A program made the translations under genes and the position numbers. Positions 1-64,000 of a stretch of DNA of 64,000 bases are shown one piece after another (position 1 is the first letter of the stretch; each line of letters opens with the position of its first letter). This stretch comes from Eledone cirrhosa (Eukaryota): contig OZ024744.1 of assembly GCA_964016885.1 (NCBI GenBank), positions 41,788,001 through 41,852,000 on the forward strand. The letters run 5' to 3'. The notes under the pieces are model-generated. The model made no database searches and was not told the origin of the DNA. It saw nothing but the letters and a program-made list of their open reading frames with translations.

Positions 1-212
1 TATGCTTTACGGCAGAGAGTTACGGCCTTTTACATTCTGAGTTCAAATCCTGCCGAGGTTAGCTTTGCCTTTCATCCTTATGGGGTTGATAAAATAAAGT
101 ACTAATAATCCATTGGGGTCGATTTAATTGACTTTCCTTCCCCCCACCAAAATTGTTGGACTTGTGCCAAAAGTAGAAACAATTATTATTATTATCCTCA
201 TCATTATTATTA
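1..212 (+). mobile_element. Nin/Deu-domain tRNA-derived SINE (5' end cut by the window)
   Basis: B-box GAGTTCAAATCC, core GCCTTTCATCCTTATGGGGTTGATAAAATAAAGTAC and a (TTA)n tail; at least 8 related copies occur in the window. Confidence 0.8.
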
Positions 213-381
213 TTTAAACTTCCATTGATTTCTGCCATTTTCCAATATCGTGGTAACAACCTGATCCCTGAAACAAAATTTGGGAATACTTACATTTAAC
301 AGTCTATTGTTATACAAACGATACAATAAAGACATAATAAACTCTACAGTAAATGTCTTTGCAAGGTATTTAAATTGATAA

Positions 382-720
382 TGGAGGCACATGGCTTAGT
401 GGTTAGAGCATTGGCCTTGCAATCGAAAGGTTGTGAGTTCAATTCTCAGACCGGGTGATGTGTTGTTTCCTTGAACAAGACACTTTATTTCACTTTATTT
501 CCCTTTATTTCACATGTAGAAATGAGATGATAGGGACCGGGGTCCCTATCATTCCACTGCAAAGTGGTCGTGGAGGTGCCACGGCAAAAAAGCACCCAGC
601 ACTCACTGTAAATGAGGTTGGTGTTAGGAAGGGCATCCACCTGTAGAAATCAAGCCAGAATCTGTTCCCGTCCCGCCCTTGCAAGCAGGGAAAAGCGGAC
701 GTAAAATGAAATGATGATGA
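382..720 (+). mobile_element. tRNA-derived CORE-type SINE with RTE-like 3' tail
   Basis: A-box TGGCTTAGTGG (392), B-box GAGTTCAATTC (435), CCTTGAACAAGACACTTTA core, GTTGGTGTTAGGAAGGGCATCC and (ATG)n tail; near-identical to 9458-9806. Confidence 0.8.
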
Positions 721-1698
721 AAATGAATGCCCTTCTCAGGACATGAACACTACCTGTCAGCTCTATTTTCTGTATCTCTTGCAGTGATGGCTTTCCAGGT
801 ATCTGGTCCAAATACCTTTCTGGCTTTCCGGGTGGCTTCCTTCACCTCATAAAAAGAAGATAACTTCATATTAGAAGGAAAAACTCTGCTGTATTGGTTC
901 TTAATTCTACTACTACTTGTAGTAGTAGTAGTGGCGGTGGTAGTGATAGTAGTAGTAGTGATAATGATCAAATAGTTGGTTCTATCTATATATAGCTTGT
1001 TTTCTTATTTTGCTGCTAAGACATACCAATAAAGACCCCTTTCTAAATATTTCTAACTTTTTGGTTTCTCATAATTCTGTATCTGAACTTGTGTTTGTTT
1101 TTTTTTCTGTTTGTTTGTTTTTACTGTTATTGTTTTTCTTGGGGTTTGTAATTAATTTATCTATTTGTTTACTTTCACAATTTCATTACCTCAGGAAGGA
1201 CATTTTTGCTTGCTTCACTGTACATCCTTGTTACTTTGTATTTAAACCCTCCTGGCTGACTTCAGTTTATACTAAGAAAAGAAAAAATATACAAAAGAGA
1301 CAGAGACAGGCAGGCAAACAGACAAACATACAAACAATCAGAGAATAATAAATTAATATTTGGTCTACTAGATAAATCCAAATGTTATGAAATGAGAATC
1401 AGAGAGCAGAATGTTTTTGTTTTTTGTTGTTGAGGTTTATTTATAATATCCAACTAAATCTTCATTGTTAATTAAATGAGATTATTGAACTTAAAATATC
1501 TTATATTTTCACTAACAGTCACTAAATCTGTTTATTTGTCAAATTGTTTGATGTAATATTTTCAAATATACAGTCATACCTCACTTACTGATCAGGTCTC
1601 ATCTCTCCAACTTAACCATGAAATTGAATATGTCAGTAAATGAATAATTCTTTGTCAAAAAACCAATTCCTTTATGACCAGATTCTGTCCCAATTACT

Positions 1699-1703
<5 letters not shown>

Positions 1704-1739
<36 letters not shown>

Positions 1740-2850
1740 TATCATCATCATCATTTTTACGCCTGCTTTTCCATGCTTACATGGGTTGGACAGGTCCTTC
1801 TCAACATGGCATTTCTTCACTGGTCATGTTCCTTCATCTTCTCTGCTAATTTTAGTGATTTGAGGTCAGCTCTGACTACCTCTGCCTATGTTTTTTTATG
1901 GTCTTCCTCTACTACATCTTCCTTCTACTGGGATTTCTTGGCACTTCTTTACCCAGCAGTCATCCTCCATGTGCATCACATGTCCATACCATCGCAGTAT
2001 TCTCTCCCGCACACTACAACTAATCTCTTTTATACACAGTTTCTCTCTCAATTCATCTATGCTTGGTCATTCACACACATTGACAATGCATCCATCGGAG
2101 CATACTTGCTTCAGTTCTGTCCAGCCATTGCATATCCTCCGCAATTGCTGCCCATGTCTCACTACCATGCAACATTGCGCATCTCACACAGGCATTATCG
2201 GTAGAGGGTCGGCCACCATGCTTTGCAGCACAGTTACGTCCCTTTACGGACTGAGTTCAAAACTCGCCGAGGTTAACTTTGCCTTTCATCCTTAAGGGGT
2301 CGATAAAATAAAGTACCAGTAATACACTGGGATAATTGCTGGCCTTGTGCCAAAAGTAGAAACAATTATTTAACTGGCCTTTCATTCATAGGGAGAAACC
2401 CTTCTTTGTCAACAAAGGAAGCAGCTCTCTAAATTTTTTCCAACTCATCCTTATTCTAGAAACTATGGTCTCGGAGCACCCTCCTCCATTGCAAATCTTA
2501 TCACCTAGGTATTGGAAACTATCAACCACCTCTATATCCTACTGCATTTGAAAAATGTGTCTATCACTGCGACTTCTACTGTCAAATTTCCCTGAACATC
2601 TACTACATATGTAGTTTTCCCTACCTGTTAGTTTGCCTGCTATCCCACTACATCTCTTGTGTACCCAAGATCTGCATTGTGTACATTCTATAGAGTTTAT
2701 GCCAACTCCTTTTCTACATATTTGAACATGGCCATTTCCCTGATGGAATCAAAATGTTGTCCTCATTCTTACTTATCAACACTTTAGTCTTAGCTAGGTT
2801 CACTCTCAGTCCTCTTGATTCCAACTGCTGTTTCCATAGCCAGAATTTAA
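1704..2850 (-). mobile_element. Decayed RTE-clade LINE 3' fragment with (ATG)n tail, interrupted by a SINE
   Basis: Minus-strand remnants LESRGLRVNLAKTKVL, WKKFRELLPLL..KG, ACVRCAMLHGSETW and LRWYGHV..RGRP match RTE RT C-terminal motifs; (CAT)n at 1704-1752. Confidence 0.8.
2191..2371 (+). mobile_element. Nin/Deu SINE nested in the RTE LINE
   Basis: GAGTTCAAAACTCGCCGAGG...GCCTTTCATCCTTAAGGGGTCGATAAAATAAAGTACC; RTE coding remnants continue on both sides. Confidence 0.8.
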
Positions 2851-3062
2851 ACATTAACGAAAATATTTCGAAACTGAAAAAACGGATTTGCCAGATAAAG
2901 AACAGACACAAATATGTAACATAAATATGTTACATAAAAGAAATTCCAAAAGAAATTCAAAAAGTACATAATACAAAACAATTATTCCATAAGTGTTAGT
3001 GGTCTTTGAATGAGATGGTCACTAAGTGAGGAGAAGCTGTACCATTCTTAATTATTTAAAGA

Positions 3063-3289
3063 GGGCAGTGGATTGGCATTATCAGTAGAGAGTTGGACAC
3101 CATGCTTTGTAACATAGAGTTGCAGTCCTTTATGGTCTGAGTTCAAATCCCGCTGAGGTTGTTTTTACCTTTCATCCTTACAGAGTCGATAAAATAAAGC
3201 ACCAATAACGTACTGGGGTCGATTTAATGTACTTTCTCCTCTCCCCAAATTACTGGCCTTGTGCCTATACTAGAACTCATTATTATTAT
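3063..3289 (+). mobile_element. Nin/Deu SINE, near full length
   Basis: GGCAGTGGATTGGCA head, GAGTTCAAATCCC B-box, CCTTTCATCCTTACAGAGTCGATAAAATAAAG core, (TTA)n tail. Confidence 0.8.
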
Positions 3290-3329
3290 CTAAAGGAAAA
3301 TATTCCTTTTGTTTTCTCTGTTCAAAATA

Positions 3330-3660
3330 ATTATTTCTAACATAGGCACAATTTTGCAGATTTTCGTGGTTGGATGGAGGGGACAATTGATTACATTAAC
3401 TCAGTATTCAACTGGTACTTTATTTTATCAACTGCAAAATGAAAAAAAGCAAAGTTGACTTCAATTGGATTAGAACCCAGTTTGACTAAATACCACTAGG
3501 CATTTTGTCCAAAGCTATAATAATTTTGCTAATCCATCAAAATAATGGTTTTTAGTTTAGACACAAAGCCAGCAGCTGAAGGGGAGTAAAAGTCGATTAT
3601 ATCAACCCAGTATTTACTGCACTTTATTCTCTTGACCCTAGAAAGATGAAAGGCAAAGTT
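3330..3660 (-). mobile_element. Two degenerate Nin/Deu SINE copies
   Basis: Reverse-complement core motifs TGGTACTTTATTTTATC and GATGAAAGGCAAAGTT, both diverged. Confidence 0.6.
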
Positions 3661-3993
3661 AGGATTGGCAAGTAGTGCTCTTCAATCAATGTATCACCCT
3701 ATGTATTTTATATCAAGCCTAACCTGTGCTAGCATTGAAAAATATACATTAAACGGTGATCATGATGAACAAGTATCAGTAAAAGTTGTATTCTTAAAAT
3801 GGTTAAATTTATATAAAAATATGACTTTATGTTAGGAGTTAGTTGATGACTTAGAAAGATAGTATTAGCAAATAAACCAATATAAACCATCATAAACCCA
3901 AAGTGCTTCTATTTGAGGGTTTTTTCATGTAAAGAAGGTAAACATACCATTTAGGGACAATTCATGATATGTTAACAACTGACAAAGTCTTTA

Positions 3994-4292
3994 TAATAAT
4001 AATAACAATAATGAAATTATTGTGTACAGTGCTCAGGTGCACTACAACTCGTCAAAGATGTATGTATAGTACATAGAATAATATACAAATGTCAGGGAAG
4101 TGAATAGTGTATGAGTCATGATATACATGTGTGTATGTGTATGGAGGGGGAACATTAGGTGTAGTGTTGGCGAATCTCGAGAAGCATGGAGGCCTTAAAG
4201 GATGCAGTGTCTCGACAGCTAACAACTGATGCAGGTAGTTTGTTCCATGCTTCAGCAACTCTGAGCGTGAAAAAATGTTTCCGAAAGTTCTG
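3994..4292 (-). mobile_element. CR1-clade LINE 3' end
   Basis: Minus frame reads FFTLRVAEAWNKLPASVVSC (the CR1 FF.xRV..WNxLP motif), followed by a 3' UTR and (TTA)n tail. Confidence 0.75.
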
Positions 4293-4324
4293 AAGTTATA
4301 ATGTAATTGAATATTTTTCAGTCT

Positions 4325-4520
4325 CAGGAAAGAATTGCTGGAGAGATTTTATGGGCAGAACCAACTGGCAAGAGAACCAGGGGTAAACCCCAAGCAAGAT
4401 GGTTGGATAACATCCTTGAGATTGGCTGGTCAGGCTTGGGGAAAATTCCGGATCTGTTGGAGATAGTTGCTTCTGACAGGACTGGCTGCAAGGATTGTTT
4501 GAAGACTCTACACCCAAGTG
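4325..4520 (+). mobile_element. RTE-type LINE C-terminal fragment
   Basis: ERIAGEILWAEPTGKRTRGKPQARWLDNI resembles the GxRxRGRPxxRWxD motif of RTE elements. Confidence 0.6.
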
Positions 4521-4797
4521 TGGGGGGGGGGGGAGAAGAAGGATACATTGATATAAATAATTGTATTGAACTTGGCACAAATGAAATCTAAAATATTAGT
4601 GGGCAACATAATTCAATGTTTTCAAAAATCAGAAATATGAACACAGTTTGGTTTTAAAGCTGCCAAAAGGCATTTTGGTTACTCTCAGGTATGAAATAAT
4701 TGCCCCCTCCTTTCCTCTTCCTTATTAATTTTTTTAGATTTTTCAAACCCATCCACACTCTTATACCAACCTTCCCACTTATTATATTTTAATATAT

Positions 4798-4955
4798 AGC
4801 ATGGAGTTACGGTCTTTTACGATCTGAGTTCAAATCCTGCCGCAGGTAGCCTTGCATTTCATCTTTACAGGGTCGATAAAGTGAAGTACCAGTAATGCAG
4901 TGGGGTTGATTTAATCGACTTTCCCCTCCCCCTTAGTGTCAAAATCAGAAACCAA
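4798..4955 (+). mobile_element. Nin/Deu SINE fragment
   Basis: GAGTTCAAATCCTGCCG...TTTCATCTTTACAGGGTCGATAAAGTGAAGTACCAG. Confidence 0.7.
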
Positions 4956-6844
4956 TATATTGCATAATAAAACATAACATAATAAATATAGCAAGTCCAC
5001 AAAATGCTAATTATACTCTTTTCATTGTTTTACTTTTGTTTCTTTTTAAGATGTGTTGCTTGTATCAATATCTGTTGACTACTCCTCAGCATTTGGATGT
5101 TCCTAAGATTTTCTGGAATTTTAGCAAACAATTACCGATTTTCCGTCACGACCCACCCCCTGTTTATTCCACACACCTCTATTATTTGGGATCCAAGAGT
5201 ACTTACTTTCTAATTTAATTTTCCTGATATCATAAATTGTAAATTGATTTAGTACTAATGTCTTCTGTCATGATGAGTGCAAGAAAATTTATTTGGTAAT
5301 GAATTATGAAATTCTATGTTACCAAACATTCGTTAACCTAAACGTGATATATTATTTCACCAGAGAAAAATATATGCTGATATTCTTGCGGTGATGGGAA
5401 GATCTTGAGTTTTACTTTGTGTGTATTTTGAAGGACTAGAAATTTTTCGAGATGTTGACACATGTTGAAAATTGGAATGAATCCTCACAGTATTTAGTAA
5501 TTTTGTGGGCATATATGTATATGTGTGTGCATGTGTATATGTGCATATACATAAATTTATATGTATGAGTATATAAATATAAACATGCAAACATAGATAC
5601 ACTTACAAAAATACACACTCAGAGACATACATTCACACAAACATACATACATTCTCACAAGCACACACATACATTCATACAAGCACACACACACACATTT
5701 ATGCAAACATACACATGCATTCACACACTGCATAGCAAATGAAACACCATCCACTGTTTTACTATAGTTTTTTCACCATCCCCTTCCTTCCTTTTACACA
5801 CACACACAGATTATATGATAGACGGAAGTCACTCAAATTTATATATAGAAGTATCTCAAGACAAAACTAATGAACTTCATTTTTATCGATATGATACCTT
5901 GAATTTTGTGTCTGTAATTACAGTTGTTTCAAGTTCTAAATCTCCAAACTGAAAAACTTTTTAAGAACCTTAAGGAGTTAAGTAACTTCAGGCTACAAAA
6001 AGTATATAGAGATAGCTGGGAGATAACTGGCAAAGGAAAGATCTAAGCTATATCATTTGGAGAGAACTTCAAAGACAGCTTTCATCAAAGTTTCAAGGAG
6101 TTGATACTTTATTTGAAACAACAAACCAAATTGAAGCAGTGAAATAGCACAACATTTTCAAGTGTTTTATTGATGTTGTGCTTTTGGTGGTTAGGGAATG
6201 AGGTTTAGGGTTTAGTGAATCATCACACTTACAGAACTGCTGTCAAGATGAGATTCTTTTCTCAAGTATCATGTATTACTGGTAAAAGTATTCTGGTAAA
6301 AAAAGGTGTTTGCCTTCATGTTCATTACTCATCTCACAAGTCACTGAATGTATTTATCTCAAAATGGTTTAACCATATGGAGCAATATATTTTTCTGGAA
6401 ACGTGGTTTTCAAAATATTTCATAATCAATGTGAATGCAACACCAGATTCCTCCCATGTTGAATATATGACATCTCTCTCGAGGTATGTTAATCTAAAAG
6501 ACAGATAGACAATAAAATACCTGGCCAAAATTACAATCCTCACCGGAGCAAGGTGCAACATGGCCAACTATGGCCGGTCTTGCTCCTGTGTGGATGACCC
6601 ATCTAACCCTTGCAAGCAGGGAAAAATGGATGCTAAACGGTGAAGATGATGATGATATATATATAAAGGTAAAGTAAATACTCCCTTCAGTAGCAAATGA
6701 CCATGGGATTTGGATCTAGAAAGTTCTCGGAGGTACAAGTCCAGACAAGGTTGTTTATGGAAGACCAGCATTTGCTCATACATACCAGTTACCCTTCTTC
6801 ACACCACTGATGATGTCCAAGGGACAGATAAATGCCAATATAGC

Positions 6845-6965
6845 TTGGTATCTATGACATTACAACTCATTTCTACAGCTGAGTAAACTGGAGCAACATG
6901 AAATAAAGTGTCTTGCTCAAGGACACAATGCATCACCCAGTCCATAAATCAAACTCACAAGATCA
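6845..6965 (-). mobile_element. CORE-type SINE fragment
   Basis: CTCATTTCTACAGCTGAGTAAACTGGAGCAACATGAAATAAAGTGTCTTGCTCAAGG is the reverse complement of the core at 9548-9600. Confidence 0.7.
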
Positions 6966-7012
6966 TAATTCCAAACACGAAGCTATGTGCCTTCATATAT
7001 ATGTGTGTATAT

Positions 7013-7048
<36 letters not shown>

Positions 7049-7737
7049 AATCATAATTGAATGTTTGGTTTCTCTTCTAATAGGCCCAGGCATGGCTGCA
7101 TGGTTAAGGAGTTCACTTCACAACCATATGGTTTCAGGTTCACTCCCATTATATAGCACCTTGAACAATTGCGTTTTACTATAGCTTCATGAAGACCAAT
7201 GTCTCATGATGAAAAGTTCATTGTATATGTGTGTGCGTGTGTGATGACTGGATTTAAGTTTGTGTCTGTGTCTTTGATTATTCTTCTGTAACTTCAACCA
7301 GAAAGAGATTGGTAAAATAATCATCAGAATTGGAAATAAAATCACAGATAGCATAAATAAATACCACAAAGCATTCTATCCAATGCTTTAAAGACTCTTT
7401 TAATTCACCATCTATTAATAAAAGAAATAAAAGAACAAATGATCTCTAGCTATTAACCTATCATTAACAAAAATCCTAGTGACCTCTAACTGGTAATTTC
7501 TATTCACAACAAATTGTTTTGGTGACTAATTTGCTGTAAATACAAGATAGCAGAATTGCAACTAAAATACTATGATTCTTTCTAACAGATCGATAAACAT
7601 TGCTGATGTGGTAAACCAAAATAGAATTCATTTTAAAAAGTAACGCAAAATGTCTTTAAATATTTTATCTCAAATTAAAGAAGAAACCTCTTTTATAATC
7701 TCGGTTAAAATTTTGTGCATTCATAAATGTATAATAT

Positions 7738-8015
7738 ATCATCATCATCATTGTCGCCATCATCATCATCATTATCGTTGTCATCATCATCATCATCATT
7801 ATCACCATCACCACCATCATCACCATCATCGTCACCATCATCATCATTATCACCACCATCATCGTCATCATCATCAACATCGTCATCATCATCATTATCC
7901 TCATTGTTGTCACCACCGTCATCATCACCACCACCACCATCATCACCATCGTCATCATCATCATCATCATCATCAACATCGTCATCATCATCATCATTAT
8001 CCTCATATTTGTTGC

Positions 8016-8047
<32 letters not shown>

Positions 8048-8130
8048 CCATCATCAACATCGTCATCATCATCATCATCATCATCATCATCAACAACAAC
8101 ATCGTGTACATCATCGTTCATCATCATCAT
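7738..8130. repeat. Imperfect (CAT/CAC/CGT)n trinucleotide microsatellite, about 390 bp
   Basis: Direct reading; it produces spurious poly-H/S/M/D ORFs. Confidence 0.95.
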
Positions 8131-8761
8131 CCCCATTTAATGTTTATATTCCATGTTTGCATTGGTTAGTTTTTAGGCTAGACTCATAATGTCTTGCTCA
8201 TATGTTCCATTTTGGGTTTGGTTTCCACTGACCGGATGCCCTTATCAATGCCATCCACTTTACAGTGTGTATTGGGAGCATGGTTTCTACTGGCTTTCCT
8301 AACACCAACCAGTTTACAGGGTGTACTGGGAGTATGGTTTCTACAGCTGAATGGCCTTCCCATTGTCAACTACTTTACACTATGTACTGGAAGTTGAAAT
8401 ATCTGATACAACCTTACCAAGAGAAGATTTCCTGTTCTCCTCAACACACTCCAGTCTGGGAGCTGTGACCACCTGAACATCAACATGTGGTAACAATTCT
8501 TTATAACAATTTATTTGACTTCTGTTAAGTAAAACCATGTCACAACTCTCACCTGCATTTATTGTCATTCTTGATAATACACTGATACTAATTTCCTAAA
8601 CAACCATTTTCTTTTATTTGTTTCTCAGACTCCCTGCGTGTTAATTTTTCTTGCTTTTTGAATACATTCCATGTGACTACAGAATTGAGGCTATTAAATA
8701 CTGTTTAAACTCAGTTCCTTATGAGCTACCAGACCAAAGTGGTAGAAAATTCATTATAGTT

Positions 8762-8900
8762 GGTCTTCAATTTATCTCCAAAAACAACAATTATTTCATG
8801 TTCAATGTAACAGCCTACTGACAACAATCAGGAATGGCATTGGGAACAAAAGTTGCACCAACATATGCCAACTTGGTAATGAGATACCATGAATTAATCC
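8762..8900 (+). mobile_element. Penelope-like reverse transcriptase fragment
   Basis: The frame from 8762 reads GLQFISKNNNYFMFNVTAY*QQSGMALGTKVAPTYANLVM, matching the Penelope RT motif NYFxF...Q..GxAMGT..APxYANLxM; one in-frame stop. Confidence 0.75.
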
Positions 8901-9269
8901 TCACAAATGTATGGGGATGAATTGTCTGCCAAATATAAAATGTGAACTTTACCACTGAGGGGTAAACAGTGAAACTGCCTGCCTAACACTCATTGTACAC
9001 TACCTATCATAGCTCTAGCAACCCACCACAATTATTTCCTACTGAATCTCATATTTATTAAGTCTATTTAACGTTAGAGATTATAATATTAATGACTTGC
9101 CGTAGCTCACAGGGTAGGTTACCATAGGTTCGTTAAGGTTATTGGTTAAGGTTAAGGCTGGTTTACTCAGAGAGTTAGAACTCACTTGCAGTTCAAGTGT
9201 TTTAGAAGAAGTGTCTTAGCCTTTAGCACGCCACTAAATTTTTTGAATTATTTCCCCATCAACTGCCTT

Positions 9270-9381
9270 ATTTTTGGGGGTCATCTATTCTGGCAAATAT
9301 AGGCCTAAACCTAAATTACACCTCAGAATATTAGGGGTCGACCTATATGTCAGATCAACTTGAATGCCGGCATATACAGTA
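9270..9381. mobile_element. Possible pogo/Tc2-type MITE terminus
   Basis: Ends GGGGTCGACCTATATG...GCCGGCATATACAGTA, resembling TACCGTA-type termini; no partner terminus found. Confidence 0.35.
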
Positions 9382-9457
9382 ATTTAATTAATTTCAGGTT
9401 GAGTTGTTAAATTATTTTTCTTCTCATTAATAGCTATTTAACTTTATACTGAATATC

Positions 9458-9806
9458 TGGAGGTACATGGCTTAGTGGTTAGAGCATTGGCCTTGCAATC
9501 GAAAGGTTGTGAGTTCAATTCTCAGACAGGGTGATGTGTTGTTTCTTTGAGCAAGACACTTTATTTCACATTGCTCCAGTTTACTCAGCTGTAGAAATGA
9601 GATGATAGGGACTGGGATCCATATCATTCCACTGCAAAGTGGTCGTGGAGGTGTCCACGGGAAAAAAACACCCAGCACTCACTGTAAATGAGGTTGGTGT
9701 TAGGAAGGGCATCCAGCTGTAGAAATCGAGCCAGAATCAGTTCCCGTCCCACCCTTGCAAGCAGGGAAAAGCTGACGTAAAATGATGATGATGATGATGA
9801 TGATGA
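9458..9806 (+). mobile_element. tRNA-derived CORE-type SINE, full length, (ATG)n tail
   Basis: A and B boxes, CTTTGAGCAAGACACTTTATTTCAC core and RTE-like tail; paralog of 382-720. Confidence 0.85.
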
Positions 9807-10212
9807 TCTCTGGCTAAGCCATGTGCAGTTCATAACCTTTAGTTTTCCTTTTAGCTGTAATAGCTGTCCAGTCTAGACGTTGTTTCCAATGCAGAAAATT
9901 CATAAGAGGTTTTCTTAAAATGGCAATTAATTAGTATATCTTGAAACTAATATACTGCGAGCATATTGGCTAGCCTCAAAATATTCCATTGCCCCTTGTG
10001 ATGTGTGGCATTCGGTGGTGGATTGATGGTCGGTTTCATTTTTGGTTTTTGCTTCCCTCCTTTTTCTTTTTTATTTTTTTTTTATTTCTCTCACTCTGGT
10101 CATATATTTTGGTGTTGTTTTAGTGAGGTTCCTAACAGTAGTTAATTGCATTTGTTATATTTGTAATGTTTGTGAACAATGTGTAATATTATTTATGTAT
10201 ATTTATATATTA

Positions 10213-13139
10213 CTAGTAGAGGTAACCGGCGTTGCTTGGGTATTAAATAGCAGTCATGTATAGCACTCATGTCAATACTTCAGTGCTGCTTTAAAAACTA
10301 TATTTGTACAAAATCATTGGCTTTTTCCAACGGGGGCTCCTGCCCCCAGGGGTTCCCTACTGAATATGTGCTAATTCTGAGTGTTCAAATTTATCTGTAG
10401 AACAAACGTAGCCCATGTGTCAAGTTTGGTGAAAATTGGTTGCGAACTCCAGAAGTTATGACGTTTTGTTGCATTGCACTGCAGTGCTTCAATCAACTCC
10501 AAGGAAGTGGTTAAAGGGGGTTATCTACCCACCCACCACTCCACAGGGGGGGGGGGGGGGGGGTATAATCAATATCTGGAAAAATGATCTCTGCTATAGT
10601 CAGTTGACTGAGCACCTCATCTTGTTGAAATATCAACATCCCTCCCCCTTTCGTCTTTAGTTTCAAAATTGTCATCATCATTGTGAACCCATTCTAAATT
10701 GTCATGTGGATATAACTGGTCCAATTCCTGGTCCTCATCATCACAATAACTGGAGTACTTCTTCACATGTAACAGTCTATGTCTTTTTATTTTCTCTTTG
10801 AATGTACTTGGTTGTCATAACCTTTGCTTCGTTGTTGAAAAATAGAGAAATTATTTTAAAAGCGCCCTATCTGTGAGCAGACATTTGCAAGAAACCTATT
10901 ATGTAGGGAAGGCTAGTCTTTATTGTGATTGGCTGATTTACTTTTTAATTTTATCTGGTTTTAAAATAGGCTTTCCTTATTCCAGCTATCAGAAATTCAG
11001 CCATTTGATATTCTTGGTTTACCAGGAATACAGTGGGGATGAGTTAATATAAGCCAACATTGTTCCTATAGCTTGTAAAGTTTTATCTCAGAGTTCACAA
11101 TTGCAACAACATTTATTGTGGCTTATTAAACTGAACTTTGTCCATAAAATAACATTAAAAATAACATTTTATTTATTAATTTCAATTTGGCCTTATTCAT
11201 ACATTTATGTGAGGAAGTATCAACATTGAAATATGTCTATAAGGGCTTTAAGGAAATTGTACCCAGAAGCATCTTTTTATTGATAGGCCTCAATCCAAAA
11301 AAGTTCAGTATCAGATTCATTGGTCCAGTATACAAATGGATTTTTGAAATTGATAGTCACGTAACCAAATATTCTATCAACTTTAGAATCTGAGTTGCAT
11401 TCTTTGGTTGGTTGAAGAAGATTTCAAACATAGAGGTAATATATTTCTTATAATTTATAAACTCTCTGGTAATATTTGTTTCAGCTGTTTGAATAAACAT
11501 AAAAGAAATTGTTGACATTGCTTCCATATGCATATTTCTCCATTGTTTGTTATGTTACCTTGATTCTTCAATTCTTCAATATCTTCAAACCTATAACTGA
11601 AGTTAGTCTTAGGATCAAAATACTCTTCAATAGACCAATTCCTGAGGTTGTAGCTTTAGTTTATTGCCATACAATTTTAACAGTAATGTTAAGTCATCCA
11701 ATAATTTAGTTTTGTCAACAGTCTTAAACTCAAAAGTTATATTTACATGTATTTCATTAAAAAATGGAAATCATAAATAACAAATATGCCAAATTATTTT
11801 CAGCTGAATGTATTTCATCAATGATTTCAACAGTCTAGCACTTTTCAGAATTTCCTATAATTTGAAAATGGATTTTTAATTCAAGCTGTTTGGTTATTAT
11901 TCTCCTCGCAGTCAGATCAATAGATAACCAATTAGTTTTGGAATAGGTTTTCCCTACCATTGATTAACTGGTATAGGATTTTATAATGATGATAGAGAAA
12001 ACTATTTGCATGTATCTAGTATAAGAAATTCCAAAGTTTTTGGTAGACTTTTATCAGAAGTATAAAACACTGCTAAGTGAAGTGGGTGACATACATATCC
12101 AATTAAAATAATTGAAGCAATTTTGGCTTTAAGCTTGTAATAATTGCAACCAAGACACAAGCAATGTCTCAACTAATAACTACAAGTTACTTTATATTTA
12201 TTTTTTCCTCATTAATTCAGATTTTAAAGCTTTCACAGTGCTATCAGCATCACATTTGTCTCATTTCACTAAACCAAGATAAGTAAAGATAACTGTATTA
12301 TATGTTTTACTGTAATATATTTCAGCCATTGATAAAGTAATATTTCCATCTCATAATCTATTAATCAAGAGAACCTTGAAATGAACATTTATTACTCCTT
12401 GAAATGAACATTTATTACACTTTGTACAGATCATCCACAATTTGTAAGTAATTTTACTATTATTAATATTATATATACATATATCAACTAGATGATAGCA
12501 ATTCATTATTTAGTACAAAGGCAACTCATAAACATGGCAATGCTTCCTTCAAATGTATGACATTTATTGCTTTTAGATTTACTATATTTGAGCAATGACA
12601 TTGCTTTCATGGGACTGACACTAATATGCTTTTTGATTTCATATGTTATTTGAATCAGTGTATTTTACATCTACTAAGCAGAAAAACCACGCTTTGGGTG
12701 GTTTTCTGCTAGCATGTGTAATGTGTATATTGATATTATACGCAGGTATATATACATGTAGATATGATATATCAAATAAAATAGTAATTGACAATATACA
12801 CAGAAATTGTATGAAGACTGCGTTACACTGTAACGTAATCCATGATACATTAAAAACAGACGATATTATATATAAACTGAATTAGGAGAAAATTAGTGAC
12901 AGAAAATTAATGTTTATTTAAGCGATCGCCACTGGAAGTGTTGACATTTGAAAATTTTAAAGAAGTGAATCTTTAAATAAATAATAAAATATATTTAATC
13001 AACAGCCACGAAATTTAGTAGATAAATTATGTAATATTCATTCATTATTTATTCAAAGTAATCCAACTTATTTTACTAATGGGATAAAAAATTATAAACT
13101 GTATGCAGTCCCACGCTTCTTACTTTATTATAGTTTAGA
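10213..13139 (-). mobile_element. Non-autonomous Helitron-like element
   Basis: The minus strand starts A|TCTAAACTATAATAAAG (13139) and ends CCCAAGCAACGCCGGTTACCTCTACTAG|T (10213): 5'-TC, subterminal GC-rich imperfect hairpin, 3'-CTAG and an A/T target. Confidence 0.6.
11031..12934 (-). mobile_element. Decayed hAT transposon (transposase pseudogene) inside the Helitron
   Basis: Imperfect TIRs CAGTGGGGAT (11031) and ATCGCCACTG (ending 12934). Minus-strand remnants VCHPLHLAV..LPKTLEFLI, TNWLSI..RRII..LELKIHF, FWIEAYQ*KDASGYN and SMLILPH match hAT CxxH, RWLS and dimerization motifs. Not shown in the ORF track. Confidence 0.75.
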
Positions 13140-13485
13140 TATCCCACTTTCAAATTTCCAATGAGTCAAAACAGTATTTATTTCAACTGCAACTAACAAT
13201 TAACCAGTTTTCAAAAGATTAATTTCTACTGCGATTACTTTAAAATTTTTGTTTATATTGCATTTGTTTTTATATTTCATAAGTTACAAGGATTCGTAGT
13301 TTAAAAGATTTAAAGAAAAACTGCTCTTCATTAAACTATTCACTGGTGTATATTTATCTTTTTACTCACCTAGACTGAACCATCTTCTTGTTTGTATGGT
13401 ATGGACTTGAAACTCCTAATGGAGTTGTAGAGGTACTATCATGACACACAGCATGTCTTGGGTATTTATTTAATCTAGCAGAGCC

Positions 13486-13505
13486 ATCATCATCATCATC
13501 ATCAT

Positions 13506-13537
<32 letters not shown>

Positions 13538-13790
13538 CCATCACCATCACCACCACCATCATTATCATCATCATCATCGTTTTTACGTCCATTGTTTCAC
13601 ACTTGCATGGGTTGGATGGGTCCTTCACAGCGCAGCATCTCTCCACTTGCTGCGTTTCTTTGTCATCTCTTCAGTAAGTCCCAGCAATTTGGGGTCAAGT
13701 CTCATCACCTCTGCCCAGGTCTTTCTCAGTCTACCATTATTCACATTTCCTGGCATTTCTTCTACCATCGATCATCATTCATGTGCATCA
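13486..13790 (-). mobile_element. RTE LINE extreme 3' fragment with (CAT/CAC)n tail
   Basis: Similar to 1750-1985 (TTTTACG..CATGGGTTGGA..GGTCCTT) and adjacent to a microsatellite. Confidence 0.6.
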
Positions 13791-15561
13791 GATGTATATA
13801 TACATATGTCATCGCTATCTAACATCTGCTTTCCCTGCTAGCAAGGGTTGGAAGGGTCTACATAGACCAAGTCAGTACTGAAGCAGGGCTACTAACTCCC
13901 AGATAGGCTGAGGGGTCTATATTATGCTTACATACAGTTATATTAAGTGCAGAGGAGGAGTTGTCGTGTCCTTTAACATAACCTGAGGGGTGTCCCTAAC
14001 CCCTTATTTGGAAAGCTATCTATGGCTGGATGCCCTTCTTAACACCAACCATTTTACAGTGTGTCTATATTTATGTCTTTACAATATCTTTCCACACAGT
14101 TTCTGTTTACCAAATTTCACACACAAATCCTTGATAAACCTGTGACTACAGTAAAAGACACATTACCAAGGTACCACACAGTGAGACTGAACCTGAAACC
14201 ATGAGGCTGTATAGCAAACTCCTTAACTACATGGCCATATCTGCACCATTGTTCATAAGGTTTTAAGGATTCTGTATATTGTGGTGTACATGTGTAACAG
14301 TATATTTCAGCTATGCCCTGCAGACAAAGTGACAAAAGTATTGCTGTGAAGAACAACCAGTGGCACCCTCTGCAGGAGCCACTCCACTTCATGGGGCTCC
14401 ATCCTCAAGCAGGATGCACTCTTCCTACTTTTGGCAGTGGAAAATAGCAGTTCAGGGACCAAGAACACTGAAGGTCTTGACAGCAACTGGCACAAACATG
14501 AAGAGGCTAGTCAAGTCACAGTATTTGGTAATTTTCTGATCCTCTCCTCTGCATTACAGGCAGCAGTGCCCAGGTTAGAAGTCAAAGCAACAAGATTTTC
14601 AAGCAGAGAACATGTTGCAATATGTTCTAGATTAGAGATGTACCTCTCTAGAATGAAAAAAGAATTATCTCATCTGAGTGCTTGCTATCACCAAGGTCAA
14701 GGTAAGCAGATTCTAGTTGTAATAAGAAACTGGCCATATCCAAGCTCCTTCTGATGATAACGTCCAAAAGTGACAGGCCATGGGAACCAACTATCATTGT
14801 GATGACAAGAGATGTTGATGTAGTTTGAATTCTTTGACCATTGGTCCACAATGGCATTTCTCAGACTCATAAATGGTAGAAGCCAAGGTGTAAGGTTGTA
14901 CCAGATAAGGACGAGGGCACTGAATTAAGCCACTTATTAGAGTATGGCTGTGAGCAAGACTTGAAGCAGTCCAGGCGGTGTTTGTCCAGAGATGAATCAA
15001 TCGACATGCAGGTTGTAACAGGTTCTTCTCATATAGAGAAATATTGGGGAATGGTAACGATTCATATTAGGCCTATCTTTCCTCATTTTAGTGCATCCAT
15101 TGATCCATTGATCCATTGATTTCTTGTTTTAAGATGCAAAATGAGAAAGGTGGTGAGATAAAAAAAAAATATATCAATCATGTTTCTGTTATATTTGTTT
15201 GATTCTGTCAAAATTCATGGTTTAACCTTTAGAAACTGAATGAATTTAGAGAAAACACATGCATGAACATACATATACACATGCACATATACATACATAC
15301 GCATGCACATATACATACACATACACACTCACATGAATGCAGACAGATGCATACACACACACACTCACTCACACATTTAAAACCATACTCATATTCTTTC
15401 TCAAACACATAAACATTCGTACTCACAAATATGCACCCACCTGCATGGTGATTGCAATTTCCAACACTTTTAAACACTAATTCTCTCTCTCTCTCCCTCT
15501 CTCTCTCTGAGAATGTATTTCACTCACTATCTTTCTTTAACCACTATCTTTCTTTAACCAC

Positions 15562-16275
15562 GGGCGCCCGGGTAGGGACCCATCGAAAAAGGTGAGTCCC
15601 AGATGCGTGTGCGACGAGGAAACCGTTGCACACGCATTAGTACACTGCTCGGGCGTAGCCGATCTGTGGGGCTATGTCGAACAACTGCTGTCAAGGGTGG
15701 GACCGATCCGGTTGACCACCGAGTCTATTGTAACGATCAAGCCGCCTCCCCTCTTCAAAAACGAAGGAGAGGTGGTGTTTCTGTGCGTAATAGCCATGGC
15801 GAAAGAGGTTGTATGGTGGACGTGTCTGAAAGGACTGAGGTCAGACACCTTTCTCTCTGGCCAACAACTGGTCCGTTTCTTCCGATATCATTTCGGAAGA
15901 AGGATCAGGATGGAGAGTGAGGTGCTGCACCCCAGCCGTTTTTATGAAAGATGGGTGAAAGTGGCGAGAATGGCCCGTGTGAATGGGCCTTCAATCTACA
16001 TCAGACTATAGGTGAGGAAGATGAAAGACCAAGGGAGCACCCCTTCTCTGTGCTCCTGAGGAGAAGGGTTGCACACTTTTTTCGGGGGTGTGTGCGACCC
16101 CCCAAGGCGCCTCCTCTCTATTGAGGACTTTGTTATAAATTTTATTTTTTGTTATATTTTATTTTATTTTTATATTTTGTTATTGCCTCCTCCTTATTGA
16201 GGACGCTTTGTTTTGTAAACTCCCCCCATTGTACTTGTCCCACTTTTGATGCCCTGGTGGCAAATAAAAGAAACA
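15562..16275 (+). mobile_element. 5'-truncated Tx1/L1-clade LINE 3' end with 17-bp target-site duplication
   Basis: ORF 15592-16011 has a zinc-finger-like PRCVCDEETVAHALVHC...W; the 3' UTR ends AATAAAAGAAA; TATCTTTCTTTAACCAC occurs at 15545-15561 and 16276-16292. Confidence 0.85.
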
Positions 16276-16879
16276 TATCTTTCTTTAACCACTCTATCTC
16301 TCTCACTCTCAGTGGATATATATCAGTCTCTCTTTCATATATCTCTCCCACACTTGCTCTACTTTTATGTATTCTTTTTTGTAGATAAAATTTAGCTGTG
16401 TGGTAATGTACTAGGTGCCTTTCCAAAGACCAAGGCCTCTCAATACACACAAGTCGGCTATAGAATAACTTCTCTATTTTAGGCTTTTAACACCTTCGAC
16501 TGAATTTCGTATTCCCCAATGGCCTTGCTTCATTTGAGGTCTTTATAAAGTTTCATTCCAGCCTCATGTGTCTGGAATGAAAATCAGTGCTATGAAAACT
16601 GCCTGAGATAATGATGATGATGTTTCAATAATCATAAATAATATCCCAAGGGACAGAAAAAAAATGGCTGCTGGTCTGTTCACTTTTTTCCATATCTAAG
16701 AGTAGTTTACTTAATTTTCTCAACTGTTATCTATAATGATATTATCAACATTTCTGAGTTGGGTCACTCACATTTCAAATTCTAGCTTTCCCAACTGTTA
16801 TAGTAGTAATAATAATTAATTAAAATTTAATTTTAAAAATCTCCTTGTAAAAGTAAAGAATTCTCTAGTAATCTTTTTA

Positions 16880-17026
16880 ATAATTGTTTCTACTTTTGGC
16901 ACAAGGCCAGCAATTACCCAGTATGTTACTCGTACTTTATTTTATCGACCCCGTTAGGATGAAAGGCAGCAGGATTTGAACTCAGAACGTAAAGAGCCAT
17001 AACTCCATGCTGCCAATCCACTGCCC
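16880..17026 (-). mobile_element. Nin/Deu SINE, internally deleted
   Basis: TACTTTATTTTATCGACCCCGTTAGGATGAAAGGC...GGATTTGAACTCAG...TGCCAATCCACTGCCC. Confidence 0.75.
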
Positions 17027-18332
17027 TGTCATCTTTTTTTATAATAATTGATATTCAGTTTAGAAGGTGATAGTCAGGGCTTCTGAGGAATGTTTTCAAG
17101 ATAAGAGAAAACTACTTTTGGCCACCAATGGACAGGTGAGTATTAGATATGGGGGTGAAGGTACATGGCCTAGTGGCTACTGTATTGGACTTATGGTTAT
17201 AATGTTGTGGGTTCAATTCCTAGACTAGGTGGCACATGTTCTTGAGCAAAACACTTATTTTTACATTGAAAATTAGTATCAGCAGTAGCTGTGATAGACG
17301 TGGTTGTTAAATCTGCTAGAAATGATAGCCCAATACCCCTCAAATGACATCCTACCATTTCAAAACTTAAGGATATGTTAGTCAATGGTTGTAGGTGGAA
17401 TTCATTTGACTAAAGCTCTGACTGATTGAAGCTTACCTGGGTATAAACAATCACAAAAATAATCCTACTCACCTAACAATGGAAAACATACGCATTGTAA
17501 TTTCTTTACCAACAAAGTTCTACATAGTCACTTTAGCTTCTAGAAATAGCAGGAAAAGCTCCCTCAAATCACAAAGTGTTATGTTAAATTTAAAAAAGAG
17601 GGCACACTGGATAATGTATTTTGGCTAAAACAGCAAATAGTTGCAACGGCAGAAAGTGTCTGATGATACAAAGAGTGTCCAATGGATACATTTAACAAAA
17701 CCAGCAATTTCTCAGAGATCTCCTGTAGTTAAATGACAACAAATCAGGAAAGGACACACTGGGCAGTGTTCTGTTCATGATTGTAAAGTCATAAGTTAAA
17801 CTCATGAGTTTGACACATTATTTGAGGCTGTTTTAGTTCACTTAGCTGGCAAAAATGAGTTGTAACTGTAATTCAAAGAGTCAGCTTTGTCACAATATAT
17901 CATGCTGAATCTCCCTAAGAACTACATTAAGGGTACACGTGTCTGTGGAATACTCAGCCTCTTAAATATTAATTTTGTGAGTAGGTAGTTTATTGGTCTG
18001 CTGGTCAAATATTTGGAACATTCAAGACCAGAACTGATGGAGGTCCAACAGACAACAACATATATACAGTCTAAAAAAAATAGGATGGTCACAGTTGGAA
18101 TGTCTTTGATAATAGATTTGCATAATCAGAGTTGACCTATGACTAAACAGCAACATAAAAACAGTTCCTAATATAGTCACTATGCCAGAAATTTTGATGT
18201 GAGGGATTACTTGACTAAAATCGTCCTTAGTGTATGACTGGTACTTCATTTTACTTCATTTACTTCCCCAGCATACACAGAGACACACACACATATACAC
18301 TCAATGATGTATTGCATGCACTTCATCCACTT

Positions 18333-18367
<35 letters not shown>

Positions 18368-19269
18368 TTTGTACCCTTAACATAATTCTCTGAGAGATTC
18401 ACTATGGCAGTCTGTGACAAGGCTGGCACTTTTTCAGGTATAATTTAATCAACAGGCTTCTGAACAGTTTCTATATACCACATTTTGGTTGCAAGTCTTG
18501 TGTAGGTCCAAGTAAAAGACGTTTGCCCATGATTCTATGCAATATTTTGGATGTTATAATTGTAAAGTAGGCTTCTTAACCATTTGGCCATGTTGTGTTG
18601 ATGATATACACATAAACGCACCCCACTCACACTTTCTTTCAACACACCACCCTTACCACTTCCACTCGCTTCCACCCACCTGTCACTTTTAACTTCCTTA
18701 CTTTCCACTCCTTTTCTTCTAAAGGAAGAAAGACAAAATTTACTTTAGCAGAATCTATACTCAGAACATATGCAGCTAGAACAAGTAGTACAAGGTATTT
18801 TGTCTGATACTTGATGATTCAGAACTAAGAACTGAAACAGCTAGGACAAATACTGTCAGGTAATTTATTTTCCAATTTTCCAATCTAACACTTCTGCCAA
18901 TCATATACATTGGTTAAGGTAGTCATGATACACTTAAGAAAAAGGGCTCTCTTTGAGGGTTTAGTAGATCTAGGTAGTCTTATTACTAAACAACAATAAT
19001 TTTGTATTATAGTCTATAGGGAGCATTGTGAAATTTTATGGAAAGCTGGTACAATGCAAGTTGGAAATACAGGAGTTTAAATTTGAATAAATTCCATGAC
19101 ATTTCAAGGTTAGGACCTCTTTTTTATATAAAAAAGGGGGAGGGGGAATGAAATGTGGTGTTGTTCTACTATATTAATCTTACTTTATTCTACTATAGCT
19201 TTCATTCTTGTATTTTCAATTTACATTTTACTGGTTTTTCCCAAAACAACAATAATATTGTATGTTTTC

Positions 19270-20401
19270 TGATGACTTGGCTAATTGCCTCTGCTAGTTT
19301 TTTAACTAGCTCTCCCTCAGCTCTAGTTTTATCTATCACTACAGCTTCACTAAATCTTATCAATTCTATTCTAATTTCTCTTATAGGGTGAGGCACCATT
19401 TGTTGTTGACAATTGCCCCGTCAATGCCCGCTTAACTAATTCACTAATCTGGTCTCTGTAAGCTTTGCACACCAGGAAGTATGATCTTCCTGTCTCTGCC
19501 TTTGGAGTTCATCTAAGACAACTGTACAGATCAACATTTGTGGTCTGGGTAGTCAACTACTTTAAATGTGAACAACCTATGCTAGCCTTATCTACTTCTC
19601 TACAGAATACCCAAACTAAACATGATCTGGATAACCCCGTGCAGTTTGACTATGTCCACACTGACATATTCAGGAAATTCAGTCAATACCTGTCAGACAG
19701 TTGGAATTGTCTGTGCTGGTTTGCGAGACTTTTCACCCTCCTCCCCTGTCTGTTAAGCACACAATGTCCCAGCATGCATCTAAGATACCATTCAAGTCAC
19801 CCACCAACATTACAGAGTGGAACATTTCTAGAAAATTTTCCAGAATTGAAGAAATCTGGTTTTGCCCCTTATCAGGGCATAGACAGCAACCCTACTGAAA
19901 GCATGTTTCTCACTGCCAGTCTCATCAAGCACCACTAACTTAACTACTGGATCCAGGAAAATGGTCCATAACACAAGATCCAAGCCTTTCTGAAACAGCA
20001 GTGACTAAACCTCCTGCTTCTGAATGACTTGGAGATGTGTAAAATTCATAGCCTCCAAAAATGGGTGTAAAGTCTTGTGACTTGGAAATTCTGGCTATGC
20101 TGATGATCACTACATCACTGTTCAGTGACCTAAGATCATTAAGCATGTACCCCTGCTCCCAAGTAGATCCAAGGTCATGTACATTCACACTGCCTATTAT
20201 GATCAAGGCCAGGTTAATAGGAAAAACAGTAAGAAAGAACACTTGCTTGGTTTTGTGTGGAAAGGCAGATTGTCCATCCTGCTGGTTGTTTTGGGGTGTT
20301 TCCATCAACAGATAACCAAGTAAATCCTTCATGATGTTCTCTCAGGCATCATCGATTTCCTTTGGAAATTTAATTTTTAGATGTGTATGTGTATCTTGTG
20401 T
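19270..20401 (-). mobile_element. Tx1/L1-clade LINE ORF2 5' part (APE endonuclease pseudogene) and ORF1 tail
   Basis: IIIGSVNVHDL...LNDLRSLNSDVVIIS (APE motifs I/II), VAVYA, VGDLNGILD (GDFN motif) and DYPDHK (SDH motif), with stops and frameshifts. Confidence 0.75.
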
Positions 20402-23400
20402 TGTCTGAATGATATGTGTGTAGGTATGGGGACAGTTGGTGTCTGAATGATATGAGTGTAGATATGGGGACTGTTGATGTCTCAATATGTATGTTGGTAT
20501 GGGGACTGTTGGTGTCTCAATATGTATGTAGGTATGAGGACTGTTGGTGTCTGAATGATATGTGTGTAGGTAGGGGACTGTTGGTGTCTCAATATGTATG
20601 TAGGTATGGGCACTGTTGATGTCTCAATATGTATGTAGGTATGGGGACTGTTGGTGTCTCAATATGTATGTAGGTATGAGGACTGTTGGTGTCTGAATGA
20701 TATGTGTGTAGGTAGGGGACTGTTGGTGTCTCAATATGTATGTAGGTATGGGGACTGTTGGTGTCTCAATATGTATGTAGGTATGGAGACTCTTGGTGTC
20801 TCAATATGTATGTAGGTATGGGGACTCTTGGTGTCTCAATATGTATGTAGGTATGGGGACTGTTGGTGTCTCAATATGTATGTAGGTATGGGGACTCTTG
20901 GTGTCTCAATATGTATGTAGGTATGGGGACTGTTGGTGTCTGAATGATATGTATGTAGGTATGGGGGCTGTTGGTGTCTGAAGGATATGTATGTAAGTAT
21001 GGGGACAGTTGGAATCTGAATGATATGTATGTAGGTTTGAGGACTGTTGGTGTCTTAATAAGTGTGTAGGTATGGGGACTGTTGATGTCTGAATGATAAG
21101 TGTGTAGGTAGGGGACTGTTGGTGTCTGAATATGTGTGTAGGTATGGGGAATGTTTATGTCTGGATAAAATGTGTGTAGGTATGGGGACTGTTGGTGTCT
21201 GAATAATATGTGGGTAGGTATGGCGACTCTTGGTTTCTCAATATGTATGTAGATAGAGGGACTGTTGATGTCTGAATATGTGTGTGTAGGTATGGGGACT
21301 GTTGGTGTCTGAATATGTGTGTGTAGGTATGAGGACTGTAGGTGTCTGAATGATATGTATGTAAGTATGGGGACTGTTGGTGTCTGAATTATATGTGTCT
21401 AGGTATGGGGACTGTTGGTGTCCAAATGATATGTGTGTAGGTATGGGGAGAGTTGGTGTCTGAATGATATGTATGTAAGTATGGGGACTGTTGGTGTCTG
21501 AATGATATGTATGTAGGTATAGGGGCTGTTGGTGTCTGAATGATATGTGTCTAGGTATGGGGACTGTTGGTGTCTGAATGATATGTGTGTAGGTATGGGG
21601 ACTGTTGGTGTCTGAATGATATGTGTGTAGGTATGGGGACTGTTGGTGTCTGAATGCTATGTGTGTAGGTATCGGGACTGTTGGTGTCTGAATGATATGT
21701 GTGTAGGTATGGTGACTGTTGGTGTCTGAATGATATGTGTGTAGGTATGGGGACTGTTGGTGTCTCAATATGTATGTAGGTATGGGGACTGTTGGTGTCT
21801 CAATATGTGTGTAGGTATGGGGACTGTTGGTGTCTCAATATGTATGTAGGTTTGGGGACTGTTGGTGTCTGAATGCTATGTGTGTAGGTATCGGGACTGT
21901 TGGTGTCTGAATGATATGTGTGTAGGTATGGTGACTGTTGGTGTCTGAATGATATGTGTGTAGGTATGGGGACTGTTGGTGTCTCAATATGTATGTAGGT
22001 ATGGGGACTGTTTGTGTCTCAATATGTGTGTAGGTATGGGAACTGTTGGTGTCTCAATATGTATGTAGGTATGGAAACTGTTGGTGTCTCAATATGTATG
22101 TAGGTATGGGAACTGTTGGTTTCTCAATATGTATGTAGGTATGGGGACTGTTGGTGTCTGAATGTGTGTGTGTAGGTATGGGGACTGTTGGTGTCTGAAT
22201 GATATGTATGTAGATATGGGGACTGTTGGTGTCTGAATGATATGTGTGTAGGTATGGGGACAATTGGTTTCTGAATTATATGTGTCTAGGTATGGGGACT
22301 GTTGGTGTCTGAATGATATGTGTCTAGGTATGGGGACTGTTGGTGTCTGAATGATATGTATGAAGGTATGGGGACTGTTGGTGTCTGAATCATATGTATG
22401 AAGGTATGGGGGCTGTTGGTGTCTGAATGATATGTATGTAGGTATGGGGACTGTTGGTGTCTGAATGGTATGTGTGTTGGTATGGGGACTGTTGATGTCT
22501 CAATATGTATGTAGGTATGGGGACTGTTGATGTCTGAATGATATGTGTGTAGGTAGGGGACTGTTGGTGTCTGAATATGTATGTATGTATGGGGAATGTT
22601 GATGTCTGAATGATATGTGTGTAGGTATGGGGACTCTTGGTTTCTCAATATGTATGTAGGTATGAGGACTGTTTGTGTCTGAATGCTATGTGTGTAGGTA
22701 TGGGGACTGTTGGTGTCTCAATATCTATGTAGATAGAGGGACTGTTGATGTCTGAATATGCGTGTGTAGGTATGGGGACTGTTGGTGTCTGAATTATATG
22801 TGTGTAGGTATGGGAACTGTTGGTGTCTGAATATGTGTGTGTAGGTATGGGGACTGTTGGTGTCTGAATGATATGTGTGTTGGTATGGGGACTGTTGGTG
22901 TCTGACTGATATGAGTCTAGGTATGAGGACTGTTGGTGTCCGAATGCTATGCGTGTAGGTATGGGGACTGTAGGTGTCAGAATGATATGTGTGTTGGTAT
23001 GGGGACTGTTGGTGTCTGAATGATATGTATGTAGGTATGGGGACTGTTGGTGTCTGAATGATATGTATGTAAGTATGGGGACTGTTGGTGTCTGAATGAT
23101 ATGTATGTAGATATAGGGGCTGTTGGTGTCTGAATTATATGTGTCTAGGTATCGGGACTGTTGGTGTCCGAGTGATATGTGTGTAGGTATGGGGACTGTT
23201 GGTGTCTGAATGATATGTGTGTTGGAATGGGGACTGTTGGTGTCTGAATGATATGTGTCTAGGTATGGGGACTGTTGATGTCTGAATTCTATGTGTCTAG
23301 GTATGGGGACTGTTGGTGTCCGAATGATATGTGTGTAGGTATGGGGACTGTTGGTGTCTGAATGATATGTGTCTAGGTATGGGGACTGTTGGTGTCCGAA

Positions 23401-26400
23401 TGATATGTGTGTAGGTATGGGGACTGTTGGTGTCTGAATGATATGTGTGTAGGTATGGAGACTATTGGTGTCTGAATGATACATATGTAGGTATGGGCAC
23501 TGTTGGTGTCTCAATATGTATGTAGGTATGGGGACTGTTGATGTCTCAATATGTGTGTAGGTATAGGACTGTTGATGGCTGAATATGTATGTAGGTATGG
23601 GGACTGTTGGTGTCTGAATGATATATGTGTAGGTATGGGGACAGTTGATGTCTTAATATGTATGTAGGTATGGGGACTGTTGGTGTCTCAATATGTGTGT
23701 AGGTATGGGGACTGTTGGTGTCTCAATATGTGTGTAGGTATGGGGACTGTTGGTGTCTCAATATGTGTGTAGGTATGGGGACTGTTGGTGTCTCAATATG
23801 TGTGTAGGTATGGGGACTGTTGGTGTCTCAATATGTATGTAGGAATGGGGACTGTTGATGTCTCAATATGTATGTAGGTATGGAAACTGTTGGTGTCTCA
23901 ATATGTATGTAGGTATGGGGTCTGTTGATTTCTCAATATGTATGTAGGTATGGGGACTGTTGGTGTCTGAATGTGTGCGTGTAGGTATGGGGACTGTTGG
24001 TGTCTGAATGATATGTGTGTAGGTATGGGGACAGTTGGTGTCTGAATAATATGTGTCTAGGTATGGGGACTGTTGGTGTCTGAATATGTGTGTGTAGGTA
24101 TGGGGACTGTTGGTGTCTGAATGATATGTGTGTAGGTATGGGGACTCTTGGTTTCTCAATATGTATGTAGGTATGGGTACTGTTGGTGTCTGAAGGATAT
24201 GTGTGTAGGTATGGGGACAGTTGATGTCTCAATATGTATCTAGGTATGGGGAGAGTTGGTGTCTCAATATGTGTGTAGGTATGGGGACTGTTAGTGTCTC
24301 AATATGTATGTAGGTATGGGGACTGTTGGTGTCTCAATATGTATGTAGGTATGGGGACTGTTGATTTCTCAATATGTATGTAGGTATGGGGACTGTTGGT
24401 GTCTCAATATGTATGTAGGTATGGTGACTGTTGTTGTCTCAATATGTATGTAGGTATGGGGACTGTTGGTGTCTGAATTATATGTATGTAGGTATAGGGG
24501 CTGTTGGTGTCTGAATTAAATGTGTCTATGTATGGGGACTGTTGGTGTCTGAATATGTGTGTAGGTATGGGGACTGTTGGTGTCTGAATGATATGTGTGT
24601 AGGTATGGGGACTCTTGGTTTCTCAATATGTATGTAGGTATGGGGACTGTTGGTGTCTGAATGATATGTGTGTAGGTATGGGGACTGTTGGTGTCTCAAT
24701 ATGTATGTAGGTATGGGGACTGTTGGTGTCTGAATGATATATGTGTAGGTATGGGGACTGTTGGTGTCTCAATATGTGTGTAGGTATGGGGACTGTTGGT
24801 GTCTCAATATGTATGTAGGAATGGGGACTGTTGATGTCTCAATATGTATGTAGGTATGGAAACTGTTGGTGTCTCAATATGTATGTAGGTATGGGGTCTG
24901 TTGATTTCTCAATATGTATGTAGGTATGGGGACTGTTGGTGTCTGAATGTGTGCGTGTAGGTATGGGGACTGTTGGTGTCTGAATGATCTGTATGTAGAT
25001 ATGGGGACTGTTGGTGTCTGAATGATATGTGTGTAGGTATGGGGACAGTTGGTGTCTGAATAATATGTGTCTAGGTATGGGGACTGTTGGTGTCTGAATA
25101 TGTGTGTGTCGGTATGGGGACTGTTGGTGTCTGAATGATATGTGTGTAGGTATGGGGACTCTTGGTTTCTCAATATGTATGTAGGTATGGGTACTGTTGG
25201 TGTCTGAAGGATATGTGTGTAGGTATGGGGACAGTTGATGTCTCAATATGTATCTAGGTATGGGGAGAGTTGGTGTCTCAATATGTGTGTAGGTATGGGG
25301 ACTGTTAGTGTCTCAATATGTATGTAGGTATGGGGACTGTTGGTGTCTCAATATGTATGTAGGTATGGGGACTGTTGATTTCTCAATATGTATGTAGGTA
25401 TGGGGACTGTTGGTGTCTCAATATGTATGTAGGTATGGTGACTGTTGTTGTCTCAATATGTATGTAGGTATGGGGACTGTTGGTGTCTGAATTATATGTA
25501 TGTAGGTATAGGGGCTGTTGGTGTCTGAATTAAATGTGTCTATGTATGGGGACTGTTGGTGTCTGAATATGTGTGTAGGTATGGGGACTGTTGGTGTCTG
25601 AATGATATGTATGTAGGTATAGGGGCTGCTGGTGTCTGTATTATATGTGTCTAGGTATGGGGACTGTTGGTGTCCAAATGATATGTGTGTAGGTATGGGG
25701 ACTGTTGGTGTCTGAATGATATGTGTCTAGGTATGGGGACTGTTGGTGTCTGAATGATATGTTTGTTGGTATGGGGACTGGTGGTGTCTGAATGATATGT
25801 GTCTAGGTATGGGGACTGTTGGTGTCTGAATGATATGTGTGTAGGTATGAGGACTGTTGGTGTCTGAATGCTATGTGTGTAGGTATGGGTACTGTTGATT
25901 TTTCAATATGTATGTAGGTATGGGGACTGTTGATGTCTCAATATGTGTGTAGGTATGAGGACTGTTGATGGCTGAATATGTATGTAGGTATGGGGACTGT
26001 TGGTGTCTGAATGATATATGTGTAGGTATGGGGACAGTTGATGTCTTAATATGTATGTAGGTATGGTGACTGTTGGTGTCTGAATGATATGTGTGTAGGT
26101 ATGGGAACTGTTGGTGTCTCAATATGTGTGTAGGTATGCGGACTGTTGGTGTCTCAATATGTATGTAGGTATGGTGACTGTTGGTGTCTGAATGATATGT
26201 GTGTAGGTATGGGAACTGTTGGTGTCTCAATATGTATGTAGGTATGGGGACTGTTGGTGTCTCAATATGTATGTAGATATGGAAAACTGTTGGTGTCTCA
26301 ATATGTATGTAGGTATGGTGTCTGTTGATTTCTCAATATGTATGTAGATATGGGGACTGTTGGTGTCTGAATGTGTGTGTGTATGTATGGGGACTGTTGG

Positions 26401-29400
26401 TGTCTGAATGATATGTATGTAGATATGGGGACTGTTGGTGTCTGAATGATATGTGTGTAGGTATGGGGACAGTTGGTGTCTGAATTATATGTGTCTAGGT
26501 ATGGGGACTGTTGGTGTCTGAATATGTGTGTGTAGGTATGGGGACTGTTGGTGTCTGAATGATATGTGTGTAGGTATGGGGACTCTTGGTTTCTCAATAT
26601 GTGTGTAGGTATGGGGACTGTTGGTGTCTGAAGGATATGTGTGTAAGTATGGGGACAGTTGATGTCTCAATATGTATCTAGGTATGGGGAGTGTTGGTGT
26701 CTCAATATGTATGTAGGTATGGGGACTGTTGATTTCTCAATATGTATGTAGGTATGGGGACTGTTGGTGTCCGAATGATATGTATGTAGGTATGGGGACT
26801 GTTGGTGTCTCAATATGTATGTAGGTATGGGGACTGTTGGTGTCTCAATATGTATGTAGGTATGGGGACTGTTGATTTCTCAATATGTATGTAGGTATGG
26901 GGACTGTTGGTGTCTGAATGTGTGTGTGCAGGTATGGGGACTGTTGGTGTCTGAATGATATGTGTGTAGGTATGGGGACAGTTGGTGTCTGAATGATATG
27001 TGTGTAGGTATGGGAACTGTTGGTGTCTCAATATGTATGTAGGTATGGAGACTGTTGTTATCTCAATATGTATGTAGGTATGGTGTCTGTTGATTTCTCA
27101 ATATGTGTGTAGGTATGGGGACAGTTGGTGTCTGAATTATATGTATGAAGGTATAGCGGCTGTTGGTGTCTGAATTATATGTGTCTACGTATGGGGACTG
27201 TTGGTGTCTGAATATGTGTATGTAGGTATGGGGACTGTTGGTGTCTGAATGATATGTTTGTAGGTATGGGGACTCTTGGTTTCTCAATATGTATGTAGGT
27301 ATGGGGACTGTTGGTGTCTGAATGATATGCGTGTAGGTATGGGGACAGTTGGTGTCTGAATGATATGTATGTACATATGGGGACTGTTGGTGTCTGAATG
27401 ATATGTATGTAGGTATAGGGGCTGTTGGTGTCTGAATGATATGTATGTAAGTATGGGGACTGTTGGTGTCTGAATTATATGTGTCTAGATATCGGGACTG
27501 TTGGTGTCCGAATGATATGTGTGTAGGTATGGGGACTGTTGGTGTCTGAATGATATGTATGTAGGTATAGAGGGTGTTGGTGTCTGAATTATATTTGTCT
27601 AGGTATGGGGACTGTTGGTGTCTGAATGATATGTGTGTAGGTATGGGGACTGTTGGTGTCTGAATGATATGTGTCTAGGTATGGGGACTGTTGGTGTCTG
27701 AATGATATGTGTCTAGGTATGGGGACTGTTGGTGTCTGAATGATATGTGTGTAGGTATGAGGACTGTTGGTGTCTGAATGCTGTGTGTAGGTATGGGCAC
27801 TATTGGTGTCTCAATATGTATGTAGGTATGGGGACTGTTGATGTCTCAATATGTGTGTAGGTATGAGGACTGTTGATGGCTGAATATGTATGTAGGTATG
27901 GGGACTGTTGGTGTCTGAATGATATGTGTGTAAGTATGGGGACAGTTGATGTCTTAATATGTATGTAGGTATGGGGACTGTTGGTGTCTCAATATGTGCG
28001 TAGGTATGGGGACTGTTGGTGTCTGAATGATATGTGTGTAAGTATGGGAACTGTTGGTTTATCAATATCTTGTAGGTATGTGGACTGTTGGTGTCTGAAG
28101 GATATGTGTGTAGGTATGGGGACAGTTGATGTCTCAATATGTATGTAGGTATGGGGAGTGTTGGTGTCTCAATATGTGTGTAGGTATGTGGACTGTTGGT
28201 GTCTCAATATGTATGTAGGTATGGGGACTATTTGTGTCTGAATGATATGTGTGTGGGTATGGCAACTATTGGTGTCTTAATATGTATGTAGGTATGGGGA
28301 CTGTTGGTGTCTCAATATGTATGTAGGTATGGGGACTGTTGATTTCTAATATGTATGTAGGTATGGGGACTGTCGGTGTCTGAATGTGTGTGTGCAGGTA
28401 TGGGGACTGTTGGTGTCTGAATGATATGTATGTAGATATGGGGACTGTTGGTGTCTGAATGATATGTGTGTAGGTATGGGGACAGTTGGTGTCTGAATGA
28501 TATGTGTGTAGGTATGGGAACTGTTGGTGTCTCAATATGTATGTAGGCATGGGGACTGTTGTTGTCTCAATATGTATGTAGGTATGGTGACTGTTGATAT
28601 CTCAATATGTATGTAGGTATGGGAACTGTTGGTGTCTCAATATGTATGTAGGTATGGGGACTGTTGATTTCTTAATATGTATGTAGGTATGGGGACTGTT
28701 GGTGTCTGAATTATATGTATGTCGGTATAGGGGCTGTTGGTCTCTGAATTATATGTGTCTACGTATGGGGACTGTTGGTGTCTGAATATGTGTGTGTAGG
28801 TATGGGGACTGTTGGTGTCTGAATGATATGAGTGTAGGTATGGGGACTATTGGTTTCTCAATATGTATGTAGGTATGGGGACTGTTGGTGTCTGAATGAT
28901 ATGTTTGTAGGTATGGGGACAGTTGGTGTCTGAATGATATGTATATAGGTATAGGGGCTGTTGGTGTATGAATTATAAGTGTCTAGGTATGGGGACTGTT
29001 GGTGTCCGAATGATATGTCTCTAGGTATGGGGACTGTTGGTGTCTGAATGAAATGTGTGTAGGTATAGGGACTGTTGGTGTCTGAATGATATGTGTGTAG
29101 GTATATGGGCTGTTGGTGTCTGAATTATATGTGTCTAGGTATGGGGACTGTTTTTGACTGAATGATGTGTGTTGGTATGGGGAGTGTTGGTGTCCGAATG
29201 ATATGTGTGTAGGTATGGGGACTGTTGAATTCTGAATTCTATGTGTCAAGGTATGGGGACTGTTGGTGTCTGAATGATATGTGTGTAGGTATGGGGACTG
29301 TTGGTGTCTGAATGATATGTGTGTAGGTATGGGGACTGTTGGTGTCTGAATGATATGTATGTTGGTATGGGGACTGTTGGTGTCTGAATGATATGTGTGT

Positions 29401-32400
29401 AAGTATGGGGACTGTTGGTGTCTGAATGATATGTGTGTAGGTATGGGGACTGTTGGTGTCTGAATGATATGTGTCTAGGTATGGGGACTGTTGGTGTCTG
29501 AATGATATGTGTGTAGGTATGGGGACTGATGGTGTCTGAATGATATGTGTGTAAGTATGGGGACTGTTGGTGTCTGAATGATATGTGTGTAGGTATGGGG
29601 ACTGTTGGTGTCTGAATGTGTGTGTGTAGGTATGGGCACTGTTGGTGTCTGAATCATATGTATGTAGGTATGGGGACTGTTGGTGTCTCAATATGTATGT
29701 AGGTATGAGGACTGTTGGTGTCTGAATGCTAAGTGTGTAGGTATGGGGACTGTTGGTGTCTCAATATGTATGTAGGTATGAGGACTGTTGGTGTCTGAAT
29801 GCTAAGTGTGTAGGTATGGGGACTGTTGGTGTCTCAATATGTATGTAGGTATGGGGACTGTTGGTGTCTCAACATGTATGTAGGTATCGGAACTGTCGGT
29901 GTCTCAATATGTATGTAGGTATGGGGACTGTTGATGTCTGAATATGTGTGTGTAGGTATGGGGACTGTTGGTGTCTGAATCATATGTGTTTAGGTATGGA
30001 GACTGTTGTTGTTTGAATGATATGTGTGTAGTTATGGGGACTGTTGGTGTCTGAATGATATGTGTGTTGGTATAGCGACTGTTGGTGTCTGAATGATATG
30101 TGTGTTGGTATGGGGACTGTTGGTGTCTGAATGATATGTGTGTTGGTATGGGGACTGTTGGTGTCTGAATGATATGTTTGTAGGTATGGGGACTGTTGGT
30201 GTCTGAATGATATGTGTATAGGTATGGGAACTGTTGGTGTCTCAATATGTATGTAGGTATGGCGACTGTTGATGTCTCAATATGTATGTAGGTATGGGGA
30301 CTGTTTTTGTCTGAATGTGTGTGTGTAGGTATGGGGACTGTTGGTGTCTGAATGATATGTATGTAGATATGGGTACTGTTGGTGTCTGAATGATATGTGT
30401 GTAGGTATGGGAACTGTTGGTGTCTCAATATGTATGTAGGTATGGGGACTGTTGATTTCACAATATGTATGTAGGTATGGGGACTGTTTTTGTCTGAATG
30501 TGTGTGTGTAGGTATGGGGACTGTTGGTGTCTGAATGATATGTATGTAGATATGGGTACTGTTGGTGTCTGAATGATATGTGTGTAGGTATGGGGACAGT
30601 TGGTGTCTGAATTATATGTATGTAGGTATGGGGACTGTTGGTGTCTGAATTATATGTATGTAGGTATAGGGGCTGTTGGTGTCTGAATTATATGTGTCTA
30701 AGTATGGGGACTGTTGGTATCTGAATATGTGTGTGTAGGTATGGGGACTGTTGGTGTCTGAATGATATGTGTATAGGTATGGGGACTCTTGGTTTCTCAA
30801 TATGTATGTAGGTATGGGGACTGTTGCTGTCTGAATGATATGTGTGTAGGTATGGGGACAGTTGGTATCTGAATGTTATGTATGTACATATGGGGACTGT
30901 TGGTGTCAGAATGATAAGTATATAGGTATAGGGGCTGTTGGTGTCTGAATTATATGTGTCCAGGTATGGGGACTGTTGGTGTCCGAACGATTTGTGTGTA
31001 GGTATGGGGACTGTTGGTGTCTCAATATGTATGTAGGTATGGGGACTGTTGGTGTCTCAATATGTGTTTAGGTATGAGGACTGTTGATGGCTGAATATGT
31101 ATGTAGGTATGGTGACTGTTGGTGTCTCAATATGTGTGTAGGTATGGGGACTGTTGGTGTCTCAATATGTATGTAGGTATGGGGACTGTTGGTGTTTGAA
31201 TGATATGTGTGTAGGTATGGGGACAGTTGGTGTCTGAATTATATGTATGTAGGTATGGGGACTGTTGGTGTCTGAATGATATGTATGTAGTTATAGGGGC
31301 TGTTGGTGTCTGAATTATATGTGTCTAAGTATGGGGACTGTTGGTGTCTGAATATCTGTGTGTAGGTATGGGGACTGTTGGTGTCTGAATGATATGTGTG
31401 TAGGTATGGGAACTGTTGGTGTCTCAATATGTATGTAGGTATGGGGACTGTTGCTGTCTGAATGATATGTGTGTTGGTATGGGAACTGTTGGTGTCTCAA
31501 TATGTATGTATGTATGGGGACTGTTTGTGTCTGAATGATATGTGTGTAGGTATGGGGACTGTTGGTGTCTGAATGATAAGTATGTAGGTATAGGGGCTGT
31601 TGGTGTCCGAATGATATGTGTGTTGGTATGGGGACTGTTGGTGTCCGAATGATATGTGTCTAGGTATAGGGACTGTTGGTGTCTGAATGATATGTGTGTA
31701 GGTATGGGGACTGTTGGTGTCTGAATGATATGTGTGTAGGTATGGGGACAGTTGGTGTCTGAATGATATGTGTGTAGGTATGGGGACAGTTGGTGTCTGA
31801 ATGATATGTGTCTAGGTATGGGGACTGTTGGTGTCTGAATGATATGTGTGTTGGTATGGGGACTGTTGGTGTCTGAATGATATGTGTGTTGGTATGGGGA
31901 CTGTTGGTGTCTGAATGATATGTGTCTAGGTATGGGGACTGTTGATGTCTGAATGATATGTGTCTAGGTATGGGGACTGTTGGTGTCTGAATGATATGTG
32001 TCTAGGTATGGGGACTGTTGGTGTCTGAATGATATGTGTCTAGGTATGGGGACTGTTGGTGTCTGAATGATATGTGTGTTGGTATGGGGACTGTTGGTAT
32101 CTGAATGATATGTGTGTTGGTATGGGCACTGTTGGTGTCTCAATATGTATGTAGGTATGGGGGCTGTTGGTGTCTGAATGATATGTATGTAGGTATGGGG
32201 ACTGTTTGTGTCTGAATGATATGTGTGTTGGTATAGGGACTGTTGATGTCTGAATATGTGTGTGTAGGTATGGAGACTGTTGGTGTCTGAATGATATGTG
32301 TGTTGGTATAGGGACTGTTGGTGTCTGAATGATATGTGTGTTGGTATGGGGACAGTTGGTGTCTGAATGATATGTGTGTTGGTATAGGGAATGTTGGTGT

Positions 32401-35400
32401 CTGAATGATATGTATGTAGGTATGGGGACTGTTGGTGTCCGAATTATATGTATGTAGGTATAGGGGCTGTTGATTTCTCAATATGTATGTAGGTATGCGG
32501 ACTGTTGGTGTCTCAATATGTATGTAGGTATGGGTACTGTTGGTGTCTCAATATGTATGTAGGTATGGGTACTGTTGGTGTCTCAATATGTATGTAGGTA
32601 TGGGGACTGTTGATTTCTCCATATGTATGTAGGTATGGGGACTGTTGGTGTCTGAATGTGTGTGTGTAGGTATGGGGACTGTTGGTGTCTGAATGATATG
32701 TATGTAGATATGGGGACTGTTGGTGTCTGAATGATATGTGTGTAGGTATGGGGACAGTTGGTGTCTGAATGATATGTATGTAGGTATGGGGACTGTTGGT
32801 GTCTGAATTATATGTATGTATGTATGTATAGGGGCTGTTGGTGTCTGAATTATATGTGTCTATGTATGGGGAGTGTTGGAGTCTGAATATGTGTGTGTAG
32901 GTATGTGGACTGTTGGTGTCTGAATGATATGTGTGTAGGTATGGGGACTGTTGGTGTCTGAATGATATGTGTCTAGGTATGGGGACTGTTGGTGTCTGAA
33001 TGATATGTGTGTTGGTATGGGGACTGTTGGTGTCTGAATGATATGTGTGTTGGTATGGGGACTGTTGGTGTCTGAATGATATGTGTGTTGGTATGGGGAC
33101 TGTTGGTGTCTGAATGATATGTGTGTTGGTATGGGGACTGTTGGTGTCTGAATGATATGTGTGTAGATATGGGGGCTGTTGGTGTCTGAATGATATGTGT
33201 GTTGGTATGGGGACTGTTGGTGTCTGAATGATATGTATGTAGATATGGGGACTGTTGGTGTCTGAATGATATGTGTGTAGGTATGGGGACTGTAGGTGTC
33301 TGAAAGATATGTGTGTAGGTATGGGGACTGTTGGTGTCTGAATGATATGTATGTAGGTATGGGGACTGTTGGTGTCTGAATATGTATGTGTGTAGGTATG
33401 GGGACAGTTGGTGTCTGAATGATATGTGTGTAGGTATGGGGACTGTTGGTGTCTGAATGATATGTGTGTAGGTATGGGGACTGTTGGTGTCTGAATATGT
33501 GTGTGATGGTATTGGGACTGTTGGTGTCTGAATGATATGTGTGTAGGTATGGGGACTGTTGGTGTCTGAATGATACGTATGTAGGTATGGGGACTGTTGG
33601 TGTCTCAATATGTGTGTAGGTATGGGGACTGTTGGTGTCCGAATGTTATGTGTGTTGGTATGGGGACTGTTGATGTCTCAATATGTATGTAGGTATAGGG
33701 ACAGGTGGTGTCTGAATGATATGTGTGTAGGTATGGGGACTGTTGGTGTCTGAATGATATGTATATAGGTATGGGGACTGTTGGTGTCTGAATGATATGT
33801 ATGTAGGTATGGGGACTGTTGGTGTCTGAATTATATGTGTCTAGGTATAGGGACTGTTGGTGTCTGAATGATATGTGTGTAGGTATGGGGACTGTTGGTG
33901 TCTGAATGATATGTGTGTAGGTATGGGGACAATTGGTGTCTGAATGATATGTATGTAACTATGGGGCCTGTTGATGTCTGAATTCTATGTGTGTTGGTAT
34001 GGGGACTGTTGGTGTCTGAATGATATGTATGTAGATATGGGGACTGTTGGTGTCTGAATGTGTGTGTGTAGGTATGGGGACTGTTGGTGTCTGAATGATA
34101 TGTATGTAGATATGGGGACTGTTGGTGTCTGAATGATATGTGTGTAGGTATGGGGACAATTGGTGTCTGAATGATATGTGTCTAGGTATGGGGACTGTTG
34201 GTGTCTGAATGATATGTGTCTAGGTATGGGGACTGTTGGTGTCTGAATATGTGTGTGATGGTATTGGGACTGTTGGTGTCTGAATGATATGTGTGTAGGT
34301 ATGGGGACTGTTGGTGTCTGAATGATACGTATGTAGGTATGGGGACTGTTGGTGTCTCAATATGTATGTAGGTATGAGGACTGTTGATGTCTGAATGCTA
34401 AGTGTGTAGGTATGGGGACTGTTGGTGTCTCAATATATATGTAGGTATGGGGACTGTTGATGTCTCAATATGTATGTAGGTATGGGGACTGTTGATTTCT
34501 CAATATGTATGTAGGTATGGGGACTGTTGGTGTCTCAATATGTATGTAGGTATGGGAACTGTTGGTGTCTCAATATGTATGTAGGTATGGGGACTGTTGA
34601 TTTCTCTATATGTATGTAGGTATGGGGACTGTTGGTGTCTGAATGTGTGTGTGTAGGTATGGGGACTGTTGGTGTCTGAATGATATGTATGTAGGTATGG
34701 GGACTGTTGGTGTCTGAATTATATGTGTGTAGGTATAGGGGCTGTTGGTGTCTGAATTATATGTGTCTAAGTATGGGACTGTTGGTGTCATAATATGTGT
34801 GTGTAGGTATGGGGACTGTTGGTGTCTGAATGATATGTGTGTAGGTATGGGGACTGTTGGTGTCTGAATGTTTATGTAGGTATGGGGACGGTTGATGTCT
34901 CAATATGTGTGTAGGTATCAGGATTGTTGATAGCTGAATATGTATGAAGGTATGGGGACTGTTGGTGTCTGAATGATATGTGTGTAGGTATGGGGACAGT
35001 TGATGTCTCAATATGTATGTAGGTATGGGGACTGTTGGTGTCTCAATATGTGTGTAGGTATGGGGACTGTTGGTGTCTCAATATGTATGTAGGTATGGGG
35101 ACTGTTGATGTCTCAATATGTATGTAGGTATGGGAACTGTTGATGTCTCAATATGTATGTAGGTATGGGGACTGTTGGTGTCTGAATGATATGTGTGTAG
35201 GTATGGGGACTGTTGATGTCTCAATATGTATGTAGGTATGGGGACTGTTGATGTCTCAATATGTATGTAGGTATGGGGACTGTTGATTTCTCAATATGTA
35301 TGTAGGTATGGGGACTGTTGGTGTCTGAATGATATGTGAGTAGGTATGGGGACAATTGGTGTCTGAATGATATGTGTCTAGGTATGGGGACTGTTGGTGT

Positions 35401-38400
35401 CTGAATATGTGTGTGATGGTATTGGGACTGTTGGTGTCTGAATGATATGTGTGTAGGTATGGCGACTGTTGGTGTCTGAATGATATGTATGTAGGTATGG
35501 GGACTGTTGGTGTCTCAATATGTATGTAGGTATGAGGACTGTTGGTGTCTGAATGCTAAGTGTGTAGGTATGGGGACTGTTGGTGTCTCAATATGTGTGT
35601 AGGTATGAGGACTGTTGATGTCTGAATGCTAAGTGTGTAGGTATGGGGACTGTTGGTGTCTCAATATGTATGTACGTATGGGAACTGTTGGAGTCTCAAT
35701 ATCTATGTAGGTATGGGGACTGTTGGTGTCTGAATTATATGTGTGTAGGTATGGGTACTGTTGGTGTCTGAATGATATGTGTGTAGGTATGGGGACTGTT
35801 GATGTCTGAATATGTGTGTGTAGGTATGGGGACTGTTGGTGTCTGAATGATATGTGTGTTGGTATAGGGACTGTTGGTGTCTGAATGATATGTGTGTTGG
35901 TATAGGGACTGTTGATGTCTGAATATGTGTGTGTAGGTATGGAGACTGTTGGTGTCTGAATGATATGTGTGTTGGTATAGGGACTGTTGGTGTCTGAATG
36001 ATATGTGTGTTGGTATGGGGACTGTTGGTGTCTAATTGATATGTATGTAGGTATGGGGACTGTTGGTGTCTGAATGATATGTATGTAGTTATAGGGGCTG
36101 TTGGTGTCTGAATTATATGTGTCTAGGTATGGGGACTGTTGGTGTCTCAATATGTGTGTGTAGGTATGGGGACTGTTGGTGTCTGAATGATATGTGTGTA
36201 GGTATGGGGACAGTTGGTGTCAGAATGATATGTATGTATATATGGGGACTGTTGGTGTCTGAATGATATGTGTCTAGGTATAGGGACTGTTGGTGTCCAA
36301 ATGATATGTGTGTAGGTATAGGGGCTGTTGGTGCCTGAATTATATGTGTCTAGGTATGGGGACTTTTGGTGTCTGAATGATATGTATGTAGATATGGGGA
36401 CTGTTAGTTTCTGAATGTGTGTGTGTAGGTATGGGGACTGTTGGTGTCTGAATGATATGTATGTAGATATGGGGACTGTTGGTGTCTGAATGATATGTCA
36501 GTAGGTATGGGGACAATTGGTGTCTGAATGATATGTGTCTAGGTATGGGGACTGTTGGTGTCTGAATGATATGTGTCTAGGTATGGGGACTGTTGATGTC
36601 TGAATATGTGTGTGATGGTATTGGGACTGTTTGTGTCTGAATGATATGTATGTAGATATGGGGACTGTTGGTGTCTGAATGATATGTGTGTTGGTATGGG
36701 GACTGTTGGTGTCTAATTGATATGTATGTAGGTATGGGGACTGTTGGTGTCTGAATGATATGTGTGTAGGTATGGGGACAATTGGTGTCTGAATGATATG
36801 TGTCTAGGTATGGGGACTGTTGGTGTCCGAATGATATGTGTCTAGGTATGGGGACTGTTGGTGTCCGAATGATATGTGTAGTAGGTATGGGGACTGTTGG
36901 TGTGTGAATTATATGTGTCTACGTATGGGGACTGTTGCTGTCTGAATGATATGTGTGTAGGTATGGGGACTCTTGGTTTCTCAATATGTATGTGGGTAAG
37001 GGGTCTGTTGGTGTCTGAATGATATGTGTGTAGGTATGGGGACAGTTGGTGTCTGAATGATATGTATATAGGTATAGGGGCTGTTGGTGTCTGAATTATA
37101 TGTGTCTAGGTATGGGGACTGTTGATGTCTGAATATGTGTGTCTAGGTATGGGGGCTGTTGGTGTCTGAATATGTGTGTGTAGGTATGGGGACAGTTGTG
37201 TCTGAATGATATGTGTGTTGGTATAGGGACTGTTGATGTCTGAATATGTGTGTGTAGGTATGGGGACTGTTGGTGTCTGAATGATATGTGTATAGGTATG
37301 GGGACTGTAGGTGTCTGAATGATATGTATGTAGGTATGGGGACTGTTGGTGTCTGAATGATATGTGTGTAGGTATGGGGACTGTAGGTGTCAGAATGATA
37401 TGTGTGTTGGTATGGGGACTGTTGGTGTCTGAATGCTATGTGTGTAGGTATGGGGACTGTTGGTGTCTCAATATTTATGTAGGTATGGGGACTGTTGGTG
37501 TCTCAATATGTGTGTAGGTATGGGGACTGTTGGTGTCTCAATATGTATGTAGGTATGGGGACTGTTGGTGTCTCAATATGTGTGTAGGTATGAGGATTGT
37601 TGATGGCCGCATATGTATGAAGGTATGGGGACTGTTGGTGTCTGAATGATATGTGTGTAGGTATGGGGACAGTTGATGTCTCACTATGTATGTTGGTATG
37701 GGGACTGATAGTGTCTCAATATGTGTGTAGGTATGGTGACTGTTGGTGTCTCAATATGTATGTAGGTATGGGGACTGTTTGTGTCTGAATGATATGTGTG
37801 TAGGTATGGGAACTGTTGGTGTCTCAATATGTATGGAGGTATGTGGACTGTTGATTTCTCAATATGTATGTAGGTATGGGGACTGTTGGTGTCTGAATGT
37901 GTGTGTGTAGGTATGGGGACTGTTGGTGTCTGAATGATATGTATGTAGATATGGGGACTGTTGGTGTCTGAATGATATGTGTGTAGGTATGGGGACAGTT
38001 GGTGTCTGAATGATATGTATGTAGGTAAAGGGGCTATTGGTGTCTGAATTATATGTGTCTACGTATGGGGACTGTTGGTGTCTGAATATGTGTGTGTAGG
38101 TATGGGGACTGTTGGTGTCTCAATATGTATGTAGGTATGGGTACTGTTGGTGTCTCAATATTTATGTAGGTATGGCGACTGTTGATGTCTCAATATGTGT
38201 GTAGGTATGAGGACTGTTGATGGCCGCATATGTATGAAGGTATGGGGACTGTTGGTGTCTGAATGATATGTGTGTAGGTATGGGGACAATTGATGTCTCA
38301 ATATGTATGTTGGTACGGGGACTGTTGGTGTCTCAATATGTGTGTAGGTATGGTGACTGTTGGTGTCTCAATATGTATGTACGTATGGGGACTGTTTGTG

Positions 38401-41400
38401 TCTGAATGATATGTGTGTAGGTATGGGAACTGTTGGTGTCTCAATATGTATGTAGGTATGGGGACTGTTGATTTCTCAATATGTATGTAGGTATGGGGAC
38501 TGTTGGTGTCTGAATGTGTGTGTGTAGGTATGGGGACTGTTGGTGTCTGAATGATATGTGAGTAGGTATGGGGACAATTGGTGTCTGAATGATATGTGTC
38601 TAGGTATGGGGACTGTTGGTGTCTGAATGATATGTGTCTAGGTATGGGGATTGTTGGTGTCTGAATATGTGTGTGATGGTATTGGGACTGTTGGTGTCTG
38701 AATGATATGTGTGTAGGTATGGGGACTGTTGGTGTCTGAATGATATGTGTGTAGGTATGGGGACTGTTGGTGTCTCAATATGTATGTAGGTATGGGGACT
38801 GTTGGTGTCTCAATATCTATGTACGTATGGGAACTGTTGGAGTCTCAATATGTATGTAGGTATCGGACCTGTCGGTGTCTCAATATATATGTAGGTATGG
38901 GGACTGTTGATGTCTGAATATGTGTGTGTAGGTATGGGGACTGTTGTGTCTGAGTGATATGTGTGTTGGTATAGGGACTGTTGATGTCTGAATATGTGTG
39001 TGTAGGTATGGAGACTGTTGGTGTCTGAATGATATGTGTGTTGGTATGGGGACTGTTGGTGTCTGAATGATATGTGTGTTGGTATGGGGACTGTTGGTGT
39101 CTGAATGATATGTGTGTTGGTATGGGGACTGTTGGTGTCTGAATGATATGTATGTAGATATGGGGACTGTTAGTGTCTGAATGATATGTGTGTAGGTATG
39201 GGGACAGTTGGTGTCTGAATGATATGTATGTAGGTATGGGGACTGTTGGTGTCTGAATGATATGTGTGTAGGTATGGGGACTGTAGGTGTCTGAATGATA
39301 TGTGTATTGGTATGGGGACTGTTGGTGTCTGAATGCTATGTGTGTAGGTATGGGGACTGTTGGTGTCTCAATGTTTATGTAGGTATGGGGACTGTTGATG
39401 TCTCAATATTTGTGTAGGTATCAGTATTGTTGATAGCTGAATATGTATGAAGGTATGGGGACTGTTGGTGTCTCAATGTTTATGTAGGTATGGGGACTGT
39501 TGATGTCTCAATATGTGTGTAGGTATCAGGATTGTTGATAGCTGAATATGTATGAAGGTATGGGGACTGTTGGTGTCTGAATGATATGTGTGTAGGTATG
39601 GGGACAGTTGATGTCTCAATATGTATGTAGGTATGGGGACTGTTGGTGTCTCAATATGTGTGTAGGTATGGGGACTGTTGGTGTCTCAATATGTATGTAG
39701 GTATGGGGACTGTTGATGTCTCAATATGTATGTAGGTAAGGGGACTGTTGATTTCTCAATATGTATGTAGGTATGGGGACTGTTGGTGTCTGAATGTGTG
39801 TGAGTAGGTATGGGGACTGTTGGTGTCTGAATGATATGTGAGTAGGTATGGGGACAATTGGTGTCTGAATGATATGTGTCTAGGTATGGGGACTGTTGGT
39901 GTCTGAATATGTGTGTGATGGTATTGGGACTGTTGGTGTCTGAATGATATGTGTGTAGGTATGGGGACTGTTGGTGTCTGAATGATATGTATGTAGTTAT
40001 AGGGGCTGTTGGTGTCTGAATTATATGTGTCTAGGTATGGGGACTGTTGGTGTCTGAATTATATGTGTCTACGTATGGGGACTGTTGGTGTCTGAATATG
40101 TTGTGTGTAGGTATGGGGACTGTTAGTGTGTGAATGATATGTGTGTAGGTATGGGGACTCTTGGTTTCTCAATATGTATGTGGGTAAGGGGTCTGTTGGT
40201 GTCTGAATGATATGTGTCTAGGTATGGGGACTGTTGGTGTCCGAATGATATGTGTGTAGGTATGGGGACTGTTGGTGTCTGAATGATATGTGTGTTGGTA
40301 TGGGGACTGTTGGTGTCTGAATGATATGTGTGTAGGTATGGCGACTGTTGATGTCTCAATATGTGTGTAGGTATGAGGACTGTTGATGGCCGCATATGTA
40401 TGAAGGTATGGGGACTATTGGTGTCTGAATGATATGTGTGTAGGTATGGGGACAGTTGGTGTCTGAATGATATGTATGTAGATATGGGGTCTGTTGGTGT
40501 CTGAATGATATGTGTGTAGGTATGGGGACTGTTGTTGTCTGAATGATATGTATGTAGGTATGGGGACTGTTGGTGTCTGAATGATATGTGTGTAGGTATG
40601 GCGACTGTTGATGTCTCAATATGTGTGTAGGTATGAGGACTGTTGATGGCCGCATATGTATGAAGGTATGGGGACTGTTGGTGTCTGAATGATATGTGTG
40701 TAGGTATGGGGACAGTTGGTGTCTGAATGATATGTATGTAGATATGGGGTCTGTTGTTGTCTGAATGATATGTATGTAGGTATGGGGACTGTTGGTGTCT
40801 GAATGATATGTGTGTAGGTATGGGGACTGTTGTTGTCTGAATGATATGTATGTAGGTATGGGGACTGTTGGTGTCTGAATGATATGTGTGTAGGTATGGG
40901 GACAGTTGGTGTCTGAATGATATGTATGTAGATATGGGGTCTGTTGTTGTCTGAATGATATGTATATAGGTATAGGGGCTGTTGGTGTCTGAATGATATG
41001 TGTCTAGGTATGGGGACTGTTGGTGTCTGAATGATATGTGTGTTGGTATGGGGACTGTTGGTGTCTCTATATGTATGTAGGTATGGGAACTGTTGGTGTC
41101 TCAATATGTGTGTAGGTATCAGGATTGTTGATGGCTGAATATGTATGAAGGTATGGGGACTGTTGGTGTCTGAATGATATGTGTGTAGGTATGGGGACAG
41201 TTGATGTCTCAATATGTATGTAGGTATGGGGACTGTTGGTGTCTCAATATTTTTGTAGGTATGGGGACTGTTGATGTCTCAATATATGTGTAGGTATGAG
41301 GACTGTTGGTGTCTCAATATGTATGTAGGTATGGAGACTCTTGGTGTCTCAATATGTATGTAGGTATGGGGACTCTTGGTGTCTCAATATGTATGTAGGT

Positions 41401-44400
41401 ATGGGGACTGTTGATGTCTCAATATGTATGTAGGTATGCGAACTGTTGGTGTCTGAATGTGTGTGTGTAGGTATGGGGACTGTTGGTGTCTGAATGATAT
41501 GTGTGTAGGTATGGGGACAGTTGGTGTCTGAATGATATGTATGTAGATATGGGGTCTGTTGGTGTCTGAATGATATGTATATAGGTATAGGTGCTGTTGG
41601 TGTCTGAATTATATGTGTCTAGGTATGGGGACTGTTGGTGTCTGAATTATATGTGTGTTGGTTTGGGGACTGTTGGTGTCTGAATGCTATGTGTGTAGGT
41701 ATGGGGACTGTTGATGTCTCAATATGTGTGTAGGTATGAGGACTGTTGATGGCTGCATATGTATGAAGGTATGGGGACTGTTGGTGTCTGAATGATATGT
41801 GTGTAGGTATGGGGACAGTTGATATCTCAATATGTATGTTGGTATGGGGACTGTTGGTGTCTCAATATGTATGTAGGTATGGGGACTGTTGGTGTCTCAA
41901 TATGTATGGAGGTATGTGGACTGTTGATTTCTCAATATGTATGTAGGTATGGGGACTGTTGGTGTCTGAATAATATGTATGTAGATATGGGGACTGTTGG
42001 TGTCTGAATTATATGTATGTAGGTATAGGGGCTATTGGTGTCTGAATTATATGTTTATACTTATGGGGACTGTTGGTGTCTGAATATGTGTGTGTAGGTA
42101 TGGGGACTGTTGGTCTCTGAATGATATGTGTGTAGGTATGGGGACTCTTGGTTTCTCAATATGTATGTGGGTATGGGGTCTGTTGGTGTCTGAATGATAT
42201 GTGTGTAGGTATGGGGACAGTTGGTGTCTGAATGATATGTATGTAGGTATAGGGGCTGTTGGTGTCTGAATTATATGTGTCTAGGTATGGGGACTGTTGG
42301 TGTCATAATGATATGTGTGTAGTTATGATATGTATATAGGTCTGTTGGTGTCTGAATGATATGTATATAGGTATAGGGGCTGTAGGTGTCAGAATGATAT
42401 GTGTGTTGGTATGGGAACTGTTGGTGTCTGAATGCTATGTGTGTAGGTATGGGGATTGTTGGTGTCTCAATATTTTTGTAGGTATGGGGACTGTTGATGT
42501 CTCAATATGTGTCTGAATTATATGTGTCTACGTATGGGGACTGTTTGTGTCTCAATATGTGTGTGTAGGTATGGAGACAGTTCATGTCTGAATGATATGT
42601 ATGTAGATATGGGGTCTGTTTGTGTCTGAATGATATGTGTGTAGGTATGGGGACAGTTGGTGTCTGAATGATATGTGTGTAGGTATGGGGACTGTTGGTG
42701 TCTGAATGATATGTATGTAGATATGGGGGCTGTAGGTGTCAGAATGATATGTGTGTTGGTATGGGGACTGTTGGTGTCTGAATGCTATGTGTGTAGGTAT
42801 GGGGACTGTTGGTGTCTCAATATTTTTGTAGGTATGGGGACTGTTGATGTCTCAATATGTGTGTAGGTATGAGGACTGTTGATGGCTGCATATGTATGAA
42901 GGTATGGGGACTGTTGGTGTCTGAATGATATGTGTGTAGGTATGGGGACAGTTGATATCTCAATATGTATGTTGGTATGGGGACTGTTGATGTCTCAATA
43001 TGTGTGTAGGTTTGGGGACTGTTGGTGTCTCAATATGTATGGAGGTATGTGGACTGTTGATTTCTCAATATGTATGTAGGTATGGGGACTGTTGGTGTCT
43101 GAATAATATGTATGTAGATATGGGGACTGTTGGTGTCTGAATGATATGTGTGTAGGTATGGGGACTGTAGGTGTCTGAAAGATATGTGTGTAGGTATGGG
43201 GACTGATGGTGTCTCAATATGTATGTAGGTATGGGGACTCTTGGTGTCTCAATATGTATGTAGGTATGGGGACTGTTGATGTCTCAATATGTATGTAGGT
43301 ATGGGGACTGTTGATGTCACAATATGTATGTAGGTATGGGGACTGTTGGTGTCTCAATATGTGTGTAGGTATGGGAACTGTTGATGTCTCAACATGTATG
43401 TAGGTATGGGGACTGTTGATGTCACAATATGTGTGTAGGTATGGGAACTGTTGCTGTCTCAATATGTATGTAGGTATGGGGACTGTTGATGTCTCAATAT
43501 GTATGTAGGTATGGGAACTGTTGGTGTCTGAATGTGTGTGTGTAGGTATGGGGACTGTTGGTGTCTGAATGATATGTATGTAGGTATAGGGTCTATTGGT
43601 GTCTGAATTATATGTGTATACTTATGGGGACTGTTGGTGTCTGAATATGTGTGTGTAGGTATGGGGACTGTTGGTGTCTGAATGATATGTATGTAGATAT
43701 GGGGACTGTTGGTGTCTGAATGATATGTGTGTAGGTATGGGGACTGTAGGTGTCTGAAAGATATGTATGTCGATATAGTGTCTGTTGGTGTCTGAATGAT
43801 ATGTGTGTAGGTATGGGGACAGTTGATATCTCAATATGTATGTTGGTATGGGGACTGTTGATGTCTCAATATGTGTGTAGGTTTGGGGACTGTTGGTGTC
43901 TCAATATGTATGGAGGTATGTGGACTGTTGATTTCTCAATATGTATGTAGGTATGGGGACTGTTGGTGTCTGAATAATATGTATGTAGATATGGGGACTG
44001 TTGGTGTCTGAATGATATGTGTGTAGGTATGGGGACTGTAGGTGTCTGAAAGATATGTGTGTAGGTATGGGGACTGATGGTGTCTCAATATGTATGTAGG
44101 TATGGGGACTCTTGGTGTCTCAATATGTATGTAGGTATGGGGACTGTTGATGTCTCAATATGTATGTAGGTATGGGGACTGTTGATGTCACAATATGTAT
44201 GTAGGTATGGGGACTGTTGGTGTCTCTATATGTGTGTAGGTATGGGAACTGTTGATGTCTCAATATGTATGTAGGTATGGGGACTGTTGATGTCACAATA
44301 TGTGTGTAGGTATGGGAACTGTTGCTGTCTCAATATGTATGTAGGTATGGGGACTGTTGATGTCTCAATATGTATGTAGGTATGGGAACTGTTGGTGTCT

Positions 44401-47400
44401 GAATGTGTGTGTGTAGGTATGGGGACTGTTGGTGTCTGAATGATATGTATGTAGATATGGGGACTGTTGGTGTCTGAATGATATGTATGTAGGTATAGGG
44501 GCTATTGGTGTCTGAATTATATGTGTATACTTATGGGGACTGTTGGTGTCTGAATATGTGTGTGTAGGTATGGGGACTGTTGGTGTCTGAATGATATGTA
44601 TGTAGATATGGGGACTGTTGGTGTCTGAATGATATGTGTGTAGGTATGGGGACTCTTGGTTTCATAATATATATGTGGGTATGGGGTCTGTTGGTGTCTG
44701 AATGATATGTGTGTAGGTATGGGGACAGTTGGTGTCTGAATGATATGTATATAGGTATAGGAGCTGTTGGTGTCTGAATTATATGTGTCTAGGTATGGGG
44801 ACTGTTGGTGTCCGAATGATATATGTGTAGGTATGGGGACTGTTGGTGTCTGAATGATATGTATGTAGGTATAGGGGCTGTTGGTGTCTGAATTATATGT
44901 GTCTAGGTATGGGAACTGTTGGTGTCCGAATGATATGCGTGTAGGTATGGGGACTGTTGCTGTCTGAATGATATGTGTGTAGGTATGGGGACTGTTGGTG
45001 TCTGAATGATATGTATGTAGATATGACGTCTGTTGGTGTCTGAATGATATGTATATAGGTATAGGGGCTGTTGGTGTCTGAATTATATGTGTCTAGGTAT
45101 GGGGACTGTTGGTGTCCGAATGATATGTGTGTAGGTATGGGGACTGTTGGTGTCTGAATGATATGTGTGTAGGTATGGGGACTGTTGGTCTCTGAATGAT
45201 ATGTGTGTTGGTATGGGCACTGTTGGTGTCTGAATGATATGTGTGTAGGTATGGGGACTGTAGGTGTCTGAACGATATGTGTGTAGGTATGGGGACTGTT
45301 GGTGTCTGAATGATATGTGTGTAGGTATGGGGACTTTTGGTTTCTGAATGATATGTGTGTTAGTATGGGGAATGTTGGTGTCTGAATGATATGTGTGTTG
45401 GTATGGGGACTGTTGGTGTCTGAATTATATGTGTGTTGGTATGGGGACTGTTGGTGTCTGAATGATATGTGTGTAGGTATGGGGACTTTTGGTGTCTGAA
45501 TGATATGTGTCTAGGTATGGGGACTGTTAGTGTCTGAATGATATGTATGTAGGTATGGGGACTGTAGGTGTCTGAATGATATGTGTAGTAGGTATGGGGA
45601 CTGTTGTTGTCTGAATGATATGTATATAGGTATAGGGGGTGTTGGTGTCTGAATGATATGTGTGTAGGTATGGGTACTGTTGGTGTCTGAATGATATGTA
45701 TGTAGGTATGGGGACTGTTGATGTCTGAATTCTATTTGTCTAGGTATGGGGACTGTTGTTGTCTGAATATGTATGTGTTGGTATAGGGACTGTTGGTGTC
45801 TGAATTATATGTATGTAGGTATGGGGACTGTTGGTGTCTCAATATGTGTGTATGTATGGGGACTGTTGGTGTCTCAATATGTATGTAGGTATGGGAACTG
45901 TTGGTGTTTCAATATGTATGTAGGTATGGGGACTGTTGATTTCTCTATATGTATGTAGGTATGGGTACTGTTGGTGTCTGAATATGTGTGTGTAGGTATG
46001 GGGACTGTTGGTGTCTGAATTATATGTGTCTAGGTATGGGGACAGTTGGTGTCTGAAAGATATGTATGTAGATATGGGGTCTGTTGGTGTCTGAATGATA
46101 TGTATATAGGTATAGGGGCTGTTGGTGTCTGAATTATATGTGTCTAGGTATGGGGACTGTTGGTTTCTGAATGATATGTATGTAAGTATGGTGACTGTTG
46201 ATGTCTGAATTCTATGTGTCTAGGTATGGGGACTGTTGGTGTCCGAATGATATGTGTGTAGGTATGGGGACTGTTGGTGTCTGAATGATATGTGTGTTGG
46301 TATGGGGACTGTTGGTGTCCGAATGATATGTATGTAGGTATGGGGACTGTTGGTGTCTCAATATGTATGTAGGTATGGGTACTGTTGGTGTCTGAATGAT
46401 ATGTGTGTAGGTATGGGGACTCTTGGTTTCTCAATATGTATGTAGGTATGGGTACTGTTGGTGTCTGAATGATATGTGTGTAGGTATGGGGACAGTTGGT
46501 GTCTGAATGATACGTATGTAGATATGGGGTCTGTTGGTGTCTGAATGATATGTATATAGGTATAGGGGCTGTTGGTGTCTGAATTATATGTGTCTAGGTA
46601 TGGGGACTGTTGGTGTCCGAATGATATGTGTGTAGGTATGGGGACTGTTGGTGTCCGAATGATATGTGTGTAAGTATGGGGACTGTTGGTGTCCGAATGA
46701 TATGTGTGTAGGTATGGGGACTGTTGGTGTCTGAATGATATGTATGTAGGTATAGGGACTTTTGGTGTCTGAATTATATGTGTCTAGGTATGGGAACTGT
46801 TGGTGTCCGAATGATACGTGTGTAGGTATGGGGACTGTTGGTGTCTGAATGATATGTGTGTAGGTATGGGGACTGTTGGTGTCTGATTGATATGTGTGTT
46901 GGTATGGGGACTGTTGGTGTCTGAATGATATGTGTCTAGGTATGGGGACTGTAGGTGTCTGAATGATATGTGTGTTGGTATGGGCACTGTTGGTGTCTGA
47001 ATGATATGTGTCTAGGTAAGGGGACTGTTGGTGTCTGAATGATATGTGTCTAGGTATGGGGACTGTTGGTGTCTGAATATGTGTGTGTTGGTATGGGGAC
47101 TGTTGGTGTCTGAATGATATGTGTGTAGGTATGGGGACTGTTGGTGTCTGAATGATATGTATGTAGGTATTGGGACTGTTGGTGTCTAAATGATATGTAT
47201 GTAGGTATGGGGACTGTTGGTGTCTCAATATGTATGTAGGTATGAGGACTGTTGGTGTCTGAATCCTAAGTGTGTAGGTATGGGGACTGTTGGTGTCTCA
47301 ATATGTATGTAGGTATGGGGACTGTTGATGTCTGAATATGTGTGTGTAGGCATGGGGACTGTTGGTGTCTGAAAGATATGTATGTCGATATAGTGTCTGT

Positions 47401-50057
47401 TGGTGTCTGAATGATATGTATATAGGTATAGGGGCTGTTGGTATCTGAATTATATGTGTGTTGGTATGGGGACTGTTGGTGTCTTTAATGATATGTATGT
47501 AGATATGGGGACTGTTGGTTTCTGAATTATATGTATGTAGGTATAGGGGCTATTGGTGTGTGAATTATATGTGTCTACGTATGGGGACTGTTGGTGTCTG
47601 AATATGTGTGTGTAGGTATGGGGACTGTTGGTGTCTGAATGATATGTGTGTAGGTATGGGGACTCTTGGTTTCTCAATATGTATGTGGGTATGGAGACAG
47701 TTGGTGTCTGAATGATATGTATGTAGATATGGGGTCTGTTGGTGTCTGAATGATATGTATATAGGTATAGGGGCTGTTGGTGTCTGAATTATATGTGTCT
47801 AGGTATGGGGACTGTGGGTGTCCGAATAATATGTGTCTAAGTATGGGGACTGTTGGTGTCCGAATGATATGTGTGTAGGTATGGGGACTGTTGGTGTCTG
47901 AATGATATGTGTGTTGGTATGGGGTCTGTTGGTGTCCGAATGATATGTATGTAGGTATGGGGACTGTTGGTGTCTCAATATGTGTTTAGGTATGGTGACT
48001 GTTGGTGTCTGAATATGTATGTATGTATGGGCACTGTTGATGTCTGAATTCTATGTGTCTAAGTATGGGGACTGTTGGTGTCCGAATGATATGTGTGTAG
48101 GTATGGGGACTGTTGGTGTCTGAATGATATGTGTGTTGGTATGGGGTCTGTTGGTGTCCGAATGATATGTATGTAGGTATGGGGACTGTTGGTGTCTCAA
48201 TATGTGTTTAGGTATGGTGACTGTTGGTGTCTGAATATGTATGTATGTATGGGCACTGTTGGTGTCTGAATGTGTGTGTGTAGGTATGGGGACTGTTGGT
48301 GTCTGAATGTGTGTGTGTAGGTATGGGGACTGTTGGTGTCTGAATGATATGTATGTAGATATGGGGACTGTTGGTGTCTTAATGATATATGTCTAGGTAT
48401 GGGGACTGTTGGTGTCTGAATGATATGTATGTAGGTATGGGGACTGTTGGTGTCTCAATATGTATGTCGATATGGGGACTGTTGGTGTCTCAATATGTAT
48501 GTAGGTATGGGGACTGTTGATTTCTCAATATCTATGTAGGTATGGGGACTGTTGGTGTCTGAATTATATGTGTGTAGGTATGGGGACAGTTGGTGTCTGA
48601 ATGATATGTATGTAGATATGGGGTCTGTTGGTGTCTGAATGATATGTATATAGGTATAGGGGCTGTTGGTGTCTGAATTATATGTGTCTACGTATGGGGA
48701 CTGTTGGTGTCTGAATATGTGTGTGTAGGTATGGGGACTGTTGGTGTCTGAATGATATGTGTGTAGGTATAGGGACAGTTGGTGTCTGAATGATATGTAT
48801 GTATATATGGGGTCTGTTGGTGTCTGAATGATATGTATATAGGTATAGGGGCTGTTGGTGTCTGAATTATATGTGTCTAGGTATGGGGACTGTTGGTGTC
48901 CGAATGATATGTGTGTAGGTATGGGGACTGTTGGTGTCCGAATGATATGTGTGTAAGTATGGGGACTGTTGGTGTCCGAATGATATGTGTCTAGGTATGG
49001 GGACTGTTGGTGTCTGAATGATATGTATGTAGGTATAGGGGCTGTTGGTGTCTGAATTATATGTGTCTAGGTATGGGGACTGTTGGTGTCCGAATGATAT
49101 GTGTGTAGGTATGGGGACTGTTGGTGTCTGATTGATATGTGTGTTGGTATGGGGACTGTTGGTGTCTGAATGATATGTGTCTAGGTATGGGGACTGTTGG
49201 TGTCTGAATGATATGTGTCTAGGTATGGGGACTGTAGGTGTCTGAATGATATGTGTGTTGGTATGGGCACTGTTGGTGTCTGAATGATATGTGTCTAGGT
49301 AAGGGGACTGTTGGTGTCTGAATGATATGTGTCTAGGTATGGGGACTGTTGGTGTCTGAATATGTGTGTGTTGGTATGGGGACTGTTGGTGTCTGAATGA
49401 TATGTGTGTAGGTATGGGGACTGTTGGTGTCTGAATGATATGTATGTAGGTATGGGGACTGTTGGTGTCTGAATGATATGTATGTAGGTATGGGGACTGT
49501 TGGTGTCTCAATATGTATGTAGGTATGAGGACTGTTGGTGTCTGAATCCTAAGTGTGTAGGTATGGGGACTGTTGGTGTCTCAATATGTATGTAGGTATG
49601 GGGACTGTTGATGTCTGAATACGTGTGTGTAGATATGGGGACTGTTTGTGTCTGAATTATATGTGTCTAGGTATGGAGACTGTTGGCGTCTGAATGATAT
49701 GTGTGTTGGTATAGGGACTGTTGGTGTCTGTATGATATGTATGTAGGTATGGGGACTGTTGTTGTCTGAATGATGTGTATGTAGGTATGGGGACTGTTTG
49801 TGTCTCAATATGTGTCTAGGTATGGTGACTGTTGGTGTCTGAATATGTATGTAGGTATGGGGACTGTTGTTGTCTCAATATGTGTCTAGGTATGGGGACT
49901 GTTGGTGTCCGAATGATATGTGTGTAGGTATAGGGACTGTTGGTGTCTGAATGATATGTGTCTAGGTATGGGGACTGTTGGTGTCTGAATGATATGTATG
50001 TAGGTATGGAGACTGTTGGTGTCTGAATATGTGTGTAGTTATGGGGACTGTTGGTGT
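20402..50057. repeat. About 29.7 kb tandem satellite/minisatellite array, roughly 800 units of 35/37/38 bp
   Basis: Core GGTATGGGGACTGTTGGTGTCT followed by GAATGATATGTRTGTA (38 bp), CAATATGTRTGTA (35 bp) or GAATATGTGTGTGTA (37 bp); head-to-tail in one orientation. Confidence 0.98.
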
Positions 50058-50870
50058 TGTCAAATCTCTCTGTGTGGTGGCTCTGTGTGTTTTAATGTAT
50101 TTCATTATTTCTCTATATTTTTTGTTCCATGTAGTTTTTATGTTTGTTTCTTTGCCTTTTGGTTGATTTTGTTGTTGTTGTGAGTGTGGGTTTGGTTATA
50201 TTTCTGTTGATGGTGGCTGTGGTGTTGTTTATGGTGTCTGTGGCAATGGTGCTGATGTATTGTTTCTTGTGATTTATTTCTCTCTCCACTGTTTGTGTGT
50301 ATGAGGTTTTTTTCATTGTTTTGCTTTTCTTTTTTTCTTTTTTTTTCTTATTCTCTTTACTGTTTTCCACTCCTTCTCCTTGTCAGACTCACCATATGTC
50401 ATGTCTGACCTTTCAGAATTGCATGAGTGGCACAAGCTTTTCAAATTGATTGGAGACTGGGGGTAATCCTTTGCTCCTGTGGTGAGCATTGATGTTACTG
50501 TAGCTGTTGTTGTTGGTGATGTTGTTGAATTTGTTAATGTTGATGATGTCACTGTTACAGGCTCGGCTTTGGTGGTTGCTGTTGGTGGGTTCTTTGGTGT
50601 GGGAGAAGAGAGGCTCTCTTCTCTTTCCCCTTCAGTGTTGGACAGAAGGCTCTTAAATGTGTTGTTGAAAGTTGTTGAAAGTATGCAGATGTCCAATGCA
50701 GGTCAACCTTCTGACGGATCACTGTCTGATCGGCTTCTGTTCTGACACACAGCCAAACAATAGCACATGCATCAATTCAGTGCCCTCCTCATCAACCAGC
50801 CTGCTATCCTGCCACCTTAATGCAGGTCAGTTCCCTTGACACATCACTTTTAATGACATAATCAGTAGGA
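50058..50870 (-). mobile_element. Tx1/L1-clade LINE ORF1 remnant (zinc knuckle plus low-complexity tail)
   Basis: Removing a 10-bp duplication (CTTTCAACAA x2) gives EG*PALDICILSTTHLRAFCP, a knuckle remnant. This is followed by a T/P-rich tract and EWKTVKRIRKKKKK, on the same strand as the ORF2 remnant at 19270-20210. Confidence 0.55.
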
Positions 50871-51688
50871 GCCTCTACACTGCTATCTTCCCATCACTAC
50901 TGAAGCCAGCTGGCCTTAACCATGGTGATGGCAAGCACCCTGACAAATTACCCTTTTCCCATTCGAAGGAAGTAAGTCCCTAATCAGGGATATAATATGT
51001 TCTAACTCGTTTTCTGCGTCCAGTTTTTTAGCATTCGGCCCCAAATCCTGTTATTGTCATTTGCAATGCATAAAAGAAGATAACTAAATACCAGGGTTTG
51101 ACTGGCCACTTCCTTGGTCACCATACTGCCAATTCCCTTTGCAAAATTAGAAAGATAGCAGCCTGCCTGAAGAAAGGGCCCCATGAGATAGGGTAGCTGT
51201 TGCAGCAAGAGTCTGGCCATTCCCTGTGCCAATGCCTTCGACATTTTTTACTACAGTGCCCTGCAGAAATATGTTGCTTGGCTGGGTGTGTAGTTTGTCA
51301 TTTCATCCCTACTTTCCCTTTCTTATGTTGCTTAATTTCTCTTTTTCCTTTTATTATTTCAAACAAAACCTGGTTTATCAACTGATAGTTATGAAAGAAT
51401 TATAAGTGAAGTCTAAAATGAGGTTCTTTCTTTTTTCTGTCTTTTATTTTTATTTGATTTTGTTGCTTTATTGGTTTGTTTTATGTTTTGTCTGAAGGGT
51501 CAAAGATACTTGTCAACTATGTATGTGTGTGTCACTCCATTTCTCTGTATGTCTGTATGTATGTATACGTATATATATAGTTTGGTTGACAATTATACTA
51601 ATGTGCACAAACACACAGATATATTGTCCTTGGTATGACAGTGTGGTTTTAGCTCAATGTAGGATAACTAGTATACTACAGAGCCGCT

Positions 51689-52428
51689 ATAAGTTTAGGA
51701 ATAACCAAAGAGTACTTAGAAATACAATATTTTATTTACTAACAGTGTTTCATCCATACACTAGGACAAGAATCATCAGAGCCTATAAACAAAAGTATAT
51801 CAAAGGTTGCAGGCTCCATCAAGCCTAGTCACCAGAACAAGGAGGACAAGTAGGGGGGGGGGGGCACACACAATACATGATACATATAATAAAATAAAAA
51901 ATTACATCAAAGGTTTATCACATAAATGGTGCAATAGATCATAAGGAGGTTGAGAGAGGAGAGCAAGAAATGAATGTCGGTGTTACTCAGCATAATAAAA
52001 AAACAAACCGAGCATAGATGCATCAATTCACAAGCAGTGTTTACAAGCTTTCATACTCTGCCTGTAAATCATGTACTTGCACTGCTTGTGAATTGATCTA
52101 TCTATGCTTGGTTTATATTTTGATCCTGCTGAGTAACATCCTCATTCGTTTCTTGCTCTCCTCTCTCAACCTCCTTATGATCTATTGCACCATTTATGTG
52201 ATAAACTTTTGAGGTAATTTTTTATTTCATTATATGTATCATGTATTGTGTGCCCCCCCCCCCTACTTGTCCTTTCTTGTTCTGGTGACTAGGCTTGATG
52301 GAGCCTGCAACCTTTGATATACTTTTGTTTATAGGCTCTGATGATTCCTGCCCTAGGGTATGGATGAAACACTGTTAGCAAATAAAACAATGTATTTCTA
52401 AGCACTCTTTAGTTATTCCTAAATTTAT
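51689..52428. repeat. About 740 bp near-perfect inverted repeat (arms about 350 bp), probably inverted Penelope-like terminal repeats
   Basis: 51689-52039 is the reverse complement of 52080-52428 with scattered mismatches, including G-run/C-run and GGTTGCAGGCTCCATCAAGCCTAGTCACCAGAAC / GTTCTGGTGACTAGGCTTGATGGAGCCTGCAACC. Confidence 0.9.
52328..52386 (+). ncRNA. Putative minimal type I hammerhead ribozyme motif (mirror copy at about 51732-51790, minus strand)
   Basis: GCT-CTGATGA-(TCC.TGCCC/GGGTA.GGA stem II)-GAAAC-ACT-GTT-AGC; the GUU triplet and U.U stem II closure are non-optimal. Confidence 0.5.
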
Positions 52429-52447
52429 TACGTATATATATATATAA

Positions 52448-53053
52448 CTATTGGCTATAATTATTGACGAAAACTTTGGTCTACAAGTTAAAGAAGAAGC
52501 CATGTCTTCGTTACAGCATAGTGATATGTGGGAGATGGAGAGATATTGTATATCTCTCGGTATTGGGCCTCGGTGGTGCTCCTGACGTTCCCCATGCCGA
52601 TGTGTCTGAAATGACAGAGGGCAACGGTGTTTGGATCAGGAAAGAGCCGCCTGTCAATGCCAAAAGCCCATATTTTGGGCATCTTGGGGCTTTGGCGCAG
52701 GTGCAGGTTGTCTCGAACTTGTGCTTTAAAGTTGAAGTCGTGGAAGGCTTGGAGGTTACCTGGGAAACTATGCTTGTTGATGGCAAGTTATTTGTGGAGA
52801 TACCAACAGGTATTTTACCAGAAGGTTCAAAGGAAGGGTTGGTGACATTGTTGGAATTTGCCGAAGAGAAACTCCACTGCAAAGATGTCATTATTTACTT
52901 CAGAAGGGATCGCAACAACAGAAGTTCTCTCATCAAGACTTTTATGTTTCTTGGTTTCGAAGTGGTTCCCCGGGTAATCCTCTAGTCCCGAACATCGGCG
53001 ACTTTATCTTCATGGCATATACCATTCTCAGCGAGGATCTCCTCTCCGACTGA
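52448..53053 (+). pseudogene. OAZ: Ornithine decarboxylase antizyme, intronless copy; probable retrocopy with a 1-nt deletion near the C-terminus (or an assembly error)
   Basis: ORF1 (open from 52448, ATG 52502) reads MSSLQHSDMWEMERYCISLGIGPRWCS-TGA(52583-85). The +1 frame reads DVPHA...LFVEIPTGILPEGSKEGLVTLLEFAEEKL...RSSLIKTFMFLGFEVV, the antizyme domain signature. The tail PPGNPLVPNIGDFIFMAYTILSEDLLSD* is restored by adding one C at 52968-52971. Confidence 0.93.
52565..52656 (+). promoter_or_regulatory. Antizyme +1 programmed ribosomal frameshift site with predicted 3' pseudoknot
   Basis: GGGCCTCGGTGGTGC-TCC-TGA-C matches the metazoan antizyme shift site. Crossing stems: 52589-52599/52625-52635 and 52612-52622/52646-52656. 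Confidence 0.85.
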
Positions 53054-53342
53054 TTCTTATATCCCTCCCACCCTCCCCCATTTTAATTTAGGTTCTTTGT
53101 CAATCAAGTTGCAACAGGCCTTCCTCCACCCATACGCCTCGCCCTTACCTTTTTTCTTTTAATATTCAGCTCCCCACCCATCCCCTCAAAACTCTCCCTT
53201 CACCCCACCATCTTGCATCAGGGATACAGTTTTCATTATTCAATTATTAGTATATATTGATAATAATAATAATAATAATAAAAATGATTATTATTTTAAG
53301 TATGTATATATATGTATATATGTGTATATATATATATATATA

Positions 53343-53949
53343 TATTAAAATATAGAGAAAAATACTGCAGGTAGCACATGGTAACATGTAATAAAATACG
53401 TCCCTCATCAGTGATTTGCCGAAGATCATAGATATTTCATTGCATTAAAAATCATATATCTCACTTCGGTGCAATAATAACCAAAATAAGTTATTAGGAC
53501 AATTAAAACGCGTAAAGCGAGTGAGACAGGGGAACAACAGAAAATATAGCATACCGTGGGGGAGAAACAAGCTTCAAAAATTATTCTGTTTAGCGTAAGC
53601 TAGGTGAATATATGAGCGCTTAGAGAATAGTACCAGCACGAACGAAGGCCATTGAGCAGAGAGAGAAAAAATAGCGTTCGTGAGTGCAGGATGAAATGAA
53701 GAGAAGAGGGAGAAAAACAGTGAGTGAGTGAAAGTGTGAGGAAGAGTTAACGGACAAGACAGAGGGGGAGAAACAGAGAGAATGGGGGAACAGTAAGAGA
53801 GAGAGAAAAAAACACAGAATCGCAGTGGTAAATATATGTATTAAAATATAGAGAAAAATACTGCAGGTAGCACATGGTAACATGTAATAAAATACGTCCC
53901 TCATCAGTGATTTGCCGAAGATCATAGATATTTCATTGCATTAAAAATC

Positions 53950-53955
<6 letters not shown>
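53343..53955 (-). mobile_element. Small element with 117-bp identical direct terminal repeats in (TA)n, possibly Penelope-like pLTRs
   Basis: 53343-53459 equals 53839-53955 (offset 496); each copy has CTGATGAGGG on the minus strand; (TA)n on both flanks. Confidence 0.6.
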
Positions 53956-54660
<705 letters not shown>

Positions 54661-54747
54661 TTTATACTCCAGTCCTATAAACTGTAGAGTGCTACTTATC
54701 CGATATTTGCATTGCTTTATTGTGCTACAATAAAACTCACCTCCTAC

Positions 54748-54960
54748 ATATATATATATATAAAACGGTAGATGTCAGTGTGTGTGTGTGTATGATTTTT
54801 ATGCATCTCCATATTTCTCGACCGATTTTGATGAATATTTTTCCAATGTGCTCCAAATTTACCAGGGCAGGTCAACGCGTAATTATTTTTGCCAAAAATT
54901 TCCTGCTTCTATGAAAAGAAATCGATAAAACTAAATACATGCTGTAACCCTCTCTCTTAC
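54748..54960 (+). mobile_element. Helitron/Helentron-type non-autonomous 5' end fragment
   Basis: TATATATATAAAACGG...(GT)n...CCGATTTTGATGAA layout resembles DINE-1/HINE-like elements; no 3' end seen. Confidence 0.4.
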
Positions 54961-55448
54961 ACGCTTCATTCCTCTCACTACTACCATCAAAATATATGAA
55001 ATATTTGAAATAATTTGAAAACCAAACATCTGCTGAAGAACACAGGGAGACTATGAAGGAATTAAAGCAAAAAATACTGAATGACCTTGCAGTAGTAAGA
55101 CATTCTAGTATAAATGATAGAGAACCACTTCAAAAACTCCCAAATACAATCCAAAATAGAAAACAAATAATGATTGGTAATTCTGTGACAAAAGAAATCA
55201 TAGAAGAACTAGAACCTGATCTTACTGAGTTAAATGAAATCATTTATGCATCTGCTTGAGTAATTGAAACAAGTTGTTTACCACCAAAAAGAGAAAAAAG
55301 TCGCACCTTCGAGGTAAACCAATTTGGAGGAGTAGAATCGAAAAGGTGATTGATGTAATGAGAGGAGAAATATCTTTAACCGCTGGAAATGATATAAGAT
55401 CCAAGAAGGTAAGAAAGCTAAAGAGAAAATATGGACTGTCTTCTAGAG

Positions 55449-58400
55449 CAGTGGTCGCCAACCTTTCTAAAACCGAGGAACCCTCTAAATATTTTGAATT
55501 CTTCACGGAACCTATACAATACAAAACTTTAAAAAAAAAAATAATAAAGTATTTATTTATTTTAGTGTTTCATGCGTGTGTATGTAATCGAACACAATTA
55601 ACTAGTGGCTTTTCTGCTGCTGCGCCTTATCAGTGAGTTTAGAAAATCGAGGTTCAACACTAGTTAATGCCAGTCTCATACACTCGTCAATTGCTGACAG
55701 TTTATTCATCTTCTTTGTGCAGATTCCTACCAACTGCGAAAACCCTTCGCACAAGTAGCTAGATGGGAATAAAGTCAAATATTTCAATGCAAGTTGGCTG
55801 ATTTCATTAAACTACCCAATCAAGAATAAGTCGATCCATAGTTCTTTCTTTCTGCTTTCGAATATCACTTTCAAGTTTTCGTTTGAATTCAAATCCATCA
55901 ACTGATGTAAGCATTGTGCAGGTAGTAAATTTTTACAATTTCCAGCGTCATTTTCTGACACTAACTGCTCGATCTCGGTGAACGGGTTTTTTATCCATAA
56001 ATTTCCGCTAACAATATCTTTTTCCATCAAGTCAAAATAATCTGAAAAACTTGTGGAAAGCACATTTAAATGAGAAAGAATAATCTTTAGATTGCTGGAG
56101 TCAAAATCTTCTCTCTTTTTAAGCTCTATTTCAAGGTTTGGAAGTAATGAGTAATTGTCCGATTCAATTCTTTTTATAAAGATGTTTAATTTTGATTGAA
56201 AATATGTAATAAAATTGATTGAAGTAAAAATATCTGCATTGTTACCCTGAAGACACTTATTTAGTTTGTTCAGTTCACCAAAAATGTCTACTAAATAAGC
56301 GAGTTGCACATTCCATTCATTGGTTTCTAATACACTTGTTCTTTCATCATTCTGTTTTTTTAGAAAAACTATTATTTCTTCTCTCAGTTCAAAAACTCTC
56401 TACATAGCATCCCCAAAAGACAGCCAACGCACACCATTGTTCAATAACAATCTATTATAATTACTTCCAGAAGATTCACAAATAGATTCAAACATTCTAG
56501 AATTTTTTGCTCTTGCATGGATCAAATTGATAATTTTGACAATATCTTTCAGCTGGTCATTTAATATTTGAGCATCTCTGTCTTTGAATTTTTTTGAACA
56601 CAAAACCTCTCAATGAATCATACAATGATTTGAAATACAATTTGGGGTCTGTTCTTTAATTTTTGCAATCAAACCAGAATTTTTACCAGTCATTGCAGCT
56701 GCTCCATCTGTTGTTATTGAAGTCAACTTGCTCCAAGATACACCACTTTTTAAAAAATACTCTTCAATTTTATTGAATATATCTTGACCTTTAGTTGTGA
56801 TGTCTAATACCAGACAAAACAAATACTCTTCTACTAATTCTTTTTTATCAAGGTCTACAAACCGTACATAGCAAATTAATTGAGCCTTGTTATTAATATC
56901 CGTAGTTTCGTCCACTTGCAGACCAAAACATGTGCTTTTCTTTAGTGCAGTTAGTATCTGATTTTCTATATCAGAAGAAATATCAATTATCCTTCTTTTT
57001 ACGGTATTTGCTGACAATGGTAACTGGCTTAATTTTTCTTTGTCCTTAATACTGCAGCTTTCAAAAAGATTCTCTGTAGCAATTTTTATACTTGGCAGAA
57101 TTAACTGTTCTCCTAATGTAAATGGTTTCTTGTTTTTACCAATCAAATGTGAAATTTCAAAACAAGTCATACATATTAGCTTGTGATTTTTTTATGTTGT
57201 TTTTCAGCAAAGTAAAGTATTCCAGTGACTTGCTTTTATCATTGGTGTGATTAGTATCAAGGTGTCTTTTAAGTTTTGCAGGATTTAAACAGCTATTTGA
57301 TAGAACTTTTGAACATAGCAAACACATGGGCTGATCTGGTGTATCTTTTTTAGTGTCAGCTTTTTGAAATGCATATCTAACATAATCATCACACCACTGT
57401 CTAACCTTACTGCTGGTATCTAACTTCAGCTTCTTTGCAGTAGACATCATATCAAGGTTATTTATCTACAGCTAACATTTTTAATATGACATTAATAAAC
57501 AAGAGAAATTAAGTTTTTTTTATTACAAAAAGTACTTAAATTAACTTTAATTTTAGATATTTGGAAAAACTTAATAAGTTAAAAAAAAATTTTAATTTTT
57601 AAAAATTGAAATTTCTCCATTTTAGGATGGCAAACATATTATTTAAAGTCTTATAATAATATTAAAATATTAGGGGTTACTGAAATAGGGGCAAATTTAT
57701 AAACAACTAGAAGAAATCTTTTTCAGAGTCCAGCACTTCCTGCATATACTACTTTAGGGTCATATTAAATATTATTGGTAATGTAAATATATTTAAATAT
57801 CCGCCTTACTAAAAGGTGCAAAAAATGCAAATCAGCTGATAGTGTAGAAGATGTGATGATGGTATTGGAAATTAATTCAGATATCTTCTATCTATGTTGA
57901 CTCATAGTTAGATATAATTGTTTCTTCTTTAGGCACAAGGCCAGCAATTACCCAGTGCATTACTGGTACTTTATTTTATCCACCCCGTAAGGATGAAAGG
58001 CAAAGTCAACCTTCAAAGTTAGATATAATATAAAAAGGCTTTAGGCTGCGTTAAACATATATTAGATTGGAACAAATAAAGTTTAGTAAAATGTTTGTGG
58101 ACATATATATTTATTGTATAAAGTAATTTCTCAATTGTGAAAGCAGATGTCATCAAATAAATACATAATTGTGTGGTAAAGTTTATAGTGTATGCATGGA
58201 ATACAAAATTACCTTTGTTAGTAGTCGAAACTTTACAGGCGTTATATTTTCTGTGCAAAGTACAACAGAATGTAACGTGTTCTTATTTAGAATTATCTGT
58301 AGAACTAGATTCATGTTGAAAACGACTAGCAAGCGATTTCACTCTGTGAGGAAACTTTAGGCGACTTTAAAGCTTTTGAGAGGACAGCAGATTAAAACGT

Positions 58401-58465
58401 GTTCTCTATTGAAAACATTCTACTGAACTTACGTTGTGAGAACAGCGAACTGACCCTGTCTCTCG
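55449..58465 (-). mobile_element. Buster-type hAT DNA transposon; frameshifted ZBED5/SCAND3-like transposase at 57450-55602
   Basis: TIR CAGTGGTCGCCAACCTTT at 55449 preceded by TTCTAGAG (nnnTAnnn target). BED finger CLLC..LKRHLDTNH, LQVDETTD, TTDGAAAM, HCMIH, VRWLS, LAYLVDIF and LFPSSYLCEGFS. The other TIR was not found. Confidence 0.9.
57915..58012 (-). mobile_element. Nin/Deu SINE 3' fragment inside the hAT
   Basis: GGCACAAGGCCAGCAATTACCCAGTGCATTACTGGTACTTTATTTTATC...GGATGAAAGGCAAAGTCAACCT. Confidence 0.75.
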
Positions 58466-61189
58466 GCCAAGTCATTTTATAGAGAAGTAGGGAAGAAAAA
58501 ATAATTATTGAAGACCCCCCCCCCCCCCCCGTCCATAGAAGAAGTTGAAAACTTCTGGAGTAAGATTTGGAGTGATGAGAAGACATATAATACTAATGTA
58601 GATTGGATTAGTCGCCTGGAAAAATCCTAAAAAATTTTAGAAGAACAGGCGTGGGAAGACATCTCTATAGCAGACTTAGAGACAGCACTCAATAAATCTC
58701 ATAAATGGAAATCTCCTGGTAGAGAGACAGGGTGCCAAATTTCTGGCTTTCCTCACTCCCGTGCACTCACAATATATTGGTCAAGCTGTTTAATGGAATT
58801 ATGAAAGATCCCAAAAATACACCTGATTGGATAGCAAGTGGCATTACCTACCTTCTACCAAAGAACAACGAAACCAAAGAATCAAAAAACTATCTGCCCA
58901 TAACCTGCTTGTCCACCACTTATAAACTATAACCTGTATTCTCATGGGAAAAGCATATGAGTTTTTGGAGGAGAACAATCTTTTCCCCATTGAACAAAAA
59001 GGGTGCCGACGAGGTTCATATGGCTGCAAAGATAAACTTTTGATTAATCGTGTGATCCTTGAGAACTGTCATAATAAACAGAGAAATCTCACTTCTGCAT
59101 GGATCGATTATAAAAAATCCTTTGACAGCATACCACACTCATGGATTCTGAAATCACTGGACATCTTCAAAATCTCACCTGTGATCTCAAACTTCCCGAA
59201 GCACAATATGTCATTATGGAACACAAATCTCCAATTGTCTCATTCCACTGGGGTACTGTGCTCTGGGAATATAAACATCAACTGTGGTATATTCCAGGGT
59301 GACCTACTTTCTCCGTTGCTTTTCTGCATAGCTTTAATACCCCTTACATCCGAGCTTAATAGAACAGGGCATGGTTATAGAATTGACAACAAAAAAAAAG
59401 CCACCTATTTTATATGGATGATTTGAAGCTATATTGCAAAGATAATGATGAACTGGAAGGCCTTTTGCAGACAGTAAAAACGTTTACCAATGACATCAGG
59501 ATGGATTTTGGACTTGACAAGTGTGCAAAAGCCACTTTCAAGAAGGGGAAGCTTGTCAACTCTGACTCAGTTGAATTGGATGCTGAAACAATCATAAAGG
59601 AAGTTGAGCAGGACAAACCTATAAATATTTAGGGATTAATGAGGGCTCTGGCATACAGCATGCAAGTATGAAAGAGAGGATAAGGAAAGAATGTTACAGG
59701 AGAGTACATGCAGTTCTGAGAACAGAACTAAACACTCGTAACAAGGTGCTAGCCATAAATTCCTTGGCAGTCCCAGTTGTCACTTATAGCTTCGATGTGT
59801 TGAACTGGAATATGAGTGAAATCAAAAGAATCAACACCAAAGTCTGTAAGCTACTGACTTGTAATAGGATGCACCACCCAAAAGCAGATGTGGATCATCT
59901 TTACCTTCCTAGAACTCAAGGAGGCTGTGGCCTGATCAAATTTGAACTTGCTTACAAAACCATCATCATCGGACTGGCCAAATACCTTGAAACAACTAAC
60001 GACTGTATGCTGAAACTTGTTGAAAAGCATGAGAGAAGAAGCTTCATTCTATCTTGAAAGAGAGCAAACAATATGCTGCTGATCTCATGTTTGATACCCA
60101 GGCTGGACAAACTAAAGAAACTCTTGCAAGTGATGCTGCTAGGCACATAAAATCACTGGCAAAAGCAAAAGGGCAGGGACAATTAGCATCAAATTGGGAG
60201 CAGAAACCTCTGCATGGCAAATATGTGGCCCGTAGCAAACAAGCTGATGTTGACCAAAAGCACGCCCATCAGTGGCTACATAGTTCAGGGCTAAAGGTGG
60301 AGAGTGAAGGCTTCATCTTATCTGCCCAAGATCAAAGCTTATTGACTCGTAATTACCAGGCCAATGTGATAAGAAACGGAATAAACCCAAAGTGCCGATT
60401 CTGCAATGCTGAGGTTGAAACAGTGGATCACTTAGTCTCTGTATGTAAAGTTTTAGCACCAGTAGAATACAAATATAGACATGACAGAGTTGGCCAATAT
60501 CTACACTGGGTAATATGTCGGCATTACAAAATCAAAGCTGAAGACAAGTGATACAACCATCACCCTGAGGCTGTAACTGAAGGAGAAAAAGTAACAATTC
60601 TCTGGAACTTTCCTGTACATACTGACAGGACCATAAAAGCAAATAGACCTGACATCATTGTAAAAGACCAACATAGCAAGGTCTGTTTGTTGATAGATAT
60701 GAGCATCCCATGTGATCACAATATCGCGAAAAAAGAATTTGACAAGCTAAGAAAATATAAAGATCTGCTTATTGAAATTGAGAAAATGTGGCACCTCAAG
60801 GCCGTTACAATACCAGTGATTGTGGGAGGACTGGGAATGATCAAGAAAGGAACAGAACAACATTTTCGAATGATTCCTGGTTTACTCTCTCTGCATGAGG
60901 TGCAAAAAATTGTTTTGACTGGTACTGCACATGCATTGAGAAGAGCACTATCTCTGTAAGATTGATATCCCTCCTTGTATTTACATATGCATATGCACAT
61001 GTGTATATATATATATACTGTTTTTTTTTTGTTTTTGTTTTTTTTAAATTATAATCAATGTGCTGTATTAACTGGCTTACCAATGCACACTGTGAATTTT
61101 TTGCCCTAGGTGTCAGGAAGACACTCAGCATATATCTCAGAAACAATAATGAAAGAAAATAAAAATGACAATAATAATGATAATAACCT

Positions 61190-61668
61190 ATCAGAAAGGG
61201 TTGCACACAATGAACATTATAAGATCTTGTGGGACATGACTATCTAGTATGACCATTTTATTGTGGCTAGAAAGCCTGACATTGTTGTCATAGAAAAGAA
61301 GAATAACAAGCTATGTATTGTGGATATTGCTTCATCGTGGGACCACAGGTTGAAAGAGAAGGAAAGTGAGAAAGATGAGAAATACCAGGAGCTGAAGAGA
61401 GAAATCAGGAAACTGTAGATAATCAGTCACGTGGTCGTTACACTATATACAGTTAGTAGAAGGTTGGATGTATGGCTTGAGAAGCTAGGAATTACTATTA
61501 GGACAGGATTGTTGCAGAAAACAGACTTGCTAGGAACGCTAAGGATTCTAAGAAGGGTGTTAGAAAGTTGACGGAGAAGGAATGATCCAAAGGACCTTTG
61601 GCCAATGGCTATGGTTCTCTCTTTTGGTATAGGGTTGGTATAACATCTGCCAGAACAAAAGTATTATA
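61190..61668 (+). mobile_element. R4/Dong-type RLE LINE 3' fragment (second subfamily)
   Basis: KILWDMTI*YDHFIVARKPDIVVIEKK..CIVDIA..WD.R..EKE.EK..KYQELKREI, the RLE domain. Confidence 0.75.
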
Positions 61669-61856
61669 AATAATTGTTTCTACGTTAGGCACAAGGCCAG
61701 CAATAACCCAGTGCATTACTGGTACTTTATTTTATCGACGCCGTAAGGATGAAAGGCAAAGTCAACCTCGGCGGGATTTGAACTCAGACCGTAAAGGGAC
61801 GTAACTATGCTGGAAAGCATGACGTCCGACCCTCTACCGATACTGCCAATCCATCC
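61669..61856 (-). mobile_element. Nin/Deu SINE
   Basis: Reverse complement of the 2191-2371 family, high similarity. Confidence 0.85.
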
Positions 61857-61884
61857 ATTATGAGTAATAATAATAATATATATA

Positions 61885-62315
61885 TTTGATGATTAAAATT
61901 GAAAAAAATGTGGCATCTCAAGGTGGTTACAATACCAGTGATTGTAGGAGCACTGGGAATGATAAAAATAGGAACATTTTAGAACAATCCCCGGCTTACC
62001 ATCACAGCAAAAAGTGCAAAGAAATTGTTTTACATGGTGTGACACATGCATTGAGAAGAGAACTATCACTGTGGAAAAGATAATCATCTATGTAATTTTT
62101 TTTACTTAATTTTATTAGATTATATTCCATAATTATGTAAGTTGTAAATAATTGAGCACTCTTATGTGATTGAATATTATTCTGATGTAAATATGATTTT
62201 AAAAAGAGAAATTATATACTTGTAACTATGTAAAGTATGTGATGTGAACAATCTGGTGTGTTTATTTTGTGGCTTAGCAATAAATTTCTCTGTCCTTGGT
62301 GACAGGAAGACATTC
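61885..62315 (+). mobile_element. R4/Dong-type LINE extreme 3' fragment
   Basis: IKIEKMWHLKVVTIPVIVGALGMIK...HALRR parallels 60770-60955; the 3' UTR motif CCTTGGTGACAGGAAGACA parallels about 61105-61122. Confidence 0.7.
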
Positions 62316-62329
62316 AATGACACAGACAG

Positions 62330-63358
62330 ATTATATGTAGCAAAAAAAAGAGGAGGAGAGAACTGATAGGCTGTGAAAACAGCATTAGAACAGAAGAAAA
62401 TAACTTGGCTTGGTACATAAAACAATTCCACAGAACTGCTGTTGCTGAAAGTAAGAAGGCCAGAGATGTGCAAAATAGAAGATTGCAAAGAAAAAACACA
62501 GTACAAACATTTGAAGATGGATTAAACTGAAAGTAAATGGGCAGAAAAAAGAATGTATGGACAATTCCACAAAGATGTTGAAGATAGGACAGACATAGAA
62601 AAAGGTGGTTATGGATGGCTAAAAGTGATCTAAAATTGGAAACAGAAGCCTTAATCTGTGCTGTTCAAGAAAAACCACGAAGAACCAACTATGTCAAACA
62701 TAGAGTAGACCACACAGCAGAAAGTGATAACTGTAGTATTTTTGGCATGAATGGAGAAACTGTATGGTATATTACCAGTCAATATATACACCATTAGCTA
62801 TGAAAGAATATAAGAGACATCACGATAACATAGCAAGGATAGTCCATTGAGCACTTTGTGGCAAATATGCACTTGACAGAACAGAAAAGTGAGAGTGTTA
62901 TAGAAAATGATAATGCAAAGATCCTGTAGGACTTTGAGATACAGTGTGACCATGAGACAGAGCATAGGAGACCAGATATTGCATTAGTTGAAAAAGAAAG
63001 CAAACAGTGTTGAATCATAGATATAGCTTGTCCAGCTGATAACAAGGTATGTGATAAAGAAGGGGAAAAAGTCGATAGATATGACAGATTAGCTTGGGAG
63101 ATTAAGCAGTTGTGGTCACTGAAAAAGGTGATGGTAATACCAATAATAGTTGGAATCTTGTTTTGGGAATAGTGAGTAGAGATCTTGAGAAGTACATCAA
63201 ACAAATAGGGATTACAATAAAAATCAGCATTGCTTGGAACAGCTTGAATACTCCAGAGGGTACTAAAAAAAATAAAGGGTATTACCTCAGTTCACTGGTA
63301 GTGAACAGCTAACACTGTAATACATTTTCAGCATTAGAAGCTGAGTGAAGAAACAATA
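62330..63358 (+). mobile_element. R4/Dong-type LINE 3' fragment (third subfamily), decayed
   Basis: WMAKSDLKLETEALICAVQE..TNYVK, RHHDNIA and RRPDI...IDIACPAD motifs; ends in (TAA)n. Confidence 0.75.
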
Positions 63359-63548
63359 ATAATAATTGTTTCTACTTTAGGCACAAGGTCAGCAATTACC
63401 CAGTGCATCACTGGTACTTTATTTTATCGACCCCGTAAGGATGAAAGGCAAAGTCAACCTCGGCGGGATTTGAACTCAGATCATAAAGGGACGTAACTAT
63501 GCTGGAAAGCATGGCGTACGACCCTCTAACGATACTGCCAATCCACCA
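63359..63548 (-). mobile_element. Nin/Deu SINE
   Basis: Near-identical to 61669-61856. Confidence 0.85.
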
Positions 63549-63649
63549 CATAATCGATAACCAGAGAAGTGAATTGTCGAAGAATTATCCAGGGGTGTGA
63601 ATGTAAAAACTAGAAAAGCAAGAAGAGTTAAAAGAAAATACAAGATCAT

Positions 63650-63945
63650 CACAGATAAGGAGAATCTATTGAGAAAAATAATAGACTGTATTTTATTTAG
63701 TGGAAACTTTGAAACTCCCTTACATGGTGAAAAAGATGATTCAGTAAATCCAGGGGTATTTAGAGGATTAATAAATGTTGCATCTGAATTAGATCTATAT
63801 TTGAAGAATCACTTAGAAACTAATAAGGTCTTTAAAGGTATTTCTAAGACTATTTAGAATGAGATACTTGACTGCCTGCTACATGAGGAGGTAAGGAGAG
63901 AAGCTTCGTTTGTAGCCATCATGGCTGATGACACAACAGATTTGA
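63650..63945 (+). mobile_element. ZMYM1/DUF4371-like hAT transposase fragment
   Basis: LLRKIIDCILF..PLHG...SVNPGVFRGLI...LKNHL....FKGISKTI*NEILDC...FVAIMADDTTD. Confidence 0.75.
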
Positions 63946-64000
63946 ATGTCTTACGAGGATTCTTTATTCCAGAAAAATCAAACTGCAGATGACATATCAA

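What the first reader, a model, noticed from the sequence alone, without database searches (positions are those of the whole stretch)
52448..53053. Hidden antizyme gene that needs a +1 ribosomal frameshift, mis-read by the ORF track
Seen: ORF1 ends GGG CCT CGG TGG TGC TCC TGA (52583-85), and the antizyme domain continues in the +1 frame (GAC GTT CCC...). Established: metazoan antizymes shift +1 at UCC-UGA in response to polyamines. From ATG 52502, with the C-terminal indel repaired, the product would be 27+156=183 aa. There are no introns, and ORF1 stays open upstream (LLAIIIDENFGLQVKEEA) until it meets (TA)n with no splice acceptor. Inference: a 5'-truncated retrocopy that still holds an in-frame ATG and the whole recoding signal.
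Basis: partly seen in the sequence, partly recalled or inferred. Interest (0 to 1): 0.75.

Follow-up and report, generated by a model that had tools for sequence, protein, structure and literature searches.

The report
Decaying retrocopy of octopod antizyme gene
This is an intron-less DNA copy of the messenger RNA of the animal's intron-containing antizyme gene; it keeps the +1 frameshift site but has lost its first start codon, has a damaged frameshift-stimulating RNA structure and carries a one-base deletion in the assembly, so it is most likely an ordinary dead processed pseudogene.

Summary
Observation confirmed, interpretation mostly right, importance overstated. Window 52453-53301 is an intron-less copy of an antizyme gene on G000:C21 whose three GT-AG introns (18.5, 6.8 and 1.7 kb) are removed exactly. 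The closest named proteins are octopod antizymes. ORF1 ends UGC-UCC-UGA and PF02100 lies in the +1 frame. The copy starts 17 nt after the parent's first AUG and keeps a conserved second AUG. It ends 22 nt after the start of an AATAAA, with (TA)n where a poly(A) tail would be. All 11 amino-acid changes are copy-specific. A 1-bp deletion near 52970 replaces the last 28 residues, giving 160 aa, not 183; no run covered that site with copy alleles, so it rests on the assembly. Purifying selection was not detected (P 0.08-0.41). Verdict: likely a dead processed pseudogene. The scan's notes held no antizyme look-alike.

The parts
52453..53301 (+). Processed copy of antizyme mRNA, 849 bp, 5'-truncated; parent on G000:C21 (first AUG at 24132179, last exon from 24159608)
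52453..52501 (+). Remnant of the parent's ORF1 codons between the lost first AUG and the second AUG
   Evidence: parent ATGs at offsets -17 and +49; orthologs start at the first AUG
52502..52585 (+). ORF1 from the second AUG (context GCCATG), 27 codons plus TGA
52574..52585 (+). +1 shift site UGG-UGC-UCC-UGA, intact
   Evidence: identical 12-mer named for human antizyme 1 in PMC1874602 (passage)
52590..52656 (+). Class II pseudoknot, damaged. Stem 1 is 52590-52599 with 52625-52634 (GG>TT at 52631-32 breaks two C-G pairs; C>T at 52595 gives U-G). Stem 2 is 52612-52622 with 52646-52656 (C>G at 52649 breaks a G-C pair)
52584..52985 (+). ORF2 (+1 frame, antizyme domain), 133 codons as assembled, ending early at TAG 52983-85
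52527..52528 (+). Exon 1/2 junction (18,478-bp GT-AG intron absent)
52837..52838 (+). Exon 2/3 junction (6,802-bp GT-AG intron absent)
52923..52924 (+). Exon 3/4 junction (1,661-bp GT-AG intron absent)
52967..52972 (+). 1-bp deletion in a run of four C, with two flanking substitutions; the parent's last 28 residues are replaced by 5 others
   Evidence: no copy-allele contig covered it
53053..53301 (+). Copy of the parent's 3' UTR with AATAAA at 53277; homology ends at 53301
53302..53345 (+). (TA)n tract where a poly(A) tail would be
52432..52452 (+). (TA)n tract plus about 7 nt not matching the parent, at the 5' junction

Best explanation
This is a reverse-transcribed, intron-less copy of the spliced mRNA of the C21 antizyme gene, and it is likely a non-functional processed pseudogene. 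Shown: three introns are removed exactly, the 5' end is cut 17 nt into the coding sequence, and the 3' end falls just after an AATAAA. The pseudoknot is damaged, there are 11 private amino-acid changes, and the assembly has a 1-bp deletion. Inferred: a retroelement reverse transcriptase copied the mRNA from its proximal poly(A) site, stopped before the cap, and the cDNA integrated in a (TA)n tract without its own promoter; which element did this is not shown. The sequence has since decayed. If it were transcribed, ribosomes would start at the second AUG, mostly stop at UGA, and shift +1 less often than on the parent (predicted from the broken stems), giving a 160-aa product that lacks its C-terminal 28 residues.
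For: Parent found in four pieces on C21 at 93-99% identity, with GT-AG introns and exact junctions. DNA and protein searches of G000 found only these two antizyme loci; the family search found only the copy. All 11 non-synonymous changes are away from the residue shared by the parent and two Octopus orthologs. Pseudoknot pairs 22-83 and 23-82 are C-G in 20 of 21 aligned sequences and pair 70-100 is paired in 20 of 21; the copy is the exception each time. The review reports that stem 1 mutations reduce frameshifting and that disrupting stem 2 in oyster equals deleting the pseudoknot (PMC1874602, passages). In exon 2 a contig of a second organism (run X5) has the parent's letter at 12 of 13 diagnostic sites. 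The synonymous count does not exceed a context-matched neutral simulation: 10 of 21 against 6.7 expected, P 0.085; 7 of 18 against 6.1, P 0.41. Run X4 holds a 798-nt contig that bridges all three junctions with the parent's letter at every listed diagnostic site, most simply the parent's spliced mRNA. The lost tail corresponds to human residues after about 199 and includes ODC contacts H202, Y216 and E219 (PMC4595762, passages; register).
Against: The deletion lies in a C run and rests on the assembly alone. Raw pN/pS is 0.31, with a mild synonymous excess. The shift site and the second AUG with its context are intact, and there is no in-frame nonsense codon before the deletion. Human AZ 95-176 alone inhibits ODC about as well as AZ 95-228 in vitro (PMC3170320, abstract), so a truncated product need not be inert. 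Stem 2 keeps 9 of 11 pairs (parent 10 of 11). There is no poly(A) tail and no separable target-site duplication. Covariation support for the pseudoknot is weak: score 9 of 500 shuffles, two-sided changes 188 of 500; the stems are also coding sequence.
Confidence: 0.88

Rival explanations
1. An expressed retrogene, transcribed from a flanking repeat, making a second-AUG-only antizyme with a weakened, re-tuned frameshift (full-length if the deletion is an assembly slip, otherwise truncated but still binding ODC).
For: Shift site, second AUG and its context are intact. pN/pS is 0.31 with a synonymous excess at P 0.085. The deletion is unverified. Truncated human antizyme still inhibits ODC (PMC3170320, abstract).
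Against: Eleven private residue changes, including G>W at a position that is G in at least 90% of the 17 aligned proteins. Pseudoknot pairs conserved in all other sequences are broken. The synonymous excess disappears when three sites not assigned to the copy are dropped (P 0.41). No part of the parent's promoter was copied.
Confidence: 0.07
2. A transcribed but non-coding pseudogene: read through from neighbouring repeats, with no useful protein.
For: It is embedded between high-copy repeats that could supply transcription (inference).
Against: No positive evidence of any transcript with copy alleles was obtained.
Confidence: 0.04
3. This locus is the animal's real antizyme gene, or an assembly artefact derived from the real gene's mRNA.
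For: A six-frame Pfam search of G000 reports only this locus.
Against: An intact four-exon gene exists on C21. The copy differs from it at 21 coding and 12 of 206 UTR positions. Contigs of runs X1 and X2 match the copy with no difference over 318 and 131 nt (these may come from the assembly's own sample).
Confidence: 0.01

Closest known systems
Metazoan ornithine decarboxylase antizyme (PF02100) with a class IIa invertebrate pseudoknot (oyster type; PMC1874602, passages read)
   Same: ORF1 ending UCC-UGA, antizyme domain in the +1 frame, two-stem pseudoknot starting 4 nt after the stop; 91% identical to an Octopus bimaculoides antizyme over 129 aa.
   Different: The window copy has no introns, no first AUG, broken pseudoknot pairs and a frameshifted C-terminus. 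The C21 parent is the ordinary member.
Processed pseudogenes (retrocopies) of abundant housekeeping mRNAs (general class recalled; the name 'Oaz1-ps' occurs once in each of two mouse papers, search listing only)
   Same: Exact intron loss, 5' truncation, 3' end at a poly(A) signal, different contig from the parent, decay with CpG transitions.
   Different: No poly(A) tail and no clear target-site duplication; both ends lie in (TA)n. The enzyme responsible is not identified.
Mammalian antizyme 1 with two in-frame AUGs (PMC1874602, section on alternative start codons, passages read)
   Same: The parent also has two in-frame AUGs in ORF1 (49 and 27 codons before the stop); the copy retains only the second.
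   Different: Use of either AUG, and mitochondrial targeting by the longer form, are untested in molluscs here.

Membership tests
ODC antizyme (functional gene) | Antizyme domain PF02100 in ORF2 | tested here: met
   68 bits against a cut-off of 24.2, profile positions 27-89 of 114
ODC antizyme (functional gene) | AUG-initiated ORF1 ending at UCC-UGA with ORF2 in the +1 frame | tested here: met
   only the second of the parent's two AUGs remains
ODC antizyme (functional gene) | Intact 3' stimulator (class II pseudoknot in molluscs) | tested here: not met
   Stem 1 duplex -9.5 against -21.2 kcal/mol, stem 2 -14.3 against -17.0; three conserved pairs broken only in the copy; met in the parent
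ODC antizyme (functional gene) | Complete C-terminal fold | tested here: not met
   1-bp deletion removes 28 residues holding invariant G180, D189, Y195 and I197 of alignment A1; the deletion rests on the assembly only
ODC antizyme (functional gene) | Polyamine-stimulated frameshifting and ODC binding | not testable with these tools
   needs a reporter and a binding assay
Processed pseudogene | Intron-containing parent elsewhere, introns removed precisely | tested here: met
   3 of 3 junctions exact
Processed pseudogene | 3' end at an mRNA cleavage site | tested here: met
   Homology ends 22 nt after the start of the parent's AATAAA; use of that site in vivo is inferred
Processed pseudogene | Poly(A) tail | tested here: not met
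   (TA)n follows directly
Processed pseudogene | Target-site duplication | tested here: inconclusive
   The only shared flank string is 15 nt of TA repeat
Processed pseudogene | Disabling lesions | tested here: met
   Frameshifting deletion, lost first AUG, broken pseudoknot
Processed pseudogene | Neutral evolution | tested here: inconclusive
   Compatible with neutrality (P 0.085, 0.14, 0.41) on only 18-21 substitutions
Processed pseudogene | No functional expression | not testable with these tools
   Only contigs were available, and they cannot show absence

The most novel reading that the evidence does not exclude
A young second antizyme born by retrotransposition in an octopod: the deletion is an assembly slip, the copy is transcribed from the adjacent Penelope-like repeat, makes only the short second-AUG isoform, and its loosened pseudoknot resets the polyamine threshold for frameshifting. 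It may have been written into (TA)n by a Penelope-like reverse transcriptase rather than a LINE.
Probability: 0.05. Interest if true: 0.55.

Novelty: new member of a known kind. Interest (0 to 1): 0.14.

Why it matters
If the best reading holds, it matters little: antizyme frameshifting and retrocopies are both well known. Two practical points remain. A six-frame domain search finds this copy and misses the real, intron-split gene, so it can be mis-annotated as the antizyme. The parent and copy also form a natural mutant pair for the invertebrate class II pseudoknot that a reporter assay could use directly. If the copy were expressed and intact, it would be a retrogene-born second antizyme with altered recoding.

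Tried and rejected
No RNA holder was listed for the stretch; this is no evidence on expression. Run X4 showed no contig with copy alleles among those displayed, but contigs drop rare variants. The deletion could not be checked: X1 and X2 had only parent-allele contigs there, X3 had no cover, and the RAD-seq runs X6-X8 laid 0 reads. Run X5 (a second organism) showed only an exon 2 contig and no intron-less copy; its cover was partial, so presence of the copy there is open. Copy-allele contigs had depths 3.7-6.7 against 4.9-10.6 for parent-allele contigs in X1 and X2, which might suggest a hemizygous insertion, but the tool states that depth is no copy number, so I drew nothing from it. Rfam at E<=1 over 52000-53600 found no antizyme element and no hammerhead, only two weak miRNA hits. 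The idea that the copy fossilises A-to-I-edited mRNA was rejected: only 2 of 21 coding substitutions are A>G. The primary paper on the class II pseudoknot was not held, so effect sizes come from the review's wording; the review's supplements were not opened and may bear on the two-AUG observation. Searches 'antizyme + octopus' (8 papers), 'octopus + retrocopies' (3) and 'antizyme + processed pseudogene' (7) listed no title or abstract start on this locus (listings only). The scan's earlier notes held no antizyme finding.

Full report
Observation. ATG 52502 opens 27 codons ending TGG TGC TCC TGA (52583-85), and the +1 frame from 52584 encodes an antizyme domain. Pfam ODC_AZ scores 68 bits against a cut-off of 24.2 and human antizyme 1 chains match at E about 1e-20. 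The nearest protein cluster (91% identity) holds named members from Octopus sinensis, O. bimaculoides, O. vulgaris and Argonauta hians, so the animal is likely an octopod (inference).

Parent gene. A DNA search of the window's own genome found four matches on contig C21 at 93-99% identity (10 of 10 candidates scored, five of them short matches to the simple-repeat end of the query). They are four exons separated by GT-AG introns of 18,478, 6,802 and 1,661 bp. The window copy joins them exactly at 52527/8, 52837/8 and 52923/4. The parent has an intact ORF1 and a 156-codon ORF2. A protein search found only these two loci (3 matches of 4 candidates); the family search found only the copy (1 of 2 candidates). 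Run X4, whose library type is not on record, holds a 798-nt contig bridging all three junctions with the parent's letter at every listed diagnostic site, most simply the parent's spliced mRNA.

Ends. Homology starts at 52453, 17 nt after the parent's first in-frame ATG. The retained ATG is the parent's second one, in a GCCATG context. Homology ends at 53301, 22 nt after the start of the parent's AATAAA. (TA)n follows instead of poly(A), and the only string shared by both flanks is TA repeat, so no target-site duplication can be called.

Recoding signal. The shift site is intact. The review PMC1874602 (passages) describes a class II pseudoknot 3' of the stop in molluscs and other invertebrates. 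It says stem 1 mutations reduce frameshifting and that disrupting stem 2 in oyster equals deleting the structure. The parent has such a fold: a 10 of 10 pair stem 1 and a 10 of 11 pair stem 2. Of 80 metagenome loci fetched, 21 distinct ones matched my shift-site pattern and 19 of those fold the same way; the other two (L078, L092) did not and were left out of the alignment. In the alignment of those 19 with parent and copy, two stem 1 pairs are C-G in 20 of 21 rows and one stem 2 pair is paired in 20 of 21; the copy is the exception in all three. Duplex energies fall from -21.2 to -9.5 kcal/mol (stem 1) and from -17.0 to -14.3 (stem 2). Covariation is weak (3 pairs with two-sided change, 188 of 500 shuffles as high; score 9 of 500), so the structure rests on conservation and the literature, and the stems are also coding. 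Contigs of runs X1 and X2 match the copy exactly across this region, though they may come from the assembly's own sample.

Coding decay. Over 597 coding positions the copy differs from the parent by 21 substitutions (11 non-synonymous, 10 synonymous) and one deletion; the 3' UTR differs at 12 of 206 aligned positions. All 11 residue changes depart from the state shared by the parent and both full-length Octopus proteins. A contig of a second organism has the parent's letter at 12 of 13 diagnostic sites in exon 2; this assigns changes to the copy only if the copy is younger than that species split, which is not known. Raw pN/pS is 0.31. A simulation matched for base change and CpG context expects 6.7 synonymous of 21 (P 0.085), and 6.1 of 18 against 7 observed once three sites not assigned to the copy are dropped (P 0.41). 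This fits neutrality but has little power. The deletion near 52970 replaces the last 28 residues by five, giving a 160-aa fusion. The lost part matches human residues after about 199 and includes ODC contacts H202, Y216 and E219 (PMC4595762, passages; register). Against this, human AZ 95-176 still inhibits ODC in vitro (PMC3170320, abstract). The deletion lies in a four-C run and no run covered it with copy alleles.

Surroundings. Directly upstream lies a high-copy repeat (1,651 first-look candidates): a forward unit at about 52038-52432 and an inverted partner at 51688-52039. In 8 of 10 other loci examined the unit runs into (TA)n. It carries a CTGATGA...GAAAC motif resembling a minimal hammerhead (motif recalled, not found by Rfam). 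Inverted 5' copies and (TA)n targeting are described for Penelope-like elements (PMC8557442, passages), so that label is a likely but untested reading. Downstream lies a 496-bp unit that is 97-99% identical to short tandem arrays on many contigs, probably a later arrival. The simplest reading is repeated insertion into one (TA)n tract; which enzyme copied the antizyme mRNA is not shown.

Verdict. A 5'-truncated processed copy of the C21 antizyme gene, likely dead (0.88). New member of a known kind; interest 0.14.

Noticed in passing
window 20402-50057: A 29.7-kb satellite array of a 38-bp unit, about 802 copies, 86% matches, with strong GC skew (about +0.66), ending 2.4 kb upstream of the retrocopy.
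   Followed up: no
window 51688-52432: High-copy repeat arranged as an inverted pair (89% self-identity over 747 nt), followed by (TA)n in 8 of 10 other loci, with a hammerhead-like CTGATGA...GAAAC motif at 52338 (+) and 51779 (-) that also matched in 6 of 10 other loci; looks Penelope-like.
   Followed up: partly
window 53333-53955: About 1.25 units of a 496-bp repeat that forms short tandem arrays, 97-99% identical, on many contigs, some with an inverted partial copy and nearby (TA)n runs; apparently a young family.
   Followed up: partly
G000:C21:24132179 and 24132245 (L005); L014-L076: Two in-frame AUGs in ORF1 are conserved: 16 of 19 invertebrate antizyme mRNAs have a first AUG 48-56 codons and a Met-Pro AUG 24-31 codons before the stop, as do the parent and seven annotated mollusc proteins. 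The review passages read discuss two AUGs for vertebrates and flies only; an abalone paper notes four ATGs (PMC4551804, passages). It may be an ancestral feature.
   Followed up: partly
G000 whole genome: A six-frame PF02100 search reports only the retrocopy and misses the intron-split real gene, a trap for automated annotation.
   Followed up: yes
window 52884: A>G change (Asn to Asp) inside an A run, the kind of change A-to-I editing makes; only 2 of 21 coding substitutions are A>G, so no enrichment.
   Followed up: partly
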